This document shows positions 1 to 64,000 of a DNA stretch of 64,000 bases, one piece after another. The notes beneath the pieces were generated by a model, which saw nothing but the letters and a program-made list of their open reading frames with translations, was not told where the DNA came from and did not search any database. The translations under genes and the position numbers were made by a program. Within the stretch, counting starts at the first letter, position 1. Every line of letters starts with the position of its first letter. The stretch is from assembly GCA_963702005.1 (NCBI GenBank), contig OY969696.1, positions 352,001 to 416,000 on the forward strand. The letters are read 5' to 3'. This DNA is from Candidatus Aminicenantes bacterium (GTDB taxonomy: Bacteria > Acidobacteriota > Aminicenantia > Aminicenantales > JAFGBC01).

Positions 1-67
1 TAGATCATTCGTTCCCTTTGAGGACAAGGATAAGTGGATGAAGACTGAAAGTCAATTTCCTCGAAGA

Positions 68-409
68 TCAACGCCTTTCCTTGAGCTCGGCTTCCATCGC
101 CCTCTGGACGAGCTGGTTTAAAGTGATCCCCTGGAGGCGCGACTTCCGGACGGCTTTTTGATGAAGCTCGGGAGAAATCCGGATGTTGAAGCTTCCCTTG
201 TAGGATTTTTGCGTCTCCTTCCCGGCCGTCCGGCAGATTTCGATATAATCCAAGACGGCCTCGCGGAACGCTTTCTTGAGCTCGTTGACGGAGCGGCCCT
301 CGAAGGAGACAAGGTCCTTGATGCCTTCGATCCGGCCGTGGAAACAATCGTCTTCCGGACTGAAATGAATCGTCGCCAGGAAATCCTTATACCTAAGAAT
401 ATTCTTCAT
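68..409 (-). CDS. hicB: HicB family antitoxin
   Basis: 113 aa; 'FHGRIEGIKDLVSFEG..V.EL..AF...V.DY' and C-terminal 'YKGSFNIRISPELH' ribbon-helix-helix; 4-nt overlap with hicA. Confidence 0.92.
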   Translation of the reverse strand: MKNILRYKDFLATIHFSPEDDCFHGRIEGIKDLVSFEGRSVNELKKAFREAVLDYIEICRTAGKETQKSYKGSFNIRISPELHQKAVRKSRLQGITLNQLVQRAMEAELKERR

Positions 410-666
410 GGAATCATCCCTCGCGATCTCAATTCATCCTCGAGATCAACCATCTGATACGACTTGAGGATCCCTGCCGGGTGTGGCCTGTGAAGACGAA
501 TGACATGGCCCGTTTCAAGATGAACGAACGCGATCCTCGACCCGGAGGTTCTCCCGCCTTTTAATTCTCGATACCCCAACCCGCTCAACAACATGCGTAA
601 CTCATCATAGGAGAAGTCCTTCGGCCGAGACAGAAATCTCTTCAGGAGCTTCTCGAAACGGCTCAT
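406..666 (-). CDS. hicA: HicA family mRNA interferase toxin
   Basis: 86 aa from ATG 666 (MSRFEKLLKRF...GSR..F...I.LHRPHP); upstream of hicB. Confidence 0.9.
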   Translation of the reverse strand: MSRFEKLLKRFLSRPKDFSYDELRMLLSGLGYRELKGGRTSGSRIAFVHLETGHVIRLHRPHPAGILKSYQMVDLEDELRSRGMIP

Positions 667-670
667 TGAC

Positions 671-715
671 AATTTACCATAAACGCATTTAGGCTGCAAC
701 CAATATTTAGTTGCA
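671..715 (-). promoter_or_regulatory. hicAB sigma70-type promoter with palindromic operator
   Basis: -35 TTGCAG (699-694), 17 nt, extended -10 TG-G-TAAATT (676-671); TGCAAC-N9-GTTGCA (695-715) overlaps the -35. Confidence 0.6.
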
Positions 716-889
716 ATTTGATCAATCGCTCTATTCGGTCGCCATCCGGGCTGAGAGACCAATCGCTCTCGATAAAACATCAGACGCTGTACGTAAGTGC
801 CCGGTCTCAAGGCGCGCCTATTCCCATGACCAGGGCCGATATGCTATATTTGCGGGGCCGTGAAGACTCTCTGATGGAGGATGCGCGCC

Positions 890-1933
890 ATGGAACATAA
901 GATCGGGCTCATCGGCTGCGGGACGGTCGGGCAGGGACTCCTCGAGATCCTGGACCGGAAAGGACCCGAGCTCCGCGAGCGCTACGGGTTCGAGGCCAGG
1001 GTCGTCGCGATCAGCGACAAGATCAAGGGTTCGGTCCTGGCCCCCGACGGCCTGGCCGTCCCCAAGGTCCTCGAGATCCTCGGCGCCGGGAAGACCCTGG
1101 ACGCCTATCCCGGCGGGAGCCGGCCGGCCTCGCTCGATCCCCTGGACATGATCGAAAAGTCGAATGCCGAGATCATCGCCGAGCTGACCTACACCGACAT
1201 CAAGACCGGCGAACCCGCCACGAGCTACATAAAAAAGGCCCTCCGGACCGGCAAACACGTCGTCACCTCGAACAAAGGGCCGGCCGCCCTCCATTACCAC
1301 GAGCTCAAAAAGATGGCCCAGGCGAACCGGCTCCAGTTCCGGATCGAGGGAACGGTCATGAGCGGAACGCCCGTCTTTCACCTCGTCGAGACCGGACTGG
1401 CCGGGAACGAGATCCGGGAAGTCCTGGGCATCCTCAACGGCACGACGAACTTCATCCTGACCAAGATGGAAGTCGACGGCATGGATTACGCCGACGCCCT
1501 GAAGCTCGCCCAAAAGCTGGGCTACGCCGAGGCCGACCCGACGGCCGACGTGGAGGGCTTCGACGCGGCCGGAAAGATCGTCATCCTCTCTAACGTCCTC
1601 CTGGGTGGATCCATCAAGCCCGACGACGTCCCGAGGGAGGGGATCGCATCGATCACGCGCGCCATGGTCCTCGACGCGAAGGCCCGGGGTTATCGCTACA
1701 AGCTCGTCGCCCGGGCCAAGAAGGACGGGGGCAAGGTTGCGGCCAGCGTCGCGCCCCAGCGACTCCTCCTGTCGGATCCCCTGGCCGGGGTCATGGGGGC
1801 CCAGAACGCGCTGACCTTCGACACCGACCTGATGGGGAAGGTCACCATCCAAGGCGCCGGCGCGGGGAAGATCGAGACCGGCTTCTCCATATTATCCGAC
1901 CTGCTGGCCATCCACCGGACCCTATCCAAGTGA
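890..1933 (+). CDS. hom: Homoserine dehydrogenase
   Basis: GCGTVG Rossmann motif, HVVTSNK, GILNGTTNFIL, GYAEADPTADVEG; GGAGG SD at 876-880. Confidence 0.93.
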   Translation: MEHKIGLIGCGTVGQGLLEILDRKGPELRERYGFEARVVAISDKIKGSVLAPDGLAVPKVLEILGAGKTLDAYPGGSRPASLDPLDMIEKSNAEIIAELTYTDIKTGEPATSYIKKALRTGKHVVTSNKGPAALHYHELKKMAQANRLQFRIEGTVMSGTPVFHLVETGLAGNEIREVLGILNGTTNFILTKMEVDGMDYADALKLAQKLGYAEADPTADVEGFDAAGKIVILSNVLLGGSIKPDDVPREGIASITRAMVLDAKARGYRYKLVARAKKDGGKVAASVAPQRLLLSDPLAGVMGAQNALTFDTDLMGKVTIQGAGAGKIETGFSILSDLLAIHRTLSK

Positions 1934-2099
1934 TGGCCGGATGGGAGCTCCGCCCGGCCGAGGCCCACTTGACGAACGGACCCGTTTCTTAGTATTTTAG
2001 CCTCTCAAGCTGTATCATGGTTTTCGCCCTGCCTGAGTTTTCATCCGTTGCCGAGACCCATAACTGTATCCGCATATTCATGAAATCCTTGGAGGTATC

Positions 2100-3506
2100 A
2101 TGAGCTCCCAGCAATCTTTCAGCCCGGACGTCCAGAAATACATCGAGCGGGCCAAAGCGATCATCGCCGAGCGCGAAACCGCCCTGGCCCGGGCTAAAAA
2201 AATGAAATTCGACACTTTGGCCGTTCACGGGCTGTACACGGTCGAGGAAGCCCTCAACCAGAATCAAGGCGCCGTCATCGAACCGCTCTATCTCTCGGCC
2301 TCCCAGGCCTACCGCGATTCGGCCGAGCTCGAAGCGGCCTTGGCCTACCTGATCCCGACCTGGTGTTACACCCGGATCGCCAACCCGACGACCTACTATC
2401 TCGAATGGACGCTCGCCCTGCTCGAGGGTTATCGGACGGGATTCGACACATCCTGCCTGGTCACCGCGTCGGGAATGTCGGCGATCATGTCCGCCGCCGA
2501 TCCGCTGCTCGTCAAGCAGAAGGACGGACCGGAGCGGATCAATTTCGTCTCCTGCATCCAGGTTTACGGCGGCACCTACCAGCAGTTTTCGATCCGGAAA
2601 ATGAAGGAACGGGGAATCGAGGTCCGCTGGGTCCAGCATCCTTGGGACGTCGAGGATTGGAAAGCCAAGATCGACGAGGATACGCGTTTTATCTACATGG
2701 AGATGCCCTCCAACCCCCAGCAGTCCTTCGCCGATATCAAGGCCCTGGCCGACCTGGCCCACGGCCATGGGATCCCCCTCATCGTCGACGCGACCTGCGC
2801 GACGCCGGCCCTGATGCGGCCGATCGCCCATGGCGCCGATATCGTCGTCCATTCCCTGACCAAATCCATCACCTCGGGCGGCTTCGCCATCGGCGGAGCC
2901 CTTATCAGCCGCAAGCCGATCACGACCAAGGTCCACAACGATACCCCTCTATTCAAGGACAGCTTCGCCGAATATGTGAAGTTCCTTCCCTACCGGGATA
3001 ACGGCCCGGCCGCCTCCCCGGTCAACGCGATCTTCGCCCTGAACGACCTCAGGATACTCCGCTCCAAGATGGACCTGGTCAGCCGAAATTGCCAACAGGT
3101 GGCCGAGTACCTCCAGTCCCACCCCAAAGTCTATCAGGTCGATTACTTGGGCCTGCCCAGCTTTCACCTTCACAAGGTGGCCTCGAAGTACATGACGCTC
3201 GTCGACTCCGACGACGGGACCGGAAAAGAGGTCAACCGCTACGGGCATCTCATGAGCTTCCGGGTCGACGGTCCACCCCAGAACGCCCGGAAAGTGTTCG
3301 ACAACTTAAAAATGATCTTCAGAGCCACCGACCTGGGCCGCATCAAGAGCGTCGCCACCATCCCGGCCATCTCGACCCATTTCCAGCAGGGCGAGGAAGC
3401 GAGGCGGATGGCCGACGTCCCGCCCCAGCTGATCCGGCTCTGCGTCGGCGGCGAGCATCCCGACGACATCATCGCCGATCTCGACCAAGCCCTCGCTTCG
3501 CTCTGA
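2100..3506 (+). CDS. Cys/Met metabolism PLP-dependent enzyme (O-acyl-homoserine sulfhydrylase-like)
   Basis: YTRIANPT, ASGMSAI, YGGT, E.PSNP, VDAT.ATP, HSLTK (PLP Lys), IRLCVG.E..DDI..DL; next to hom. Confidence 0.88.
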   Translation: MSSQQSFSPDVQKYIERAKAIIAERETALARAKKMKFDTLAVHGLYTVEEALNQNQGAVIEPLYLSASQAYRDSAELEAALAYLIPTWCYTRIANPTTYYLEWTLALLEGYRTGFDTSCLVTASGMSAIMSAADPLLVKQKDGPERINFVSCIQVYGGTYQQFSIRKMKERGIEVRWVQHPWDVEDWKAKIDEDTRFIYMEMPSNPQQSFADIKALADLAHGHGIPLIVDATCATPALMRPIAHGADIVVHSLTKSITSGGFAIGGALISRKPITTKVHNDTPLFKDSFAEYVKFLPYRDNGPAASPVNAIFALNDLRILRSKMDLVSRNCQQVAEYLQSHPKVYQVDYLGLPSFHLHKVASKYMTLVDSDDGTGKEVNRYGHLMSFRVDGPPQNARKVFDNLKMIFRATDLGRIKSVATIPAISTHFQQGEEARRMADVPPQLIRLCVGGEHPDDIIADLDQALASL

Positions 3507-3563
3507 AACTCCGCCGGCCGCTCGGTTGAATTTTGGGGGGGCTTCGTCTACAATGGCCCCAGG

Positions 3564-4832
3564 ATGGAAAAGATCAGGATTTTGGGGGATCACGAGCTTC
3601 GCCTCAAGGGCGAGGTCCGGATCAGCGGCGCCAAGAACGCGGTGCTCCCCGCCATCGCCGCCGCCCTCCTGACCAGCGGCGAAGTCCGGCTGACGAACGT
3701 CCCCCTCGTTAAGGACGTCTTCACGATCCTGAGGCTGGTCAAGGAGTTGGGCGCGGTCTATGAGATCCGAGACAACACCCTGACTCTCCGGGTCCGCGGC
3801 CTCTCCTCCGACGAGGCGGCCTACGCCCTCGTCCGGGCCATGAGGGCGTCCATCCTGGTCCTGGGTCCTCTGCTGGCCCGTCACGGCAAGGCTGTCGTCG
3901 CCCTGCCCGGCGGCTGCGCCATCGGATCGCGTCCGATCGACCTCCATATCGGAGGCCTTCAGAAGCTGGGGGCGACGATCAGCCTTGAACACGGCTATAT
4001 CCAGGCTTCGGCCGATCGTCTCCGCGGGGCCGAGATCCACTTCGAAAAGAAAACCGTCACCGGCACCGAGAACCTGGTCATGGCGTCCTGTTTGGCCGAG
4101 GGCGAGACCGTCCTTCGCAACTGCGCCGTCGAGCCCGAGGTCACGAACCTCTGCGAGCTCTTGGTCAAGATGGGCGCCGGGATCGAGGGGATCGGCGAGG
4201 AAACCATCCGGATCAACGGCGTCCGCGAGCTGGGCGGAGCCGAACATGAAATCATTCCGGACCGGATCGAGGCCGGGACGTTCCTGGTGGCGGGCGGCCT
4301 GACCCAGGGCGATCTCGTCCTGACCGGAGTTCAACCCGACCACCTGACGACGGTCATCGAGAGGCTCCGCTACTCGGGCGTCGCCATCGAGAGGATCGAA
4401 CCGGGCGCCCTCCACGTCGTCGGCGGCCCCGAGATCCGGCCCCAGGATATCACGACCTCCCCCTACCCCGGATTCCCGACGGATATGCAGGCCCAATTCA
4501 TGGCCCTGATGACCCAAGCCCTGGGAACGTCCATCATCACCGAGACCATTTTCGACCGCCGCTTCGCCCACGTCAACGAACTCCTCCGTCTCGGGGCCGC
4601 CATCGAAGTCTCGGGAGACAAGGCCGTCGTCAGGGGAAAAACGCTCTTGAGCGGAGCGGAGACGATCGCCACCGACCTTCGGGCCTCGGCATGCCTGGTC
4701 CTGGCCGGCCTGGTTGCGAGCGGCGAGACCGTCATCAACGAGGCCGAACACCTCGACCGGGGCTACGAGAGGATCGAGGACAAGCTCAAGGCCCTGGGGG
4801 CCCGCATCGAGCGGATCTCGGACAAGAAATAG
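3564..4832 (+). CDS. murA: UDP-N-acetylglucosamine 1-carboxyvinyltransferase
   Basis: ISGAKNAVLP, MRAS, LPGGCAIGSRPIDLH, PGFPTDMQ, DLRAS, HLDRGY. Confidence 0.97.
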   Translation: MEKIRILGDHELRLKGEVRISGAKNAVLPAIAAALLTSGEVRLTNVPLVKDVFTILRLVKELGAVYEIRDNTLTLRVRGLSSDEAAYALVRAMRASILVLGPLLARHGKAVVALPGGCAIGSRPIDLHIGGLQKLGATISLEHGYIQASADRLRGAEIHFEKKTVTGTENLVMASCLAEGETVLRNCAVEPEVTNLCELLVKMGAGIEGIGEETIRINGVRELGGAEHEIIPDRIEAGTFLVAGGLTQGDLVLTGVQPDHLTTVIERLRYSGVAIERIEPGALHVVGGPEIRPQDITTSPYPGFPTDMQAQFMALMTQALGTSIITETIFDRRFAHVNELLRLGAAIEVSGDKAVVRGKTLLSGAETIATDLRASACLVLAGLVASGETVINEAEHLDRGYERIEDKLKALGARIERISDKK

Positions 4833-4849
4833 GGACAAGGAGGACCGGC

Positions 4850-5194
4850 ATGGAGGCCTGCCTCTTCTGCAAAATCGCCGCCAAGGAGATTCCGGCCCGG
4901 ATCGTCCACGAAACGGAGCGGGTTCTCGCCTTCGAAGACATCGCCCCCAAAGCCCCCCATCATATCCTGATCATTCCCAAGGAACATTTCGCTTCGCTCA
5001 ACGACCTGCCGGCCGACAAGGGAGATTTATTGGTCGAGGTTTTAATGGCGGCCCGGACTATCGCCCGGGAGCTGGGAATATCCGCGTCGGGCTACCGGAT
5101 CGTCCTCAACACGGCCCGCGATTCGGGGCAGGAAGTCTTCCACATCCACTTCCATCTTCTGGGCGGCCGGCGGATGACCTGGCCGCCGGGATAG
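4850..5194 (+). CDS. Histidine triad (HIT) nucleotide-binding protein
   Basis: CLFCKI...QEVFHIHFHLLGGR..WPPG; AGGAGG SD upstream of ATG 4850. Confidence 0.93.
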   Translation: MEACLFCKIAAKEIPARIVHETERVLAFEDIAPKAPHHILIIPKEHFASLNDLPADKGDLLVEVLMAARTIARELGISASGYRIVLNTARDSGQEVFHIHFHLLGGRRMTWPPG

Positions 5195-5225
5195 GACGCG
5201 CCTTCGGCCTCCGCCGAAATCCCCC

Positions 5226-5711
5226 ATGTCTTACATCATCGACGGCAGCAACTTCCTGGGCCGCCAGGCCGTATCCGTCAGAGACGCCCCGGAAAAAATG
5301 GACTTAGCCCGGAGGCTGTCGATGTTCCAGCGTCAGACGCGGGCACGGGTGACCCTCGTCTTCGACGGCCCTCCGGATCCCGGTCTTGAAACCCCGCCGG
5401 CTCCGCCCGGCCAGAGGACGCTGGCCGTCCTATTCCCCGCCGAAGGCGAAAAGGGCGACGACCTCATTATGGACATCATCCTCAAGCAGAAGAATCCTCG
5501 GCATACCGTCCTGGTGACGTCCGATCGAGAGCTCGCTGAATGCGGCCGCGAGCTCGGCCTGAGGATCATAAGCGTTGCCGATTTCGCTAAACAGCTTCGG
5601 GAAGCCCTCCGAGATTTCCACAAGGCGCGCGCCTCCCGGAAGCGGGAGACGAAACCGCCGAAAGGGCTCGAGCTCAGCCTCTGGCTGGATGTGTTCAAGG
5701 AGCGCCAATGA
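5226..5711 (+). CDS. NYN/PIN-like (YacP-like) domain protein
   Basis: YIIDGSN, LVFDG, GDD.I, LVTSDREL acidic motifs. Confidence 0.75.
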   Translation: MSYIIDGSNFLGRQAVSVRDAPEKMDLARRLSMFQRQTRARVTLVFDGPPDPGLETPPAPPGQRTLAVLFPAEGEKGDDLIMDIILKQKNPRHTVLVTSDRELAECGRELGLRIISVADFAKQLREALRDFHKARASRKRETKPPKGLELSLWLDVFKERQ

Positions 5712-6622
5712 CGCGAGTCGCCATCATCGGAGCCGGAAGGCTGGGAACCTCGTTGGGCGTGGCTCTGCGCCGGGCCGGATATGCGGTCCGGGCCGTGACT
5801 TGCCGCCGGAGGGCGTCGGCTCGGGAAAGCGCCCGCCTCATCGGCCGGACCGTTCCTTTCGCAAACAACGCCCGGGCCGCGGAGAGTGGGGATCTTATAT
5901 TCATTTGCCTGCCGGACGGGGCGATCCGCGCCGCCGCGGACGCGCTCGCGGCCGAAGCGAAAAACCTTTCAGGCAAGATCGTCTTTCACACGAGCGGAGC
6001 CGTCGCCGCCTCGGCGCTGGCTCCGCTGCTAAAGCGGGGCGCCTCGATCGCGTCTTTCCACCCCGTCCAGTCCTTTGCGCGCAAAGAGGGAAGCGCCGAG
6101 ATGTTCGCCGGCATCGCGGTCGCGCTGGAAGGGGATCCCCGAGCAGTCGCCGCGGGGCGGCGGATCGTCAAGGCCCTCGGCGGCCGGACGCTCCTTATCA
6201 GGGCGGACCAGAAAGCGGCCTTTCACGCGGCCTGCAGCATCGTTTCCAACTATCTCGTCGTCCTCTTCGACATGGCCGAGGCGTCGCTCCGCGAGGCCGG
6301 GATTAAGAACCGGGACGCTTTCCGCTCTCTCCTCCCTCTCGCGAAAGGAATTTTACGAAACGTAAAAATTATTGACGCGGGGAGATCCTTGACCGGCCCC
6401 ATCGCCCGCGGGGATTTCGAGACGGTCGCCCGGCACCTCGAGGCCTTCCGGCGCCTTCCTCGTTACAGAAGCGCCTATCGCGGGTTGGGGCGGCTTGCCC
6501 TCGACCTGGCCGCGCGGCGGGGACTCCCGCCCCAACAAGTCAAAGCATTGAGGCGGTTGCTGGAAGATAGACGACCTCTTCCTCGAGTTCGACGCCGAAC
6601 CCGTTCCGAACCCTCTCCTTGA
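5708..6622 (+). CDS. Rossmann-like + DUF2520 oxidoreductase (PanG-like ketopantoate reductase family)
   Basis: IIGAGRLG, HTSGA, SFHPVQSF, FHAAC...SNYLV, LTGPIARGD..TV..HL. Confidence 0.85.
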   Translation: MTRVAIIGAGRLGTSLGVALRRAGYAVRAVTCRRRASARESARLIGRTVPFANNARAAESGDLIFICLPDGAIRAAADALAAEAKNLSGKIVFHTSGAVAASALAPLLKRGASIASFHPVQSFARKEGSAEMFAGIAVALEGDPRAVAAGRRIVKALGGRTLLIRADQKAAFHAACSIVSNYLVVLFDMAEASLREAGIKNRDAFRSLLPLAKGILRNVKIIDAGRSLTGPIARGDFETVARHLEAFRRLPRYRSAYRGLGRLALDLAARRGLPPQQVKALRRLLEDRRPLPRVRRRTRSEPSP

Positions 6623-7478
6623 GTTCCGCCGCCAGGGCCAAAACATCCCGGGCCGAGGCCCGACCCAGGTTGATGATGAAGTTCGCATGCCCTTGAAAGA
6701 CGGCGGCGTCGCCGACACGAAGGCCCTTAGCTCCCGCCTGGTCCAATAGCCGCCCCGCGGCCAGCTTGGTCCCGTCCCTTAGGACCGGGTTCTTGAAATA
6801 GCTCCCCGCGCAGGGAGTGCCGGGACGGGGATGTTTGCCGCTCCGGGATTCCAAATAATCCTTGACGCGCCGTCGGATCAGGGCGGGATCTCCCGGTTCG
6901 ACATCAAACCTGACTCCACTTATAATTTGGTGATCGTCCTGGAGATGGGAGCGGCGGTAGGCAAAAGCCATCTCGGCCTTGGTCCGGACGGCCGTCTGCC
7001 CGTTCCCGAGGAGGAGATCGACGTCTCGGACGGCCTCGCCGATGCTCCGGCCGAAGGCGCCGGCATTCCCGCAGACGGCGCCGCCGACCGTGCCCGGGAT
7101 GCCCGCCAGAAACTCCAGGCCGGCCATGGACCGTTCAACCAGGAATTCGACCAGGCTTTCGAGGGGCGTGCCCGAGAAGGCCGTTACCACTGAGCCCCGC
7201 CGCTCCAGACCCCGAACTTCGTTCCGGATAACGATGCCGCGAAACCCCTCGTCATCGAACAGGAGGTTCGAGCCGCCTCCGATGATATAGAACCTCTTCC
7301 CCGCCTCCCGAGCCCAGGCGACGGCCTTCTCGAGGTCGCCGACGGATTCCGCCCGAAACAGGAGGTCGGCCGGCCCCCCTATCCTGAACCAGGACCATTC
7401 GGAGAGGGGGGCGGACGGCAGCGCCGGCCGTCCGACTTTGGAGGCGAAGGACGCGGCGAGCGCCTGTTTGCTTTCCAC
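6540..7478 (-). CDS. murB: UDP-N-acetylenolpyruvoylglucosamine reductase
   Basis: RIGGPA, GGGSNLL, GIPGTVGGA..NAGA, AGSYFKNP, HANFIIN, LEEEV. Confidence 0.95.
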   Translation of the reverse strand: MESKQALAASFASKVGRPALPSAPLSEWSWFRIGGPADLLFRAESVGDLEKAVAWAREAGKRFYIIGGGSNLLFDDEGFRGIVIRNEVRGLERRGSVVTAFSGTPLESLVEFLVERSMAGLEFLAGIPGTVGGAVCGNAGAFGRSIGEAVRDVDLLLGNGQTAVRTKAEMAFAYRRSHLQDDHQIISGVRFDVEPGDPALIRRRVKDYLESRSGKHPRPGTPCAGSYFKNPVLRDGTKLAAGRLLDQAGAKGLRVGDAAVFQGHANFIINLGRASARDVLALAAELKERVRNGFGVELEEEVVYLPATASML

Positions 7479-7548
7479 GGGGTCTATTCTAAGCCAAAAG
7501 CCGGGATCCGCGCAAAAAGAGGGAAGGTACTTTTTCCCGCTTTGAACT

Positions 7549-7564
7549 TGGCACGCTTTTTGCT
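7549..7564 (+). promoter_or_regulatory. sigma54 (-24/-12) promoter upstream of TPR protein gene
   Basis: TGGCAC-GCTTT-TTGCT exact match to consensus; a sigma70-like TTGACT-N17-TATTAT also lies at 7621-7649. Confidence 0.7.
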
Positions 7565-7676
7565 ATAGTTATTGCGCGTGTGCTGCGGCCGGGCGGGTCG
7601 GCCGTAAGTATTAATTCATATTGACTTTTCATGAGAGGCGCGCTATTATTCAAAAAATTTTGATGCGAGGTTGTGT

Positions 7677-10960
<3,284 letters not shown>

Positions 10961-10967
10961 AGGCCCC

Positions 10968-12383
10968 TCACTTTTTTTTGGGGCCGAACAGGGAAAAGGA
11001 GAAAAATCCCTTTTTCTTGCCGCCCTGGTCGAGTTCGCGGAGTGCGATCTCGTGCTCGGAGTCGATCGCCACGGCCCGTTCGAACTGGCGGCGGGCCTTG
11101 GTCAAGAGCCCTTCGTTCTTATAAAGCACCCCCAGGGCGACCAGTCCTTCCGGGTTCCAGGGTTCGAGCTCGATGGCCCTTATGAAATCCTGTTCGGCCT
11201 TCTTCTGGAAGGTGGGGACTTTGCACTCGGCCATTCCCAGAAGGAGATAATAGTCACCCTTCGGTCCGCCCAGGCGAACGGCCTGCTCGAGAAGGATGAC
11301 GGCCTCCTCGAAGCGGCCCTGGTTGTACAGCGTCTTGCCCTGGCGGAACTTGATGTCCGCTTTCTTGGCCTGGCTGGTCGAATCCTCCTGGGGACCCGAG
11401 CTCAGCTTTTGATCGTAATCGGACCTGGCGCCGCGCTCGATCAGGGTCCGATAGGCCTTGGTCACGAGGTCGAAGACGTCGTCGACCTGCTTTTTGATGT
11501 CCGAGGAAAGGTTCCGGCCAAACCGGTCGGGGTGGCATTTGCGGGCCAGCTGGAAGTAGGCCTTCTTAATGTCTTCCTCCGGGGAGTCCTTGGAGACCCG
11601 GAAGAACTGGTAATAATTCAGGGTCGCCAGCCGGTCCTTCAAGGCCAGGATTTCCCAGAGCTGGGCCTGGAGGGATTCGCCGGCGGCCTCTCCGGCCGGT
11701 TCTGGAACGGCTTCGGCGGCCTCCTCCGGGAAATCTATAATGCCCAGGCCATAAAGAAGGTAAAGGCTTTTCCAAAACTCCTCCGGGCTCATGCCCGATA
11801 AGGCGGCCAAGCTGGAGCCGTCCAGCTTCCCGTTGATATAGCCGAGAAGCTTCTTTTCCGCTTCGGACAGCAGATGCTGGTGGATTCTCGCCAAGAAAAC
11901 GGGAACCCGGTTCTCGAGGGATTTCTTCAATTCCGGATGGAAGCGCATGCCGCGGATCCCTTCCTCGATCAGGAAGGGGATGCCGATCCGGGACTGGATG
12001 GACTGGTCGACGAACCGCTCCTGCTCCTGGAACCCGATCTCCCCCTCGAAGTAGGAGAACAGGCTCAGCGTGATCTCCTTCATCTGGGCCATCAACCCAT
12101 CCTGAAGCTCCTGCTCCTTGATGATGCCCAGGCCGACCAGAACCTTGCCGATGTTCTGGCGGGGCTCGATGTATTGCTCGATCTTGGAGTGGACCTCCTG
12201 GGAGATGGATCCTTGGCGGAACAGGACTTCGCCGATCTTCTCCGAGGCGACGTTGGTCCGGGCGAAGATGAGGTTTCCGTTCTGGAAGAAGAGGTATTTC
12301 TGGATCTCCCCGAACTTGAAATCGAGTCGTCCGGTCTTTTTGTTTAAAGAAACGTCCCTGAGAAAATGGGCGACATGATTCAT
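10968..12383 (-). CDS. DUF4388-like + DnaJ + TPR domain protein
   Basis: N-terminal 'KKTGRL.F...K.LFF..G.L.FA', J domain 'NYYQ...IKKAYFQLARKCHPDRF', C-terminal TPRs. Confidence 0.8.
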   Translation of the reverse strand: MNHVAHFLRDVSLNKKTGRLDFKFGEIQKYLFFQNGNLIFARTNVASEKIGEVLFRQGSISQEVHSKIEQYIEPRQNIGKVLVGLGIIKEQELQDGLMAQMKEITLSLFSYFEGEIGFQEQERFVDQSIQSRIGIPFLIEEGIRGMRFHPELKKSLENRVPVFLARIHQHLLSEAEKKLLGYINGKLDGSSLAALSGMSPEEFWKSLYLLYGLGIIDFPEEAAEAVPEPAGEAAGESLQAQLWEILALKDRLATLNYYQFFRVSKDSPEEDIKKAYFQLARKCHPDRFGRNLSSDIKKQVDDVFDLVTKAYRTLIERGARSDYDQKLSSGPQEDSTSQAKKADIKFRQGKTLYNQGRFEEAVILLEQAVRLGGPKGDYYLLLGMAECKVPTFQKKAEQDFIRAIELEPWNPEGLVALGVLYKNEGLLTKARRQFERAVAIDSEHEIALRELDQGGKKKGFFSFSLFGPKKK

Positions 12384-12487
12384 GAGCGATTTCCTTATAA
12401 CGCATCCGGCGGAAATATGCAATAGACCGTGGGCGGTGCCGGGCCGGTTTCGTTGAAAAGCCGGGGGAATTGTGCTACTTTCACGAT

Positions 12488-13342
12488 ATGAAGATCGCCT
12501 TGGCCCAGATCGCGCCCGCCCTGGGGAATATCAAAAAGAATCTCGACCTCCATTTCCGGGCTCTCGAGAAGGCCCGCCGCAAAAAAGCCGACCTCGTCGT
12601 CTTCCCCGAATTGAGCTTGACCGGCTATAACCTCAGGGATTTGACCGAGGAGACGGCCCTCGATCCCCATTCCGACCCCGTCTTCAAAAAACTTTTGGCC
12701 GCCAGCCGGGTCATCGATATGGTCATCGGCTTCGTTGAGGAATCCCCCCAAGAACGGGGGCTTCTTTACAACGCGGCCGCCTACCTGTCGCGAGGCGCCA
12801 TCCTCCACGTCCACCGCAAGGTCGTCCTCCCGACCTACGGCATGTTCGAGGAGGGAAAATTTTTCGCGCGCGGGAAGGACCTTCGGGCTTTCGCCACTCG
12901 TCACGGCCGGACCGGGCTCATGATCTGCCGGGACTTCCTCCAGCTCGGGAGCGGCTACCTCCTCCAGGCCGAGGGGGCGGAGATGATCATCACCGTCAGC
13001 GCCGCGCCCGGCCGGGGATCGACCCGGGGACAGTCCTTCGCTTCGAGCCGGATGTGGGAGCTCATGGGCGAGGCCCTGGCTTTCTTCTCGTCGTCCTTCG
13101 TCGTCTATTGCAACCGGGTCGGGTTCGAGGAAGGGATCGCCTTCGCGGGGGGATCGTTCATCTTCGGGCCGGACGGCAGCCTCGTCGGCCGCTGCCCCTG
13201 CCTCGACGAGGACCTCAAGGTCTTGGAGATTCACCCCGGGGCCGTCCGCAACGCCCGGCGCCGGATGCATTTCCACAAAGAAGACAGGCCCGAAGTCATC
13301 CTCGAGGGACTGCGCAGGATCGTCCAGAATCATGACCATTAA
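12488..13342 (+). CDS. Carbon-nitrogen hydrolase (nitrilase fold), likely glutaminase subunit of NAD synthetase
   Basis: FPEL / HRK..LP.YGMFEE / ICRD (E-K-C triad); overlaps nadE. Confidence 0.85.
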   Translation: MKIALAQIAPALGNIKKNLDLHFRALEKARRKKADLVVFPELSLTGYNLRDLTEETALDPHSDPVFKKLLAASRVIDMVIGFVEESPQERGLLYNAAAYLSRGAILHVHRKVVLPTYGMFEEGKFFARGKDLRAFATRHGRTGLMICRDFLQLGSGYLLQAEGAEMIITVSAAPGRGSTRGQSFASSRMWELMGEALAFFSSSFVVYCNRVGFEEGIAFAGGSFIFGPDGSLVGRCPCLDEDLKVLEIHPGAVRNARRRMHFHKEDRPEVILEGLRRIVQNHDH

Positions 13343-14144
13343 TCCCCGTTTCGTGGAGAAGGTGCTGACCGCCTTCATTCGACAGGAGTTCGCCAGGTTC
13401 GGGTTCAAGAACGGGATCCTCGGGCTTTCGGGCGGGCTCGATTCCGCGGTCTCGGCCTCTCTGGCCGTCCGGGCCCTCGGACCCTCGCACGTCATCGCCC
13501 TGATCATGCCCTACGGGGCCTCCTTCTCCCGAGAAGTCCAGGACGCCCGGGAGCTGGCGGCGCGTCTCCGCGTCCGGTCGCGAGTCATCGATATCGCCCC
13601 CATGGTCGACGCCTATTTCTTTCGCCACCCGTCGAAAAGCCTGGTCCAGAAGGGCAACAAGATGGCTCGCGAGCGGATGTCCATCCTCTATGATTTTTCG
13701 GAGAGGGAGAAGTCCTTGATCATCGGCACCAGCAACAAGACCGAGCTGCTGCTCGGGTACGGGACGATCCACGGCGACATGGCCTGCGCCATCAACCCGC
13801 TCGGCGACCTGTATAAGACCCAGGTCCGCGAGATGGGCCGTCACTTCGGGCTCCCGCCCCGGATCCTCAGGAAGAGGCCGACGGCCGGGCTGTGGCCGGG
13901 ACAGACGGACGAAGCGGAGATCGGCATGAGCTACGCCGAGGCCGACCGGATTCTCTATCACCTCGTCGACCTCCGCGAAACGCGCCGGGAGGTGGCGGAG
14001 CGGGGTTTCGAGCGCCGGATGGTCGAGCGGATCGCTTCCCTGATCCGGGGTTCCGAGTTCAAACGCAAGCTGCCGCCCGTTGCCAAGATCTCCTTCCGGT
14101 CGGTGGGGCACGATTTTCTCTATCCCTACGACCGAGACCGCTGA
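13332..14144 (+). CDS. nadE: NAD+ synthetase
   Basis: GLSGGLDS, GN.MAR.RM, GTSNKTE..LGY.T.HGD, P.AGLW.GQTDE. Confidence 0.95.
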   Translation: MTINPRFVEKVLTAFIRQEFARFGFKNGILGLSGGLDSAVSASLAVRALGPSHVIALIMPYGASFSREVQDARELAARLRVRSRVIDIAPMVDAYFFRHPSKSLVQKGNKMARERMSILYDFSEREKSLIIGTSNKTELLLGYGTIHGDMACAINPLGDLYKTQVREMGRHFGLPPRILRKRPTAGLWPGQTDEAEIGMSYAEADRILYHLVDLRETRREVAERGFERRMVERIASLIRGSEFKRKLPPVAKISFRSVGHDFLYPYDRDR

Positions 14145-14147
14145 ATC

Positions 14148-14846
14148 ATGGAACCGAGCGGACCCCCCTCTCGACCCCGAGGGACGCTCTTCATCACAGC
14201 GACCCCGATCGGTAACCTCGAGGATATCTCTCTCCGGGCCCTCCGCATCCTGCGCGAAGTCGATTTCATCGCCTGCGAAGACACGCGGCAGACGGTCAAA
14301 ATCCTAAACAAGTACGGCATTCGAAAAAAACTGATCAGCTATTACCAAGCCCGGGAGCGGCAAAAGCTGCCGGCCCTCCTCCAAGCCCTCGAAGAAGGCC
14401 GGAGCGTGGCCTTGGTCAGCGACGCGGGAACGCCCGCCATCTCGGACCCCGGCTTCCCCTTAGTGAGGGAAGCCGTTCGGAGGGGACTCCGCGTCGTCCC
14501 CGTTCCCGGCCCCTGCGCCCTGACGGCGGCTCTCTCCGCGTCCGGGCTGCCCACCCACAGGTTTTTATTCGTGGGATTCCCGCCCCCAAAATTGGAAGCC
14601 ATGAAGAAATGGCTTCGCGCCCTCCACGATGAAGAGGGAACGCTGATCCTCTATCTCCCGGCCAGGAAAGCGGCGGTGTTTCTGGGGGCCGTGGAAGAGG
14701 TCTTCGGCCAGAGGGAGCTCGTTGTAGCCAGAGAGATGACCAAGATCCACGAGGAATTTCTGCGGGGAACGGCCAAAGCGATCAGGGATGAGGCAGTAAA
14801 AACGTTGGTCAAGGGAGAGATGACCATTCTTATCCAGGGCAAATAA
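14148..14846 (+). CDS. rsmI: 16S rRNA C1402 2'-O-methyltransferase
   Basis: ATPIGNLEDIS.RA, ACEDTR, SDAGTP.ISDPG, ARE.TK.HEE. Confidence 0.93.
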   Translation: MEPSGPPSRPRGTLFITATPIGNLEDISLRALRILREVDFIACEDTRQTVKILNKYGIRKKLISYYQARERQKLPALLQALEEGRSVALVSDAGTPAISDPGFPLVREAVRRGLRVVPVPGPCALTAALSASGLPTHRFLFVGFPPPKLEAMKKWLRALHDEEGTLILYLPARKAAVFLGAVEEVFGQRELVVAREMTKIHEEFLRGTAKAIRDEAVKTLVKGEMTILIQGK

Positions 14847-14870
14847 GTTTTTTGTCCAAAAGAGGTAAAA

Positions 14871-15335
14871 ATGGCGATCATTAAATTCGATCCTTTCAGG
14901 GATATGATCACCCTAAGGGACAAAATGAACAAGCTTTTCGAGGACGCGTTCGTCCAAAGAGGGGAAGATAAAGATATGATCTCCAGCGCCTGGCTTCCTG
15001 CCGTGGATATCTTTGAATCCGACAATGAGCTGGTCCTGACGGCCGAGGTGCCCGGCATCGACGAAAAGGACATCGAGATCTCCCTGGAAAACAATGTTCT
15101 CTCCATCAAGGGCGAACGAAAGTTCGATAAAGAGACCAAAGAAGAGAATTATCACCGCATCGAGCGGTCCTATGGAACGTTCTATCGGTCTTTTACCCTG
15201 CCCAGCCATGTGGATTCCGAGAAGATCAACGCGGTCCACGAGAACGGGATTTTAAAAATCAGAATGAGCAAAAAACACGAGCTCAAGCCCAAAAAGGTTA
15301 AAATCCTGAAACCCCAGCCCTCCGACAAGAAGTAG
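14871..15335 (+). CDS. Hsp20/alpha-crystallin small heat-shock protein
   Basis: P.VDI.E, E.PG, ERSYG.F.RSF.LP, NG.L.I. Confidence 0.95.
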   Translation: MAIIKFDPFRDMITLRDKMNKLFEDAFVQRGEDKDMISSAWLPAVDIFESDNELVLTAEVPGIDEKDIEISLENNVLSIKGERKFDKETKEENYHRIERSYGTFYRSFTLPSHVDSEKINAVHENGILKIRMSKKHELKPKKVKILKPQPSDKK

Positions 15336-15344
15336 TCCGATACG

Positions 15345-15382
15345 AGGGGGGCGATTCCCGCGCGGGTGCTGCCCCCCTTTTT
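15345..15382 (+). terminator. Intrinsic terminator after hsp20
   Basis: AGGGGGGC...GCCCCCCT stem followed by a T run. Confidence 0.7.
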
Positions 15383-15404
15383 GCCCGATCGTCCCGGAGC
15401 TTCC

Positions 15405-16148
15405 TCAAGCCCGGGCCAAGGTGATCGCCCGCACTTCGCCCGCCCCGGCCCCGAGAAGGGCCTTAGCACACTCTTTCAATGTCGCGCCGGTCGTACAGAC
15501 ATCGTCCACGAGGATAATCACGCCTCCCCGGATTCGCTCCGGATATTTGACATCGAAGATCCCCCGTACGTTCCGAGCCCGGTCGGCGGCCTCGAGCGTC
15601 GATTGGGGGGGTGCGTTCCTCGTCCGGATCAGGGCCTTTTCAAGGGATGGCACGCCGCACCTCCTTGCCAGCTCCCGCGTCAACAGAGCGGATTGGTTGA
15701 ATCCCCGCTCTCGTTCCCTTTTAGGATGAAGGGGAACGGGGACAAGGGCTTGGGCGCCCCACCACAGGTCTTCATCCTTGCGGAGGGCCGCAAAGGCCCG
15801 CTCGGCCAGAATCCCGGCTAGGACGGAGTAGCCCTGGAATTTATAAAGGAGGATGAGATCCTTCAAGACTCCCGCGTAGCGGCCGTACGACCTGTGGCGG
15901 GAAAAGGGCGGCGGCGACTCCAGACAGGAGGCGCAGTAGTGGGATTCTCCAGCGCCGTCGAAGAACGTCCCGCAGCACGGGCATGACGGGGACCGTTCGG
16001 GAATCAGTTTGGCCAGACAAGCGCCGCAGACGACCCGTTCGCCGGGAGTTTCGAGCCAGGCCTGGCAGACCCGGCAGCGGGAAGGATAAAGGGTCCGTCC
16101 GATCGTCGCGCCGGCCCGGGCGGCGATGCGCGTGAAGAATCCGGTCAA
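15405..16148 (-). CDS. comF: ComF family protein (double zinc ribbon + PRTase)
   Basis: multiple CxxC, PVPLH..R..ERGFNQS, LVDDV.TTGATL; TTG start overlapping upstream stop. Confidence 0.88.
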   Translation of the reverse strand: MTGFFTRIAARAGATIGRTLYPSRCRVCQAWLETPGERVVCGACLAKLIPERSPSCPCCGTFFDGAGESHYCASCLESPPPFSRHRSYGRYAGVLKDLILLYKFQGYSVLAGILAERAFAALRKDEDLWWGAQALVPVPLHPKRERERGFNQSALLTRELARRCGVPSLEKALIRTRNAPPQSTLEAADRARNVRGIFDVKYPERIRGGVIILVDDVCTTGATLKECAKALLGAGAGEVRAITLARA

Positions 16149-16499
16149 CCCGCTTCTTCCTCGGCCTTCTCCTGGCAAGCGATGCAGAGGGACGACCAGG
16201 GGACCGCCTCCAGCCTCTTCTTGCCGATGTCCTTCTGGCAGGACTGGCAGCAACCGTATTCATCCCGCTGGAGCCGGAGGAGGGCCTGGTCGATCTGGAG
16301 GAGCAACTCCCGTTCGGCGTCGGATAAGCTCAACAGGAATTCTTTGGTGTAGGAGTTCTCGGCCTTATCAACGGGGTCCTGGGCGACATCGGTCTCAATG
16401 TCCTTGCTCTCCGTGTAGAAACCGTTGAGACGTTCCATGATTCTTCTGTTTCTTCTCGGCCAGCTTTTTGCGGTAGTAATCCCGTTCTTTCTTTGTCAC
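16145..16499 (-). CDS. TraR/DksA family C4-zinc-finger transcription factor, apparently +1 frameshifted near 16442
   Basis: D-P-V-D-K-A tip motif, YGCCQSC...RLEAVP...CIACQ; N-terminal helix (VTKKERDYYRKKLAEKKQK) from GTG 16499 with AAGGA SD is in a different frame from the ORF starting ATG 16438. Confidence 0.8.
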
Positions 16500-16511
16500 T
16501 GGAGTATCCTT

Positions 16512-16979
16512 TCACTTGGCATAGGCCCGCCCTTGCAGAATGGTCAAGGAGCGATAGATCTGCTCCAGGAGGACGAGCCGGCACAGCTCATGGGAGAGCG
16601 TCATCCGGGAGAGGGAGAGCCGAAGGTCGGCCTTATCCAGAAGCCGTTCCGCCAATCCCAGGAATCCGCCCACGACGAAGGCGAGGGGACGGCCGGCAGA
16701 AGCCCCCCGCTGCTGGAGAAACCGGGCGAAATCCAGAGAACTCATTTCTCGTCCTTTGTCGATGAGGCAGATAATATAGTCATCTTTAATATGTTTTTCA
16801 AGCCCCTCCGCCTCGATCTTTTTTATCCGGTCGGCGGACCGTTCCGGGAGACCCCGCGCCTCCCGGGTGACGATGAGCCGACAGGGGGCCAGCCTGTTGA
16901 TCCGTTCGAGCCAGCTTTCTTCAAGTCGGCGGAATTCGCGGCTTTTGGTCTGTCCCGGCCAGAGGATTTTAAGCATCAT
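16512..16979 (-). CDS. rlmH: 23S rRNA pseudouridine1915 N3-methyltransferase
   Basis: SPOUT motifs G..MSS..FA, FVVGG..GL, LSLSRMT..HEL.R..LLEQIYR. Confidence 0.92.
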   Translation of the reverse strand: MMLKILWPGQTKSREFRRLEESWLERINRLAPCRLIVTREARGLPERSADRIKKIEAEGLEKHIKDDYIICLIDKGREMSSLDFARFLQQRGASAGRPLAFVVGGFLGLAERLLDKADLRLSLSRMTLSHELCRLVLLEQIYRSLTILQGRAYAK

Positions 16980-17042
16980 CCAGGCGTCTCCGCGTCCCAA
17001 GGACGGTTCGAAGTCCATCCACGATATCGATTCAGCTTCGAA

Positions 17043-17129
17043 AAGTCAACCCCTCGACACCCATACTAAGCCGTTTCCGGCTTAGTATGAGTACTGCAAA
17101 GCGGGGTAGCGTCGGCGAACGGGTCAAGG
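17043..17129 (-). repeat. Structured intergenic repeat, copy A
   Basis: 79/87 nt identical to 47083-47169; perfect 12-bp hairpin CATACTAAGCCG-TTTC-CGGCTTAGTATG (17062-17089). Confidence 0.92.
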
Positions 17130-17169
17130 GACGCCCCTCGACGGGAGGGTTCGGCGGGCCGTTTGGCGT

Positions 17170-17541
17170 TCAGAACGTCAGGCGGGGGGCGTCTCCCCAG
17201 AGTTTCTCCAGGGCGTAGTACTCCCGCAGCCGAGGAGAGAAAATATGGACGATGAAACTCCCGTAGTCCAGTAGGATCCATTCGCCGCTGTCGAGACCCT
17301 CGGCGCCCAGGGACGCGACCTTTTTCTTCTTGAGCTCTTCCCGGATGTGCTCGAAGATGGCCTGGTTCTGGCGAGTCGAAAGGCCGTTCATGACGATGAA
17401 GAAGTCCGTAAAGGATGACACCTCGCGCAGGTCCAGGACCCGGACGTCCTCGGCCTTCTTGTCGAGCCCGGCTTGGACCGAGATCTTCACGGCCGCCGGG
17501 AGATTCCGTTTGGTGGCTTTCTTGGGAGCGTCTGTGTCCAT
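17170..17541 (-). CDS. rsfS: Ribosome silencing factor
   Basis: DKKAED..VLDL, TDFF, W.LLDYG..IVH.F...R.YY.LEKLW. Confidence 0.95.
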   Translation of the reverse strand: MDTDAPKKATKRNLPAAVKISVQAGLDKKAEDVRVLDLREVSSFTDFFIVMNGLSTRQNQAIFEHIREELKKKKVASLGAEGLDSGEWILLDYGSFIVHIFSPRLREYYALEKLWGDAPRLTF

Positions 17542-17546
17542 GGCTG

Positions 17547-18215
17547 TTACTCGTTGTCCTTTTGATAGAGATGTCGGGAGCGGATGTAGGATTCGACGGC
17601 GGCCGGCACGAGGCCCGCCAGGGGCCGGCCGCTCCGGACCGCCTCCCGGACCTGGGACGAAGAGATATCCAGGGCATCCACGTCCATGAAGAAGATCCGG
17701 TCGCGGACGAACAAGTCCTCGTCGGGAGTCTCCGAATCCGTCAGCAGGTGGCTCCGGTCCGCGTATCGGCCGCCCAGGACGGTCGCGGCCCGATCCCGCG
17801 GCCAGCCCGGCCGGGTCATGACGATCCAATGGCATTCTTCCAGGAGCTGCCGATAATCCTTCCAGGTCTCGATCTCCAGGAATGCATCCGTTCCGAGGAT
17901 GAAGAATAGCCGCGCCCCGGAATGTCGGTTCTTCATTTGTGCCAAGGTCAAGATCGCGTAAGAAGTCTCCCCGGCCTCAACTTCGAACCCGCAGGCCGTT
18001 AGGCCGGGGTGGCCTTGGACGGCCAGCCGAACCATCTCGAGCCGGTCCGCGGCCGGGGCGAGGTCCCCGGTCTCTTTGTGGGGAGGAATATAGGAAGGGA
18101 CGAGCAGAACCTCCCGGAGCCCGAATTTTACGCGGACCCGTTGCGCGGCGTGGATATGCCCGGAGTGGACGGGGTTGAAGGTTCCGCCGAAAAGGCCGAT
18201 CCTGTCCTTCGTCAC
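17547..18215 (-). CDS. nadD: Nicotinate-nucleotide adenylyltransferase
   Basis: FGGTFNPVH.GH, PPHK, ILG.D, ISSS..R. Confidence 0.95.
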   Translation of the reverse strand: MTKDRIGLFGGTFNPVHSGHIHAAQRVRVKFGLREVLLVPSYIPPHKETGDLAPAADRLEMVRLAVQGHPGLTACGFEVEAGETSYAILTLAQMKNRHSGARLFFILGTDAFLEIETWKDYRQLLEECHWIVMTRPGWPRDRAATVLGGRYADRSHLLTDSETPDEDLFVRDRIFFMDVDALDISSSQVREAVRSGRPLAGLVPAAVESYIRSRHLYQKDNE

Positions 18216-18219
18216 AGCG

Positions 18220-19236
18220 TCAGCCCTCCGAGCTCCCCAACGTCTCCAGGGTTTTGGCGATCGCAGAGACGAGCTTGGCCAGGCCCTCCCCCTTCAAGGC
18301 CGAGATGGCGTGAAAGGGATAGCGGCGGGAGCGGGCCAGAGACCGCAACCCCGTGAGGCGGTCATCCCGGCCGGCTAAGAGATCCGTTTTGTTCGCCACC
18401 AGGAACAGGGGCCTTGTCAAGAGGACGGGGCTATAGGCCTCAATTTCCCCGTTCACGATTTTGAAATCGTCGACCGGGTCGCGGCCGGTGAAAGGGGAGA
18501 CGTCCACGATATGGATTAAAAGCTTGGTTCGCTCGATGTGCCTCAAAAAACGGATCCCCAGGCCGTGGCCGAGATGCGCCCCCTCGATAAGCCCGGGGAT
18601 ATCGGCCATGACGAAGCTTCTGCGTTTTCCCGCGTCGACGACGCCGAGATGAGGAATGAGGGTCGTGAACGGATAATCGGCGATGACGGGCCGGGCCGCC
18701 GAGACCTTCGAGATCAAGGTCGATTTGCCCGCGTTGGGGAATCCGACCAGGCCGACGTCTGCGATCAACTTCAGCTCCAGGGTCAGCTCCCTTTCCTCAC
18801 CCGGCCGGCCCGGTTCGTGCTCGCGCGGAGCCTGATGGGTCGCGGTGGCGAAGGACGCGTTCCCCCGGCCGCCCTTCCCTCCCTTGGCGGCCACGAAGCG
18901 GTCCCGGGATTTGGCCAGATCAAAAAGAATTTCCGATCCGTCCTTGATCCTGACGACCGTCCCGATGGGCACGGACAGGAGGAGGTCGTCCCCTTCCTTC
19001 CCGGACCTATTCCCGCCCTCTCCAGGCCGTCCGGACTTGGCCTTGTTGATAGGGTGGAAACGGAAAAAAGACAGGGAATGGCAGCTCGGGTCGGCGACAA
19101 GGATGACGTCGCCGCCGTCGCCGCCGCGGCCGCCGTCCGGACCGCCCTTGGGGACCCGATATTCCCGCCGGAAACTGACGCAGCCGTTCCCCCCGTTCCC
19201 GGCCTGGAGAAAGACATTCACCTGGTCAACGAACAT
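18220..19236 (-). CDS. obgE: Obg family GTPase
   Basis: Gly-rich Obg fold, GFPNAGKST, YPFTT, DIPG, NKTD. Confidence 0.97.
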   Translation of the reverse strand: MFVDQVNVFLQAGNGGNGCVSFRREYRVPKGGPDGGRGGDGGDVILVADPSCHSLSFFRFHPINKAKSGRPGEGGNRSGKEGDDLLLSVPIGTVVRIKDGSEILFDLAKSRDRFVAAKGGKGGRGNASFATATHQAPREHEPGRPGEERELTLELKLIADVGLVGFPNAGKSTLISKVSAARPVIADYPFTTLIPHLGVVDAGKRRSFVMADIPGLIEGAHLGHGLGIRFLRHIERTKLLIHIVDVSPFTGRDPVDDFKIVNGEIEAYSPVLLTRPLFLVANKTDLLAGRDDRLTGLRSLARSRRYPFHAISALKGEGLAKLVSAIAKTLETLGSSEG

Positions 19237-19328
19237 TGTGAGTCACGCCGTCCGTGGGGGAGGTCGGACGCGTTCCCCAGGCGAAAGGACCGATGAGAAC
19301 CCTAAAACTGTTCAATCCGGCGTGTGTC

Positions 19329-19601
19329 TTAGGAGACCGCCTCCGCGGCCGGCATAACGATGGATACGATCGTGTTCCGTTTACCCTTGTGTTCATAGTG
19401 GACGATCCCGGCCGCCTTGGCGAAGAGGGTGTCGTCCTTTCCCAGGCCGACGTTGGCCCCGGGTTTGAAAGGCGTCCCCCGCTGACGGACGAGAATGGAT
19501 CCCGCGCTGACCGTCTGCCCGCCGTATCTCTTGACGCCCAGCCTCTTGGAACTGCTGTCCCGGCCGTTTCTGGCGCTTCCCGATGATTTTTTATGAGCCA
19601 T
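19329..19601 (-). CDS. rpmA: 50S ribosomal protein L27
   Basis: [28 protein letters not shown]. Confidence 0.98.
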
Positions 19602-19605
19602 GGTC

Positions 19606-20196
19606 TTACTCCTTGGGCTTTGCCGCAGGCTTGGCCGGGTGAGTTTTCTTGGTCACCGTCTTAATTTTAGGCTCTTTGCCTTTGGCCTTGGCGGCTTCGG
19701 ACTTGCCGGCCTTGGGCTTGGATTTAGCCGTTTTCGCGGCGGCCTTCTCCTCCTTCTTGGCCTTGGCAACCTTGACAACCGGTGCCTTGCTGACGGCCTC
19801 GGCCGCTGCGGGGGTCTCGACCTCCGGCTTAACTGTCGGCGGAGGCGGCGGCGGAATGAACTCCTGGATAGGAGCCCCGTTCCGGTCCGCGTAGATCGCC
19901 AGGATCCGGACTTTGGTCAGGGCTTGGCGGTGTCCCCGGGTCCTCCTGAACTGCTTTCTCCGCTTTTTCTTGAAGACAAGGATCTTCCCGTCCCTGTGCT
20001 GCTCAACGACTTCGCCCTTGACCAAGGCCTTCTCGAGGAGAGGAGTGCCGATTAGGGTTTCATTGTCGTCGTCGATCAAGAGGACATTGTCAAAGGCAAC
20101 CGGCTGACCCTGCCCGGCGTCCAGCTTCTCGATATCCAGAAAATCGCCCGTCCGGACACGGTACTGTTTGCCGCCAGTTCGGATGATCGCAAACAT
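19606..20196 (-). CDS. rplU: 50S ribosomal protein L21 with long Pro/Lys/Ala-rich C-terminal extension
   Basis: [14 protein letters not shown]...FKKKRRK...GHRQ..T. Confidence 0.96.
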
Positions 20197-20243
20197 GGTC
20201 TTTTTCCCTTGGTTCGTGATTTCAGCGCAAAAAAACAAGTTCT

Positions 20244-20313
20244 AACTTTAGCACAGGACCTGATGTGTGTCAACAGATCATGTTGACAAGCAAGCGTTTC
20301 CGTTCAGACAATC
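20244..20313. promoter_or_regulatory. Back-to-back sigma70 promoters (rplU on -, tRNA side on +)
   Basis: minus: TTGACA-N17-TAAAGT with TG extension; plus: TTGACA (20283-88)...GACAAT; a second TTGACA-N17-TACCTT lies just upstream of tRNA-Val. Confidence 0.65.
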
Positions 20314-20407
20314 TCCGCAAGGCGTCGAGCGGGCAGGGTTCCCCGAACGCCTCCTCTTGACAAAAAGAGCGTCCTTTTCTACCTTAAGAAACGACGGCGG
20401 AACGGCC

Positions 20408-20479
20408 GGGCGGTTAGCTCAGCGGTAGAGTATCGGTCTTACACACCGGGGGCCGCAGGTTCGAACCCTGCACCGCCCA
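20408..20479 (+). tRNA. tRNA-Val (TAC)
   Basis: Cloverleaf GGGCGGT/ACCGCCC acceptor, anticodon loop CT-TAC-AC, GGTTCGAAC T-loop; CCA not encoded. Confidence 0.97.
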
Positions 20480-20597
20480 CATCCTCCTTCCCTCGTCGTC
20501 CTGGCTCGGCCCGGCTTTTATCCGTACTCTCGCTTTTGACAAATCTTGCGATCCTTGATATAAGAAACTCCTATGGCGACGCTTTCCGGGAGTCGGG

Positions 20598-22193
20598 ATG
20601 GCCAGATATAAAGGGATTGGCGGAAAAAACGGGGAAAGGAAATCCGTAAAGAAACGCTCCTCGGCTCCGGTTCACCGCAGGGCGGCGATCCGGAACAGCC
20701 GGGAGGTTCTCTCCAAGGATGAGGCTCGTTTTCGGGCCCTGTTCGAGGCCGCCGCCGACGCCGTCTTCATCGGAACCCTTGAAGGCCGCATCCTGGATTG
20801 CAACCCGGCTGCCTGCGAGATTTACGGATACGATCGCGAGGAGCTCCTGAAGCTGACGGCCCGCGACCTCATCAGCAAGGAGGTCCTGCCCCGTCTCTCT
20901 AGAGTCAAAAAAGCGATAGCCGCTCGGGGTCGACTGTTTGGCGAGGTTGTCACTCAAAAGAAGGATGGGACCCTGTTTCCCTGCGAGGTCGACGGCCGCC
21001 TGGTCCGGATGGGACGATCCCCCGTCATCGTCGTCTACATTCGGGACATCACCGAGCGCAAGAAGGCCGAGCGGGTCCGCAACGCCGCCTTCCGGATCTC
21101 CGAGGCCGTCCATGCGGCCGAAAACCTTGAAGCCCTCTTCCGCTCCATCCATGCCATCATCTCCGAGCTCATGCCGGCCCGCAATTTTTACATCTCCCTC
21201 TACGACGCCGATCGCGGCCTTCTGACGTTCCCCTACTTCATCGACGAGTTCGACGAGCCGCAAAAACCCAAGAAGCCGGGCAAGGGATTGACCGAGTACG
21301 TCCTTCGCTCGGGCAAGCCCCTGCTGGCTTCTCCCGAAAAATTCGAGGAGCTCCTCCGGAAAAAGAAGGTCGAATCCATCGGAGCCCCTTCGATCGACTG
21401 GCTGGGCGTCCCGCTCAAAGTCAAGGACAGGACGATCGGGGTCATGGTCGTCCAGACCTACACGGAAGGAGTCCGCTATACGGAGGAAGACAAGGCCATC
21501 CTGATGTTCGTCTCGACCCAGGCGGCCATGGCCATCCAACGCAAACGGTCCGAGGACGCCCTCAAGGCCTCGCTCCGGGAGAAGGAGGTCCTCCTCAAAG
21601 AGATCCACCATCGGGTTAAAAACAACCTCCAGGTCGTCTCGAGCCTGATGAACCTCCAGGCCCGCCACCTTAAGGACGGAGAGGCCATGAACCTCCTCAA
21701 GGAGAGCCAGCGCCGCATCCGGTCCATGGCCCTCGTCCACGAAAAGCTCTACCTGTCCAAGGAGATGGCCCGGATCGATATGGCCGGATATGTCGGAAGT
21801 CTGGCCCAGCATCTTTTTCAGTCCTACCGGATCAATCCCTCCCTCATCCGGTTCCGGGCCGACGTCCACGACGTCGCCCTCGACATCAACACGGCCACCC
21901 CCTGCGGCCTTCTCATCAACGAGCTCATCTCAAACTCATTGAAGCACGCCTTCCCCGAGAACCGGCCGGGGCAGGTCGCCGTCGAGTTCAGACCCGAGGG
22001 GGAAGCGGCCTACGTTCTCGTCATCAAGGACGATGGAACCGGGCTCCCCGGGGGGTTCGATTTCCGTCGGACGGACACCCTCGGGATGCAGCTCGTAACC
22101 ATGCTCGTCGAGCAGCTCGACGGGACGATCGAGCTCATCCAGGGCAGCGGCACGGAATTCCGGATCCGGTTCCGGGAGCTCAAGTACCAGTAG
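20598..22193 (+). CDS. PAS-GAF sensor histidine kinase, HisKA_2 family
   Basis: PAS (N.AAC..YGY..EEL...RDITERK), GAF (WLGVPL), EIHHRVKNNLQ H-box, NELISNS.KHAF, DDG.G. Confidence 0.92.
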   Translation: MARYKGIGGKNGERKSVKKRSSAPVHRRAAIRNSREVLSKDEARFRALFEAAADAVFIGTLEGRILDCNPAACEIYGYDREELLKLTARDLISKEVLPRLSRVKKAIAARGRLFGEVVTQKKDGTLFPCEVDGRLVRMGRSPVIVVYIRDITERKKAERVRNAAFRISEAVHAAENLEALFRSIHAIISELMPARNFYISLYDADRGLLTFPYFIDEFDEPQKPKKPGKGLTEYVLRSGKPLLASPEKFEELLRKKKVESIGAPSIDWLGVPLKVKDRTIGVMVVQTYTEGVRYTEEDKAILMFVSTQAAMAIQRKRSEDALKASLREKEVLLKEIHHRVKNNLQVVSSLMNLQARHLKDGEAMNLLKESQRRIRSMALVHEKLYLSKEMARIDMAGYVGSLAQHLFQSYRINPSLIRFRADVHDVALDINTATPCGLLINELISNSLKHAFPENRPGQVAVEFRPEGEAAYVLVIKDDGTGLPGGFDFRRTDTLGMQLVTMLVEQLDGTIELIQGSGTEFRIRFRELKYQ

Positions 22194-22200
22194 CCGAGGG

Positions 22201-23487
22201 ATGCCGATGGCCAGGGCCAAGATCCTCATCGTCGAAGACGAAAGCTTGGTCGCCAAGGACATCCAGGCTATGATCCTGAATCTCGGCTATGCCGTTTCGG
22301 GCCTCGAGGCTTCCGGCGAAAAGGCCCTCCAAAGGATCGAGGAGAATCGGCCAGATCTGGTCCTGATGGACATCGTCCTCAAAGGCCCCCTTGACGGGAT
22401 CGCGACGGCGGAGAAGATCCAAGCCCGCTACAACATTCCGATCGTCTACCTGACCGCCTACGCCGACGAAACGACCGTGACTCGGGCCAAGGCCACCGAG
22501 CCCTTCGGCTATCTCCTCAAGCCTTTCGAGGAACGGGAGCTCCAGACGACGATCGAAATGGCCTTTCATAAGCATGCCCGGGAAACCCAGCTCCTGGAAC
22601 GCGAACGATGGGGCCTTTCCATTCTCAACAACATCCAGGACGCCGTGATCGCCGCCGATGCCCAAGGCCAGATCTCGTTCATGAATGCCCTGTCCGAGCA
22701 GATATCCGGATGGAAGCTGTCCGAAGTCCAGGGACGGCCCGTGTCCGAGGTCCTGAAGGTCCACCTCGAAAAAACCGGCCGGGCGGCGCTCCCCTCCGTC
22801 GAGGCTCTCGTCCGCAGGCGCCGCTGGGTCCCCGGACAGCCGCTCGACTTGACGACCAAAGACCTTCGCCGGATTCCGATCGAAGCGACCGCCACCCTCA
22901 TCCATGATTCGGACGGGAATCCCGGCCAGCTTGTCTTCATTTTCCGCAAGCTGATCCTATCCAAGCGGCATGAGGAGAAGCTCTTTCACCTGGCCGTCCA
23001 CGACGCTCTGACCGGACTTCCCAACCGGCTGCTGTTGGCCGACCGCCTGACCCTGGCCATGGCCCAGGCCCGGCGCAGGAAGCTTCGGATCGCTCTGATT
23101 CTCGTCGACCTGGACGATCTTCAAGCGATCAACGAAAGGCTGGGATCGGCGGCCGGGGATGAGGTCCTCCGGGAAACCGGCCGTCGCCTGATGTCGGCCC
23201 TGCGCAGAAGCGATACGGTCGCCCGGATCCGGGCGGATAAATTCATGCTCGTCCTGGCCGAAATCAAACAGCCGCGCATCGTTCACAGGATCGCCCGAAG
23301 GATCCACGAAGCCCTGAAGCCGCCTGTTCGCTGGAAGGGCGGTTCCCTGTCGTTCTCCACAAGCATCGGCATATGTCTCTTCCCGGACCACGGAGAGGAT
23401 GTCGAAAGCCTGACCCGAAACGCCGAGATCGCCGTCGGCCTGGCCAAAACGTCCGCGCCGAATCGCGTCCATCTCTTTTCGTCCTGA
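22201..23487 (+). CDS. Response regulator REC-PAS-GGDEF (degenerate active site)
   Basis: REC (ILIVED, DLVLMD, LLKP), HDALTGLPNR; A-site reads RADKF instead of GGDEF. Confidence 0.88.
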   Translation: MPMARAKILIVEDESLVAKDIQAMILNLGYAVSGLEASGEKALQRIEENRPDLVLMDIVLKGPLDGIATAEKIQARYNIPIVYLTAYADETTVTRAKATEPFGYLLKPFEERELQTTIEMAFHKHARETQLLERERWGLSILNNIQDAVIAADAQGQISFMNALSEQISGWKLSEVQGRPVSEVLKVHLEKTGRAALPSVEALVRRRRWVPGQPLDLTTKDLRRIPIEATATLIHDSDGNPGQLVFIFRKLILSKRHEEKLFHLAVHDALTGLPNRLLLADRLTLAMAQARRRKLRIALILVDLDDLQAINERLGSAAGDEVLRETGRRLMSALRRSDTVARIRADKFMLVLAEIKQPRIVHRIARRIHEALKPPVRWKGGSLSFSTSIGICLFPDHGEDVESLTRNAEIAVGLAKTSAPNRVHLFSS

Positions 23488-23570
23488 CCGGAGATTCCCT
23501 GCAACCCGCCGCTCCCCCTTGTCTTCAGGGAGGAAATGTTCTATGATCGTACCTCCCCAAGGAAGCGGGC

Positions 23571-24323
23571 ATGAGGAAGGGAACTCGAGCGGGCCGGACG
23601 GATATCGCAGGAAAGGAGACCGACTTGCCATCCCGGGGCCGGACTGATCTTTTTCATCCTCCCCAGACCGCCGGAAAGGACCTCGGGGACGCTCTCGCCG
23701 AAAAAGACGCCCTCCTCAGAGAAGTCCTCCACCAGATCAAGAATCATCTCCAGGTAATCGCCAGTCTTTTAAGCCTTCAATCCGAGTCCATCAAGGACAA
23801 CCGCGTCCTCCGCCTCTTCCGGGAAAGCCAGAACCGCGTCCGGGCCATCTCCCTCGTCTACGAAAAACTCTATCAGTCCGGGTCCACGACGCGTATCGAT
23901 TTCGCCGATTACATCCAAGCCCTGGCCCTCCATCTTGTCCATTCCCTGGAGATCGACCCCAACCGGGTTCGGCTCCGGATGGATCTCCGGAAATCGCTCT
24001 TAGATATTCGGACGGCCATCCCCTGCGGCCTGATCGTCAACGAGCTCGTGTCCAACGCCCTCCAGCACGCCTTTCCCGGAGCCAGGGCCGGAACCATCCA
24101 GGTCGGGCTGAGGCCGTTCCCGGGCCGAACCTTTAAACTCGTCGTCGCCGACAACGGCGTCGGTTGGCCCGTCCGGCTCGATCCCCGGCAGACAAAGACG
24201 CTCGGGCTCCAGATCGTGACCATGCTGACGAACCAAGTCGAGGGAAGCCTCACCCTGAAAAAAGCGAAGGGAACTCGCTTCGAGCTCGTCTTCCGGCAAC
24301 TCAAGTACAGGACCAGGGTTTGA
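23571..24323 (+). CDS. HisKA_2 family histidine kinase without sensor domain
   Basis: EVLHQIKNHLQ, NELVSNA.QHAF, DNGVG, LGL.IV. Confidence 0.85.
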   Translation: MRKGTRAGRTDIAGKETDLPSRGRTDLFHPPQTAGKDLGDALAEKDALLREVLHQIKNHLQVIASLLSLQSESIKDNRVLRLFRESQNRVRAISLVYEKLYQSGSTTRIDFADYIQALALHLVHSLEIDPNRVRLRMDLRKSLLDIRTAIPCGLIVNELVSNALQHAFPGARAGTIQVGLRPFPGRTFKLVVADNGVGWPVRLDPRQTKTLGLQIVTMLTNQVEGSLTLKKAKGTRFELVFRQLKYRTRV

Positions 24324-24411
24324 CCGCCCCGGAATCCGTGATCCCGGCCCGCGGTTAGACACGGCACGGGGAGGAGAGTAAAATAGCCTCGAATAAGCGA
24401 GACGGCAGGAC

Positions 24412-25794
24412 ATGAAGGTTAAAATCCGTGTCCTTGTGGTCGAGGATGAAAGCCTGGTCGGGCGGGACATCCAAAATATGCTGCGGAGCCTCGGCTACAA
24501 CGTCCTGGGACTCGTTTCGACGGGCGAACAGGCCATCCTGAAGGCCGAGGAGCTCGGTCCGGACCTGGTCCTGATGGACATCGTCCTCAAGGGTGAGGTC
24601 GACGGCATCAACGCCGCCGACACGATCTGGGAATCCCTGGGCATCCCCGTCGTCTACCTGACCGCCTACACGGACGAGAGGACTCTTCAACGGGCCAAGA
24701 TGACCGAACCCTTCGGCTACCTCCTCAAGCCGTTCGAGGAACGGGAGCTCCAGACGACGATCGAGATGGCCCTCTACAAGTCCAAGATGGACAAGAAGCT
24801 CAAGGAACGCGGCCGGTGGTTGACGACCATCCTCCACAGTATCGGGGACGGCATCATCGCCACGGACAAGGAGGGCCGGATCGCGTTCATGAATCCCCTG
24901 GCGGAGCGGCTGACGGGCTGGGGCGAGGAAGATGCCATGAACAAGCCTCTCTCCGACGTCTTCCGGGCCGAGGCCGACGGCGCGGCGTTCCCGCAAAGCC
25001 TTCTCTCGGCGGCAAGGCCGTCCGAAAGCGCCGACGCCATCCTGTCCAGCCAATCCGTCCTCCTTACCAAGTCCGGACTTCCGCTCCCCATCGAAGGGAC
25101 GCTTGCCCCAATCCGTGATGATAAGGGGATTCCCATGGGAGGAGTCCTCGTTTTCCGCGATATCACCGAACGCCAACGGGCCGAGGCCGACCTCAAGGCG
25201 AGCTTGGAAAAATTCCGGCGAGCCCTCGACGCGACGATCCAGGCCATGGGCTTGACGATCGAGATGAGGGACCCCTACACGGCCGGCCATCAGCGCCGCG
25301 TCAGCAAGTTGTCCTGCGCAATCGCCCAAGAGATGGGAATCTCCCCGAATCAAATCGACGGGCTGCGCATGGCCGGGGATATCCACGACATCGGCAAGAT
25401 CTACATCCCGGCCGAGATCCTGAGCAAGCCCGGCCAGCTGACCGATATCGAGTTCACCATCATCAAAACCCATCCCCAGGTCGGATTCGACATCCTCAAG
25501 GCGATCGATTTCCCCTGGCCGATTGCCCAGATCGTCCTCCAGCATCACGAGCGGCTCAACGGCTCCGGCTACCCGGCCGGGCTCAAGGGAAACGAGATCC
25601 TGCTCGAAGCCCGGATCCTGCTCGTGGCCGACGTCGTCGAAGCCATGTCTTCCCACCGCCCTTACCGGCCCGCCCACGGCATCGAGCGCGCCCTCGGAGA
25701 AATCCAAACCCAAAGCGGCCAGCTTTACGACCCCGCCGTCGTCGAAGCCTGCGTCCATCTCTTCCGGGACAAAGGATTCGTCCTCGACAAATGA
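24412..25794 (+). CDS. Response regulator REC-PAS-HD-GYP phosphodiesterase
   Basis: REC; RDPYT.GH, IHDIGK, HHERLNGSGYP, ADV.EAM.SHRPYR. Confidence 0.93.
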   Translation: MKVKIRVLVVEDESLVGRDIQNMLRSLGYNVLGLVSTGEQAILKAEELGPDLVLMDIVLKGEVDGINAADTIWESLGIPVVYLTAYTDERTLQRAKMTEPFGYLLKPFEERELQTTIEMALYKSKMDKKLKERGRWLTTILHSIGDGIIATDKEGRIAFMNPLAERLTGWGEEDAMNKPLSDVFRAEADGAAFPQSLLSAARPSESADAILSSQSVLLTKSGLPLPIEGTLAPIRDDKGIPMGGVLVFRDITERQRAEADLKASLEKFRRALDATIQAMGLTIEMRDPYTAGHQRRVSKLSCAIAQEMGISPNQIDGLRMAGDIHDIGKIYIPAEILSKPGQLTDIEFTIIKTHPQVGFDILKAIDFPWPIAQIVLQHHERLNGSGYPAGLKGNEILLEARILLVADVVEAMSSHRPYRPAHGIERALGEIQTQSGQLYDPAVVEACVHLFRDKGFVLDK

Positions 25795-26039
25795 GGCGCG
25801 GCGCCCCTCCTCTCTTGCTCGTCCTGGCTGTCCTCCTCTCCCTCCTGGGCGTCGGAGCCTTCATATATCTGTTCGCCCCGATCTTCAATATCTACTGGTT
25901 CATCCTGGCCCCGATCATCCTGGCCCTTTATCAGCTCCCGGCCGTCTATATGTTTCTCCTTTGGAAGAGACGGGCCCGGAACGCGGGCGAACGGAGCGAA
26001 CGGATCAAGAAGGAGAAGAACGCCCCCGACGGGATTTGA
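25791..26039 (+). CDS. Small two-TM membrane protein
   Basis: Two hydrophobic segments, ATGA overlap with upstream gene; last codons overlap tRNA-Glu antisense. Confidence 0.5.
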   Translation: MRRGAPPLLLVLAVLLSLLGVGAFIYLFAPIFNIYWFILAPIILALYQLPAVYMFLLWKRRARNAGERSERIKKEKNAPDGI

Positions 26040-26095
26040 ACCCGTGTTGCCGCCGTGAAAGGGCGATGTCCTGGACCGGGCTAGACGACAGGGGC
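26021..26095 (-). tRNA. tRNA-Glu (TTC)
   Basis: GCCCCTG/CGGGGGC acceptor, CT-TTC-AC anticodon loop, GGTTCAAATCC. Confidence 0.96.
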
Positions 26096-26107
26096 AGGGA
26101 AAGTCTT

Positions 26108-26179
26108 TGAGCCGTGCTGGACTCGAACCAGCGACACCCGGCTTAAAAGGCCGGTGCTCTCCCTCTGAGCTAACGGCCC
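26108..26179 (-). tRNA. tRNA-Lys (TTT)
   Basis: GGGCCGT/ACGGCTC acceptor, CT-TTT-AA anticodon loop, GGTTCGAGTCC; TTGACT...TATAAA promoter upstream. Confidence 0.97.
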
Positions 26180-26246
26180 GCTCTAAAGAACCCTATTTAT
26201 AACCAAACTTCTGAGAAGAGTCAACAACCGCCGGAAAGCCGCCGGT

Positions 26247-26942
26247 TCAGCTAATGGTTTTGATGTCGGTGATGACCCATCTCCCGCGGCGCATCCGGTT
26301 GAGAGTCTCATCTTTGAGGTTGTAGAGTCTGAGCTGAAAGAGGTAGGTTTTTTCGGCTCCGGCCTTGGTGACGACCTTGACCTCCGTTTCCTTGAACTGG
26401 ACCTCACCGGTCAGGTCACGGATGTTGGGGACCTCTTTCTCGCCCAGCGAAAAGATGGAGATCTCCTCCTCGCGGGCGGCCGCGGACTTGGCGTCATTGT
26501 AATCCTTCTGGAGCTGTTTGTGGGCTTCGAATTCCTGGTCGTACTTGGCCTGGAGATCGTCGACCTTCTTCTGGGCCGCGACCTTGGCCGCCTTGGTCCG
26601 GGCGTTGTCGAGATCTTCCTTAGCGATATCGAGAACGTCCTTGGCGTCGAGCGTCGGGCCGACGTGGTCTTCGAGTTTCTTCTTGAGTTCCGCTTCCTTC
26701 TTGCTCATATCGGGGAGAGGGGCGGGTTGGACCTTGGTCTCGCTGAGCTTGGCGATCTGGAATGATTTGAAATCGATGTCGGTCGGCGCGACGGCGATCG
26801 TCGACATGGTCGTGACGTCATTGAGCTGGATGGCGTGGAAATACCTGTCGATGACGGCCCTGTCGGGCTGCGAGGTGCAGCTGGAGAAAGCGGCGACGAC
26901 GAGAAGGATCGCGCCGAGGAGATAAAGGCTCTTCTTTCCCAT
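26247..26942 (-). CDS. Hypothetical lipoprotein with coiled-coil insert
   Basis: Signal peptide ending FSSC lipobox; AGGAGG SD. Confidence 0.7.
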   Translation of the reverse strand: MGKKSLYLLGAILLVVAAFSSCTSQPDRAVIDRYFHAIQLNDVTTMSTIAVAPTDIDFKSFQIAKLSETKVQPAPLPDMSKKEAELKKKLEDHVGPTLDAKDVLDIAKEDLDNARTKAAKVAAQKKVDDLQAKYDQEFEAHKQLQKDYNDAKSAAAREEEISIFSLGEKEVPNIRDLTGEVQFKETEVKVVTKAGAEKTYLFQLRLYNLKDETLNRMRRGRWVITDIKTIS

Positions 26943-27126
26943 TAGTCCTCCTTCCTAGGATGTCGATGGATACCCATATTCTCTACGGATTTTACTTTTT
27001 TTTCAAGCAAAAAAGCAAGCGCGGCCGGGGCCTCCTTTCTCAAGAACGGCCTGCCGGAGATAAAAACGAATTGCCCGATCCAGAGATTTATGCTAATTTT
27101 ATATGCTTCAAGACAGGAACAATGCC

Positions 27127-28935
27127 ATGATGCCAATTCAAACCATCATCACCCGCTACCGGAAGGACCCGACCCGGCTCATCGACATCCTCCGCGAGGT
27201 CCAGGCCGATCGGGGCTGCATCGACCGAGACAGCCGGGCCGAGATCGGCGGCGCCCTGGGCCTGTCCGAGGTCGAGGTCGAGGGCGTCGTCAGCTTCTAC
27301 CATTTCTTCTCCCGGACGCCCGTCGGCCGCTATGCCGTCTACCTGAATAATTCCATCATGTCCCAGATGAAGGGCCGGGCCGCAGTCGCCCGGACCTTCG
27401 AGAGGGAAGCCGGCTGCCGTTTCGGATCCGTAAGCCCCGATGGCCTCATCGGCCTCCATGACGCCTCTTGCCTGGGCATGAGCGATCAAGAGCCTTCGGC
27501 CATCATCAACGGCGTTATTTTCACGCGTCTGACGCCGACGAGGGTCCGGTCGCTCGTCCTGGGAATGAAATTGGGACGGAAGGCCCAGGACCTCGTGACC
27601 GAATACGGGGATGGGGCCAACCAATCCTCGCTGATCAAGGCCATGGTCTCCAATAATATCCGGAAGAAAGGGCCGATCCTATTCGGCCCCTACGATTCCG
27701 GAGTCGCGATCCGGAGAGCCCTCTCCCGGAGTCCAGAGGAGATCGTGGCGGAAATCAAGAACGCAGGCCTCCTGGGCAGGGGAGGGGCGGGCTTCCCGAC
27801 CGGTCTTAAGTGGGACCTTTGCCGGAGGCAAAAAAGCGGCCGCCACTACGTCGTCGGCAACGCCGATGAGGGCGAACCGGGGACGTTCAAGGACCGCGTC
27901 ATTCTGACCGAGCTCCCGCGTCTCCTTTTCGAGGGCATGAGCATCGCCGGCTACGCAATCGGCGCGGCCGAAGGGATTCTCTACCTCCGAGCCGAATATG
28001 CTTATCTCCGCGATTATCTGGAAAGCGTTTTGGAAGCCCTCCGCGCCGAGAATCTCTTGGGAAAAGACATCGCCAATCATCCCGGATTCCATTTCGACAT
28101 CACCATAAAAAGCGGCGCCGGAGCCTACGTCTGCGGCGAGGAATCGGGACTCCTCCAATCGGCCGAAGGAAAAAGGGGGGAGCCCCGGAACCGCCCCCCC
28201 TTCCCGGTTGAGACCGGATATCTCAACGAGTCGACCACGGTCAACAACGTGGAGACGCTCTGCGCAGCCGCCCTGATTATCGCTCACGGAGCCCCCTGGT
28301 TCCGTTCCCTGGGAACCTCCCGGTCGACCGGCACTAAGCTCCTCAGCGTTTCTGGAGATTGCGAACGACCCGGCATTTACGAAGTCGAATTTGGGCTGAC
28401 CATCCAGGAACTCCTCGACATGGCCGGCTCGAAAGACGCCTATGCCGTCCAGGTTGGAGGTCCGTCGGGGACATGCGTCGCCCGGCCGGACTTCTGCCGG
28501 AAGATATGCTTCGAAGACCTTCCCACCGGTGGATCGGTCATCATTTTCGGCCCCTGGCGCGACCTCTTCGAAATCGTCCAGAACTTCATGGATTTCTTCA
28601 TCGAGGAATCCTGCGGCTGGTGCACGCCCTGCCGCGTCGGCAACGCCCTTCTCAAGGGAAAACTCGAAAAGATCATCGCCGGCCGAGGGACGGAAGACGA
28701 CTTAAGGGAGATGGAAAACTGGGGCCGGCTCATTAAAGCCTTCAGCCGCTGCGGTCTCGGTCAGACCTCCCCCAATCCCATCCTGACAACGCTCCAGGGT
28801 TTTCGGGAACACTACATGAAAGTCCTCCGGAAAGATGCCCCCTTCGTCCCTGACTTCGACCTCGGCGCTGCGACGCTCGAAGCCGCTCTCGCCACGAATC
28901 GCCCCCCTATATTAGAGGAGGCCTCTCATGAGTGA
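27127..28935 (+). CDS. hoxF: NAD-reducing hydrogenase diaphorase subunit (NuoE-like + NuoF-like)
   Basis: GRGGAGFPTG.KW, NADEGEPGTFKDR, GAGAYVCGEE, ESCG.CTPCR.G, S.CGLG. Confidence 0.92.
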   Translation: MMPIQTIITRYRKDPTRLIDILREVQADRGCIDRDSRAEIGGALGLSEVEVEGVVSFYHFFSRTPVGRYAVYLNNSIMSQMKGRAAVARTFEREAGCRFGSVSPDGLIGLHDASCLGMSDQEPSAIINGVIFTRLTPTRVRSLVLGMKLGRKAQDLVTEYGDGANQSSLIKAMVSNNIRKKGPILFGPYDSGVAIRRALSRSPEEIVAEIKNAGLLGRGGAGFPTGLKWDLCRRQKSGRHYVVGNADEGEPGTFKDRVILTELPRLLFEGMSIAGYAIGAAEGILYLRAEYAYLRDYLESVLEALRAENLLGKDIANHPGFHFDITIKSGAGAYVCGEESGLLQSAEGKRGEPRNRPPFPVETGYLNESTTVNNVETLCAAALIIAHGAPWFRSLGTSRSTGTKLLSVSGDCERPGIYEVEFGLTIQELLDMAGSKDAYAVQVGGPSGTCVARPDFCRKICFEDLPTGGSVIIFGPWRDLFEIVQNFMDFFIEESCGWCTPCRVGNALLKGKLEKIIAGRGTEDDLREMENWGRLIKAFSRCGLGQTSPNPILTTLQGFREHYMKVLRKDAPFVPDFDLGAATLEAALATNRPPILEEASHE

Positions 28936-29623
28936 GCTGATGTTCACGATCGACGGAAAGCCTTGCGGGGCCAAAGCGGGCCAGACCATCGTCGAAGCCG
29001 CCCGGGCCAACGGCATCTACATTCCCGTGCTCTGTTATTGTGAAGGGCTGAAGCCCGCCGGCAGCTGCCGGGTCTGCACGGTCAGGGTCGGCGGGCGATT
29101 CATGGCGGCCTGCACCCAGCCCGTCGCCGAGGGCATGGTCGTGGAGAACGCGGTGCCCGACCTTGAGGACATGCGGAGGGCTATCATCGAGATGCTCTTT
29201 GTCGAGGGAAACCACATGTGCCCGACCTGCGAGAAGAGCGGCAACTGCGAACTCCAAGCCCTGGCTTACCGCTTCAAGATGATGGCCCCCCGTTTCCCCT
29301 TCCAATGGCCCCGGCGCCAGACCGACGGCTCCCTTCCCAAGATCATCATGGAGCATAATCGCTGCATCCAGTGCCGACGCTGTGTCCGGGCCGTCCAAGC
29401 CGGGGACGGCCGATCCGTCTTCAGCGTCCACAACCGGTCCCGTAAGGCCCTTTTAGCCGTCGATCCCGAGCTGGCCGCCAAGCTCGACGACGAAACGGCC
29501 CGAAAGGCCATGGACGTCTGTCCGGTCGGGGCCATCCTCCGTAAGGAAGTCGGCTTCGCCGTCCCGATCGGGCGCCGCAAGTTCGACCACGCCCCGATCG
29601 GAAGCGATATCGAGACGAAATGA
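28928..29623 (+). CDS. hoxU: Diaphorase Fe-S subunit (NuoG N-terminus-like)
   Basis: GSCRVC..ACT, GNH.CP.CEKSGNCELQ, CIQCRRC, CPVGAI. Confidence 0.92.
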   Translation: MSELMFTIDGKPCGAKAGQTIVEAARANGIYIPVLCYCEGLKPAGSCRVCTVRVGGRFMAACTQPVAEGMVVENAVPDLEDMRRAIIEMLFVEGNHMCPTCEKSGNCELQALAYRFKMMAPRFPFQWPRRQTDGSLPKIIMEHNRCIQCRRCVRAVQAGDGRSVFSVHNRSRKALLAVDPELAAKLDDETARKAMDVCPVGAILRKEVGFAVPIGRRKFDHAPIGSDIETK

Positions 29624-29632
29624 GGCCGGACC

Positions 29633-30175
29633 ATGACTAAACCCGTCATTGCGACCGCGTCCCTAGCCGGCTGTTTCGGCTGCCACATGTCCTTCCTGGA
29701 CATCGACGAGCGGATCCTCAAGCTCATCGAGCTCGTCGAATTCCATAAGTCCCCGATCGATGACATCAAGACCTTCCAGAAGCCCTGCGACATCGGCCTC
29801 ATCGAGGGCGGCTGCTGCAACAGCGAGAACGTCGAAGTCCTCCGCTCTTTCCGGAAGAACTGCAAGATCCTGGTCTCGGTCGGGGAGTGCGCCATCATGG
29901 GCGGCCTGCCCGCCATGCGGAATGCCATTCCGATCAAGGACTGCCTGGAAGAGGCCTACCTTCACTCGCCGACGACCGAGGGCAACACGATCATCCCCAA
30001 CGACAAGGAGCTCCCCCTCATCCTGGACAAAGTCTATCCCTGCCATGAGATCGTCAAGGTCGACGCCTTCCTCCCCGGCTGCCCGCCTTCGGCCGACCTG
30101 ATCTGGGAAGCCTTGAACGCCCTCGTCGAGGGCCGTCCCCTCAACCTAACCTACGACCTCATCAAATTCGACTGA
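29633..30175 (+). CDS. hoxY: [NiFe] hydrogenase small subunit
   Basis: GCFGCHMS, G.CA..GG, PGCPP. Confidence 0.93.
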   Translation: MTKPVIATASLAGCFGCHMSFLDIDERILKLIELVEFHKSPIDDIKTFQKPCDIGLIEGGCCNSENVEVLRSFRKNCKILVSVGECAIMGGLPAMRNAIPIKDCLEEAYLHSPTTEGNTIIPNDKELPLILDKVYPCHEIVKVDAFLPGCPPSADLIWEALNALVEGRPLNLTYDLIKFD

Positions 30176-30187
30176 AGGACCGACGTT

Positions 30188-31636
30188 ATGGCCAAGAAAA
30201 TCACGATCGAGCCCGTGACCCGGGTCGAAGGCCACGGAAAGGTCACCATCCACCTCGACGACCGGGGCCGGCTCAGCCAGTCCCGCTTCCACGTCGTCGA
30301 GTTCCGGGGCTTCGAACGCTTCGTCCAGGGGCGGCCCTACTGGGAAGCCCCCGTCCTCGTCCAGAGGCTGTGCGGGATCTGCCCCGTCAGCCACCATCTG
30401 GCGGCCGCCAAGGCCATGGACATCATCGTCGGTGCCGACCCGGACCGCCTCCCGGCGACGGCGCACAAGATGCGCCGCCTCATGCACTACGGGCAGATGC
30501 TCCAATCCCACGCCCTCCATTTCTTCCATCTCGTCTCTCCCGACCTCCTATTCGGTGTCGACGCCGACCCGGCCATTCGCAACATCGTCGGCGTCGCCCT
30601 CAAGCATAAGGACCTGGCCGTCCGGGGCGTCCTGCTCAGAAAATTCGGCCAAGAGATCATCCTGGCCACGGCCGGCAAGAAGATCCACGGCACGGGCGCC
30701 GTTCCGGGCGGCATCAACAAGAACCTGAGCCCCGAGGAGAGGGATTCCTTCCTCAAGGGCCCGGCCCCCCTCAACGCCGACACCATGATCGACTGGGCCC
30801 AAGGGGCCCTCGATTTCTTCAAGTCCTACCACAAGAAAAACCGGACCTTCATCGACGGCTTCGCCGCTTTCCCCTCGAATCACCTGAGCCTCGTCCGCAA
30901 GGACGGCGCGCTCGATTTCTACCACGGCGTCCTCCGGGCCGTCGACGCGAACGGAGATAAGGTCCTGGACGACGTCGACTACCGCGATTATCTCCGCTAC
31001 ATCGCCGAAGAGGTCCGGACCTGGAGCTATATGAAGTTCCCCTACCTCAAGTCGCTCGGGAAGGACAAGGGCTGGTACCGGGTCGGGCCGCTGGCGCGCC
31101 TCAGCACCTGCGACTTCATCCCCTCGCCCCGGGCCCAGAAGGAATTCGAGGAGTACCGGGCCTACACGCACGGCAAACCCAACTCGATGTCCCTCCACTC
31201 CCACTGGGCGCGCCTCATCGAACTCCTCCACTCCGCCGAGGTCGTCAAGGAGCTTCTCCTCGACAAGGACCTCCAGGGGACGACGCTGACCTACCGGGGC
31301 CCAAAGAGGGGCGAGGGCATCGGGCTGATCGAGGCGCCCCGAGGAACGCTCTTCCATCACTATCGCGTCGACGCCAACGACCAGATCACGATGGCCAACC
31401 TGATCGTCTCGACGACCAACAATAACGAGCCGATGAACCGGGCCGTCCACTGGGTCGCCCAGAACGTCCTCTCCGAAAAGCCCGCAATCACAGAGGGTAT
31501 GCTGAACCAGGTCGAGGTCGCCATCCGCGCCTACGATCCCTGCCTGAGCTGCGCGACCCACGCTGTGGGGTCCATGCCGCTCGAGGTCTCGATCGTCGAT
31601 CCGCGGGGCCGGGTATTGGATTGCCGAAGGCGATAG
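30188..31636 (+). CDS. hoxH: [NiFe] hydrogenase large subunit, group 3d-type
   Basis: RVEGH, L1 RLCGICPVSH, EAPRG.L.H.Y, L2 DPCLSCATH with cleavable C-terminal tail. Confidence 0.95.
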   Translation: MAKKITIEPVTRVEGHGKVTIHLDDRGRLSQSRFHVVEFRGFERFVQGRPYWEAPVLVQRLCGICPVSHHLAAAKAMDIIVGADPDRLPATAHKMRRLMHYGQMLQSHALHFFHLVSPDLLFGVDADPAIRNIVGVALKHKDLAVRGVLLRKFGQEIILATAGKKIHGTGAVPGGINKNLSPEERDSFLKGPAPLNADTMIDWAQGALDFFKSYHKKNRTFIDGFAAFPSNHLSLVRKDGALDFYHGVLRAVDANGDKVLDDVDYRDYLRYIAEEVRTWSYMKFPYLKSLGKDKGWYRVGPLARLSTCDFIPSPRAQKEFEEYRAYTHGKPNSMSLHSHWARLIELLHSAEVVKELLLDKDLQGTTLTYRGPKRGEGIGLIEAPRGTLFHHYRVDANDQITMANLIVSTTNNNEPMNRAVHWVAQNVLSEKPAITEGMLNQVEVAIRAYDPCLSCATHAVGSMPLEVSIVDPRGRVLDCRRR

Positions 31637-32145
31637 CCCCGTCACGAAAAACCGGAGCGGGGGCGAAGGCCCTTGTCTTCGGCATCGGGAACCCCGGGCG
31701 CCGTGACGACGGCCTGGGCCCGCGTTTCATCGACCGTTTGCGCGCCCTGAACCTCCCGGGCGTCGTGACCGACGCCAACTACCAGCTCCAGGTCGAGGAC
31801 GCCTTGACGGTCTCCCGCTTCGAGCGGGTCGTGTTCGTGGACGCGGCGCGGACGATCGCCGTCCCTTTCTTCATCAGCGAGGTCGCGCCCCGCGCGGAAT
31901 TCGCCTTCACGACCCACGCCCTTACGCCCGGAACCGTCCTTGCTCTCAGCCGGGAGCTCTACCGCAAAACACCAAGAACCCATCTCCTGGCCATCCGGGG
32001 GTATGAGTTCGACATCGGAGAGGGCCTGTCCGAGGGAGCCGAGCGGAATCTCGCCTCCGCCCTAGAACATCTGGCGGCCTTCATCACGAAGCGAAGGACC
32101 GCGCCGCCGCGGGCTGCTCGCGCCCGGACCCGGAAACCCCTATAA
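31621..32145 (+). CDS. Hydrogenase maturation protease (HoxW-like)
   Basis: GIGNP.R.DDG.G, VFVDA, TTH. Confidence 0.88.
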   Translation: MPKAIAPSRKTGAGAKALVFGIGNPGRRDDGLGPRFIDRLRALNLPGVVTDANYQLQVEDALTVSRFERVVFVDAARTIAVPFFISEVAPRAEFAFTTHALTPGTVLALSRELYRKTPRTHLLAIRGYEFDIGEGLSEGAERNLASALEHLAAFITKRRTAPPRAARARTRKPL

Positions 32146-32165
32146 TAAGCCTCGAGGACACCGCC

Positions 32166-32894
32166 ATGAGCCGAAGAAAGCCGCCCCTTCCCGCCAAGCC
32201 GCGCGCCGCCGCCAAGGCCCCGGGCGGGCCCCGAAAAAAGGAAATCCTCGTCCGCGAGGAGATCCTGGGCACAAACCGCAAGGTCGCCGCCGAGCTGCGG
32301 AAACGATTCGAGGAGAGCGGCATCCTGGCCGTCAACATGATCAGCTCGCCGGGCGCGGGAAAGACCTCCTTGCTCGAGGCGCTGGCCGACCGACTCCGGG
32401 ACCGGTTCAAGATGGCCGTCATCGAGGGCGATATCGAGACCGAGCGGGACGCCGAACGGGTCCGCCGCAAGGGCGTGGCGGCCTGGCAGATCACAACCGG
32501 AGGCGCCTGCCATCTCGAAGCCAAGATGGTCGGCAAGGTCTTTCCCTCGCTGCCCGCCGGCATCGACCTCCTCTTCATCGAAAACGTCGGCAACCTTGTC
32601 TGCCCCGCCAGCTTCGACCTCGGCGAGTCTCTCCGTCTGGTCATCCTCTCGGCCCCCGAGGGCGACGATAAGCCCAAGAAGTACCCGGAGGCCTTCCTGT
32701 CCGCCGATGTCCTCGTCATCAGCAAGGCCGATCTCTTTCCCCATCTCGCCTTCGATCCCGACCGGGCCGCCCGCGAGGCCCTGGACATCAATCCCGGACT
32801 GCGGGTTTTCGTCACCTCCGCCCTGACGGGCCGGGGTCTGCCCGAGTTCGTCGATTTCCTGGCCGCCCGGCTCGCCGCCCGCCGCCATGCATGA
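32166..32894 (+). CDS. hypB: Hydrogenase nickel incorporation GTPase
   Basis: SSPGAGKT, IEGD, TGGACHL, ENVGNLVCPA.FDLGE, EGDDKP.KYP. Confidence 0.95.
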   Translation: MSRRKPPLPAKPRAAAKAPGGPRKKEILVREEILGTNRKVAAELRKRFEESGILAVNMISSPGAGKTSLLEALADRLRDRFKMAVIEGDIETERDAERVRRKGVAAWQITTGGACHLEAKMVGKVFPSLPAGIDLLFIENVGNLVCPASFDLGESLRLVILSAPEGDDKPKKYPEAFLSADVLVISKADLFPHLAFDPDRAAREALDINPGLRVFVTSALTGRGLPEFVDFLAARLAARRHA

Positions 32895-33231
32895 GCTGTC
32901 CCTGGTCGCGAACCTGTTCGAGATTATCGAACGCCACGCCAAGGACCAGAAGCCCAAGGCGGTGACCCGGGTCCGGATCAAAGTCGGCCGGATGTCCGGG
33001 GTCGTCCCCGAACTTCTCGAGACGGCATTCGACGCTTACAAAAAAGGAACCTTGGCCGAGGACGCCCGGCTCGAGATCGTCCACGTTCCGGTCAAGGCCC
33101 GCTGCCGATCCTGCCGGAGGATCTTCCGGCCCGTCCCGGACGACTTCGCCTGCCCGCACTGCGGCTCCGATCGCTGGAAGCTTCTGGAAGGGACGGACCT
33201 CGTCCTGGAAAAAATCGAGTTGGAGATTTAG
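32887..33231 (+). CDS. hypA: Hydrogenase maturation nickel metallochaperone
   Basis: MHELS, CRSC...CPHC, G.DL. Confidence 0.95.
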   Translation: MHELSLVANLFEIIERHAKDQKPKAVTRVRIKVGRMSGVVPELLETAFDAYKKGTLAEDARLEIVHVPVKARCRSCRRIFRPVPDDFACPHCGSDRWKLLEGTDLVLEKIELEI

Positions 33232-33992
33232 CTGATCTCGCCCGTCAAGTAGGCTCGCGTCCGCGGGTCTTTGGCGTTGGCGAAGATATCCGGGGCGGGG
33301 CCGTGCTCGACGAGCTCTCCCAAATAGAGGAAGACGATGTAGTCGGCGATCCGCCGCGCCTGGCGCAGGATGTGGGTCACGACGACGACCGTGTAATCCT
33401 TCTTAAGCTCGATGAGGCGGCGTTCGACATGCTGGCTGGACTGGGGGTCCAGGGCCGAGGTCGGCTCATCGCCCAGGATGATCTCGGGCTCGACGGCCAG
33501 CCCCCGCGCCAGGCAGAGCCGCTGCTGCTGGCCGACCGAGAGGCGGGAGGCCGGATGGTGGAGCCGGTCCTTGACTTCCTCCCAGAGCCCGGCGGCGCCC
33601 AGATAATTCCGGACGATGAAGTCGAGCGTCTTCCGGTCCCGATTGCCGTGGATGCGGGGTCCGTAGGCAATGTTGTCGTAGATGGACATGGGCAGGACCT
33701 GGGGCTTCTGGGAGAGGAGGCCCATTTTCTTCCGGATGTGGGTGATCTCGACCTTGGGGCCGTAAATGTCCTCTCCGTCGACGAGGACCTCGCCCTCGAC
33801 CCGGACCTCGTCGACGTGGTCGAGAAGGCGGTTCATGGATTTGAGGAGGGTCGTCTTGCCGCAGCCCGAGGGTCCGATGATGGCCGTGATCTTCCGGTCG
33901 GGAATGTCCAGCGAGACGTCCTTAAGGACCTGGAGATCCCCGTAGTAGACGCTGAGATTCCTGAGGCTGAGGTGGCTCTGGGCATCCATCAT
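33228..33992 (-). CDS. PstB-like ABC transporter ATPase
   Basis: GPSGCGKTT, SIYDN.AYGP, LSVGQQQRLC.AR, DEPTSALDP, VTH, T..Y.TG. Confidence 0.88.
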   Translation of the reverse strand: MMDAQSHLSLRNLSVYYGDLQVLKDVSLDIPDRKITAIIGPSGCGKTTLLKSMNRLLDHVDEVRVEGEVLVDGEDIYGPKVEITHIRKKMGLLSQKPQVLPMSIYDNIAYGPRIHGNRDRKTLDFIVRNYLGAAGLWEEVKDRLHHPASRLSVGQQQRLCLARGLAVEPEIILGDEPTSALDPQSSQHVERRLIELKKDYTVVVVTHILRQARRIADYIVFLYLGELVEHGPAPDIFANAKDPRTRAYLTGEIS

Positions 33993-34005
33993 GACTGCGG
34001 ACCTC

Positions 34006-34857
34006 TCATCGAATGACGTGCTTCGTGTATCGGCGGCTCAGGAGCCGGGCCAGGACGCTGATCAAAAGAATCAGGATGGTCAGGATAGCCGCCGAGGCAT
34101 AAGCTCTCTGCCGGACCTCGGGGAAGGGCGTGCCGAGTTGGAAGAAAATGGCCAGGGGGAGGGTCGCGGCCGGCTGGCCGAGCGACGTCGGAATCCTGTC
34201 CGTGAATCCGGCCGTGAAGAGGACCGAGGCGGCGTCCCCGATACCGCGGCCGAGGGCGATCAGGATCCCGGTCAGGATCCCGGGCAGGCACTGACGGAGG
34301 ATGACCTTGAGGGACGTTTCGAGCCGGGTCGCCCCCAAGGAGTAGGAAGCTTCCTTGAGCTCCCGGGGGACCAACCGGATGACCTCGTCGATGGCCCTGC
34401 TCATGATCGGGATCTCGAGCAGGGCGACCGTGATGATCCCGGCCCCGAGGGAGGCTCTCATCCGCAAGAAAACCATCAGGACGAACCCGAACGCGCCGTA
34501 GACGATGGACGGAATCCCCCACAGAACGTCGAACGAAAACCGGGTCAGGGCGGCCAGGCGGGACCGCTTCCGGCAGTAGACGTTGAGGAAGATGACGACG
34601 GGCAAGCTCGCGAGGCCGGCCAGGGCCGTGGCGCCCAAAGCGAGGTAGAGGGAGCCGAGGATCGCGTTGAGGATCCCGCCTTCCTTTCCCAGGTAATAGC
34701 CCCCCTTGGGGGTCTTGGTGATCATGGACAGGTTCAAGGCCGGCAGGCCCTTCCAGATGACGGTCGCGGTGATGAGGAGAAGGCTCCCGATGACGAGGGC
34801 GGTCGAGGCGATCATCAGCGTTTTCCAGATGTCCTCGACCAGCTTCCGCCTGTTCAT
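34006..34857 (-). CDS. PstA-like ABC permease
   Basis: GGI.NAI.GS, GIPSIVYG.FG, EAS..LGAT, GR.IG..A..LFTAG. Confidence 0.87.
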   Translation of the reverse strand: MNRRKLVEDIWKTLMIASTALVIGSLLLITATVIWKGLPALNLSMITKTPKGGYYLGKEGGILNAILGSLYLALGATALAGLASLPVVIFLNVYCRKRSRLAALTRFSFDVLWGIPSIVYGAFGFVLMVFLRMRASLGAGIITVALLEIPIMSRAIDEVIRLVPRELKEASYSLGATRLETSLKVILRQCLPGILTGILIALGRGIGDAASVLFTAGFTDRIPTSLGQPAATLPLAIFFQLGTPFPEVRQRAYASAAILTILILLISVLARLLSRRYTKHVIR

Positions 34858-35735
34858 TCGGCCCTCCTTTCGGCACGGACCAGGAACCAGCGGGCCAGGA
34901 CGTTGAAGACCAGGACGACGAGGAGGAGGACCAGGGCCGCCAGCATGAGGGCGGAATCGTAAAGCGGCACGGACATCATCTCCCCGTAGTTGTTGGCGAT
35001 CAGGGCCGGCAACGGATAGCCGGCGTCGAAGACGGACTTGGGCACGACCGGAACGTTCCCGACGACCATCAGGACGGCCATCGTCTCGCCGAAGGCGCGC
35101 GAGAGGCCCAGGACGCCGGCCGCGATGATCCCCTGCGAGCCCTTGCGCAGGACGACGTGGCGGGTCGTCTCCCAACGGGTCGCGCCCAAGGACAGGGAGG
35201 CCTCGCGGAGGGGGAAGGGAATGGCCGAGAAAACCTCGAGGGCGACATGAATGATCGTCGGGAAGATCATGATGGCCAGGACGATGCCGCCCGACAGGAT
35301 GGAGTACCCGCTCGAGTACTGCCCGAAGGCGGGGGCGATCCGGCGGACCAGGGGGACGATGAGCAGGATGCCCCAGACGCCGAAGATGACCGAGGGGATG
35401 CCGGCCAGGAGGTCGATGAGAGGCTTGGCGAGCTCCCGGAAGCCGCGGGGCGCGTACTCGGACAGATAGATGGCCGTCAGCAAAGAGATCGGGATGGCGA
35501 TGACCAGGGCGACGGCCGTGACCCAGAGCGTCCCCATCAGGAAGGGAAACAGGCCGAACTCCCCGCGCAGAGGGTGCCAGCCCGATGAGAAGAGCAGGCC
35601 GGTGAAGGACTTGAGGGCCAGGATGACCCTCGACTTCTGGAACAGTCCGAAGAGCATCAGGGCGACGAGAACGGTCGGCAGCACGGTCATGATGAACATG
35701 ACCGTGCGACCGGCTTGCTCTTTGAAAATTCTCAA
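34854..35735 (-). CDS. PstC-like ABC permease
   Basis: AIYLSEYA, LLAGIPSV.FG.WG, EAS.SLGAT.W.T, RAFGETMAV.MV.GN. Confidence 0.9.
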   Translation of the reverse strand: MRIFKEQAGRTVMFIMTVLPTVLVALMLFGLFQKSRVILALKSFTGLLFSSGWHPLRGEFGLFPFLMGTLWVTAVALVIAIPISLLTAIYLSEYAPRGFRELAKPLIDLLAGIPSVIFGVWGILLIVPLVRRIAPAFGQYSSGYSILSGGIVLAIMIFPTIIHVALEVFSAIPFPLREASLSLGATRWETTRHVVLRKGSQGIIAAGVLGLSRAFGETMAVLMVVGNVPVVPKSVFDAGYPLPALIANNYGEMMSVPLYDSALMLAALVLLLVVLVFNVLARWFLVRAERRAE

Positions 35736-35754
35736 ACGGCGCTCTTCGCTTTCT

Positions 35755-36720
35755 TTATTTTTCGACTCCGATCCGGGTGAGCCCGTCCTTGAGCTTGTCC
35801 GGGCTGAGGTTGATATAGCCCGTCTCGGGGACGTATTTCTGTCCCTCGGTCAGAACCCAGCGGACGAACTCGACGAGGGCCGGCTTGACCGGTTTTCCCT
35901 TGGTCACGAAATAGAGATCCCGGGCCGGGGGGGACGGAAAGACGTTTTGGGCGATGGCCTTGGTTAGGTCGTCGCGGGTCGCATAAACGGCCTCGGCGGG
36001 CTCGATGACGCCGTTCCCGTTGAGGTCGAGCGGGCAGATGGCGATGCCCTCGATCGGCCTTAATGTCTTCGCGTCATAAGCGTAGTTGACGTTGTTGAAG
36101 CCCACGCTGAGCTGCTCGCGACTGACGGCGTCGGCCAGCCCGGGGTCGCCGTAGACGCCGATCCCGGTCAAGTCCTCCTGGCGCTTGCCCAGATAGGCGG
36201 CCCAAGTATCGGCCGCCCCGCAGGCGTCCGAACGGGTGAAGACGCGGATGGGGGTTTTGTCCGACGTGCCCAACAGATCGCCCCAGGTTTTGACGACGCC
36301 CGTGATCCAGATCCCGACGAACTCGTCGCGCTTGACGCCTCTCTTGAGGAGATCCTTGAGGAAGGGGTTCTGGGCGTTGACGGTGGGGATGACGGCATCC
36401 TTGGTCACGGCGATGGCGAAAGCGCCCTTCTCGACCTCGACCGGCTGGATTTCGCGGGAAACCATGCCGACATCGACCATGCCGGCCACGGCGTCGGCGA
36501 GCCCCTTGCCCGCCCCGCCGGCCTGGACGTCGATCTTGACTTGGGGACAAATCTTCTGGAATTCTTCCACCCACTTGACGGCCATCGGGTAGAGAGCCCA
36601 GGCCCCGGACAGGGAGAGATTCCCCGAAATCTCCGTTTTCTGGGCGGCCCCCAACGAGGGGCCGGCGATCATCGTCGCCGCCCAGAGGAGCAAGAGACCG
36701 AAAGCCATGCGTCTGTTCAT
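35755..36720 (-). CDS. PstS-fold periplasmic substrate-binding protein with atypical binding site
   Basis: Signal peptide; SGAWALYP, GGAGKG, GMVSRE, TRSDACGAA; position in pstSCAB-like operon. Confidence 0.8.
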   Translation of the reverse strand: MNRRMAFGLLLLWAATMIAGPSLGAAQKTEISGNLSLSGAWALYPMAVKWVEEFQKICPQVKIDVQAGGAGKGLADAVAGMVDVGMVSREIQPVEVEKGAFAIAVTKDAVIPTVNAQNPFLKDLLKRGVKRDEFVGIWITGVVKTWGDLLGTSDKTPIRVFTRSDACGAADTWAAYLGKRQEDLTGIGVYGDPGLADAVSREQLSVGFNNVNYAYDAKTLRPIEGIAICPLDLNGNGVIEPAEAVYATRDDLTKAIAQNVFPSPPARDLYFVTKGKPVKPALVEFVRWVLTEGQKYVPETGYINLSPDKLKDGLTRIGVEK

Positions 36721-36740
36721 GTCTATCCTCCGATTATAAC

Positions 36741-37751
36741 TCAGAAACCGGCCTGGAGCTGGACGAGGAAGGCCGAGTTGTCCGTCTTTCCGCCTTCAAG
36801 TTTATAGAGCTCGTAGTTGACCTGAAGCTTGGATTTCGCCGTGAAGAACCAGTTCACGCCCACCGTCCACAGGTTCATCCGGTTATCGGCTATGTTGCGG
36901 TCCTTGTCGTAGGCATCGACCTTGAGAACGGCCTGGAGCTTCTTGGGCATCAGGAACCAGCCGCCCTGGACATACCAGCCCGACCTTTCGAGCTCATCGT
37001 CCTTGGCGAAGATGTACTCGCTCTTGAGGGAGAACGGGTCGTGGAGGACGGCCAGCTCAAGGCCGGTCCTGTTGCGGTCGTAAGCGGGCGACCCGGTCGC
37101 GAGGCTCGTCCGGCCCTTATAAACAGCGGCCCCCAAGGCCAGGAACTCGACGGGACGGACGACGAGCCGGCCGGCGAAGTCTTTCTCGCTGTTGTTGTCC
37201 TTGGTGTCGATCCCCGCGCCGTTGAAGACGCCGAGCGTATATTCGACGATGGACCACTTCCCGAACAGGGCGGCGCCGATATCGCGTCCGTTCGACTTGT
37301 TGTCCCGGCCCGGAGCGAGCTTCTCTTCGGGCTGGGAACGATTGATGGTGTCGAGGTCGGCGCTCGAGGTCAGGTTCTCCATGCTGAAGGGAACCTTGAA
37401 CTGGCCGACCCGCAGCCCGGCCTCGGGGCAGAACTTGAACTCGACCAGGGCGTCGAGGACGACGGGGCTCTTGACGGCGTCGACCTGGATCTTGTAGTTG
37501 ACGTTCTTGAACAGCTCGCCGCTCAGCGAAAACCGGATGCGGCGGGCGCTGAAGCTGTCGACGCCCTTATCCCAGGCCGTGTACCCGAACTGGCTGAATC
37601 CGGTCAGCTTGAAGGGCGCGGCCGCGACCACGGGAGACGGCTCCTTTTTATCCTGGCCGGGAACCGCCCCGGGTAAGGCCAGAAACCCGATGATCAAGCC
37701 CAAGGCGGCGGCCGCCTTGAAGCTTCTCTTGAAGACGATGTTCGTTGTCAT
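36741..37751 (-). CDS. OprO/OprP-like anion-selective porin
   Basis: Signal peptide; F..RR.R..L.G, GQFKVPFS.E, RDIG, G.FNG.G, C-terminal Phe. Confidence 0.8.
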   Translation of the reverse strand: MTTNIVFKRSFKAAAALGLIIGFLALPGAVPGQDKKEPSPVVAAAPFKLTGFSQFGYTAWDKGVDSFSARRIRFSLSGELFKNVNYKIQVDAVKSPVVLDALVEFKFCPEAGLRVGQFKVPFSMENLTSSADLDTINRSQPEEKLAPGRDNKSNGRDIGAALFGKWSIVEYTLGVFNGAGIDTKDNNSEKDFAGRLVVRPVEFLALGAAVYKGRTSLATGSPAYDRNRTGLELAVLHDPFSLKSEYIFAKDDELERSGWYVQGGWFLMPKKLQAVLKVDAYDKDRNIADNRMNLWTVGVNWFFTAKSKLQVNYELYKLEGGKTDNSAFLVQLQAGF

Positions 37752-37841
37752 GGCAGACAAACTCCTTCCTTTCCTGTTGTCCTGTCTCGCTCCGGCCCGC
37801 GCGCTCGGCCGCGAACGATCCGATCTATGGCGAAAGATCTT

Positions 37842-38267
37842 TCAGCGCCGTTTATGCTTGGTCCGGCGAACCAAATCCTCGAAGGTCGTCCTCTCCAGGA
37901 TTTGGGCCACAGAGTCCCGGACCTCCTTCCAAAGCCAACGCAGCCCGCAGCTGTCCTCCATGGGACACGCTTCGTGGGCCATCACCGAAACGCAGTCGAT
38001 CGGGGCCAGCGGTCCGTCCATGACCCGGATGACCTCGGCGACCGAAATGGCCGAGGGCGGTTTGGCCAGGGCGTACCCCCCCTGGTGGCCTTTCCGGCTC
38101 TTGAGGTAGCCCGCCCTCTTGAGGAGGAGCAGGATCTGCTCCAAGAACCGTTCCGGGATGTGCTGCGCCTCGGAGATGTCCTTGATGTGGAGCGGGCCTT
38201 CGCCATAACGGAGGGAGAGCTCGAGCATGGCCCGGCTCGCGTACTCGCCTTTCGTTGACAACCTCAT
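37842..38267 (-). CDS. Rrf2 family transcriptional regulator with three C-terminal Cys
   Basis: LSTKGEYA.RA, FLEQIL..LK..G...S.KG..GGY.L, C-x8-C-x5-C. Confidence 0.92.
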   Translation of the reverse strand: MRLSTKGEYASRAMLELSLRYGEGPLHIKDISEAQHIPERFLEQILLLLKRAGYLKSRKGHQGGYALAKPPSAISVAEVIRVMDGPLAPIDCVSVMAHEACPMEDSCGLRWLWKEVRDSVAQILERTTFEDLVRRTKHKRR

Positions 38268-38280
38268 GGCTTCGTTGCTC

Positions 38281-38337
38281 TTAGTCGACTAACTCAATAG
38301 ACTAACTCATATAACAGAAATCCGGCGGGCTTGTCAA
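38281..38337 (-). promoter_or_regulatory. Rrf2 operon promoter and candidate IscR-type operator
   Basis: TTGACA (38337-32); 25-bp TTAGTCTATTGAGTTAGTCGACTAA (38305-38281); GACTAACTCA direct repeat at 38287 and 38300. Confidence 0.7.
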
Positions 38338-38416
38338 GCTTTTTTTTGATTTCTTTGTCACTTCATTTTAAGGGAAGTCCGGCTATAATAAGATGAAAAT
38401 GAACAGGAGGTCCCCC

Positions 38417-40618
38417 ATGAGCACACGGCGTGCCCGTTTCCTATTCGTCCTGCTCGTCCTGGGTTGCCTGATCGCGTCGGCCCTGCCCGGCCCGTCTTCG
38501 GCCGCCCAGGCCGCGCCCAAGAAATTCAGCTTCGAGCAGGCCTTCCTCCGCCAGCCTCCGGTCGTCCTGAAGCCGATGACGCCCGCCTCGGGCTGGTTCG
38601 ACGACGAGCATTACCTTCTCAGGGAGCGGGACGAGAAGGCCAAATCGTTCAAGCTCTGGAAGGTCCGGGCCAAGACGGGCCAAAAAATCCTCCTCCTTGA
38701 CTACGACCTCATTCAAAAAAAACTCCCCGAGGGCCTGGCCGCCTCGGCGCCGGCCGACCAAACGCCGGATTTCGGCCGCCTGATCTACGAATACAAGGGA
38801 GACCTCTATCTCTATTCCCATCCGGCCGGGCTCTTCAAGCGGCTGACGGCCACGATCGACGAGGAGAAGAACGCCCGGCTCTCCCCGGACGGCCGCTTCC
38901 TCGCCTACACCCGGGCCAACAACCTGTTCGCTCTCGACATCGAGGGCGGCCTCGAATACCAGCTGACTTCGGACGGCTCTCCGACCGTTTATAACGGCTG
39001 GGCGTCCTGGGTCTACTACGAAGAGATTCTGGGCCGCGGCTCCCGCTACGCGGCGTTCTGGTGGTCGCCCGACAGCCGCCGGATCGCATTCCTCCGTTTC
39101 GACGACGGACCGGTGCCGACCTTCACGCTGGTCCGATCCGCCGGAGTTCACGGCGAGGTCGAGGTCGCTCACTACCCCAAGCCGGGCGACCCCAATCCCA
39201 AGGTCCGTTTGGGCATCGCCGCCCTTCCCGAGGCCAAGGTCGTCTGGGCCGATTTCGACCCCGAGGCCGACGCCTACCTCGCCTGGCCCGTCTGGTTCTC
39301 CGACGGCTCCAAGCTCTCCGTCCAGTGGATGAACCGCGGCCAAGACACGATCAAGATCTACGCCGTGGACCCGGCGACGGGAAAGAAGGAGGAGATCCAC
39401 GCCGAGTCCCAGCCGTCCTGGGTCGAATTCTTCGAGGACCTGACCATGTTCAAGGACGGCAGCGGCTTCCTCCTCCGCAGCGACGTCGACGGCTGGAGGC
39501 ACCTCTACGCCTACGACCTCGGCGGCAAGCTGCGGGCTCGGGTCACCTCGGGCGATTGGGCCGTGACCGGGATCGGGCTCGTCGACGAGAAGAACGGCAA
39601 AGTCTATTTCTCGGCCCGGAGGGATCCGACCACCGAAAGCCATCTCTACGTCACGCGTCTCGACGGCTCCGGGCTGGAGCGGCTGACCAAGGAGCCGGGA
39701 ACCCACTGGACCTCGGTTTCGCCCGGCGGTTCCTACTTCCTGGATACCTTCTCGAGCATAACGGCGCCGGCCCGGCAAAATCTCTGCACGACGGGCGGCG
39801 TCTTCGTCCGCGCCATCGACACGAGCGAGACGCCGGCCATGAAAGATTACGCCTGGGGCAAGGTCGAGCTGTTCACGATCCCGACCAAGGACGGCTGGAA
39901 CCTGCCGGCCCGCTGGATCCTCCCCCCGGACTTCGACCCCGCCCGTAAATATCCCGTCCTGTTTTCCATCTACGGCGGGCCGGAATCGACCGACGTCGCG
40001 AACTCGTTCCCGTCGCTGGGGAACGTCCTGTACGCCCAGGAGGGAATCATCGTCTTGAGCGTCGACCACCGCGGCTCGAGCCACTTCGGCAAGAAAGGGA
40101 CGGCCCTCATGCACCGCAACCTCGGGAAATGGGAAATGCACGACTGGGGCGAAGCCGTCCGCTGGCTCCGCCAGAAGCCGTTCGTCGACCCGGACCGGAT
40201 CGGGATCACCGGCGGCAGCTACGGCGGCTACGCGACCTGCCTGGCCCTGACCTGCGACGCCGATTATTTCACTCACGGCTACGCCAGCTCTTCGGTCACC
40301 GATTGGAAGCTTTACGACTCCGTCTACACCGAGCGCTACATGGACACGCCGGCCGAGAACCCCCAAGGCTACGAGTTCGGCTCCGTCCTGACCCACGCCG
40401 CGAAGCTCAAGGGCAGGCTTTTCATGGCCCACGGCGACATGGACGACAATGTCCATATGCAGAACTCGGTCCAGCTCATCAACGCCTTCATGGATCTCGG
40501 CAAGGAGTTCGAGTTTATGCTCTATCCCGGCCAGCGCCACGGCTTCGGAGGGAAGAAGCGCGAGCACGACGCCCGCAGCGAATACGGCTTCTGGATGAAG
40601 CATTTTCTCAGCCGCTGA
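38417..40618 (+). CDS. S9B dipeptidyl-peptidase IV family serine peptidase
   Basis: Signal peptide, WVYYEE, WWSPD, YGGP, GGSYGG nucleophile, DDNVH, His; AGGAGG SD. Confidence 0.93.
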   Translation: MSTRRARFLFVLLVLGCLIASALPGPSSAAQAAPKKFSFEQAFLRQPPVVLKPMTPASGWFDDEHYLLRERDEKAKSFKLWKVRAKTGQKILLLDYDLIQKKLPEGLAASAPADQTPDFGRLIYEYKGDLYLYSHPAGLFKRLTATIDEEKNARLSPDGRFLAYTRANNLFALDIEGGLEYQLTSDGSPTVYNGWASWVYYEEILGRGSRYAAFWWSPDSRRIAFLRFDDGPVPTFTLVRSAGVHGEVEVAHYPKPGDPNPKVRLGIAALPEAKVVWADFDPEADAYLAWPVWFSDGSKLSVQWMNRGQDTIKIYAVDPATGKKEEIHAESQPSWVEFFEDLTMFKDGSGFLLRSDVDGWRHLYAYDLGGKLRARVTSGDWAVTGIGLVDEKNGKVYFSARRDPTTESHLYVTRLDGSGLERLTKEPGTHWTSVSPGGSYFLDTFSSITAPARQNLCTTGGVFVRAIDTSETPAMKDYAWGKVELFTIPTKDGWNLPARWILPPDFDPARKYPVLFSIYGGPESTDVANSFPSLGNVLYAQEGIIVLSVDHRGSSHFGKKGTALMHRNLGKWEMHDWGEAVRWLRQKPFVDPDRIGITGGSYGGYATCLALTCDADYFTHGYASSSVTDWKLYDSVYTERYMDTPAENPQGYEFGSVLTHAAKLKGRLFMAHGDMDDNVHMQNSVQLINAFMDLGKEFEFMLYPGQRHGFGGKKREHDARSEYGFWMKHFLSR

Positions 40619-40619
40619 C

Positions 40620-41540
40620 ATGGGGACCGGAGCCAACCATCAAGAGCGCCTCGCCCGCTGCCCTGTCTGCGGGGGCGAACGCCTCATCGCCTATCGGACC
40701 GGAACCTTCGCCGGGTCCGACCTTAGCCCCAAGGAGATTAAGATCACCGACCGCGGCTATGGCCGGCTTTGGGACCTGAGCCTTTGCCGCGACTGCCGCC
40801 ACGTCTTCGCCAATCCGTGCCCGACCCCCGCCCTCATGAACGCTCTCTATGCTGCGGTCGAAGACCCTCTCTACGACGAAGAAGCGGAGGGGCGCTCCCG
40901 CAATTTCGAGAGGATCCTGGCCGGTTTGGAGCGGCTCCTCCCCGGACGGGGACGGCTGTTCGACGTCGGCGCCGCGACGGGGATCCTGCTCGACCTGGCC
41001 CGAGCCCGCGGTTGGGAGCCGGACGGGATCGAGCCCAGCTCCTGGGCCGTCCGTTTCGCCAGGACCAAGTACGGCCTCGCGATCCGGAAAGGAGATTTCG
41101 AGACGGCCCGCCTCCCCTCCCGGGCCTACCAGGCCGTGACCATGATCGATGTCATCGAGCATACGCCCCGGCCGGCGGAGGCCCTCCGGCGGGCCTTCAA
41201 GATCCTCGCGCCGGGCGGTCTTCTTTGCATCGTGACCCCAGACCTGGGGAGCGCGGCCGCCGCGGTCGCGGGCCGGAAATGGTGGCACCTCCGGCCCGGC
41301 CATCTTTCCTACTTCACCCGGCCGAGCCTGACTCGCCTGCTGGAGGGGGCCGGCTTCATTATCATTCGGCGCCGCCGCTATGCATGGACATTCAGCGCTC
41401 ATTACTTGGTCTCCCGCATCGAGGGTTTTCGTTTCTTGCTCGGGGGAGCCCGCTTCGCTTCTTTTTTGAGGAGAATTCCTATAAAATTAGCGCTGGGCGA
41501 TTCCTTCGAGATCTACGCCCGCAAGGGATCGACGGGATGA
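40620..41540 (+). CDS. Class I SAM-dependent methyltransferase with N-terminal CxxC pairs
   Basis: CPVC...CRDC, DVGAATG, DVIEH, LAPGG, HL.YF. Confidence 0.85.
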   Translation: MGTGANHQERLARCPVCGGERLIAYRTGTFAGSDLSPKEIKITDRGYGRLWDLSLCRDCRHVFANPCPTPALMNALYAAVEDPLYDEEAEGRSRNFERILAGLERLLPGRGRLFDVGAATGILLDLARARGWEPDGIEPSSWAVRFARTKYGLAIRKGDFETARLPSRAYQAVTMIDVIEHTPRPAEALRRAFKILAPGGLLCIVTPDLGSAAAAVAGRKWWHLRPGHLSYFTRPSLTRLLEGAGFIIIRRRRYAWTFSAHYLVSRIEGFRFLLGGARFASFLRRIPIKLALGDSFEIYARKGSTG

Positions 41541-42454
41541 AAGCTTACTTCCGCGCCATGCGTCTCGAACGGTGGCCGCGGAGCCTGGCCATCTTCGTCG
41601 GGAGCGCCGCCTTTTTCTTCCTTTATCGTTCGGAGATCGAGCGCCTCGGCCGGCCCGAGGTCTTCGGACGGCTCGTTGTGGCGTTCCTGCTGACCTGGAT
41701 GATCTCGACGGCCAACTACGTCGTCAACGAGATCGCCGACGCGCCCTTCGATATCCATCATCCGACCAAGCGTTTCCGCCCCTTGGTCCAGGGCGAAATC
41801 CGGAAGGGGCCGTTCGCGCTCCTCGGCGCCGGCCTGGCCGCTCTTTCACTGGCCGCGGCTTGGGTCTTGTACTCGCGGCCGTTTGTCTGGTCGCTGGTCG
41901 CCCTTCTCCTGGCCGGTTTCGCTTACAACATCAAGCCTTTCCGGACTAAGGACATTCCCTTCCTGGACTCCGTGTCCGAGTCGGCCAACAATCCCATCCG
42001 GTTCCTGATCGGGTGGTTCGCTGCCCTGGCGCCGGCCCTTCCGCCCACCCGACCGCCCTTGAGCCTCATCCTGAGCTGGTGGGCCTTCGGCAACTTCTTA
42101 ATGGTCGCCAAGAGATTCTCGGAATACCGGTTCCTGAAAGACAAGGCCGGCTTCTACCGCCAGTCCCATAAAGCCTATTCCCGGACGTCGCTCGGCTTAG
42201 GCATGCTCGCCAGCGTCGCGGCTTTCGCGGCGGCCTACCTGTACTTCGCCCTGCGCTTCAAGCTCCAATCCTTCCTCCTCATCCTCCCGCTCATCCTCCT
42301 CTTTTTCGGCCTCATCTACCGCAAGATGCTAGCCGAACGGGACCTCATGGAGGAGCCCGAGCACCTCCTCAAGAACGTTCCGGTCGCGCTGTCCACGCTC
42401 GTCCTCGCCCTCCTATTCGTCCTGGCCTTCGTCCTGGACGAGGTCGGACGATGA
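41537..42454 (+). CDS. UbiA family prenyltransferase (polyprenyl-phosphate phosphoribosyltransferase-like)
   Basis: NYVVNEIAD..FD.HHPTK..RPL, AYN..P.R.K, AKR.SE; multi-TM; ATGA overlap. Confidence 0.8.
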   Translation: MKAYFRAMRLERWPRSLAIFVGSAAFFFLYRSEIERLGRPEVFGRLVVAFLLTWMISTANYVVNEIADAPFDIHHPTKRFRPLVQGEIRKGPFALLGAGLAALSLAAAWVLYSRPFVWSLVALLLAGFAYNIKPFRTKDIPFLDSVSESANNPIRFLIGWFAALAPALPPTRPPLSLILSWWAFGNFLMVAKRFSEYRFLKDKAGFYRQSHKAYSRTSLGLGMLASVAAFAAAYLYFALRFKLQSFLLILPLILLFFGLIYRKMLAERDLMEEPEHLLKNVPVALSTLVLALLFVLAFVLDEVGR

Positions 42455-42496
42455 CCGAGGCGGAGGCGGTCTCATTCCGGATAGGGGAGAACTCTC

Positions 42497-43144
42497 ATGC
42501 CGCTGATCGAAACCGTCCTTAAGCTCGTGCTGGCCACCGCCCTGGGCGGCCTGATCGGGATCGAGCGGGAAACGAGCCAGAAGCCGGCCGGATTCCGGAC
42601 CAACGTCCTCGTCTGCGTCGGGTCGGCCATGATGATGATCCTTTCCGACCTCGTTCTCCAACGGACCGGGGGAGGTCAGGGCGAGCTGACCCGGATGGCG
42701 GCCGGCGTCGTCACCGGGATCGGCTTCATCGGCGCCGGAACCATCATCCAGGCCCGGGGCATGGTCCACGGGCTGACGACGGCCTCGACGCTCTGGGTTG
42801 TGGCCGGCCTCGGTCTCGTGGTCGGGGCCGGATTCTATCTCGAAGCCGTCATCTTCACCGGGATCGTCATCCTGACCCTCGTCCTGTTCCTGAAGCTCGA
42901 GGGACACTTCCACAAACGGGCGGCCGTCCGCTTCCACTTGAGGATGAAGGACTCTGCCGAGGCTCTGGGCAGCCTCCGAAAACTCTCGATCCACCTGGGG
43001 GTCAAGATCGAGGATTTCCATCTCAAACGAGAAAAGGACATCGCCGTCGTCAGCTTCGGGCTGACCGCGTCCGAAGACAAGGAGCAGGAATTCAGCCAGA
43101 GTCTGAGCGAGATCGGCGACATCCTCGAGATCAAGATTGAGTGA
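42497..43144 (+). CDS. MgtC/SapB family membrane protein
   Basis: GG.IG.ERE...K.AG.RT..LV, R.AA.VV.GIGFIGAG.I, GLTTA. Confidence 0.93.
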   Translation: MPLIETVLKLVLATALGGLIGIERETSQKPAGFRTNVLVCVGSAMMMILSDLVLQRTGGGQGELTRMAAGVVTGIGFIGAGTIIQARGMVHGLTTASTLWVVAGLGLVVGAGFYLEAVIFTGIVILTLVLFLKLEGHFHKRAAVRFHLRMKDSAEALGSLRKLSIHLGVKIEDFHLKREKDIAVVSFGLTASEDKEQEFSQSLSEIGDILEIKIE

Positions 43145-43754
43145 GACTCGCATCCTGGCGGCTACCACCAACCGGGGCAAGGCCGCCGAAATCCGCGCCG
43201 CGCTGGCCGGCCTTCCTATCGTCCTTGTCACGCTCGATGAGCTCGGCATCCTCGCCCGGGCGCCCGAGACCGGAACCTCCTTCCTGGAGAACGCGCGGGC
43301 TAAAAGCCTCTTCTACAGCGGGAAGACCGACCTCCTGACCCTGGCGGAAGACTCCGGGCTCGAGGTCGAGAGCTTGGGCGGGGCGCCGGGCATTTATTCG
43401 GCCCGCTTTTCGGGACCGGCCGCCACGGACGAGACCAACATCCGGAAGCTCCTCCGGCTGATGACGGGCTTCCCCCGCGCGAAACGCAGGGCTTGTTTTG
43501 TCTGCTGCGTAGTCCTTTCCCGGCGGGGCCGGGTTCTCAAGGAAGTCACCGGCCGCGTCCAAGGATTCATCGCCCTCGAAAAGAAAGGCGCGCTCGGCTT
43601 CGGCTACGATCCCGTCTTCTGGTACCAGCCCCTCCGCAGGCACTTCGGGGAACTCGCGGCGGCGGACAAGAATCGGATCAGCCATCGCGGGCGAGCGCTC
43701 AACAAGCTGGCTGCGTATCTGACCGCCCACCCCGAGGTCCCGACGGCGCCTTGA
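43137..43754 (+). CDS. rdgB: Non-canonical purine NTP pyrophosphatase (HAM1/RdgB)
   Basis: TTN.GK..E, F.ENA..K, EDSGL, PGIYSAR, FGYDPVF, KN.ISHR. Confidence 0.93.
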   Translation: MSETRILAATTNRGKAAEIRAALAGLPIVLVTLDELGILARAPETGTSFLENARAKSLFYSGKTDLLTLAEDSGLEVESLGGAPGIYSARFSGPAATDETNIRKLLRLMTGFPRAKRRACFVCCVVLSRRGRVLKEVTGRVQGFIALEKKGALGFGYDPVFWYQPLRRHFGELAAADKNRISHRGRALNKLAAYLTAHPEVPTAP

Positions 43755-43790
43755 GAGGAGGGAGGGGGATAAGCCCCCTCCTCTCATTTC
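43752..43790. terminator. Hairpin between convergent rdgB and comEA
   Basis: GGAGGGGG-ATAAG-CCCCCTCC stem, spanning both stop codons. Confidence 0.55.
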
Positions 43791-44095
43791 GAGGCGGCTT
43801 CGCTTCCGACCGTGATCAGATCCTTGATCCGGCCGAAGATCTTCTCGCCGATCCCCTTGACCTTCATGATGTCTTCAATCCGCTTAAAGCCGCCGTTCTC
43901 CTTGCGGTAGTCGATGATCCGCTGGGCGATCTTGGGCCCGATCTGGGGGATCTTTTCGAGCTCCGCGGCCGAGGCCGTGTTGATGTTGATTTTTTCCGCG
44001 CCGCCCTTCGACTGGGCGAAAGCGGACGCGAAACCGGCCAAGAGGATGAAGACCGCGACGAGCGCGGCCGCCGCCTTGAATTTGGGGTGAAACAT
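43784..44095 (-). CDS. ComEA-like helix-hairpin-helix DNA-binding protein
   Basis: Signal peptide; ININTAS..EL..IP.IG...A..II.YR...G.F...ED...VKGIG. Confidence 0.92.
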   Translation of the reverse strand: MFHPKFKAAAALVAVFILLAGFASAFAQSKGGAEKININTASAAELEKIPQIGPKIAQRIIDYRKENGGFKRIEDIMKVKGIGEKIFGRIKDLITVGSEAASK

Positions 44096-44120
44096 GCAGC
44101 CTCCTTTCGCAGCCATCTAT

Positions 44121-44136
44121 AGCAAGGAAGGTGCCA
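44121..44136 (-). promoter_or_regulatory. sigma54 promoter of comEA-like gene
   Basis: TGGCAC-CTTCC-TTGCT on minus strand, with AT-rich tract upstream (44150-44185). Confidence 0.75.
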
Positions 44137-44304
44137 TTTCTCACCGTGCTTGTATCTTATTTATTATCTGCGTTATAGATTCATTGCCTGGACTCAGTCC
44201 GTCAACCGGAATTTCTTTTCGCCGCCAACTCGGGCAACGCGGATTGACATATCCCCCTGCGCCCGGATTCGAGGAGGGAAGGTTCCCCTGCTTTCGGCCT
44301 TAGC

Positions 44305-47031
44305 TTAGCTTTTATTTGGCTTGGCCAAGTAAATGTTGCCCGTTATTTCGCTCACGTGAAAGATGATTTTATCCCTGGCGATTCCGATCGTCCCGCTGCC
44401 GGGCGGAAAGTTCAGGCGGAACCGGGCCTGGTGGGCGTGATACACGCTGATGGCCCCGCCGACGGGCCTTTTCGAGGCCGGGTCAAGACGCTGCGCGTAG
44501 AGACAGCAGGAGCCGTCCCTTTCCGAGAGATAGTAGAGGAGACGCCCGTTCGGGGACCACTTGGGCGAACGCAGGCAATGGTCGTCTTCGCAGACGAGAA
44601 TGGATTCCTTCTCCGAAACCGGAGCCGTGCCGAGCGGCGCCAGACAGATCGCGGCCCGGCCGTCCGGCTTGCCGACGAGGAAGCTGATCCAGCAGTCATC
44701 CGGCGAGAGGGTTGCATCTGCAATGAAGCCGGACTCGACGGCCAGGACCGGAATTTTCTCCCCGGACTCGACATTCAGCCTGAAGAGCTCGTTGCGTCGG
44801 CCCGCGACAAGGACGTAATGCGCGTCCGAATAGAAACATATCATCTGGCAAGACTGGCAGATCTCCCTGCCGGCGGTCGATCCCCCGGAGATGATGTAAG
44901 TCCGGTTGACATCGGAAACGGTATCCTGATAGGCGAGGACGGATCCGTCGGAGCTGAGCCGGGGCCGCTTATTGAGACTGAACTCTCCTTGCATGGGAAT
45001 GGAGGTCTCCCGTCCGCTCTTCAAGTCCTTCACCCGGACCTCGACCGATGCCGTCCGGAGACTTCCGAAGGTGATGAACGCGATTTTGGAGCCGTCGAGG
45101 CTCAACGAAGAATCGAAGGCGGGCATGAGGTCTTCCGTGATCTTGCGTGGCTCTCCCGAGATAAAGCCTTCATCCGGCTTCGCCGCCAGGCTCCAGGGAC
45201 CCATGATCACCGAGATGTTGGCGAATACAATCCGGCCGTCGCGCGTCACGGAGGCGTAGTTTTTCATGCCCGGTCCGAAACTGACGGGCTCGGCCGGCCC
45301 GCGGATCGCCCAGCTTCCGGGTTCGATCGGCGTCCGGAAAATATTGATACCCTCGACGGTCGACCCCGAAATGAAATACACATCGGAGCCCGCCCAGCCG
45401 ATCGGATAGGTGACGAAGATAGACAGCGAGAGATTTTTAAAGGCGCCGGTCCGGACGGGGGGGCCTCCGTCGACCGGAGCAACCCACCAATCCTCGGAGG
45501 CCGGGTCGCCGACGCGCCAGCCGTAGAAAAGCAAGGATTTTCCATCGGGCGACCAGACCGGAGCCGATCCCGTCTCCCAGGCCAAAACGCAGAACTCCGG
45601 CAGAAAAGGTCTCGGCGCCCCTCCCTGGGGAGAGACTAAGTATATTTTTATGAGTCGGGTCTCCAGCGAGGCAGGGATATCTAGGTAGGCGATCAGGGAG
45701 CCGTCGGGCGAAAACCGGGGGCAATCGCCCCGCTCGGCGATCCGGCGGGCCTCGCCGCCCAAGGCGTCAATGATGTAGATTCCGCCCCCGTCCCGGCCGG
45801 ATTTGAACGCGATCTTGGAGCCGTCGGGCGCAAAGGAAGGAGACGTGTCATCGGCCGGATCGTCGGTCAGGCGGAGGGGCTGCCCACCGGCGACCTGCTG
45901 AACCCAGATATCGAGCATCCCATCCCCGCTCCGGTCGGATGCGTAGGCCACCAGGCTCCCGTCGAGCGAAATCGTAGGCATACCGCTGAACCCGGAGTCG
46001 AAGGTCAGTCGCGAGGTCTCATATTCGACCGGCCCCTTGGGTTTGAAGAACAAGAGCCTGAACAGAACGGCCCCGACGCCGATCAAGACCAGCGCGGCGG
46101 CCGCGATGACGGGAAGCGGCCGTTTTCGGGGCTTGATCCCGGCCGCGACGGCCTTGAGCTTTCCCGATTCCGAATCCTCCTTCAAGTCCTGGAGAGCAAC
46201 CTTGAGGTCGGACATGGTCTGCCAGCGGCGCGAAGGGTCCTTGCGGAGGCAGCGGACGAGGACCCGCTCGATGTCCTGGGGAAGGGAGTCGTTCAATTCT
46301 CCGGCCGGCTTCGGCTCTTCGCGGAGGATCGCGGCCAAGGTCGAGATCCGGCTCTCCCGGCTGAACGCCCTCTGGCCCGTCAACATCTCATAGAGAACGG
46401 CCCCGAAGGAGAAGATGTCCGAGCGGGGATCGACTTTTCTCCCTTCGGCCTGCTCCGGGGACATGTAGGCCGCCGTCCCCATGATGAAGCCCTCCTCCGT
46501 GCGCGGTTTTTCCGCCTCCTTGATGGTGGCCGTGGGCCCCAGCTGGCCGGCCTCGGGCTCCTCGACGAGCTTGGCCAGTCCGAAGTCGAGGATTTTGGCC
46601 CGGCCGTCGTGAGTGACCAGGATGTTGCTCGGCTTGAGGTCGCGGTGGACGATTCCAGCGGCGTGGGCCCTGGCCAGGCCGTCTGCGATCTGGACGGCGC
46701 AGTCGAGGGCGTTTTCGAGCTTCATCCCCCGGCGTCCGACCAGCCGGTCCAGGGTTTGGCCGTCCACATACTCCATGACGATGAAATCCAGCCCGTCGGC
46801 GGAGGCGATGTCGTAGACGGTGATTATGTTGGGATGGTTCAGGGCCGAAGCGGCCTTCGCCTCCTGGACGAAACGCCGCTTGCGCTCGGGGTCGGCGACC
46901 TTTTCGGGCGGCAGAACCTTAACGGCGACCGCCCGATCCAGGTGGGTGTCGAGGGCTTTGTAGACGACGCCCATCCCGCCTTCCCCGATCTTCTCGATGA
47001 TTCGATAGTGGAGGAGCGTTTTCCCGATCAT
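44305..47031 (-). CDS. Hanks-type Ser/Thr kinase with TM and TolB/PD40-like beta-propeller
   Basis: IGEGGMG.VY, VAVK, HRDLKPSN, DFGLA, YMSPEQ; repeated WSPDG/FSPDG. Confidence 0.93.
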   Translation of the reverse strand: MIGKTLLHYRIIEKIGEGGMGVVYKALDTHLDRAVAVKVLPPEKVADPERKRRFVQEAKAASALNHPNIITVYDIASADGLDFIVMEYVDGQTLDRLVGRRGMKLENALDCAVQIADGLARAHAAGIVHRDLKPSNILVTHDGRAKILDFGLAKLVEEPEAGQLGPTATIKEAEKPRTEEGFIMGTAAYMSPEQAEGRKVDPRSDIFSFGAVLYEMLTGQRAFSRESRISTLAAILREEPKPAGELNDSLPQDIERVLVRCLRKDPSRRWQTMSDLKVALQDLKEDSESGKLKAVAAGIKPRKRPLPVIAAAALVLIGVGAVLFRLLFFKPKGPVEYETSRLTFDSGFSGMPTISLDGSLVAYASDRSGDGMLDIWVQQVAGGQPLRLTDDPADDTSPSFAPDGSKIAFKSGRDGGGIYIIDALGGEARRIAERGDCPRFSPDGSLIAYLDIPASLETRLIKIYLVSPQGGAPRPFLPEFCVLAWETGSAPVWSPDGKSLLFYGWRVGDPASEDWWVAPVDGGPPVRTGAFKNLSLSIFVTYPIGWAGSDVYFISGSTVEGINIFRTPIEPGSWAIRGPAEPVSFGPGMKNYASVTRDGRIVFANISVIMGPWSLAAKPDEGFISGEPRKITEDLMPAFDSSLSLDGSKIAFITFGSLRTASVEVRVKDLKSGRETSIPMQGEFSLNKRPRLSSDGSVLAYQDTVSDVNRTYIISGGSTAGREICQSCQMICFYSDAHYVLVAGRRNELFRLNVESGEKIPVLAVESGFIADATLSPDDCWISFLVGKPDGRAAICLAPLGTAPVSEKESILVCEDDHCLRSPKWSPNGRLLYYLSERDGSCCLYAQRLDPASKRPVGGAISVYHAHQARFRLNFPPGSGTIGIARDKIIFHVSEITGNIYLAKPNKS

Positions 47032-47082
47032 GCCGTCTCGTCCCTTCCTCGAACAGCCATTATATATGCCCCGCTTTCGACG

Positions 47083-47169
47083 AAGTCAACCCTTCGACAC
47101 CCATACTAAGCCGGAAACGGCTTAGTATGAGTGCTGCAAGGCTGGGTAGCGTCGGCGAACGGGTCAAGG
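47083..47169 (-). repeat. Structured intergenic repeat, copy B
   Basis: 79/87 identical to copy A; hairpin CATACTAAGCCG-GAAA-CGGCTTAGTATG (47102-47129). Confidence 0.92.
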
Positions 47170-47194
47170 AGGACGCACCGAGCGAAGCCGCGAT

Positions 47195-48079
47195 CTAAGA
47201 GCGGGGGTGGCTCTTGCGGTAGACATCGAGCAGGCGGCCCAGGTCGATGTGGGTGTATTTCTGGGTCGTGGCCAAGCTGGCGTGGCCAAGGAGCTCCTGG
47301 ATCGTCCTCAGATCGGCCCCCCGGCTCAGGAGATGGGAGGCGAACGAATGTCTCAACGAATGGGGACTGATTCGGCGCCGGACGGCGGCCCGGCGGATGT
47401 ACTTGTCTACGATCCTCTCGACGGAGCGCGATGTCAGGCGGCCGCCCCTCCGGTTCAGGAAAACGGCTTTTTCACCGAGCCTCTCGCCGGCCAGAACGGC
47501 CCTCGCCCGAAGATAAGCCCGGAGCCTCTCTTCAGCCGTGCGGCCGAACGGGACGACCCTCTCTTTTTTTCCCTTGCCCCGAACCCGGACGAGTCTCTCG
47601 CCCAAATGGACGTCCTCGAGATCCATCCCGACCAGTTCGCTGACCCGGATCCCCGTCGCGTAGAGGAATTCGAGCAAGCCCTTATCGCGCAGGGTCAGCG
47701 GCTTCTCGCCCGTCGGGACGTCGAGGAAAGCGGCCATCTCCTCCTCGCTGAGGAACGACGGGATGGGCCGATCGAGCTTGGGTGTCGCGACGACCTTGGC
47801 CGGGTTGTCCTCGACCCATTTTTTCCTGAGGCAAAACGCATAGAACGAGCGCAGGGCGGCCAATTTTCGGGCCACGCTCGATTTGCGGAGCTTGCTTTCG
47901 TGGAGCCGGGCCAGGAACCCGCGGATGACATAGGGATCCGCCCGTCGGAAATCCGCTTTTTTGTCCTTGAGGTAAGCCGCGTACTGGGCAAGGTCTCTCC
48001 GGTATCCGGCCACGGTGTGGACGGAGGCGTTCTTCTCGTACTCGAGGAACGCCAGGAAGGCCTCAAGCTCCTTGGTCAT
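47195..48079 (-). CDS. xerC: Tyrosine recombinase XerC
   Basis: YATG.RVSEL, GKG.KER, PHSLRHSFASHLL..GADLR.IQELLGH.SL.TTQ.Y; dprA-topA-xerC synteny. Confidence 0.9.
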   Translation of the reverse strand: MTKELEAFLAFLEYEKNASVHTVAGYRRDLAQYAAYLKDKKADFRRADPYVIRGFLARLHESKLRKSSVARKLAALRSFYAFCLRKKWVEDNPAKVVATPKLDRPIPSFLSEEEMAAFLDVPTGEKPLTLRDKGLLEFLYATGIRVSELVGMDLEDVHLGERLVRVRGKGKKERVVPFGRTAEERLRAYLRARAVLAGERLGEKAVFLNRRGGRLTSRSVERIVDKYIRRAAVRRRISPHSLRHSFASHLLSRGADLRTIQELLGHASLATTQKYTHIDLGRLLDVYRKSHPRS

Positions 48080-50414
48080 GATCGGGCGGCGCTCCTCCCT
48101 CACCGGCCGCATCCGGCTTCGCGTCCCCGGCTATCGCCACCGGCGCGGCCGGCGTCTCGACCTGCTGCTTATAGCCGCAGGCTTCGTCCCGGCAAGAAAT
48201 GGTGGTTCCGGTTTTAGCCCGCGTCTTGCGGAGGAGAACCCTCTTTCCGCATTTGGGACAGGTTTGGTCGATCGGCTCGTCCCAGGTCGCGAACTTGCAC
48301 TTGGGGAACGAGCTGCAGCCGTAGAAATAGCGGCCCCGCTTCGATTTGCGGCGGAGGAGGGTCCCTCCGCAGTCGAGCGGACAGGCGATGCCGGTGTCGA
48401 ACCTCTCCTTCTTGACGTACTTGCACTCGGGATATTTCGAGCAGGCCGTGAACTGACCGTAGCGCCCCCAGCGGACGACTAAGGGCGCGCCGCAGTCGGG
48501 GCAAGGCTCGTCTAGGACCTGGGGTTCCTTTTTGCCCAGGCTCTGCTTATAGTCGCAGTCGGGGTAGCCGGTGCAGGACTTGAATGGGCCGAAGCGGCCT
48601 CCTTTGATGACGACCTGTTTCCCGCACTTGGGACAGGGCTCCTCGGCCGGGATCCCGCCGTTGGCCGTGACGCCCGCCTGGGCCTGGGCTTGGACGAGAT
48701 CCTGTTCCAGGACTTGATAATAATTGCGCAGGGATTCGATCCAGTTCCTCTCGCCGTCGCTGATCCGGTCGAGCTCTTCCTCCATGAGCGCCGTGAACTT
48801 GATCTCCATGAGATGGGCAAAGTTCTGGACGAGATAATCCGTGACGAACATGCCGAGCTCGGTCGGTACGAACTTGCCTTTGTCCCGGATGACATAGACC
48901 CGCTTGTGGAGGGCGTCGATGATGGGCGCGTAGGTCGAGGGCCGGCCGATGCCCTTGGCCTCGAGCTCCTTGACCAGGCTCGCCTCCGTGTATCGGGGCG
49001 GCGGCTGGGTGAAGTTCTGCTTGGTCTCGACTTCGAGCAGACGAAGGACCTCGCCCGGTTTGGCCGCGGGCAGGATCTCGTCGTCCTTCTTCTGGCCTCC
49101 GCCCAGGGCCAGGAATCCGTCGAAGCGGATGACCTCACCCTTGGTCTTGAGTAAATACTTTGATACCGCGGGCGCCGGGGCGGCCGTCCCGTCCGCGGCC
49201 TGCTGGGGATGCGGGACGGCCGAGATCTCAAACTCGGTCTCCTCGATCTTGGCCGGACTCATCTGGGAGGCGATGAACCGGTTCCAGATCAGGGTGTAGA
49301 GCCGGAGTTCCTCTCTCTTGAGATAGGGGGCGACGGCGTCGGGCGGCAGGTCGAAGAAGGTCGGCCGGACGGCCTCGTGGGCGTCCTGGCTCGCCTTCTT
49401 GTTCTTGAAAACGTGGGGCGAGGGGGGAAGATAAGCCGGGGAAAAAGTCCGGACGATGTAGTCTCGGGCTCCCCCCAGGGCCTCGTCCGAAACCCGGAAG
49501 GAGTCCGTGCGCATGTAGGTGATGAGCCCGACCATGCCCCGCTCGCCGATCTCGAGGCCTTCGTAGAGGTGCTGGGCGACCATCATCGTCTTCTTGACCG
49601 GGAAGGACAGAAGCCGGAATCCGTCCTGCTGGAGCGTGCTCGTGATGTAGGGCGGGCCGGGCTGCCGGCTCTTGGTCCGGACATTGACCTTATCCAGGAC
49701 AAACGCGGCGGACCGGAGGTCGGCCGCGACCCGCTCGGCTTTCTCGCCCGTCTCGACCTTGATCTTCTTCCCGTCGGCCTTGACGAGCTCGGCCTTGAAG
49801 GGCGGCGGGGCGGACGCCTCGAGCCGGGCCGCGATCGGCCAGAATTCCTCCTGGACGAAGGCCTTGATCTCTTTCTCCCGGTCGCAGATGAGACGGAGAG
49901 CGATGGACTGGACCCGGCCGGCGCTCAGGTTCTTCCCCCCGATCTTCTTCCAGAGGAGCGGGCTGATCTTGTATCCGACCAGCCGGTCCAGGATCCGCCG
50001 CGTCTGCTGGGCGTTGATCTTGTTCTGGTCGAGCGTCCCCAAGTGCTGGAAGGCCTCCTCGATGCCTTTTTTAGTGATCTCGTGGAAGAGGGCCCGGTGG
50101 ATCGTCTTATGGAGGTCTTCGAACAGGAAGGACAGGTGCCAGGAGATCGCTTCCCCTTCGCGGTCCGGGTCGGCGGCCAGGATGATGGACTCGGCGTCCT
50201 CGGCGGCCTTCCTTAGATCGGCGATGACTTTTTTCTTGTCGGGGATGACGACGTAGCTGGGCGCGAAGTCGTGCTCGACGTCGACACCCAACTTCGTCTT
50301 GGGGAGGTCGCGAACATGCCCCATGGACGCCTTGACGACGAAACCGGGGCCCAGGTAGCGATTGATCGTCTTGGCCTTGGCCGGCGATTCGACGATGACG
50401 AGGGATTTCGGCAT
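48063..50414 (-). CDS. topA: DNA topoisomerase I
   Basis: IVESPAKAKTI, DPDREGE, SAGRVQ, ITYMRTDS, GIGRPSTY, C-terminal zinc ribbons. Confidence 0.97.
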   Translation of the reverse strand: MPKSLVIVESPAKAKTINRYLGPGFVVKASMGHVRDLPKTKLGVDVEHDFAPSYVVIPDKKKVIADLRKAAEDAESIILAADPDREGEAISWHLSFLFEDLHKTIHRALFHEITKKGIEEAFQHLGTLDQNKINAQQTRRILDRLVGYKISPLLWKKIGGKNLSAGRVQSIALRLICDREKEIKAFVQEEFWPIAARLEASAPPPFKAELVKADGKKIKVETGEKAERVAADLRSAAFVLDKVNVRTKSRQPGPPYITSTLQQDGFRLLSFPVKKTMMVAQHLYEGLEIGERGMVGLITYMRTDSFRVSDEALGGARDYIVRTFSPAYLPPSPHVFKNKKASQDAHEAVRPTFFDLPPDAVAPYLKREELRLYTLIWNRFIASQMSPAKIEETEFEISAVPHPQQAADGTAAPAPAVSKYLLKTKGEVIRFDGFLALGGGQKKDDEILPAAKPGEVLRLLEVETKQNFTQPPPRYTEASLVKELEAKGIGRPSTYAPIIDALHKRVYVIRDKGKFVPTELGMFVTDYLVQNFAHLMEIKFTALMEEELDRISDGERNWIESLRNYYQVLEQDLVQAQAQAGVTANGGIPAEEPCPKCGKQVVIKGGRFGPFKSCTGYPDCDYKQSLGKKEPQVLDEPCPDCGAPLVVRWGRYGQFTACSKYPECKYVKKERFDTGIACPLDCGGTLLRRKSKRGRYFYGCSSFPKCKFATWDEPIDQTCPKCGKRVLLRKTRAKTGTTISCRDEACGYKQQVETPAAPVAIAGDAKPDAAGEGGAPPDHDQGA

Positions 50415-51518
50415 TTAAGGTCTCCTCTGGAAGCGCTTGCCGGGATGCTGGAGAATCCATCCCTGGAGCTCGAGGTCGAGCAGGACGGTTAAAAGTTCGG
50501 ACATGGAACAGCCGGACCGGTCGGCCAGCTCGTCGACATCGGTCAGACCATCTTCCCGGAGCAGAGCCAGGACTTTGGCGCTCTCGGGTCCCGGCACCGG
50601 ACGGCTCTCCCGGCGGCAGGCGGCCTGGGCCAGGAGCTCATCCCGGAGGGGCGGCGGGAGCTCGGCGGCGACGTCCTCCCAGCCCTGGACGAGCTTGGCC
50701 CCGGTCTGGATAAGCCAGTTGGCCCCGGCGCTGAGCTCGGACGAGACGTTCCCGGGCACGGCCATGACCTCCCGATTCTGATCGAGGGCGAGCCGGGCCG
50801 AAATGAGGGACCCGCTTATACGGGTCGCCTCGACGACAATCAAGGCCATGGACAGACCGCTGATGATCCTGTTCCGGAGCGGAAAATGGAATCCCAGCGG
50901 AGCCGCGCCGAGCGGGAACTCGGACACGACGGCGCCGCCGCTGTCCACGATCTTGTCCATGAGCTTCTTGTTCTCCTTCGGATAGGGCACATCCAAGCCC
51001 GCTCCCAGCACTGCGGCCGTCAGGCCGCCCCTGAGCGCGCCCCAATGGGCCGCGGCATCGATCCCGACCGCCAGGCCGCTCGTCACGACCAGCCCCCGCT
51101 CGGCTAGGTCCCGGCCGAGCCGCTCGGCCACCGCCCGCCCGTAGGGCGAAGGGTGCCGCGACCCGACGATCGAAACGCCCGGCCGGCTGAGGACTTCGGG
51201 CCTTCCCACGCACATCAGGACCGGCGGAGGATCATAAATCTCCCGCAGGTAGGGCGGATAGGCCGGGTCATCCCGGAGGAGAAGAGCGATGCCCCTCTTC
51301 TCGATCCGCTCCAGGTCGCGCGCGGCCTCCTCAAGAATCTTGGCCGAGGACAGCCGTTCCGCCTGGACCTCGCTCAGTCCGAGGCTGCGGAGGACGGCCG
51401 GCCCGGCCCTGAACGCGCCATCCAGCGGGATAAACCGCGCGGCGATCCTCTGCGCCGGCCCCAGGCTGTCGCCCAAGACCAGGTTCAAGGCCACCCAGTA
51501 TACGCGATGATCCGCCAC
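50415..51518 (-). CDS. dprA: DNA-processing protein DprA
   Basis: YP..L.EI.DPP, IVGSR..S.YG, SGLA.GID..AH, FP.RNRIISG, SGSLI.A; start uncertain (GTG 51518 or ATG 51590). Confidence 0.93.
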   Translation of the reverse strand: MADHRVYWVALNLVLGDSLGPAQRIAARFIPLDGAFRAGPAVLRSLGLSEVQAERLSSAKILEEAARDLERIEKRGIALLLRDDPAYPPYLREIYDPPPVLMCVGRPEVLSRPGVSIVGSRHPSPYGRAVAERLGRDLAERGLVVTSGLAVGIDAAAHWGALRGGLTAAVLGAGLDVPYPKENKKLMDKIVDSGGAVVSEFPLGAAPLGFHFPLRNRIISGLSMALIVVEATRISGSLISARLALDQNREVMAVPGNVSSELSAGANWLIQTGAKLVQGWEDVAAELPPPLRDELLAQAACRRESRPVPGPESAKVLALLREDGLTDVDELADRSGCSMSELLTVLLDLELQGWILQHPGKRFQRRP

Positions 51519-51603
51519 CTTGTCTATTACGACGCGGGGGACCGCACAATTATTCTCGCCGGCGGCTCCGGAAATAGACGCTCCGACCATCGCGGGCCTT
51601 GCC

Positions 51604-51820
51604 CTCAGGACCCCCTCGGGTCAAGCTATTTTAACAGGAAACCTGATAAATAAAAAACCGCTCCGAGGGGATTGAATATAAATCCTCGCCCTTTTTTAAG
51701 GACAGACGAGGGCAATAAGGCGGGAGCAGGCCGTCGAAGGACCGAACGGGCATGGTTCCTCTCTTGAGGAGAGAGAGGTCCTGAGTCGGAGCAAATTGGA
51801 CTCGCTGGGGCCAATTCGCG
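51604..51820 (-). other. Uncharacterised structured intergenic element (candidate ncRNA)
   Basis: CTCAGGACC (51604-12) is complementary to GGTCCTGAG (51777-85) and encloses several hairpins; G-U extensions favour the minus strand. Confidence 0.45.
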
Positions 51821-51831
51821 TCCTACGAGCC

Positions 51832-53151
51832 TTATTGCCCGAGTCTCCCGAGAAGGACGGAACCGCGGGTGGCGAAGGTGCCGGCCACGGCGGCCGTCAT
51901 CAGGCAGGCCAGGGTCGCGGCCAGAAGGGCTTTAAAGCCGATCCGCGACAGGTCCTTGATCCGGCTCGGGACGAGCGCCCCCGTCCCGCCGACGAAGATC
52001 GCGAGCGAGGCGATGTGGGCGAACCCGCACAGAGCGTAAGAAGCGATGACGGCCGAACGCGGATCGGAGAGACCGTGGGCGGCCAGGAGATTGGCCAGAT
52101 CCCGGTAGGCGACGACCTCGGTCGCGACCGTCCTCTCGCCGATGAGCCGGGCGACCGCCATGGCGTCCGAAGGAGCGACCCCGAGGATGAGCGTAAACGG
52201 GTAAAAAACATAGCCGAGGAACGTTTTGATCGACCAGGTCACGTTCCAGCCGAACAGGTGGTTGGCTCCCCCGCCAGCCCAGCCCAAGACGAGGTCGAGC
52301 AGGGCCAGCAGTCCCAGGAAGGCGAGGAGGAGCGCGACAATACCGCCGAGCAAGCGCAGCCCCGCGTTGGCGCCGTTGATGATGGCCATGATCAAGTTGT
52401 CCTCGTGCTCGGAATAGGGCTTGATGTTGAGGCCCAGGGTTTGGGGACGTCCCGTCTCGGGGACGATGAGCTTGGACATGACCAGGGCGGCCGGCGCGGC
52501 CAGAAACGAGGCCGAGACGAGGTGTCCCGCGATCGTCGGCAACACGCTCTGGAGCATCATGACGTACATGGCCAGGACGGTCGAGGCGATCGTCGCCATG
52601 CCGGCGGTCAGAATGGTCGTGAACTCGGAGCGCGTCATCCCGGCCAGGTAGGGTTGGACGACCAGGGCCGACTCGACGCCCACGAAGATGTTGGCCGAGG
52701 TCGAGAGGGACTCGGCCCCGCTGATACGCATCAGCCGGGTGAAAACGTAGGCGAAGCCGCGGATGACCCAGTCCATGATCTTGAGGTAGTAGAGGGCGCC
52801 GACCAGGGCGGCGAAGAAGATGATGGTCGGCAAAGCCTGGAAAGCCAGGAAGGAGCCGAGAGATGTCTCGCCGGCCTCGTTGACGGCGCCGGGCGGAAGG
52901 GCGAGCCGGCCGAACACGAACCTCGTCCCGGCCGTGGCGCTGTCGAGGACCGTCACGACGACGTTGTTGACGGCCAGGAAAAAGCGGCTCCCGACCGGGA
53001 CGGCGAAGATGAACAGGGCGAACAGCAGCTGGAGGGCGATCCCCCACAGGACGACCCTGAAGTTGACGACCTTGCGATTCTCGGAGCAGAGCCAGGCGAC
53101 TCCGGCCAGGATGAAAATCCCCAGAAAGCTGACGAGATTGTGGATGGTCAT
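51832..53151 (-). CDS. CNT family nucleoside transporter (NupC-like)
   Basis: LP.IIFF.AL...LYYL, GAES...ANIFVG, GMATIA, YALCGFA...S.AI..GG. Confidence 0.93.
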   Translation of the reverse strand: MTIHNLVSFLGIFILAGVAWLCSENRKVVNFRVVLWGIALQLLFALFIFAVPVGSRFFLAVNNVVVTVLDSATAGTRFVFGRLALPPGAVNEAGETSLGSFLAFQALPTIIFFAALVGALYYLKIMDWVIRGFAYVFTRLMRISGAESLSTSANIFVGVESALVVQPYLAGMTRSEFTTILTAGMATIASTVLAMYVMMLQSVLPTIAGHLVSASFLAAPAALVMSKLIVPETGRPQTLGLNIKPYSEHEDNLIMAIINGANAGLRLLGGIVALLLAFLGLLALLDLVLGWAGGGANHLFGWNVTWSIKTFLGYVFYPFTLILGVAPSDAMAVARLIGERTVATEVVAYRDLANLLAAHGLSDPRSAVIASYALCGFAHIASLAIFVGGTGALVPSRIKDLSRIGFKALLAATLACLMTAAVAGTFATRGSVLLGRLGQ

Positions 53152-53438
53152 GAGCGAACCCCCTGCTTGGGAACGGGCAGTTTTCCGGCGAAGGCCGGGA
53201 GCGCTTTCTCATCGACCTCGACGGCCACGACCTTGCGGCTTGATTTGTCCCCTTGAACGATGGCCAGGCGGCCGGCGGCGAGTCCGAGGTCGGCGGCCAG
53301 GACTTCCAGGACTTCCCTGTTCGCCTTCCCCTCGACGGGCGGAGCGAGGACCCGAACTCTGCACTCGCCGGGCACCAGCCAGTCGACTCCCCGTTTCTTC
53401 GCTCGGGGCTGGACCTTGACCCTCAGCCTAAGCTCCAT
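53148..53438 (-). CDS. DUF167 (YggU-like) protein
   Basis: V.V.PRAK, V.APPVEGKAN, G.KS.RK. Confidence 0.9.
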   Translation of the reverse strand: MELRLRVKVQPRAKKRGVDWLVPGECRVRVLAPPVEGKANREVLEVLAADLGLAAGRLAIVQGDKSSRKVVAVEVDEKALPAFAGKLPVPKQGVRS

Positions 53439-53454
53439 GGAGGGGCCGGCCGCG

Positions 53455-54234
53455 TCAGTCTTTGAGGACGTCCTTGTAGCGCTTGAATAGGTCCTTGAGC
53501 TGATCGCGGGTAATCAGGAAGCCGCTGATGTAGATGGAGACCGTCGAGCGGACCGGATCGTTGGACTTGACCAGGATGTACTCTCGGATCATGCCCTTAC
53601 GCGGTTCGGCGGGGACCCGGAACTCGACCTCGAGGCTTTTACCGGCCGCGATTTTGACCGGGAAGGAGATCGGCTTTCCCTTGACGAAGTACTTGGCGTC
53701 GCGGTGGACGCATTCGGCTGTGAGCTCGAGCTCGCCGACGTTGGAGAGCGCGAACTGGCCCTTGATCTCCTCGCCCTCGAGCAGGAGCCCGAGGTCGAGG
53801 TTGTAGGGAATGACGTCGATCCGGGCCCGAGGCGGGATCTCGACGTCGGCCGCGACCGAGAGCTCCTTGTTGGGATCGACCGGGTCGTTCGAATCCACAT
53901 AGACGTACTTGACGACTTTCCCCGCGTACGATCGGCTGTCGAAGCTGACTCCGATCTTCCCCTCCTTGCCCGGGGCGACGGTTTTATCCGACGCGAGGGC
54001 GGCCGTGCAGCCGCACGAGGTCCGGACCTTCTCGATGACGAGGTCGGCGTCGCCCGTGTTCTTGAACACGAACTCGTGGCTGAGGGCGGTCCCTTCCTTG
54101 ACCTTGCCGAAATTCCAGGTCTCCTCCTGGAACTTGATGCGCGGCGTCTTCGCGGCCAGGAGCGGCGACGCCGCGAGGAGGAGGCAGACGATCGCGGCCG
54201 GGGCGGCCTTGGGCTTGATCGATACGACCCGCAT
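53455..54234 (-). CDS. DUF1573 (Ig-like) secreted protein
   Basis: Signal peptide; FGKV.EG...HEF.F.N.G...L.I..V.TSCGCT, SNDP repeated. Confidence 0.85.
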   Translation of the reverse strand: MRVVSIKPKAAPAAIVCLLLAASPLLAAKTPRIKFQEETWNFGKVKEGTALSHEFVFKNTGDADLVIEKVRTSCGCTAALASDKTVAPGKEGKIGVSFDSRSYAGKVVKYVYVDSNDPVDPNKELSVAADVEIPPRARIDVIPYNLDLGLLLEGEEIKGQFALSNVGELELTAECVHRDAKYFVKGKPISFPVKIAAGKSLEVEFRVPAEPRKGMIREYILVKSNDPVRSTVSIYISGFLITRDQLKDLFKRYKDVLKD

Positions 54235-54291
54235 GGCTATCTCCTTTGAGTTCATATTAGCGCCTATATCCCCTCTCGCGCAAGCCATGAA

Positions 54292-54374
54292 ATAATTCTG
54301 GGGACACACGACTTAATTCGTTGTGCTTTCCAGCTTGAAGATATCGGAATTAAGTCGTGTGTCCCCAGAATTAT
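54292..54374. repeat. Perfect 28-bp inverted repeat with 27-nt spacer (REPIN/MITE-like)
   Basis: ATAATTCTGGGGACACACGACTTAATTC (54292-54319) / GAATTAAGTCGTGTGTCCCCAGAATTAT (54347-54374). Confidence 0.9.
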
Positions 54375-57300
54375 CCGAGGTATTCGTCCCAAGGGCGGGC
54401 CTCGAGGTCGGGCTTGGCGGCCAGTGACTCGGCCAGCAGCCGGGCCAGCTGGATGTTGGTGATGAGCGGGATTCCGAAGTCGACCGCCATGCGCCGGAGC
54501 TCGTAGGAGTCGTCGAATTCGAGCCGGTCGTAGGAGAACGGAATGTTGATGACGAGGTCGATCCGGCCGCCCTTCAGCCGGGTTCGGACGTTGGGCTCCC
54601 GGCTCTCGTGAAGCTTGTAGAGGCGCTCGGCCGCGATCCCGTTCCGGCGCAGGAACTCGGCCGTGTGCTCGGTCGCAGTCATCTCGAACCCGAGGGCCGC
54701 TAATCCGCGGATCCAGTCCAAGGAACGGACCCGGTTGACGTCCCCCTTGATCGAAACGAAAACCGACCGGCGCGGGATGCGGAAGCCGGTCGCGACGATG
54801 GCCTTGAGGAAGGCCTCCTGGACGCTCCGGCCGAAGCAGGCGACCTCGCCGGTCGAGGCCATCTCGACCGACAGGATCGGGTCCGCCTTCTTGAGCCGGG
54901 AGAAGGAGAACTGCGGCGCCTTGATGGCGATGGCGTCCGTTTCGAACAGGGATTTGTGGACGGGCCCGGTCGATTCCCCGAGCATGGCCCTGGTCGCGAT
55001 GTCGATGAAATCGACGCCGTAGGTCTTGGAGACGAAGGGAAAGGTCCGGGACGCCCGCAGGTTGCACTCGATGACCTTGATCCGGTCGTCCTTGGCGATA
55101 AATTGGATGTTGAAGGGGCCGCTGATCCGGAGGGCGCGGGCGATCTTCTTGGCGATCAGCCGGACCTCGCGGTGGGCCTGGACGTGGATCCTTTGGGCGG
55201 GCAGGATGATGGTCGCGTCCCCGGAGTGGACGCCGGCGTTCTCGATATGCTCGCCGATCGCGTAGCAGAGAAGCTCGCCCTGGGCGGCGACTCCGTCGAA
55301 CTCGATCTCCTTGGCGCCCTCGATGAACTTGGTGATGATGATGGACTGCCCGGGGGAGAAGCCCCCGGCCTTGGCCAGGTAGCGCTCCAGGCCGTCCAGG
55401 TCGAAGGCGACCGACATCGACGATCCGCTCAAGACGAAACTGGGCCGGATGAGGACCGGGAATCCGATCGTGCGGGCGAAAGCGCGGGCCGAGCGGAGCG
55501 AGGAGAGTTCCTTCCACTCGGGCTGCTCGACGCCGTGCCGGTCGAGCAGGGCCGAGAATTTATTCCTGTCCTCGGCCCGGACGATGTCCGAAGGCGCCGT
55601 CCCCAGAATCCTGACGCCGTTCCGGGCCAGCGGGGCGGCCAGGTTGTTGGGGGTCTGGCCGCCCATCGAGACGACGACCCCGTCGGGCCGCTCCTTGTCG
55701 CAGACATCGAGCACCCGCTCGAGGGTCATCTCCTCGAAGTAGAGACGGTCGGAGATGTCGTAGTCGGTCGAGACCGTCTCCGGGTTCGAGTTGAGGACGA
55801 TCGTCTTGCGCCCCTGGGCGGCCAGCGACCGGACGCAGCTCACCGAGCACCAGTCGAACTCGACCGACGAGCCGATCCGATAGGGCCCCGAGCCGAGCAC
55901 GAGCACGCCCCGGTCTCCGAACGCGATGTCGTCCTCCGTCTCATCGTAAGTCAGGTAGAGGTAGTTCGTCCGGGCCGGATACTCGGCGGCCAGCGTGTCC
56001 ATCTGTTTGACGGCCGGTACGATCCCCCACCTCTTGCGGAGGGCGCGGACGGATGCTTCTTTCCGGCCGGCCAGGACGGCGATCCGCGCGTCCGAGAAGC
56101 CGGCGCGCTTGGCTTCAAGGAGGACGGGCCTCGTCAGCCGTTTGGCCCGGAGCTTCTCATCCATCGCGACGAGGCCTTTCATCCGCTCCAGAAACCAGGG
56201 GTCGATCCCGGTGATGCGGCGGAGCTTGGGGACTGGCCAGCCGAGCCGCAACGCCTTGGCGATGGCGAAGAAGCGCTTGTCCGTTTTAAGCTCCTCGGCG
56301 AGCGGCCCCAGCCTCAGGTCCGAGTCGAATCCGTCGACGCCGATCTCGAGCATGCGGAGGGCCTTCTGGAAGGCCTCCTCGAAGTTCCGGCCGATCCCCA
56401 TGACCTCGCCGACGCTCTTCATCTCGGAGCCGATCTTCGACTCGACGCGCCGGAACTTCTGGAGATCCCAGCGGGGGATTTTGCAGACGATGTAATCGAG
56501 GGCGGGCTCGAAGCAGGTCGTCGTGACGCCGGTGACGGAATTGCGGAGCTCGGGGAGCGTCTTACCCAGGGCGAGCTTGGCCGCCACGTAAGCCAGCGGG
56601 TAGGCGGTCGCCTTCGAGGCCAGGGCCGAACTCCGCGACAGCCGGGCGTTGACCTCGATGACCCGGTAGTCCCAGCGGGCCGGGTCGAGCGCGAATTGGA
56701 TGTTGCATTCGCCGACCACCCCCAGGTGGCGGACGACCTGGATCGCGATGCGGCGCAGCTCGTGGTACTCGAAGTTTGTCAGCGTCTGGGAGGGGGCGAC
56801 GACGGCGCTCTCGCCGGTGTGGAAGCCCATCGGGTCAAGGTTCTCCATGTTGCAGACGGTCAGGCAGTTGTCCCGGCCGTCGCGGACGACCTCGTACTCG
56901 ATCTCCTTCCAACCGTGGAGGTACTCCTCGAGCAGGACCCGCTTGGAGAACGCGAAGGCCCGCTCGAGCTTGGCCTGGAGCTCGGCCGCGTCCCGGACGA
57001 CCCCCGAGCCGCGCCCGCCCAGGTCGTAGGAAACGCGGACCATGAGCGGGAAACCCAGCGAGGACGCCGCCGCCATCCCGCGCCGGACCGAAGTCACAAC
57101 GACGCCGCGCGGGGTCAAGACCCCGATCTCGCCCAGTTTGGCGACGAACAGGGCCCGGTCCTCGGTCTCATTGATCGTCCGGAGCGGGGTCCCCAGAACG
57201 CGGACCTTGTGGCGCTCGAGGGCGCCCTCCAGGCTCACGCCGCAGTTGAGGGCGGTCTGGCCTCCGAACCCGAGCAGGATCCCGTCGGGCTTCTCGCGCT

Positions 57301-57514
57301 TTATGATCCGCTCCACGAACTCGCGGTTGACGGGGAGGAAGTAAATGCGGTCGGCGAATTCGCGCCCGGTCTGGATCGTGGCGATATTGGGGTTGACGAG
57401 GACGGTTTGGACCCCCTCCTCCTTGAGGGCCTTGAGGGCCTGGGAGCCGGAATAGTCGAACTCGCCCGCCTCGCCGATCTTGAGGGCGCCGCTGCCGAGG
57501 AGAAGGACCTTCAC
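54371..57514 (-). CDS. carB: Carbamoyl-phosphate synthase large subunit
   Basis: GEFDYSG.QA, two ATP-grasp domains, IEVNARLSRSS, MKSVGEVM, MGS-like C-terminus. Confidence 0.97.
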   Translation of the reverse strand: MKVLLLGSGALKIGEAGEFDYSGSQALKALKEEGVQTVLVNPNIATIQTGREFADRIYFLPVNREFVERIIKREKPDGILLGFGGQTALNCGVSLEGALERHKVRVLGTPLRTINETEDRALFVAKLGEIGVLTPRGVVVTSVRRGMAAASSLGFPLMVRVSYDLGGRGSGVVRDAAELQAKLERAFAFSKRVLLEEYLHGWKEIEYEVVRDGRDNCLTVCNMENLDPMGFHTGESAVVAPSQTLTNFEYHELRRIAIQVVRHLGVVGECNIQFALDPARWDYRVIEVNARLSRSSALASKATAYPLAYVAAKLALGKTLPELRNSVTGVTTTCFEPALDYIVCKIPRWDLQKFRRVESKIGSEMKSVGEVMGIGRNFEEAFQKALRMLEIGVDGFDSDLRLGPLAEELKTDKRFFAIAKALRLGWPVPKLRRITGIDPWFLERMKGLVAMDEKLRAKRLTRPVLLEAKRAGFSDARIAVLAGRKEASVRALRKRWGIVPAVKQMDTLAAEYPARTNYLYLTYDETEDDIAFGDRGVLVLGSGPYRIGSSVEFDWCSVSCVRSLAAQGRKTIVLNSNPETVSTDYDISDRLYFEEMTLERVLDVCDKERPDGVVVSMGGQTPNNLAAPLARNGVRILGTAPSDIVRAEDRNKFSALLDRHGVEQPEWKELSSLRSARAFARTIGFPVLIRPSFVLSGSSMSVAFDLDGLERYLAKAGGFSPGQSIIITKFIEGAKEIEFDGVAAQGELLCYAIGEHIENAGVHSGDATIILPAQRIHVQAHREVRLIAKKIARALRISGPFNIQFIAKDDRIKVIECNLRASRTFPFVSKTYGVDFIDIATRAMLGESTGPVHKSLFETDAIAIKAPQFSFSRLKKADPILSVEMASTGEVACFGRSVQEAFLKAIVATGFRIPRRSVFVSIKGDVNRVRSLDWIRGLAALGFEMTATEHTAEFLRRNGIAAERLYKLHESREPNVRTRLKGGRIDLVINIPFSYDRLEFDDSYELRRMAVDFGIPLITNIQLARLLAESLAAKPDLEARPWDEYLG

Positions 57515-58575
57515 CGGACGGCCTCCAGGAATTCGTCGAACAGGTATTCGGTGTCGCGGGGTCCGGGCGCTCCCTCGGGATGGAACTGGACGGCCCGGAA
57601 GGGAAGCCGCTTGTGGCGAATGCCCTCGATCGTCCCGTCGTTGGCGTTCAGGAACCAGGCTTCCCAGTCGGGGCCCAACTCGGGCTTGACGGCATAACCG
57701 TGGTTTTGGCTGGTGATCGGACAGCGGCCGGTCCGCGTCTCGAGGCAGGGCTGGTTCTGGGAGCGGTGGCCGTATTTTAATTTATAGGTGTCAAGGCCGG
57801 CGGCCAGGGCGAGGATCTGGATTCCCAGGCAAATACCGAAGATGGGCTTGCCCCCGGCCATGGCTTTGGCGACTTCCTCGATCGCCCGGCCGCACATCTT
57901 GGGATTGCCGGGTCCATTCGAGATGACGAGGCCGTCGTAGTCGAGGGAGGCGAGGTCGCAGTTCCAGGGAACGCGGAGAACCGTGACGCCCCGGCCGACA
58001 AGGCAGCGGATGATGTTGTTTTTGACCCCGCAGTCGAGGAGGGCGATCCGCTTGCGGCCCGAACCGTAGGATTGAACTTTCTCGGCCGAGACGCGCTCGA
58101 CCAGGTTGATTTTATCCGGGTCCATAAAATCCGTGTCCCGCCCGGGGAGGACGAACTTTCCAAGCATTGTCCCCTTCTCGCGTAGGATCTTGGTCAGGGT
58201 CCGGGTGGGAATGCCTTGGATGCCCGGAACGTTCTCGTCGCGGAGCCAGGCGTCGAGGGTGCGGGCCGAGGACCAGTGGCTGGGCGCCGGACACAAGGAG
58301 GAGACGATGAGCCCGCTCACCTGGATGCGGCCCGACTCGAACGGACCGTCCAGGCCGTCGGGATCGGTCCGAAGCGGGACGCCGTAGTTTCCGATGATGG
58401 GATAAGTAAGGACGAGTATTTGGCCCGCATAGCTGGGATCGGTCAGGCTCTCGGGATACCCGGCCATCCCGGTGTTGAAGACGACTTCGCCGGCCGTCGG
58501 GCGCGACTCGCCGAATACCTCGCCCTCGAAGACGTGTCCGTCCTCGAGGACCAGGCTCGCGCGCCGTCTATCCAT
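57511..58575 (-). CDS. carA: Carbamoyl-phosphate synthase small subunit
   Basis: GEVVFNT.M.GY.E.LTDPSY, SNGPG.P, GICLG, SQNHG, QFHPE. Confidence 0.97.
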   Translation of the reverse strand: MDRRRASLVLEDGHVFEGEVFGESRPTAGEVVFNTGMAGYPESLTDPSYAGQILVLTYPIIGNYGVPLRTDPDGLDGPFESGRIQVSGLIVSSLCPAPSHWSSARTLDAWLRDENVPGIQGIPTRTLTKILREKGTMLGKFVLPGRDTDFMDPDKINLVERVSAEKVQSYGSGRKRIALLDCGVKNNIIRCLVGRGVTVLRVPWNCDLASLDYDGLVISNGPGNPKMCGRAIEEVAKAMAGGKPIFGICLGIQILALAAGLDTYKLKYGHRSQNQPCLETRTGRCPITSQNHGYAVKPELGPDWEAWFLNANDGTIEGIRHKRLPFRAVQFHPEGAPGPRDTEYLFDEFLEAVR

Positions 58576-58717
58576 CCATCTTGGGGTTCAAGGCCGGGAA
58601 GATTATAGTCAATTCCCCCCCGGCAGGCAACAGAAAAATGAAAATTGGGAAAAGGGATGTCTGTCACCAATATTATCGCCAATTTTAGCGTCCCTTTTAA
58701 GGTATAATCGCTGCAGA

Positions 58718-59908
58718 ATGACTCGGCCGACCCATAAATGTCTCGCCGCGATCCTCGTCTGCGCGCTCTCGGTCTTGGCGTCGGCGCTCATGCTGCCTGC
58801 CCAGACCGTCAAGCTCAAAGTATCGGCCGAGCAGGCCAACATCCGGCTCAAGCCCGACATCGGTGCCGCCCTCGTACGACAGGTCCCCCAAGGGACGATC
58901 CTCGAGTCCGACGGCAAGGAGGGCGAATGGTTCCTCGTCCGCTTGGTATCCGATGACGGGAAACCGCTCGCGGGTTATGTTCACGAAAGCTTGGTCGTCC
59001 TCCTCCAGCCCCGGGTTCCGGCGGAGCCGCCGACGAAGGAGACCCCCGAGCCTCTCCAGCAACCCCCGCCGGACCTTCGCCCACAGCCTCGCATCCAGAG
59101 CCCGCAGGCCCAAGCGTCCCGCTCCGAGCCCGCGTCGCCGCTCAGGCCGTTCGCGTTCGAGATCTCCGGGGGCGTCGTCTATCTGGCCGGCGGCGATCCC
59201 AACAAAGCCGTCCGAGGAACGGCCGATTATTACCAAGCCCGGCTCGGCATCCTGTACAACGGACGCGTCGGATCCGCCCACCTAGGACCGTCGGCCGGCT
59301 TTTCTCTCGATTACTGGATTCGTCCCCGGGTCGGGATCGGTGTCGCCGCCGAAATCATCTACGCCGGGGACGAAATCGTGCTCAGCTACCGGGGCGGCGC
59401 GAACGATGCTCGGCTCGACATCGTCCCCGAGCTCAGCTCTATTCCCATTCGGATCCATCTCGTCCTCGCGCCCGCCCCCGCCTTCGTCGTCAAAACCGGG
59501 CTCGAATTCTACTTCGCCCGCTGCCGCTATCTCTACCGGTTCTCGAGCACGGGCACGAGCGCCGAATGGAAGGGCGACGCCCGGGCCCATGGGCTCGGCT
59601 TCTACGCGAGCGTCTCCTGGGAGCGCCCGATTTTCGGTCCCGTCGCGGTTATCGTCGAAGCCTCCGGCCGCTTCGCCCGCGTCTCGGGCTTCGAGGGCAA
59701 GAACGTCTTCAAGGCGCCCGACGGATCGACCGCCGGCGAGGAAGGGATTCTATATTTCTATACGGGCAAGATTGCCGAAGGGGATTCCTTTCCGCTCATG
59801 TTCATCCGGGAGCGCGCGCCGTCCGAAGCGGGCGTATACGACCCGCGCGAGGCCCGGGTCGATTTCTCCGGTCTCGCCCTCCGGACCGGCTTCAGGATCC
59901 GCTTCTAA
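58718..59908 (+). CDS. Secreted SH3b domain + outer-membrane beta-barrel protein
   Basis: Signal peptide; ANIR..P......V..G..L...EW..V...GYVH (SH3b), Pro-rich linker, alternating beta strands, C-terminal Phe. Confidence 0.7.
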   Translation: MTRPTHKCLAAILVCALSVLASALMLPAQTVKLKVSAEQANIRLKPDIGAALVRQVPQGTILESDGKEGEWFLVRLVSDDGKPLAGYVHESLVVLLQPRVPAEPPTKETPEPLQQPPPDLRPQPRIQSPQAQASRSEPASPLRPFAFEISGGVVYLAGGDPNKAVRGTADYYQARLGILYNGRVGSAHLGPSAGFSLDYWIRPRVGIGVAAEIIYAGDEIVLSYRGGANDARLDIVPELSSIPIRIHLVLAPAPAFVVKTGLEFYFARCRYLYRFSSTGTSAEWKGDARAHGLGFYASVSWERPIFGPVAVIVEASGRFARVSGFEGKNVFKAPDGSTAGEEGILYFYTGKIAEGDSFPLMFIRERAPSEAGVYDPREARVDFSGLALRTGFRIRF

Positions 59909-60551
59909 CCCTCTCCAAGAGCAGAATATACTGGGCGTGGATGCCCGCGAGGAGGGCTTTTTTGACCCGGACGGTGAACCCGGCTGCTTCAAGGTCCCGT
60001 TTAAACTCGGCGAAGGGAACCATCTTGATCCTCGTCTTGGTCCGGAACAGCCGCTGGCGCACGAGCCTCTGGACGTAATGGAGGCCGTTCATCTTGTAGA
60101 AGGAGACGACCGCCCAGCGTCCCGCGACGCGCCCGAATTCGGCCAGGATCCGGCCCCGCTCCTCGGTTTTGTGGACGTGGTGGAAGAACCGCATGGAGAG
60201 CAGGACATCGAAAGCTCCGTCTTTAAAGGGAAGGCCCGCCTTAAGGTCGGCCACGGCGCCGGAATGCCGGGCGGGATCAGGCGACGCGTCCAAGCTCCGG
60301 CGGACCATATGGAAAGAGAGGTCGGCGCTGCAAAGTCCGAGGCCCTCCCCCAGACACAGCCCAGAGAAGCGGCCGTAACCGCAGGGGACGTCGAGCACCC
60401 GCTTCGATCCCGGCCCGATCCTCCGAAAGATCCGCCTCAGGATCCGCATCTCCCGTCCGTGGACGATCCTCTGGTCGAGGCCGCGGTAGCGGCGCCGCTC
60501 GTAGTCCTCGACCTCATGTTTCCGGAACGGGACGTTCGCTGAAGACGACAT
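59892..60551 (-). CDS. Class I SAM-dependent methyltransferase
   Basis: VLDVPCG.GRF, DLS..M, LPF.D..FD...RFFHH. Confidence 0.88.
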   Translation of the reverse strand: MSSSANVPFRKHEVEDYERRRYRGLDQRIVHGREMRILRRIFRRIGPGSKRVLDVPCGYGRFSGLCLGEGLGLCSADLSFHMVRRSLDASPDPARHSGAVADLKAGLPFKDGAFDVLLSMRFFHHVHKTEERGRILAEFGRVAGRWAVVSFYKMNGLHYVQRLVRQRLFRTKTRIKMVPFAEFKRDLEAAGFTVRVKKALLAGIHAQYILLLERVRSGS

Positions 60552-61809
60552 AACGGGGACTCCCTTCGAGCCGGAGGCGGCGGGCGCCGAAGCCGGGTTC
60601 CTCTCCGCCGTCCCGATTTAAGACGCGGCGCGCGGGCCGCTCGAATTCGAACTCTTGAGGCCGGCCCGCGCTCCAGGCAACGGCCTTGTACTCGCCGCCC
60701 TTCTTGAAATAGAAGACCCGGACCGGGCCGCGGCCGTCCCGCCCGATGAACTCGCTCCCGTCCAGCTCGCGGACCAGGGTCCGGAATGCCGCGAAAGCGG
60801 GCCGCCTCCTCCACGAGCCCCCTCGCGTATCGACGAGCCCGTAGCCCGGCGCCGCGAGCTGCCACCAGTAGATGCGCTCGACGAAGCCGGCCGCCAGAAG
60901 CAAGACGTAATAGCGAACGAGGTAGCTCGCCTGCTCGTCCTCGGTCACATTGGGCCGTCCCGCCACGGGCGAATACGGGCCCGTCCCCTTGAGCGGCCAG
61001 TTGACCTCGGTCACCCAGACATTCCGGCCGCCCCGGGCCGAGGCGTCGACGACGGCCTTGAGGAGGGCCGCCTTGCCGGCCGCGCTCCACCCGAACTGGC
61101 GGCTCTCGGGCGGTCCCGTCCGGTCTACATAGAGCAGGGAGCTGACCTTGTCGAAGGGGAGGCGGGGCAGGGTCGGCGGATAGAGGTGAAACTCGAAATC
61201 GATGACGGCCGGCCCGACCAATTTGACGCCACGGCGGGGGGCGAGATCGAAGGCGGGCCGGGCCAGGTCGAGGTATTCCCGGAAGCTCCATAAACCCCAT
61301 TTCGTCCGGTTCCAAGCATGCCCGATTTCGAAGTGGGAAGCGAGGGGGCCGAAGCGGTCGAAGACTTCATCCAGGAACCGGACCCAGCCGGCCTGGTCGA
61401 AAACGTCGTCACGGCGCTGGAGAAGGGCCAGGACGAGGCCGAATCCACGATCATGGACGCGGCGCGCGAACCGCTCGTAATCCGCGAGCCTGGCCTTCTC
61501 CCAGGACGGAATGCGAATGAGCGTCTCGCGGACGCCCGTCTCGGCGAGAAAATCGAGGACGCCGGGATCGTCGCCTGGGACTGGAGAGACGGCCAAGCCG
61601 AAGGCATTCGAGAGCGTCGCCGGCCGCTTGTATATCCCCGCCCGGTTGCGGGCGAGGTTGCCGAGTATGGGAGCCGCCCGGCGCAGGTTCGACCACGCCA
61701 GCTCGACGTAGCTTCCGGCGTGCCGAATATGATAGCGAAGGCGCTCGCTCTTGGGCGCCACGTTGTGCGGTTGGTCGGCGAGCTCGTTCCAGGCGAAGGG
61801 AAAGCTCAT
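60514..61809 (-). CDS. Glycoside hydrolase-like TIM-barrel protein (clan GH-A-like)
   Basis: LIRIP.W, EIGHAWNR.KWG, GPAVIDFE, WVTEVNWP, ERIYWWQL..PGYGL. Confidence 0.6.
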   Translation of the reverse strand: MSFPFAWNELADQPHNVAPKSERLRYHIRHAGSYVELAWSNLRRAAPILGNLARNRAGIYKRPATLSNAFGLAVSPVPGDDPGVLDFLAETGVRETLIRIPSWEKARLADYERFARRVHDRGFGLVLALLQRRDDVFDQAGWVRFLDEVFDRFGPLASHFEIGHAWNRTKWGLWSFREYLDLARPAFDLAPRRGVKLVGPAVIDFEFHLYPPTLPRLPFDKVSSLLYVDRTGPPESRQFGWSAAGKAALLKAVVDASARGGRNVWVTEVNWPLKGTGPYSPVAGRPNVTEDEQASYLVRYYVLLLAAGFVERIYWWQLAAPGYGLVDTRGGSWRRRPAFAAFRTLVRELDGSEFIGRDGRGPVRVFYFKKGGEYKAVAWSAGRPQEFEFERPARRVLNRDGGEEPGFGARRLRLEGSPRYVVFSERPVPET

Positions 61810-61813
61810 GTAA

Positions 61814-61963
61814 AACCCTCGACACTCCGGCCTGAAGGCTGGCACTCATGATCCGTTCCCGGCTCGTGAGTACTGCAAGGCCTGGGCTTGTTCAGGGTTA
61901 ACCCTGAGCCTCGCAATTCATCCCCGCTTTGAAAGGCGGCGCTTGGCGTCTGCGAACGGGTCA
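61814..61963 (-). repeat. Structured intergenic repeat, expanded copy C
   Basis: Shares ACCCTCGACAC, TGAGTACTGCAA and GCGTC.GCGAACGGGTCA blocks with copies A/B in the same order, with extra hairpins inserted. Confidence 0.8.
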
Positions 61964-62806
61964 CTGGATCCTCAGCGCCCGGGCCAGCTTCCGGAGGCGG
62001 AGCTTTTTCTTGAGGGCGACGGCGCCCGCGTAGGCGCCCTTGCGGGCCCGGTAGTAGAAAAACCAGAAAGCCTTGCGCCGGACGTCCCCAAGATAAAGAT
62101 CGACGAAAAAGCGCCGGGAAGCCGGCGGCACGCCGAGGCGGACGAGGTTCCCGATACGGCCGCGGAGGCCGATCCGCCGCCGGATTCTGATCCGGTTCGT
62201 GTCGAGGAGGATGAAGCGATGCCGGCCGGCCTCGTCCAACTTGACCAGGATGTTCCCGTCCGAAAGGTCGCGATGGAGGATGCCCTTGTCGTGGCATTCC
62301 CTCAGGAACGCGGCCAGCCTCGCCACGAGCTCCCGGAGCGGATCGCCCTCGCGCTCCAGGAAGAGATGCCGGATCTCGCGCCCCCCCGCGACCCATCCTG
62401 AGAGGTAGAAGCCGCTGCGGAGGAAGCCGTTTGTCCGCTCCTCGAGGAAAGCCACCGGGAACGGCGTCGGGATGCCGCGCTCGATGAGGCCGACGGCGCC
62501 GCGCCAGGCCCGGAACGCTTTGGACGGACCGAACAGGGTCTTCAGTTTATTGGCGCCGCGGAACCGGAATTCCTTGACGACAACCTCATGAAACCCGACG
62601 ATCATCCAGGGCCAGATCAGCAGGCCGAGGCGGTTGCGGCCCTCGTGGATGATTCTCGCCCCCGGGCCGTCGAGCGGCGACCGGCCCGTTTCGAAGACCC
62701 GCGCCAGCTCAGCCGCTTGGTCCCGGAAGCGGGCGTGAAGCAGGCCGCGCAAGCGGGCCGTCTCGATTCCCAGCGGAGAGAGCTGCCGGTCCGCGAGCGC
62801 ATTCAT
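61961..62806 (-). CDS. Lipopolysaccharide kinase (Kdo/WaaP) family protein
   Basis: VVKEF, SKA.R.W, GIPTP.P.A, H.DLS.GNILV, LLDTNR. Confidence 0.85.
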   Translation of the reverse strand: MNALADRQLSPLGIETARLRGLLHARFRDQAAELARVFETGRSPLDGPGARIIHEGRNRLGLLIWPWMIVGFHEVVVKEFRFRGANKLKTLFGPSKAFRAWRGAVGLIERGIPTPFPVAFLEERTNGFLRSGFYLSGWVAGGREIRHLFLEREGDPLRELVARLAAFLRECHDKGILHRDLSDGNILVKLDEAGRHRFILLDTNRIRIRRRIGLRGRIGNLVRLGVPPASRRFFVDLYLGDVRRKAFWFFYYRARKGAYAGAVALKKKLRLRKLARALRIQ

Positions 62807-63903
62807 GGTTTGGCCTTGTGACGCGCGACGATTTCGATAAGAAGGCCGGCGACGGCCTCGGGCGAAAAACGATCTTTGACCAGGGCATACCCTCCCTCCG
62901 CGATTTTCGATCGCAGCTCGTCGTTTTTCCGCAGCTCGAGGATGGCCGCGGCCAGCGACTCGGGCTCGGGCTTGGCGCAGAGAAAGAGATGCTTGCGGTG
63001 GGCGAAAAACTCCAGGACCGCCGGCGTCCGGAGCGTGATCAGCGGCTTTCTCATGGCCAGGGACTGAAAGACCTTATGGGGGACGACGCGGGCGGCCTTG
63101 GCCGTCCTCCCGAAGATTCCCAAGCATAGGTCGGCCGCCGCGATTTGCGCCGGAAGCGCGCCGGCCGGGAGCCAGTCCGTGAACTCGACATTCCCGAGCC
63201 CGAGCCGCCCGGCCTCGGCCCGGACCGCCGGAAGCGTCTGTCCCGACCCGATCATCCGGAAACGGATCGCGGGGTCTTTGTCCGCGACGATTTTAGCTGC
63301 TCGAACGACGACGTCGGCGCCGTGGAGGGGGAGGAAGGAGCCGAAAAAAAGGACCGTGAACGGCCGCGACGAACCGCGCTTCGGGTTGGGCCCCGGACTG
63401 AACAGGTCGTCGTCGCAGCCGAGCGGCAGGACCTCGACCTTCCCGGCCGGGACGCCAAAGGTCCGGCAATAGTAATTCTTGTGCTCGCTCGTATCGGCCA
63501 GGACGAGGTCGGACAAGCGGAAAGCCCAGCGGTCGATCTTGAAGTTCCACCAGGCCGAAAGGGAGCCGGGGGCGCGGCGCCGCCAGTCGAGGATCTTGGT
63601 CTCGTAGCGCGAGGCAAGGGGGTCGAAGACGACGCGGCGGCGGGCCAGGAAGGCCAGGGCCGCGGCGAGCGGGACGTCTTTCTGACAGAACTCGGGGACG
63701 AAAAAAACCGAGTCCGCGTCCTTGCGAAGACCACGCCAAGCACGGGCAGCCCGAGCGGCCAGGGCGGGATAGCGGGCCCAGAACTTGAGGCGAGCCGGGC
63801 TCGGACAGGCGTCGACTTCGGCCCCGGCCCGGACGAGGCCCTTCCTGTTGACGGCGTTCCTCGGATAGGCCGGGTCGAACCCGCCTAAAAAACAGAATCT
63901 CAT
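62803..63903 (-). CDS. Glycosyltransferase family 4 protein
   Basis: Y.RN, FFGSF.PLHG, ADLCLGIFG...KA.RVVP.K, GT-B C-terminus. Confidence 0.88.
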   Translation of the reverse strand: MRFCFLGGFDPAYPRNAVNRKGLVRAGAEVDACPSPARLKFWARYPALAARAARAWRGLRKDADSVFFVPEFCQKDVPLAAALAFLARRRVVFDPLASRYETKILDWRRRAPGSLSAWWNFKIDRWAFRLSDLVLADTSEHKNYYCRTFGVPAGKVEVLPLGCDDDLFSPGPNPKRGSSRPFTVLFFGSFLPLHGADVVVRAAKIVADKDPAIRFRMIGSGQTLPAVRAEAGRLGLGNVEFTDWLPAGALPAQIAAADLCLGIFGRTAKAARVVPHKVFQSLAMRKPLITLRTPAVLEFFAHRKHLFLCAKPEPESLAAAILELRKNDELRSKIAEGGYALVKDRFSPEAVAGLLIEIVARHKAKP

Positions 63904-64000
63904 CTCGCTCCGCTCAAAACCGGAATAATAGATACCACCCCGTCCTTCTGAAGTCAATTGCCTGACCGTCGAACAATTTTCGGATTTCCATATTTCAGAG

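Follow-up and report, generated by a model that had tools for sequence, protein, structure and literature searches.

A Pst-derived transport operon that probably imports sulfate, and perhaps thiosulfate too, under repression by a dedicated Rrf2-family regulator lies on the minus strand of the window, by which we mean the whole 64,000-nt stretch of Candidatus Aminicenantes DNA analyzed here. By sequence comparison, its substrate-binding protein (SBP) is a member of a large, sharply separate family that occurs in many phyla.

Organization of the operon

The operon spans positions 33228-38267 and consists of six intact, tightly packed minus-strand genes. The first encodes an Rrf2-family regulator of 141 aa (37842..38267; PF02082, 134.6 bits) with cysteines Cys92, Cys101 and Cys107. 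It is followed by a predicted OprO/P-like outer-membrane anion porin of 339 aa (36741..37760), which matched Porin_O_P (PF07396) in two stretches with 103.6 bits against a gathering score of 20.9, and by a periplasmic SBP of the PstS-derived family (321 aa with a signal peptide; 35755..36720; PBP_like_2, PF12849, 104.8 bits). The remaining genes encode a PstC-type permease (293 aa; 34854..35735), a PstA-type permease (283 aa; 34006..34857) and a PstB-type ATPase (254 aa; 33228..33992), of which PstC scored above its curated cut-off (TIGR02138, 266.4 versus 196.45), PstA barely above (TIGR00974, 196.3 versus 193.45) and PstB just below (TIGR00972, 338.4 versus 343.2). Intergenic spacings in operon order, taken from the coordinates and the sequence, were 81, 20, 19, −4 and 13 nt, the −4 being an ATGA overlap in which the pstA ATG overlaps the pstC stop codon. 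Profiling of all six genes found no phoU, phoB or phoR in the operon. The co-oriented six-gene arrangement described in an earlier, sequence-only reading of this DNA was recovered in full.

At the downstream end, hypA (32887-33231; PF01155) converges on pstB with a 4 bp overlap, and upstream of hypA lie hypB and genes for [NiFe]-hydrogenase subunits. The sequence-only reading had remarked on this tail-to-tail neighbor; the placement is real, but it is only local synteny common to close relatives. The window porin resembles OprP/OprO, the anion-specific porins of Pseudomonas, in its PF07396 match and in its place next to ABC importer genes for an anion; its best stretch covers only model positions 26-165 of 370.

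The binding-protein pocket

Ligand positions were mapped through a HMMER alignment of the SBP to the solved Clostridium perfringens protein PBP-1, not to E. coli PstS, with the PBP-1 phosphate ligands taken as an excerpt of PMC5381212 lists them. Among the six hydroxyl ligands in that list (Ser11, Thr12, Ser41, Ser59, Ser129 and Thr131), only the Ser59 position retains its hydroxyl, as Ser88; the other five correspond to Ala40, Trp41, Ala70, Cys167 and Ala169, respectively. Ser13, the presumed proton acceptor, aligns with Ala42, and Arg125 and Gly130 are kept as Arg163 and Gly168. The loss of five of the six agrees with the earlier claim that most hydroxyl donors to phosphate are gone; the strings SGAWAL, GAGKG and RSDACGA cited for that claim are all found in the SBP, and the four substitutions noted in them match positions mapped from PBP-1. 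The pocket residues are A40, W41, A42, A70, K72, S88, R89, R163, D165, C167, G168 and A169. By contrast, GSTS/GSDT, GGGS and SGT are retained in both canonical PstS paralogues encoded elsewhere in this genome.

Across 96 family members, the pocket motifs were invariant save for position 41 and the near-invariant cysteine (90 of 96). Two of the motifs had served to find the loci, which leaves the RSDACGA block as the one independent test of this conservation; the motif pattern in the 96 members is beyond chance. Position 41 was Trp in 56 members and Phe in 40, including most of those linked to cys genes. A Trp so often replaced by Phe cannot be an essential hydrogen-bond donor, and the proposal that Trp41 mimics the indole donor of Sbp was therefore dropped. 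The charge of the pocket also counts against sulfate as ligand: Arg163 is retained and Lys72 gained, whereas the Sbp pocket is uncharged and uses uncharged donors.

A family separate from canonical PstS

The SBP missed both PstS models, scoring 108.8 against 206.6 for TIGR02136 and 69.9 against 205 for TIGR00975; the PstS paralogues of its own genome scored 220.7 and 204.4. An AF2 model (pLDDT 93.9) predicted a two-lobed PBP_like_2 protein with the PstS fold, and its best Foldseek matches were PstS proteins without exception, the first 23 ranks showing 20-23% identity. In the phylogeny, the SBP clade stood apart from canonical PstS on a branch of length 5 with an SH-aLRT of 100, and identity within the family was 50-85% across phyla. 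A single search scored at least 7,575 homologues, and at least 560 species genomes were matched by motif.

The permeases co-vary with the SBP family. Window PstC keeps Arg213 and Glu217 (E. coli Arg237 and Glu241) and has the family-specific residues Ser212 and Asn249; window PstA keeps Arg206 (E. coli Arg220) and has Asp210-Ala211 in place of Glu224-Thr225. Three of the four residues in PstC Arg237-Glu241 and PstA Arg220-Glu224 are thus kept and Glu224 is changed. When 76 family-linked sequences were compared with 16 canonical ones in E. coli numbering, PstA Glu224 was Asp in all 76 (canonical Glu, 15/16) and Thr225 was Ala in 74, while PstC Gly236 was Ser in 71 (canonical Gly, 16/16) and Glu274 was Asn in 91% (canonical Glu, 16/16). 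Both channel arginines, PstC Arg237 and PstA Arg220, which belong with TM5 to the membrane Pi site according to an excerpt of PMC12976172, were kept in the family-linked permeases.

The Rrf2 regulator and its putative operator

Upstream of the regulator gene we read, on the minus strand, a predicted −35 hexamer TTGACA (38332..38337), found at the matching relative position in the related loci examined, and a putative −10 region, TTATAT or TATATG (38308..38314), that is consensus-like only and follows after a 17-18 nt spacer. An operator-like element, GAGTTAGTC-N4-GAGTTAGTCGACTAA (38278..38308, minus strand), recognized by its palindrome and by a position weight matrix (PWM), overlaps the region where transcription would start and is a putative Rrf2 site. 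It holds a perfect 12-bp palindrome (38281-38292) whose exact sequence is unique in the genome (4.31 Mb; 0.085 occurrences expected), and at 19 of 21 sites (the window and 20 related loci) a similar element begins at a distance of 42-48 nt, counted from the last base of the Rrf2 start codon. In a PWM scan of the genome, the window site scored 47.1 bits, with two overlapping opposite-strand registers at 19.1 and 18.2, and the best site elsewhere reached 18.3. These scores suggest that the reach of Rrf2 is confined to the operon that encodes it.

The regulator belongs to the same family as CymR and IscR, has a three-cysteine motif like that of cluster-binding members and lies beside sulfur-related genes. 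It differs in its C-X8-C-X5-C spacing and in falling under both equivalog cut-offs, with 112.9 for CymR (cut-off 195) and 97.6 for IscR (cut-off 207.55); CymR, a regulator of cysteine metabolism, was the best-scoring specific model even so. All three cysteines are kept in 41 of 48 Rrf2 proteins from the window and related loci (the other seven lack all three), and one genus has genes for a cysteine desulfurase, an Mrp-like protein and FeoB ahead of Rrf2. The tie to Fe-S or sulfur status suggested earlier draws on these cysteines and on that desulfurase-linked genus, and the signal itself stays conjectural.

Neighborhoods and genome context

Gene neighborhoods were compared at the best 80 related loci, with denominators counting loci with enough flank. 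PstC, PstA and PstB lay downstream of the SBP in 72/76, 65/70 and 58/63 loci, Rrf2 lay upstream in 35/66 and a homologous porin in 25/71, with an Alginate_exp-like or DUF2490 barrel taking the porin's place at other loci. PhoU was found near the family SBP in none of the 80. Cys genes adjoined the transporter at 17 of the 80 (CysD at 17, CysN at 16, CysH at 12), with identities backed by NCBIfam scores of 450 bits for CysD, 546 for CysN and 283 for APS/PAPS reductase, and a single locus (L044) added sulfite reductase, in the order SBP-PstCAB-CysH-CysD-CysN-sulfite reductase. Members with linked cys genes occupy several separate positions in the tree; their sources are Bacteroidales, Ignavibacteriales, a 'delta proteobacterium' MAG and an ANME-1 archaeon. 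No cys gene was found within the available flanks at the remaining 63 of 80 loci, which counts against sulfate.

Among 151 sampled Bacteroidales genomes, 53 carry the family, and CysD was present in 46 of these 53 versus 57 of the 98 without it (odds ratio 4.7, Fisher p 2.5e-4, uncorrected for relatedness). SulP frequency did not differ between carriers and non-carriers of the family (22/53 versus 43/98) and so gave no sign of replacement, a point against the sulfate reading. CysD or Sat occurred in 46 of 50 locus-bearing genomes, and PhoU exceeded its cut-off in 34 of the 50, always away from the family locus. In the sample from the window's phylum, Sat was not commoner in carriers (12/17) than in non-carriers (108/184; p 0.44), and Sbp/CysP was found in 0/17 carriers versus 33/184 others, a difference that was not significant (p 0.08); neither result favors sulfate.

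The window's own genome contains, elsewhere, a canonical pstS-pstCAB-phoU locus, whose existence lends support to the earlier reading, and a second pst locus; its sole phoU lies ∼2.4 Mb from the operon. Searches of this genome recovered Sat (407.5 bits) along with APS kinase, but no Sbp/CysP, SulP, CysH or NIR_SIR sulfite reductase. Without CysH and NIR_SIR, sulfate could only go to PAPS, and an Fe-S-type Rrf2 placed over a PAPS-only sulfate supply sits ill with sulfate as substrate. One carrier of the PiT family and one of the DASS family are encoded here as well; sulfate could enter by either, and this too counts against it as the operon's substrate.

Alternative substrates and functions

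One explanation for the altered pocket is that the anion imported is neither phosphate nor sulfate but another oxyanion (thiosulfate or sulfite only, or selenate, molybdate or tungstate), with the cys linkage reflecting a related use. Sat, CysD and NIR_SIR sulfite reductase are all missing in 5 of 17 sampled carriers from the window's phylum (91-99% complete), which speaks against sulfate, and such carriers, without ATP sulfurylase or sulfite reductase, fit a sulfur form that needs no activation, for example thiosulfate; the near-invariant pocket cysteine, the genus with cysteine desulfurase, Mrp-like protein and FeoB before Rrf2, and the inability of the window's genome to reduce sulfate by known routes speak for it as well. 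However, the gene content of L044 requires a sulfate input, pocket residues are identical between cys-linked and other family members, so that one ligand class is expected, and no molybdenum, tungsten or selenium genes were linked to the loci in the clusters found. We consider this explanation unlikely.

That the operon still imports phosphate, as a divergent and perhaps less selective Pst system under a non-Pho regulator, seems to us quite improbable. All solved relatives of the SBP are phosphate-binding proteins, its public annotation is PstS, and Arg163, Asp165 and Ser88 are kept, but the proton acceptor and five of six hydroxyl ligands are lost. Likewise, PstC and PstA exceed the curated phosphate-permease cut-offs and both channel arginines are kept, yet PhoU is absent from all 80 neighborhoods and some loci sit within cysDNH operons. 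Of 44 carrier genomes, 39 have an additional PstC elsewhere, and the window's genome has its pst-phoU locus. No second PstC was found in the other five (G011, G014, G024, G042 and G050), as a phosphate importer would predict, but three of these (G014, G042 and G050) bear the cys-linked form, and G014, G024 and G050 hold long PhoU-domain frames, putative and unverified Na/Pi-type carriers. Orphan SBPs without PstCAB at 5 of 16 loci in the sample from the window's phylum, and broken frames at a few related loci (L023, L032 and L059/G032), could indicate that the SBP is mainly a sensor or that the operon is decaying and non-functional; the six intact, tightly packed window frames, the conserved family with its invariant pocket and the co-varying permeases make this hardly credible.

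Comparison with known transporters

The operon shares its architecture and ancestry with E. coli-type PstSCAB, the high-affinity phosphate ABC importer (TC 3.A.1.7): a PBP_like_2 protein, two permeases that pass the PstC and PstA models, with Arg237, Glu241 and Arg220 conserved, and one ATPase. It departs from PstSCAB in an SBP at half the model cut-off with five of six hydroxyl ligands missing, in the PstA Asp-Ala and PstC Ser and Asn substitutions, and in an Rrf2 regulator, no PhoU and cysDNH-linked relatives. With Sbp/CysP-CysTWA (SulT) it would share its job, binding-protein-dependent sulfate uptake feeding ATP sulfurylase, and occasional encoding with cys genes. Against the SulT models (TIGR00971, TIGR00969, TIGR02139, TIGR02140 and TIGR00968), however, the SBP gave no match to TIGR00971, the permeases scored 28-53 bits with CysT/CysW cut-offs of 240-415 and the ATPase scored 122.8 against 342.75; the system may work alike and is not a member. 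An excerpt of PMC5840216 counts the PiT-family CysP of Bacillus subtilis among five recognized sulfate transporter families. CysP shows that a lineage of phosphate transporters can be turned to sulfate. It is, however, a secondary carrier of unrelated fold, whereas the system changed in the window would be a primary ABC importer that comes with an SBP and a porin. In the literature, we found no paper describing such a Pst-derived sulfate importer.

Proposed mechanism and significance

The sequence-only proposal of a non-phosphate, sulfur-oxyanion importer gained from the cysDNH linkage at 17 loci, the lack of PhoU at all 80, the separate pst-phoU locus and the permease changes, and it gave up the Trp donor, the relevance of the hydrogenase genes and a firm Fe-S signal. 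In the sulfate importer that we favor, the substrate would be a fully ionized sulfur oxyanion, most likely sulfate and possibly also thiosulfate, for which the OprO/P-like porin provides the route across the outer membrane. The SBP, its pocket stripped of most hydroxyl donors and of the HPO4(2-) proton acceptor, would capture it through backbone NH groups, Ser88 and Arg163, together with the gained, invariant Lys72, the aromatic residue and Cys167, and hand it to a PstC/PstA channel whose two anion-binding arginines are kept and whose surround appears re-tuned, with PstB powering import. Transcription would start from the sigma-70-like promoter, and Rrf2, the first gene product, probably represses as a dedicated local regulator at the conserved operator-like repeat overlapping the start region; an Fe-S cluster bound by its three cysteines is the obvious candidate signal. 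In the window's genome, imported sulfate would go to Sat and APS kinase for PAPS synthesis rather than to cysteine or Fe-S synthesis, and in other carriers to CysDN, CysH and sulfite reductase. Of this picture, the genes present, the altered residues, the synteny and the co-occurrence are observed, while the substrate, the repression by Rrf2 and the signal it responds to are inferred.

More tentatively, at what we judge slightly below even chances, this switch of anion by a whole Pst system (binding protein, both permeases and often the porin) may constitute a sixth, unrecognized family of prokaryotic sulfate uptake, which would extend across many bacterial phyla to ANME-1 archaea (at least one), be common among Bacteroidales of gut and rumen, be annotated throughout as phosphate transport and, in many lineages, be coupled to Fe-S or redox status by a dedicated three-cysteine Rrf2 repressor. 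If this is true, thousands of 'phosphate ABC transporter' genes would be widely mis-annotated sulfur importers, and metagenomic readings of phosphorus versus sulfur acquisition would shift. Anaerobes without Sbp/CysP would gain the uptake step that they lack for assimilating sulfate and for sulfation that depends on PAPS, and a dedicated Rrf2 with a defined operator would join a family whose signals are partly known. The family would also be a natural experiment in which a few substitutions in SBP and channel switched selectivity from phosphate to sulfate.

Results

A Pst-type operon with an altered binding pocket

The six-gene operon proposed in a sequence-only reading is present on the minus strand, running from 38267 to 33228, and Pfam and NCBIfam confirmed each gene: an Rrf2 regulator (37842-38267), an OprO/P-like porin (36741-37760), a PstS-derived periplasmic binding protein (SBP; 35755-36720), the permeases PstC (34854-35735) and PstA (34006-34857, its ATG overlapping the pstC stop codon), and the ATPase PstB (33228-33992). 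Intergenic gaps from Rrf2 to PstB are 81, 20, 19, −4 and 13 nt, and the layout is therefore that of a single transcription unit. Upstream lies a divergent DPP-IV-type peptidase gene; at the other end hypA runs convergently towards pstB, overlapping it by 4 bp, and is preceded by hypB and [NiFe]-hydrogenase subunit genes. This stretch (29633-33231) encodes the small and large subunits, a protein without a Pfam hit that is probably a maturation protease, HypB and HypA. A hydrogenase link was considered and rejected, since HypA-like and HypB-like neighbours (ORF clusters named by eye) are each limited to 3 related loci from close relatives; the juxtaposition looks like inherited gene order or local synteny rather than a functional link.

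The SBP scores below the cut-offs of both phosphate-binding protein models, TIGR02136 (108.8; cut-off 206.6) and TIGR00975 (69.9; cut-off 205). Its AF2 model (pLDDT 93.9) has the PstS fold, its solved relatives are all phosphate-binding proteins (∼20-23% identity), and an ESM Atlas query returned only 'phosphate-binding protein' clusters. Ligand positions were mapped by HMMER alignment to C. perfringens PBP-1, for which the accessible portion of PMC5381212 lists six side-chain hydroxyl donors to phosphate (Ser11, Thr12, Ser41, Ser59, Ser129 and Thr131). The hydroxyl is lost at Ser11 (SBP Ala40), Thr12 (Trp41), Ser41 (Ala70), Ser129 (Cys167) and Thr131 (Ala169), and kept at Ser59 (Ser88). Ser13, the presumed phosphate-proton acceptor, is replaced by Ala42, Arg125 and Gly130 are kept as Arg163 and Gly168, and the GAGKG loop gains Lys72. 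The mapping therefore shows the four pocket substitutions first read by eye to be real, and together with the gene calls and the Pfam and NCBIfam matches it bears out the original observation of a pst-like operon with a changed pocket. The suggestion that Trp41 serves as an Sbp-like indole donor was rejected because 40 of 96 aligned family members have Phe at this position. The genome's two further PstS proteins retain the canonical pocket residues. Judged by its sequence, the SBP is a PstS by descent that falls outside PstS in the ligand-related membership tests.

Among the other transporter components, PstC (266.4; curated cut-off 196.45) and PstA (196.3; 193.45) pass their models and PstB just misses (338.4; 343.2). 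PstC proteins linked to the SBP family (the relatives of the SBP) are 51-81% identical to the window's, the sole exception among the best 80 related loci being an apparently decaying copy (L059, 42%), whereas canonical PstC proteins are 32-42% identical. We compared 76 family-linked with 16 canonical permease pairs, using residue equivalences from alignments to the E. coli PstA and PstC chains; 6 of 82 family systems had no paired PstA ORF, 3 of 19 canonical loci did not have two paired permease ORFs, and L120 is a family locus. Several columns discriminate between the two groups, among them the following. In PstA, Asp210 (E. coli Glu224) is Asp in 76/76 family members versus Glu in 15/16 canonical proteins, and Ala211 (Thr225) is Ala in 74/76 versus Thr in 15/16. 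In PstC, Ser212 (Gly236) is Ser in 71/76 versus Gly in 16/16, and Asn249 (Glu274) is Asn in 91% versus Glu in 16/16. The changed columns adjoin PstA Arg220 and PstC Arg237-Glu241 (E. coli numbering), all of which are kept. According to the available text of PMC12976172, the membrane Pi site consists of PstA Arg220, PstC Arg237 and TM5 backbones, Glu224 and Glu241 salt-bridge its arginines, and PstC Ala272 is part of the periplasmic gate. Kept arginines with changed neighbours suggest that, relative to the site so described, the channel retains a design suited to small tetrahedral anions, its surround re-tuned in step with the SBP.

A widespread family with a conserved pocket

A word-indexed search scored at least 7,575 homologues of the SBP among 8,000 candidates kept. 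The best were 60-85% identical and, where named at all, were called 'phosphate transport system substrate-binding protein' or 'substrate-binding domain-containing protein'; one member from a cultured carrier is the Alistipes protein WP_129650028.1. When representatives at 50% identity were searched exhaustively, 204 clusters reached E ≤ 1e-30. Scanning a single genome of each species for the motifs, with the query taken from a closer alignment (A3; the more diverse A2 had no conserved stretch), gave at least 597 matching stretches and at least 560 confirmed ones, the best 80 of which (L013-L092) were used for locus counts. Going by record titles, these represent Aminicenantes, Eisenbacteria, Omnitrophota, Planctomycetota, Kiritimatiellia, Spirochaetota, Ignavibacteriales, many Bacteroidales and an ANME-1 archaeon.

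The pocket alignment (n = 96) comprised the window's SBP, the best 80 loci and 16 loci of its phylum, the split gene L032 being dropped. Its invariant pocket reads S38-G-A-[W in 56, F in 40]-A, G68-G-A-G-K-G, S88-R and R163-S-D-[A/S]-C(90/96)-G-A; two of these motifs were search patterns, which leaves the RSDACGA block as the one that was observed independently. In a quick maximum-likelihood tree, a branch of length 5 (SH-aLRT 100) sets the family apart from five canonical PstS proteins; the sixth motif-filtered "canonical" row is L032, a frameshifted family member.

Some loci depart from the common form. Five in the window's phylum (L098, L099, L100, L102 and L111) have an SBP with the full pocket motif and no adjacent pstCAB; four ORFs examined around the lone SBP at L100 matched nothing in Pfam. 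Reading frames contain internal stops, or give split matches, for pstC and cysD in L059 (G032:C6:628745-632996), pstB in L023 (12681-13424), and the SBP and PstA in L032 (10001-10871), reflecting either locus decay or errors in MAG assembly.

Sulfate-activation genes, and not phoU, accompany part of the family

Neighbours were counted by tblastn, with the window's proteins and its genome's own PhoU as queries against the best 80 loci, only sufficiently flanked loci being counted. Beside the family SBP we found PstC in 72 of 76 loci, PstA in 65 of 70 and PstB in 58 of 63; Rrf2 lay ≤3 kb upstream in 35 of 66 (28 co-oriented, 7 divergent), and the porin was present in 25 of 71. Among loci without the porin, an Alginate_exp-like barrel occurs in 6 and a DUF2490 barrel in 5; other regulators also found are of LuxR response-regulator type (6), AraC type (4) or ribbon-helix-helix type. 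A check proposed with the original reading, whether SBP homologues cluster with phoU or with sulfur genes, gave PhoU in 0 of the 80 best loci, CysD in 17, CysN in 16 and CysH in 12, these cys genes lying mostly straight after pstB.

Clustering all 1,196 called ORFs of these loci gave just two further recurrent families, and NCBIfam identified recurrent neighbours as ATP sulfurylase subunits CysD (e.g. 450.1 bits, cut-off 195) and CysN (545.6, cut-off 336.1) and the APS/PAPS reductase CysH (283.1, cut-off 154). The order porin-SBP-PstCAB-CysD-CysN-CysH occurs in L034, L083 and L092 (porin gene inverted in the last); L044 has SBP-PstCAB-CysH-CysD-CysN followed by a sulfite reductase (NIR_SIR), and CysD-CysN occur in an ANME-1 locus (L055) and a 'delta proteobacterium' locus (L087). 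Members linked to cys genes are scattered over several separate tree positions. Rrf2 and cys genes occur together in three loci (L059, L074 and L076).

A candidate operator specific to this operon

On the minus strand upstream of rrf2, TTGACA (38332-38337) is followed by a −10-like TTATAT/TATATG and, directly after it, by an operator-like element, GAGTTAGTC-TATT-GAGTTAGTCGACTAA (38278-38308). This contains a perfect 12-bp palindrome that occurs once in the genome versus 0.085 times expected. Of 21 such sites found (the window's and 20 from related loci), 19 have a matching element that starts 42-48 nt away from the end of the Rrf2 start codon. A weight matrix built from these scores 47.1 bits at the window's site, which is itself included in the matrix, and at best 18.3 bits elsewhere in the genome; two further matches (19.1 and 18.2 bits) fall on the opposite strand of the window's site, in registers that overlap it. 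The 18.3-bit look-alike (G000:C1:3742006, outside the window) is the sole other weakly resembling site, and the scan of this genome gave no second credible site for a wider Rrf2 regulon. The pattern fits a dedicated, autoregulated repressor that would bind this putative operator.

Cys92, Cys101 and Cys107 of Rrf2 are kept in 41 of 48 aligned proteins (the window's and 47 from related loci). The seven without all three (L048, L049, L090, L042, L084, L065 and L071, from Planctomycetota, Kiritimatiellia, Omnitrophota and Spirochaetota) have Ser-Thr-Lys-like residues instead, so cluster-type and cluster-less Rrf2 both accompany the same transporter. In a locus of genus g5 (L105:2541-7409 and 12058-14843), FeoB, an Mrp/NUBPL-like P-loop protein and a class-V aminotransferase of cysteine desulfurase type precede Rrf2, and a GalT-like HIT protein (DUF4921/DUF4931) and CysS converge on pstB.

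Phosphate and sulfur genes of carrier genomes

A separate canonical locus, sought as a further check, is present in the window's genome (G000; 4.31 Mb, single contig, 94% complete; the window is C1:352001-416000) as pstS-pstC-pstA-pstB-phoU at ∼C1:2.78 Mb. A second pst locus at ∼2.50 Mb has two pstB genes in tandem (G000:C1:2506475-2507970; 326.4 and 377.8 bits). A PF01663 phosphodiesterase-family gene (L094:10714-12096, about 2.2347-2.2361 Mb on C1) has ATP sulfurylase (Sat, 407.5 bits) on one side and APS kinase on the other, with sugar-nucleotide genes next to this group. In an unrelated MAG, pstB and cysD have another PF01663 'type I phosphodiesterase / nucleotide pyrophosphatase' gene between them (L087:13601-14566), and the PF01663 gene may be a partner in sulfate activation that has so far gone unrecognised. 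Since Sat and APS kinase are present, sulfate is used in this genome, at least for PAPS. CysD and CysH (by tblastn), NIR_SIR and the sulfate carriers Sbp/CysP and SulP were not found in it. With no classical high-affinity sulfate importer seen, one PiT-family and one DASS-family secondary carrier remain alternatives.

Across the 50 genomes carrying the loci, PhoU is above cut-off in 34, never within the locus; CysD is present in 30, Sat in 17 (E ≤ 1e-30), and one or the other in 46. Another PstC is encoded elsewhere in 39 of 44 carriers, and three of the five with a sole PstC (G014, G042 and G050) have the cys-linked form. In the Bacteroidales sample (family in 53 of 151 genomes), CysD is present in 46/53 carriers versus 57/98 others (odds ratio 4.7; p 2.5e-4 by Fisher's test, with no correction for relatedness). 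In the window's phylum (17 carriers among 201 genomes, the window's included), Sat was not enriched (12/17 versus 108/184, p 0.44). Replacement of known carriers by the family proved unusable as evidence, both for Sbp/CysP in the window's phylum (0/17 versus 33/184, p 0.08) and for SulP in Bacteroidales, where it is equally frequent in carriers (22/53) and others (43/98). The Sat and Sbp/CysP tallies each include one genome flagged unpublished (G099 and G074), both lacking the family, and no conclusion rests on them.

Discussion

What the operon carries can be weighed from its pocket, its neighbours and its carriers' genomes. A divergent phosphate importer would agree with the fold, the solved relatives and the kept membrane arginines, and seems improbable beside the lost hydroxyl donors, the loci free of phoU and the canonical pst-phoU locus of the same genome. 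That the operon is a sensor or a decaying system is very hard to credit: decay is one of two explanations for the broken frames at three loci, and the SBP is mostly found beside PstC, PstA and PstB, with a conserved pocket.

Import of another oxyanion, above all thiosulfate alone, is an unlikely but more serious proposal. Two observations count against sulfate: the presence of SulP in Bacteroidales is not complementary to that of the family, and in the window's phylum five carriers that lack Sat (G077, G093, G195, G115 and G194, the first three from one genus; 91-99% complete) had neither CysD nor NIR_SIR. Neither ATP sulfurylase nor sulfite reductase was found in the genus of L105, though the transporter is present. 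On the other side stand the CysD, CysN and CysH genes that follow pstB.

Our full-text literature search found no description of a sulfate importer derived from Pst, for which supplementary tables may list candidates, none of a connection between Rrf2 and pst, and no paper with 'PstS-like' together with 'sulfate'. In the text available, a study of ANME sulfate assimilation (PMC6286981) contains neither 'phosphate' nor 'ABC', and PMC5840216 lists five sulfate transporter families without the term 'Pst'.

We conclude that the operon probably encodes a Pst-derived importer of sulfate, possibly of thiosulfate too, under a local Rrf2 repressor. So read, the system would work like Sbp/CysP-CysTWA while not being a member of it, and would belong to the Pst lineage by descent while differing from PstS in ligand-related features.
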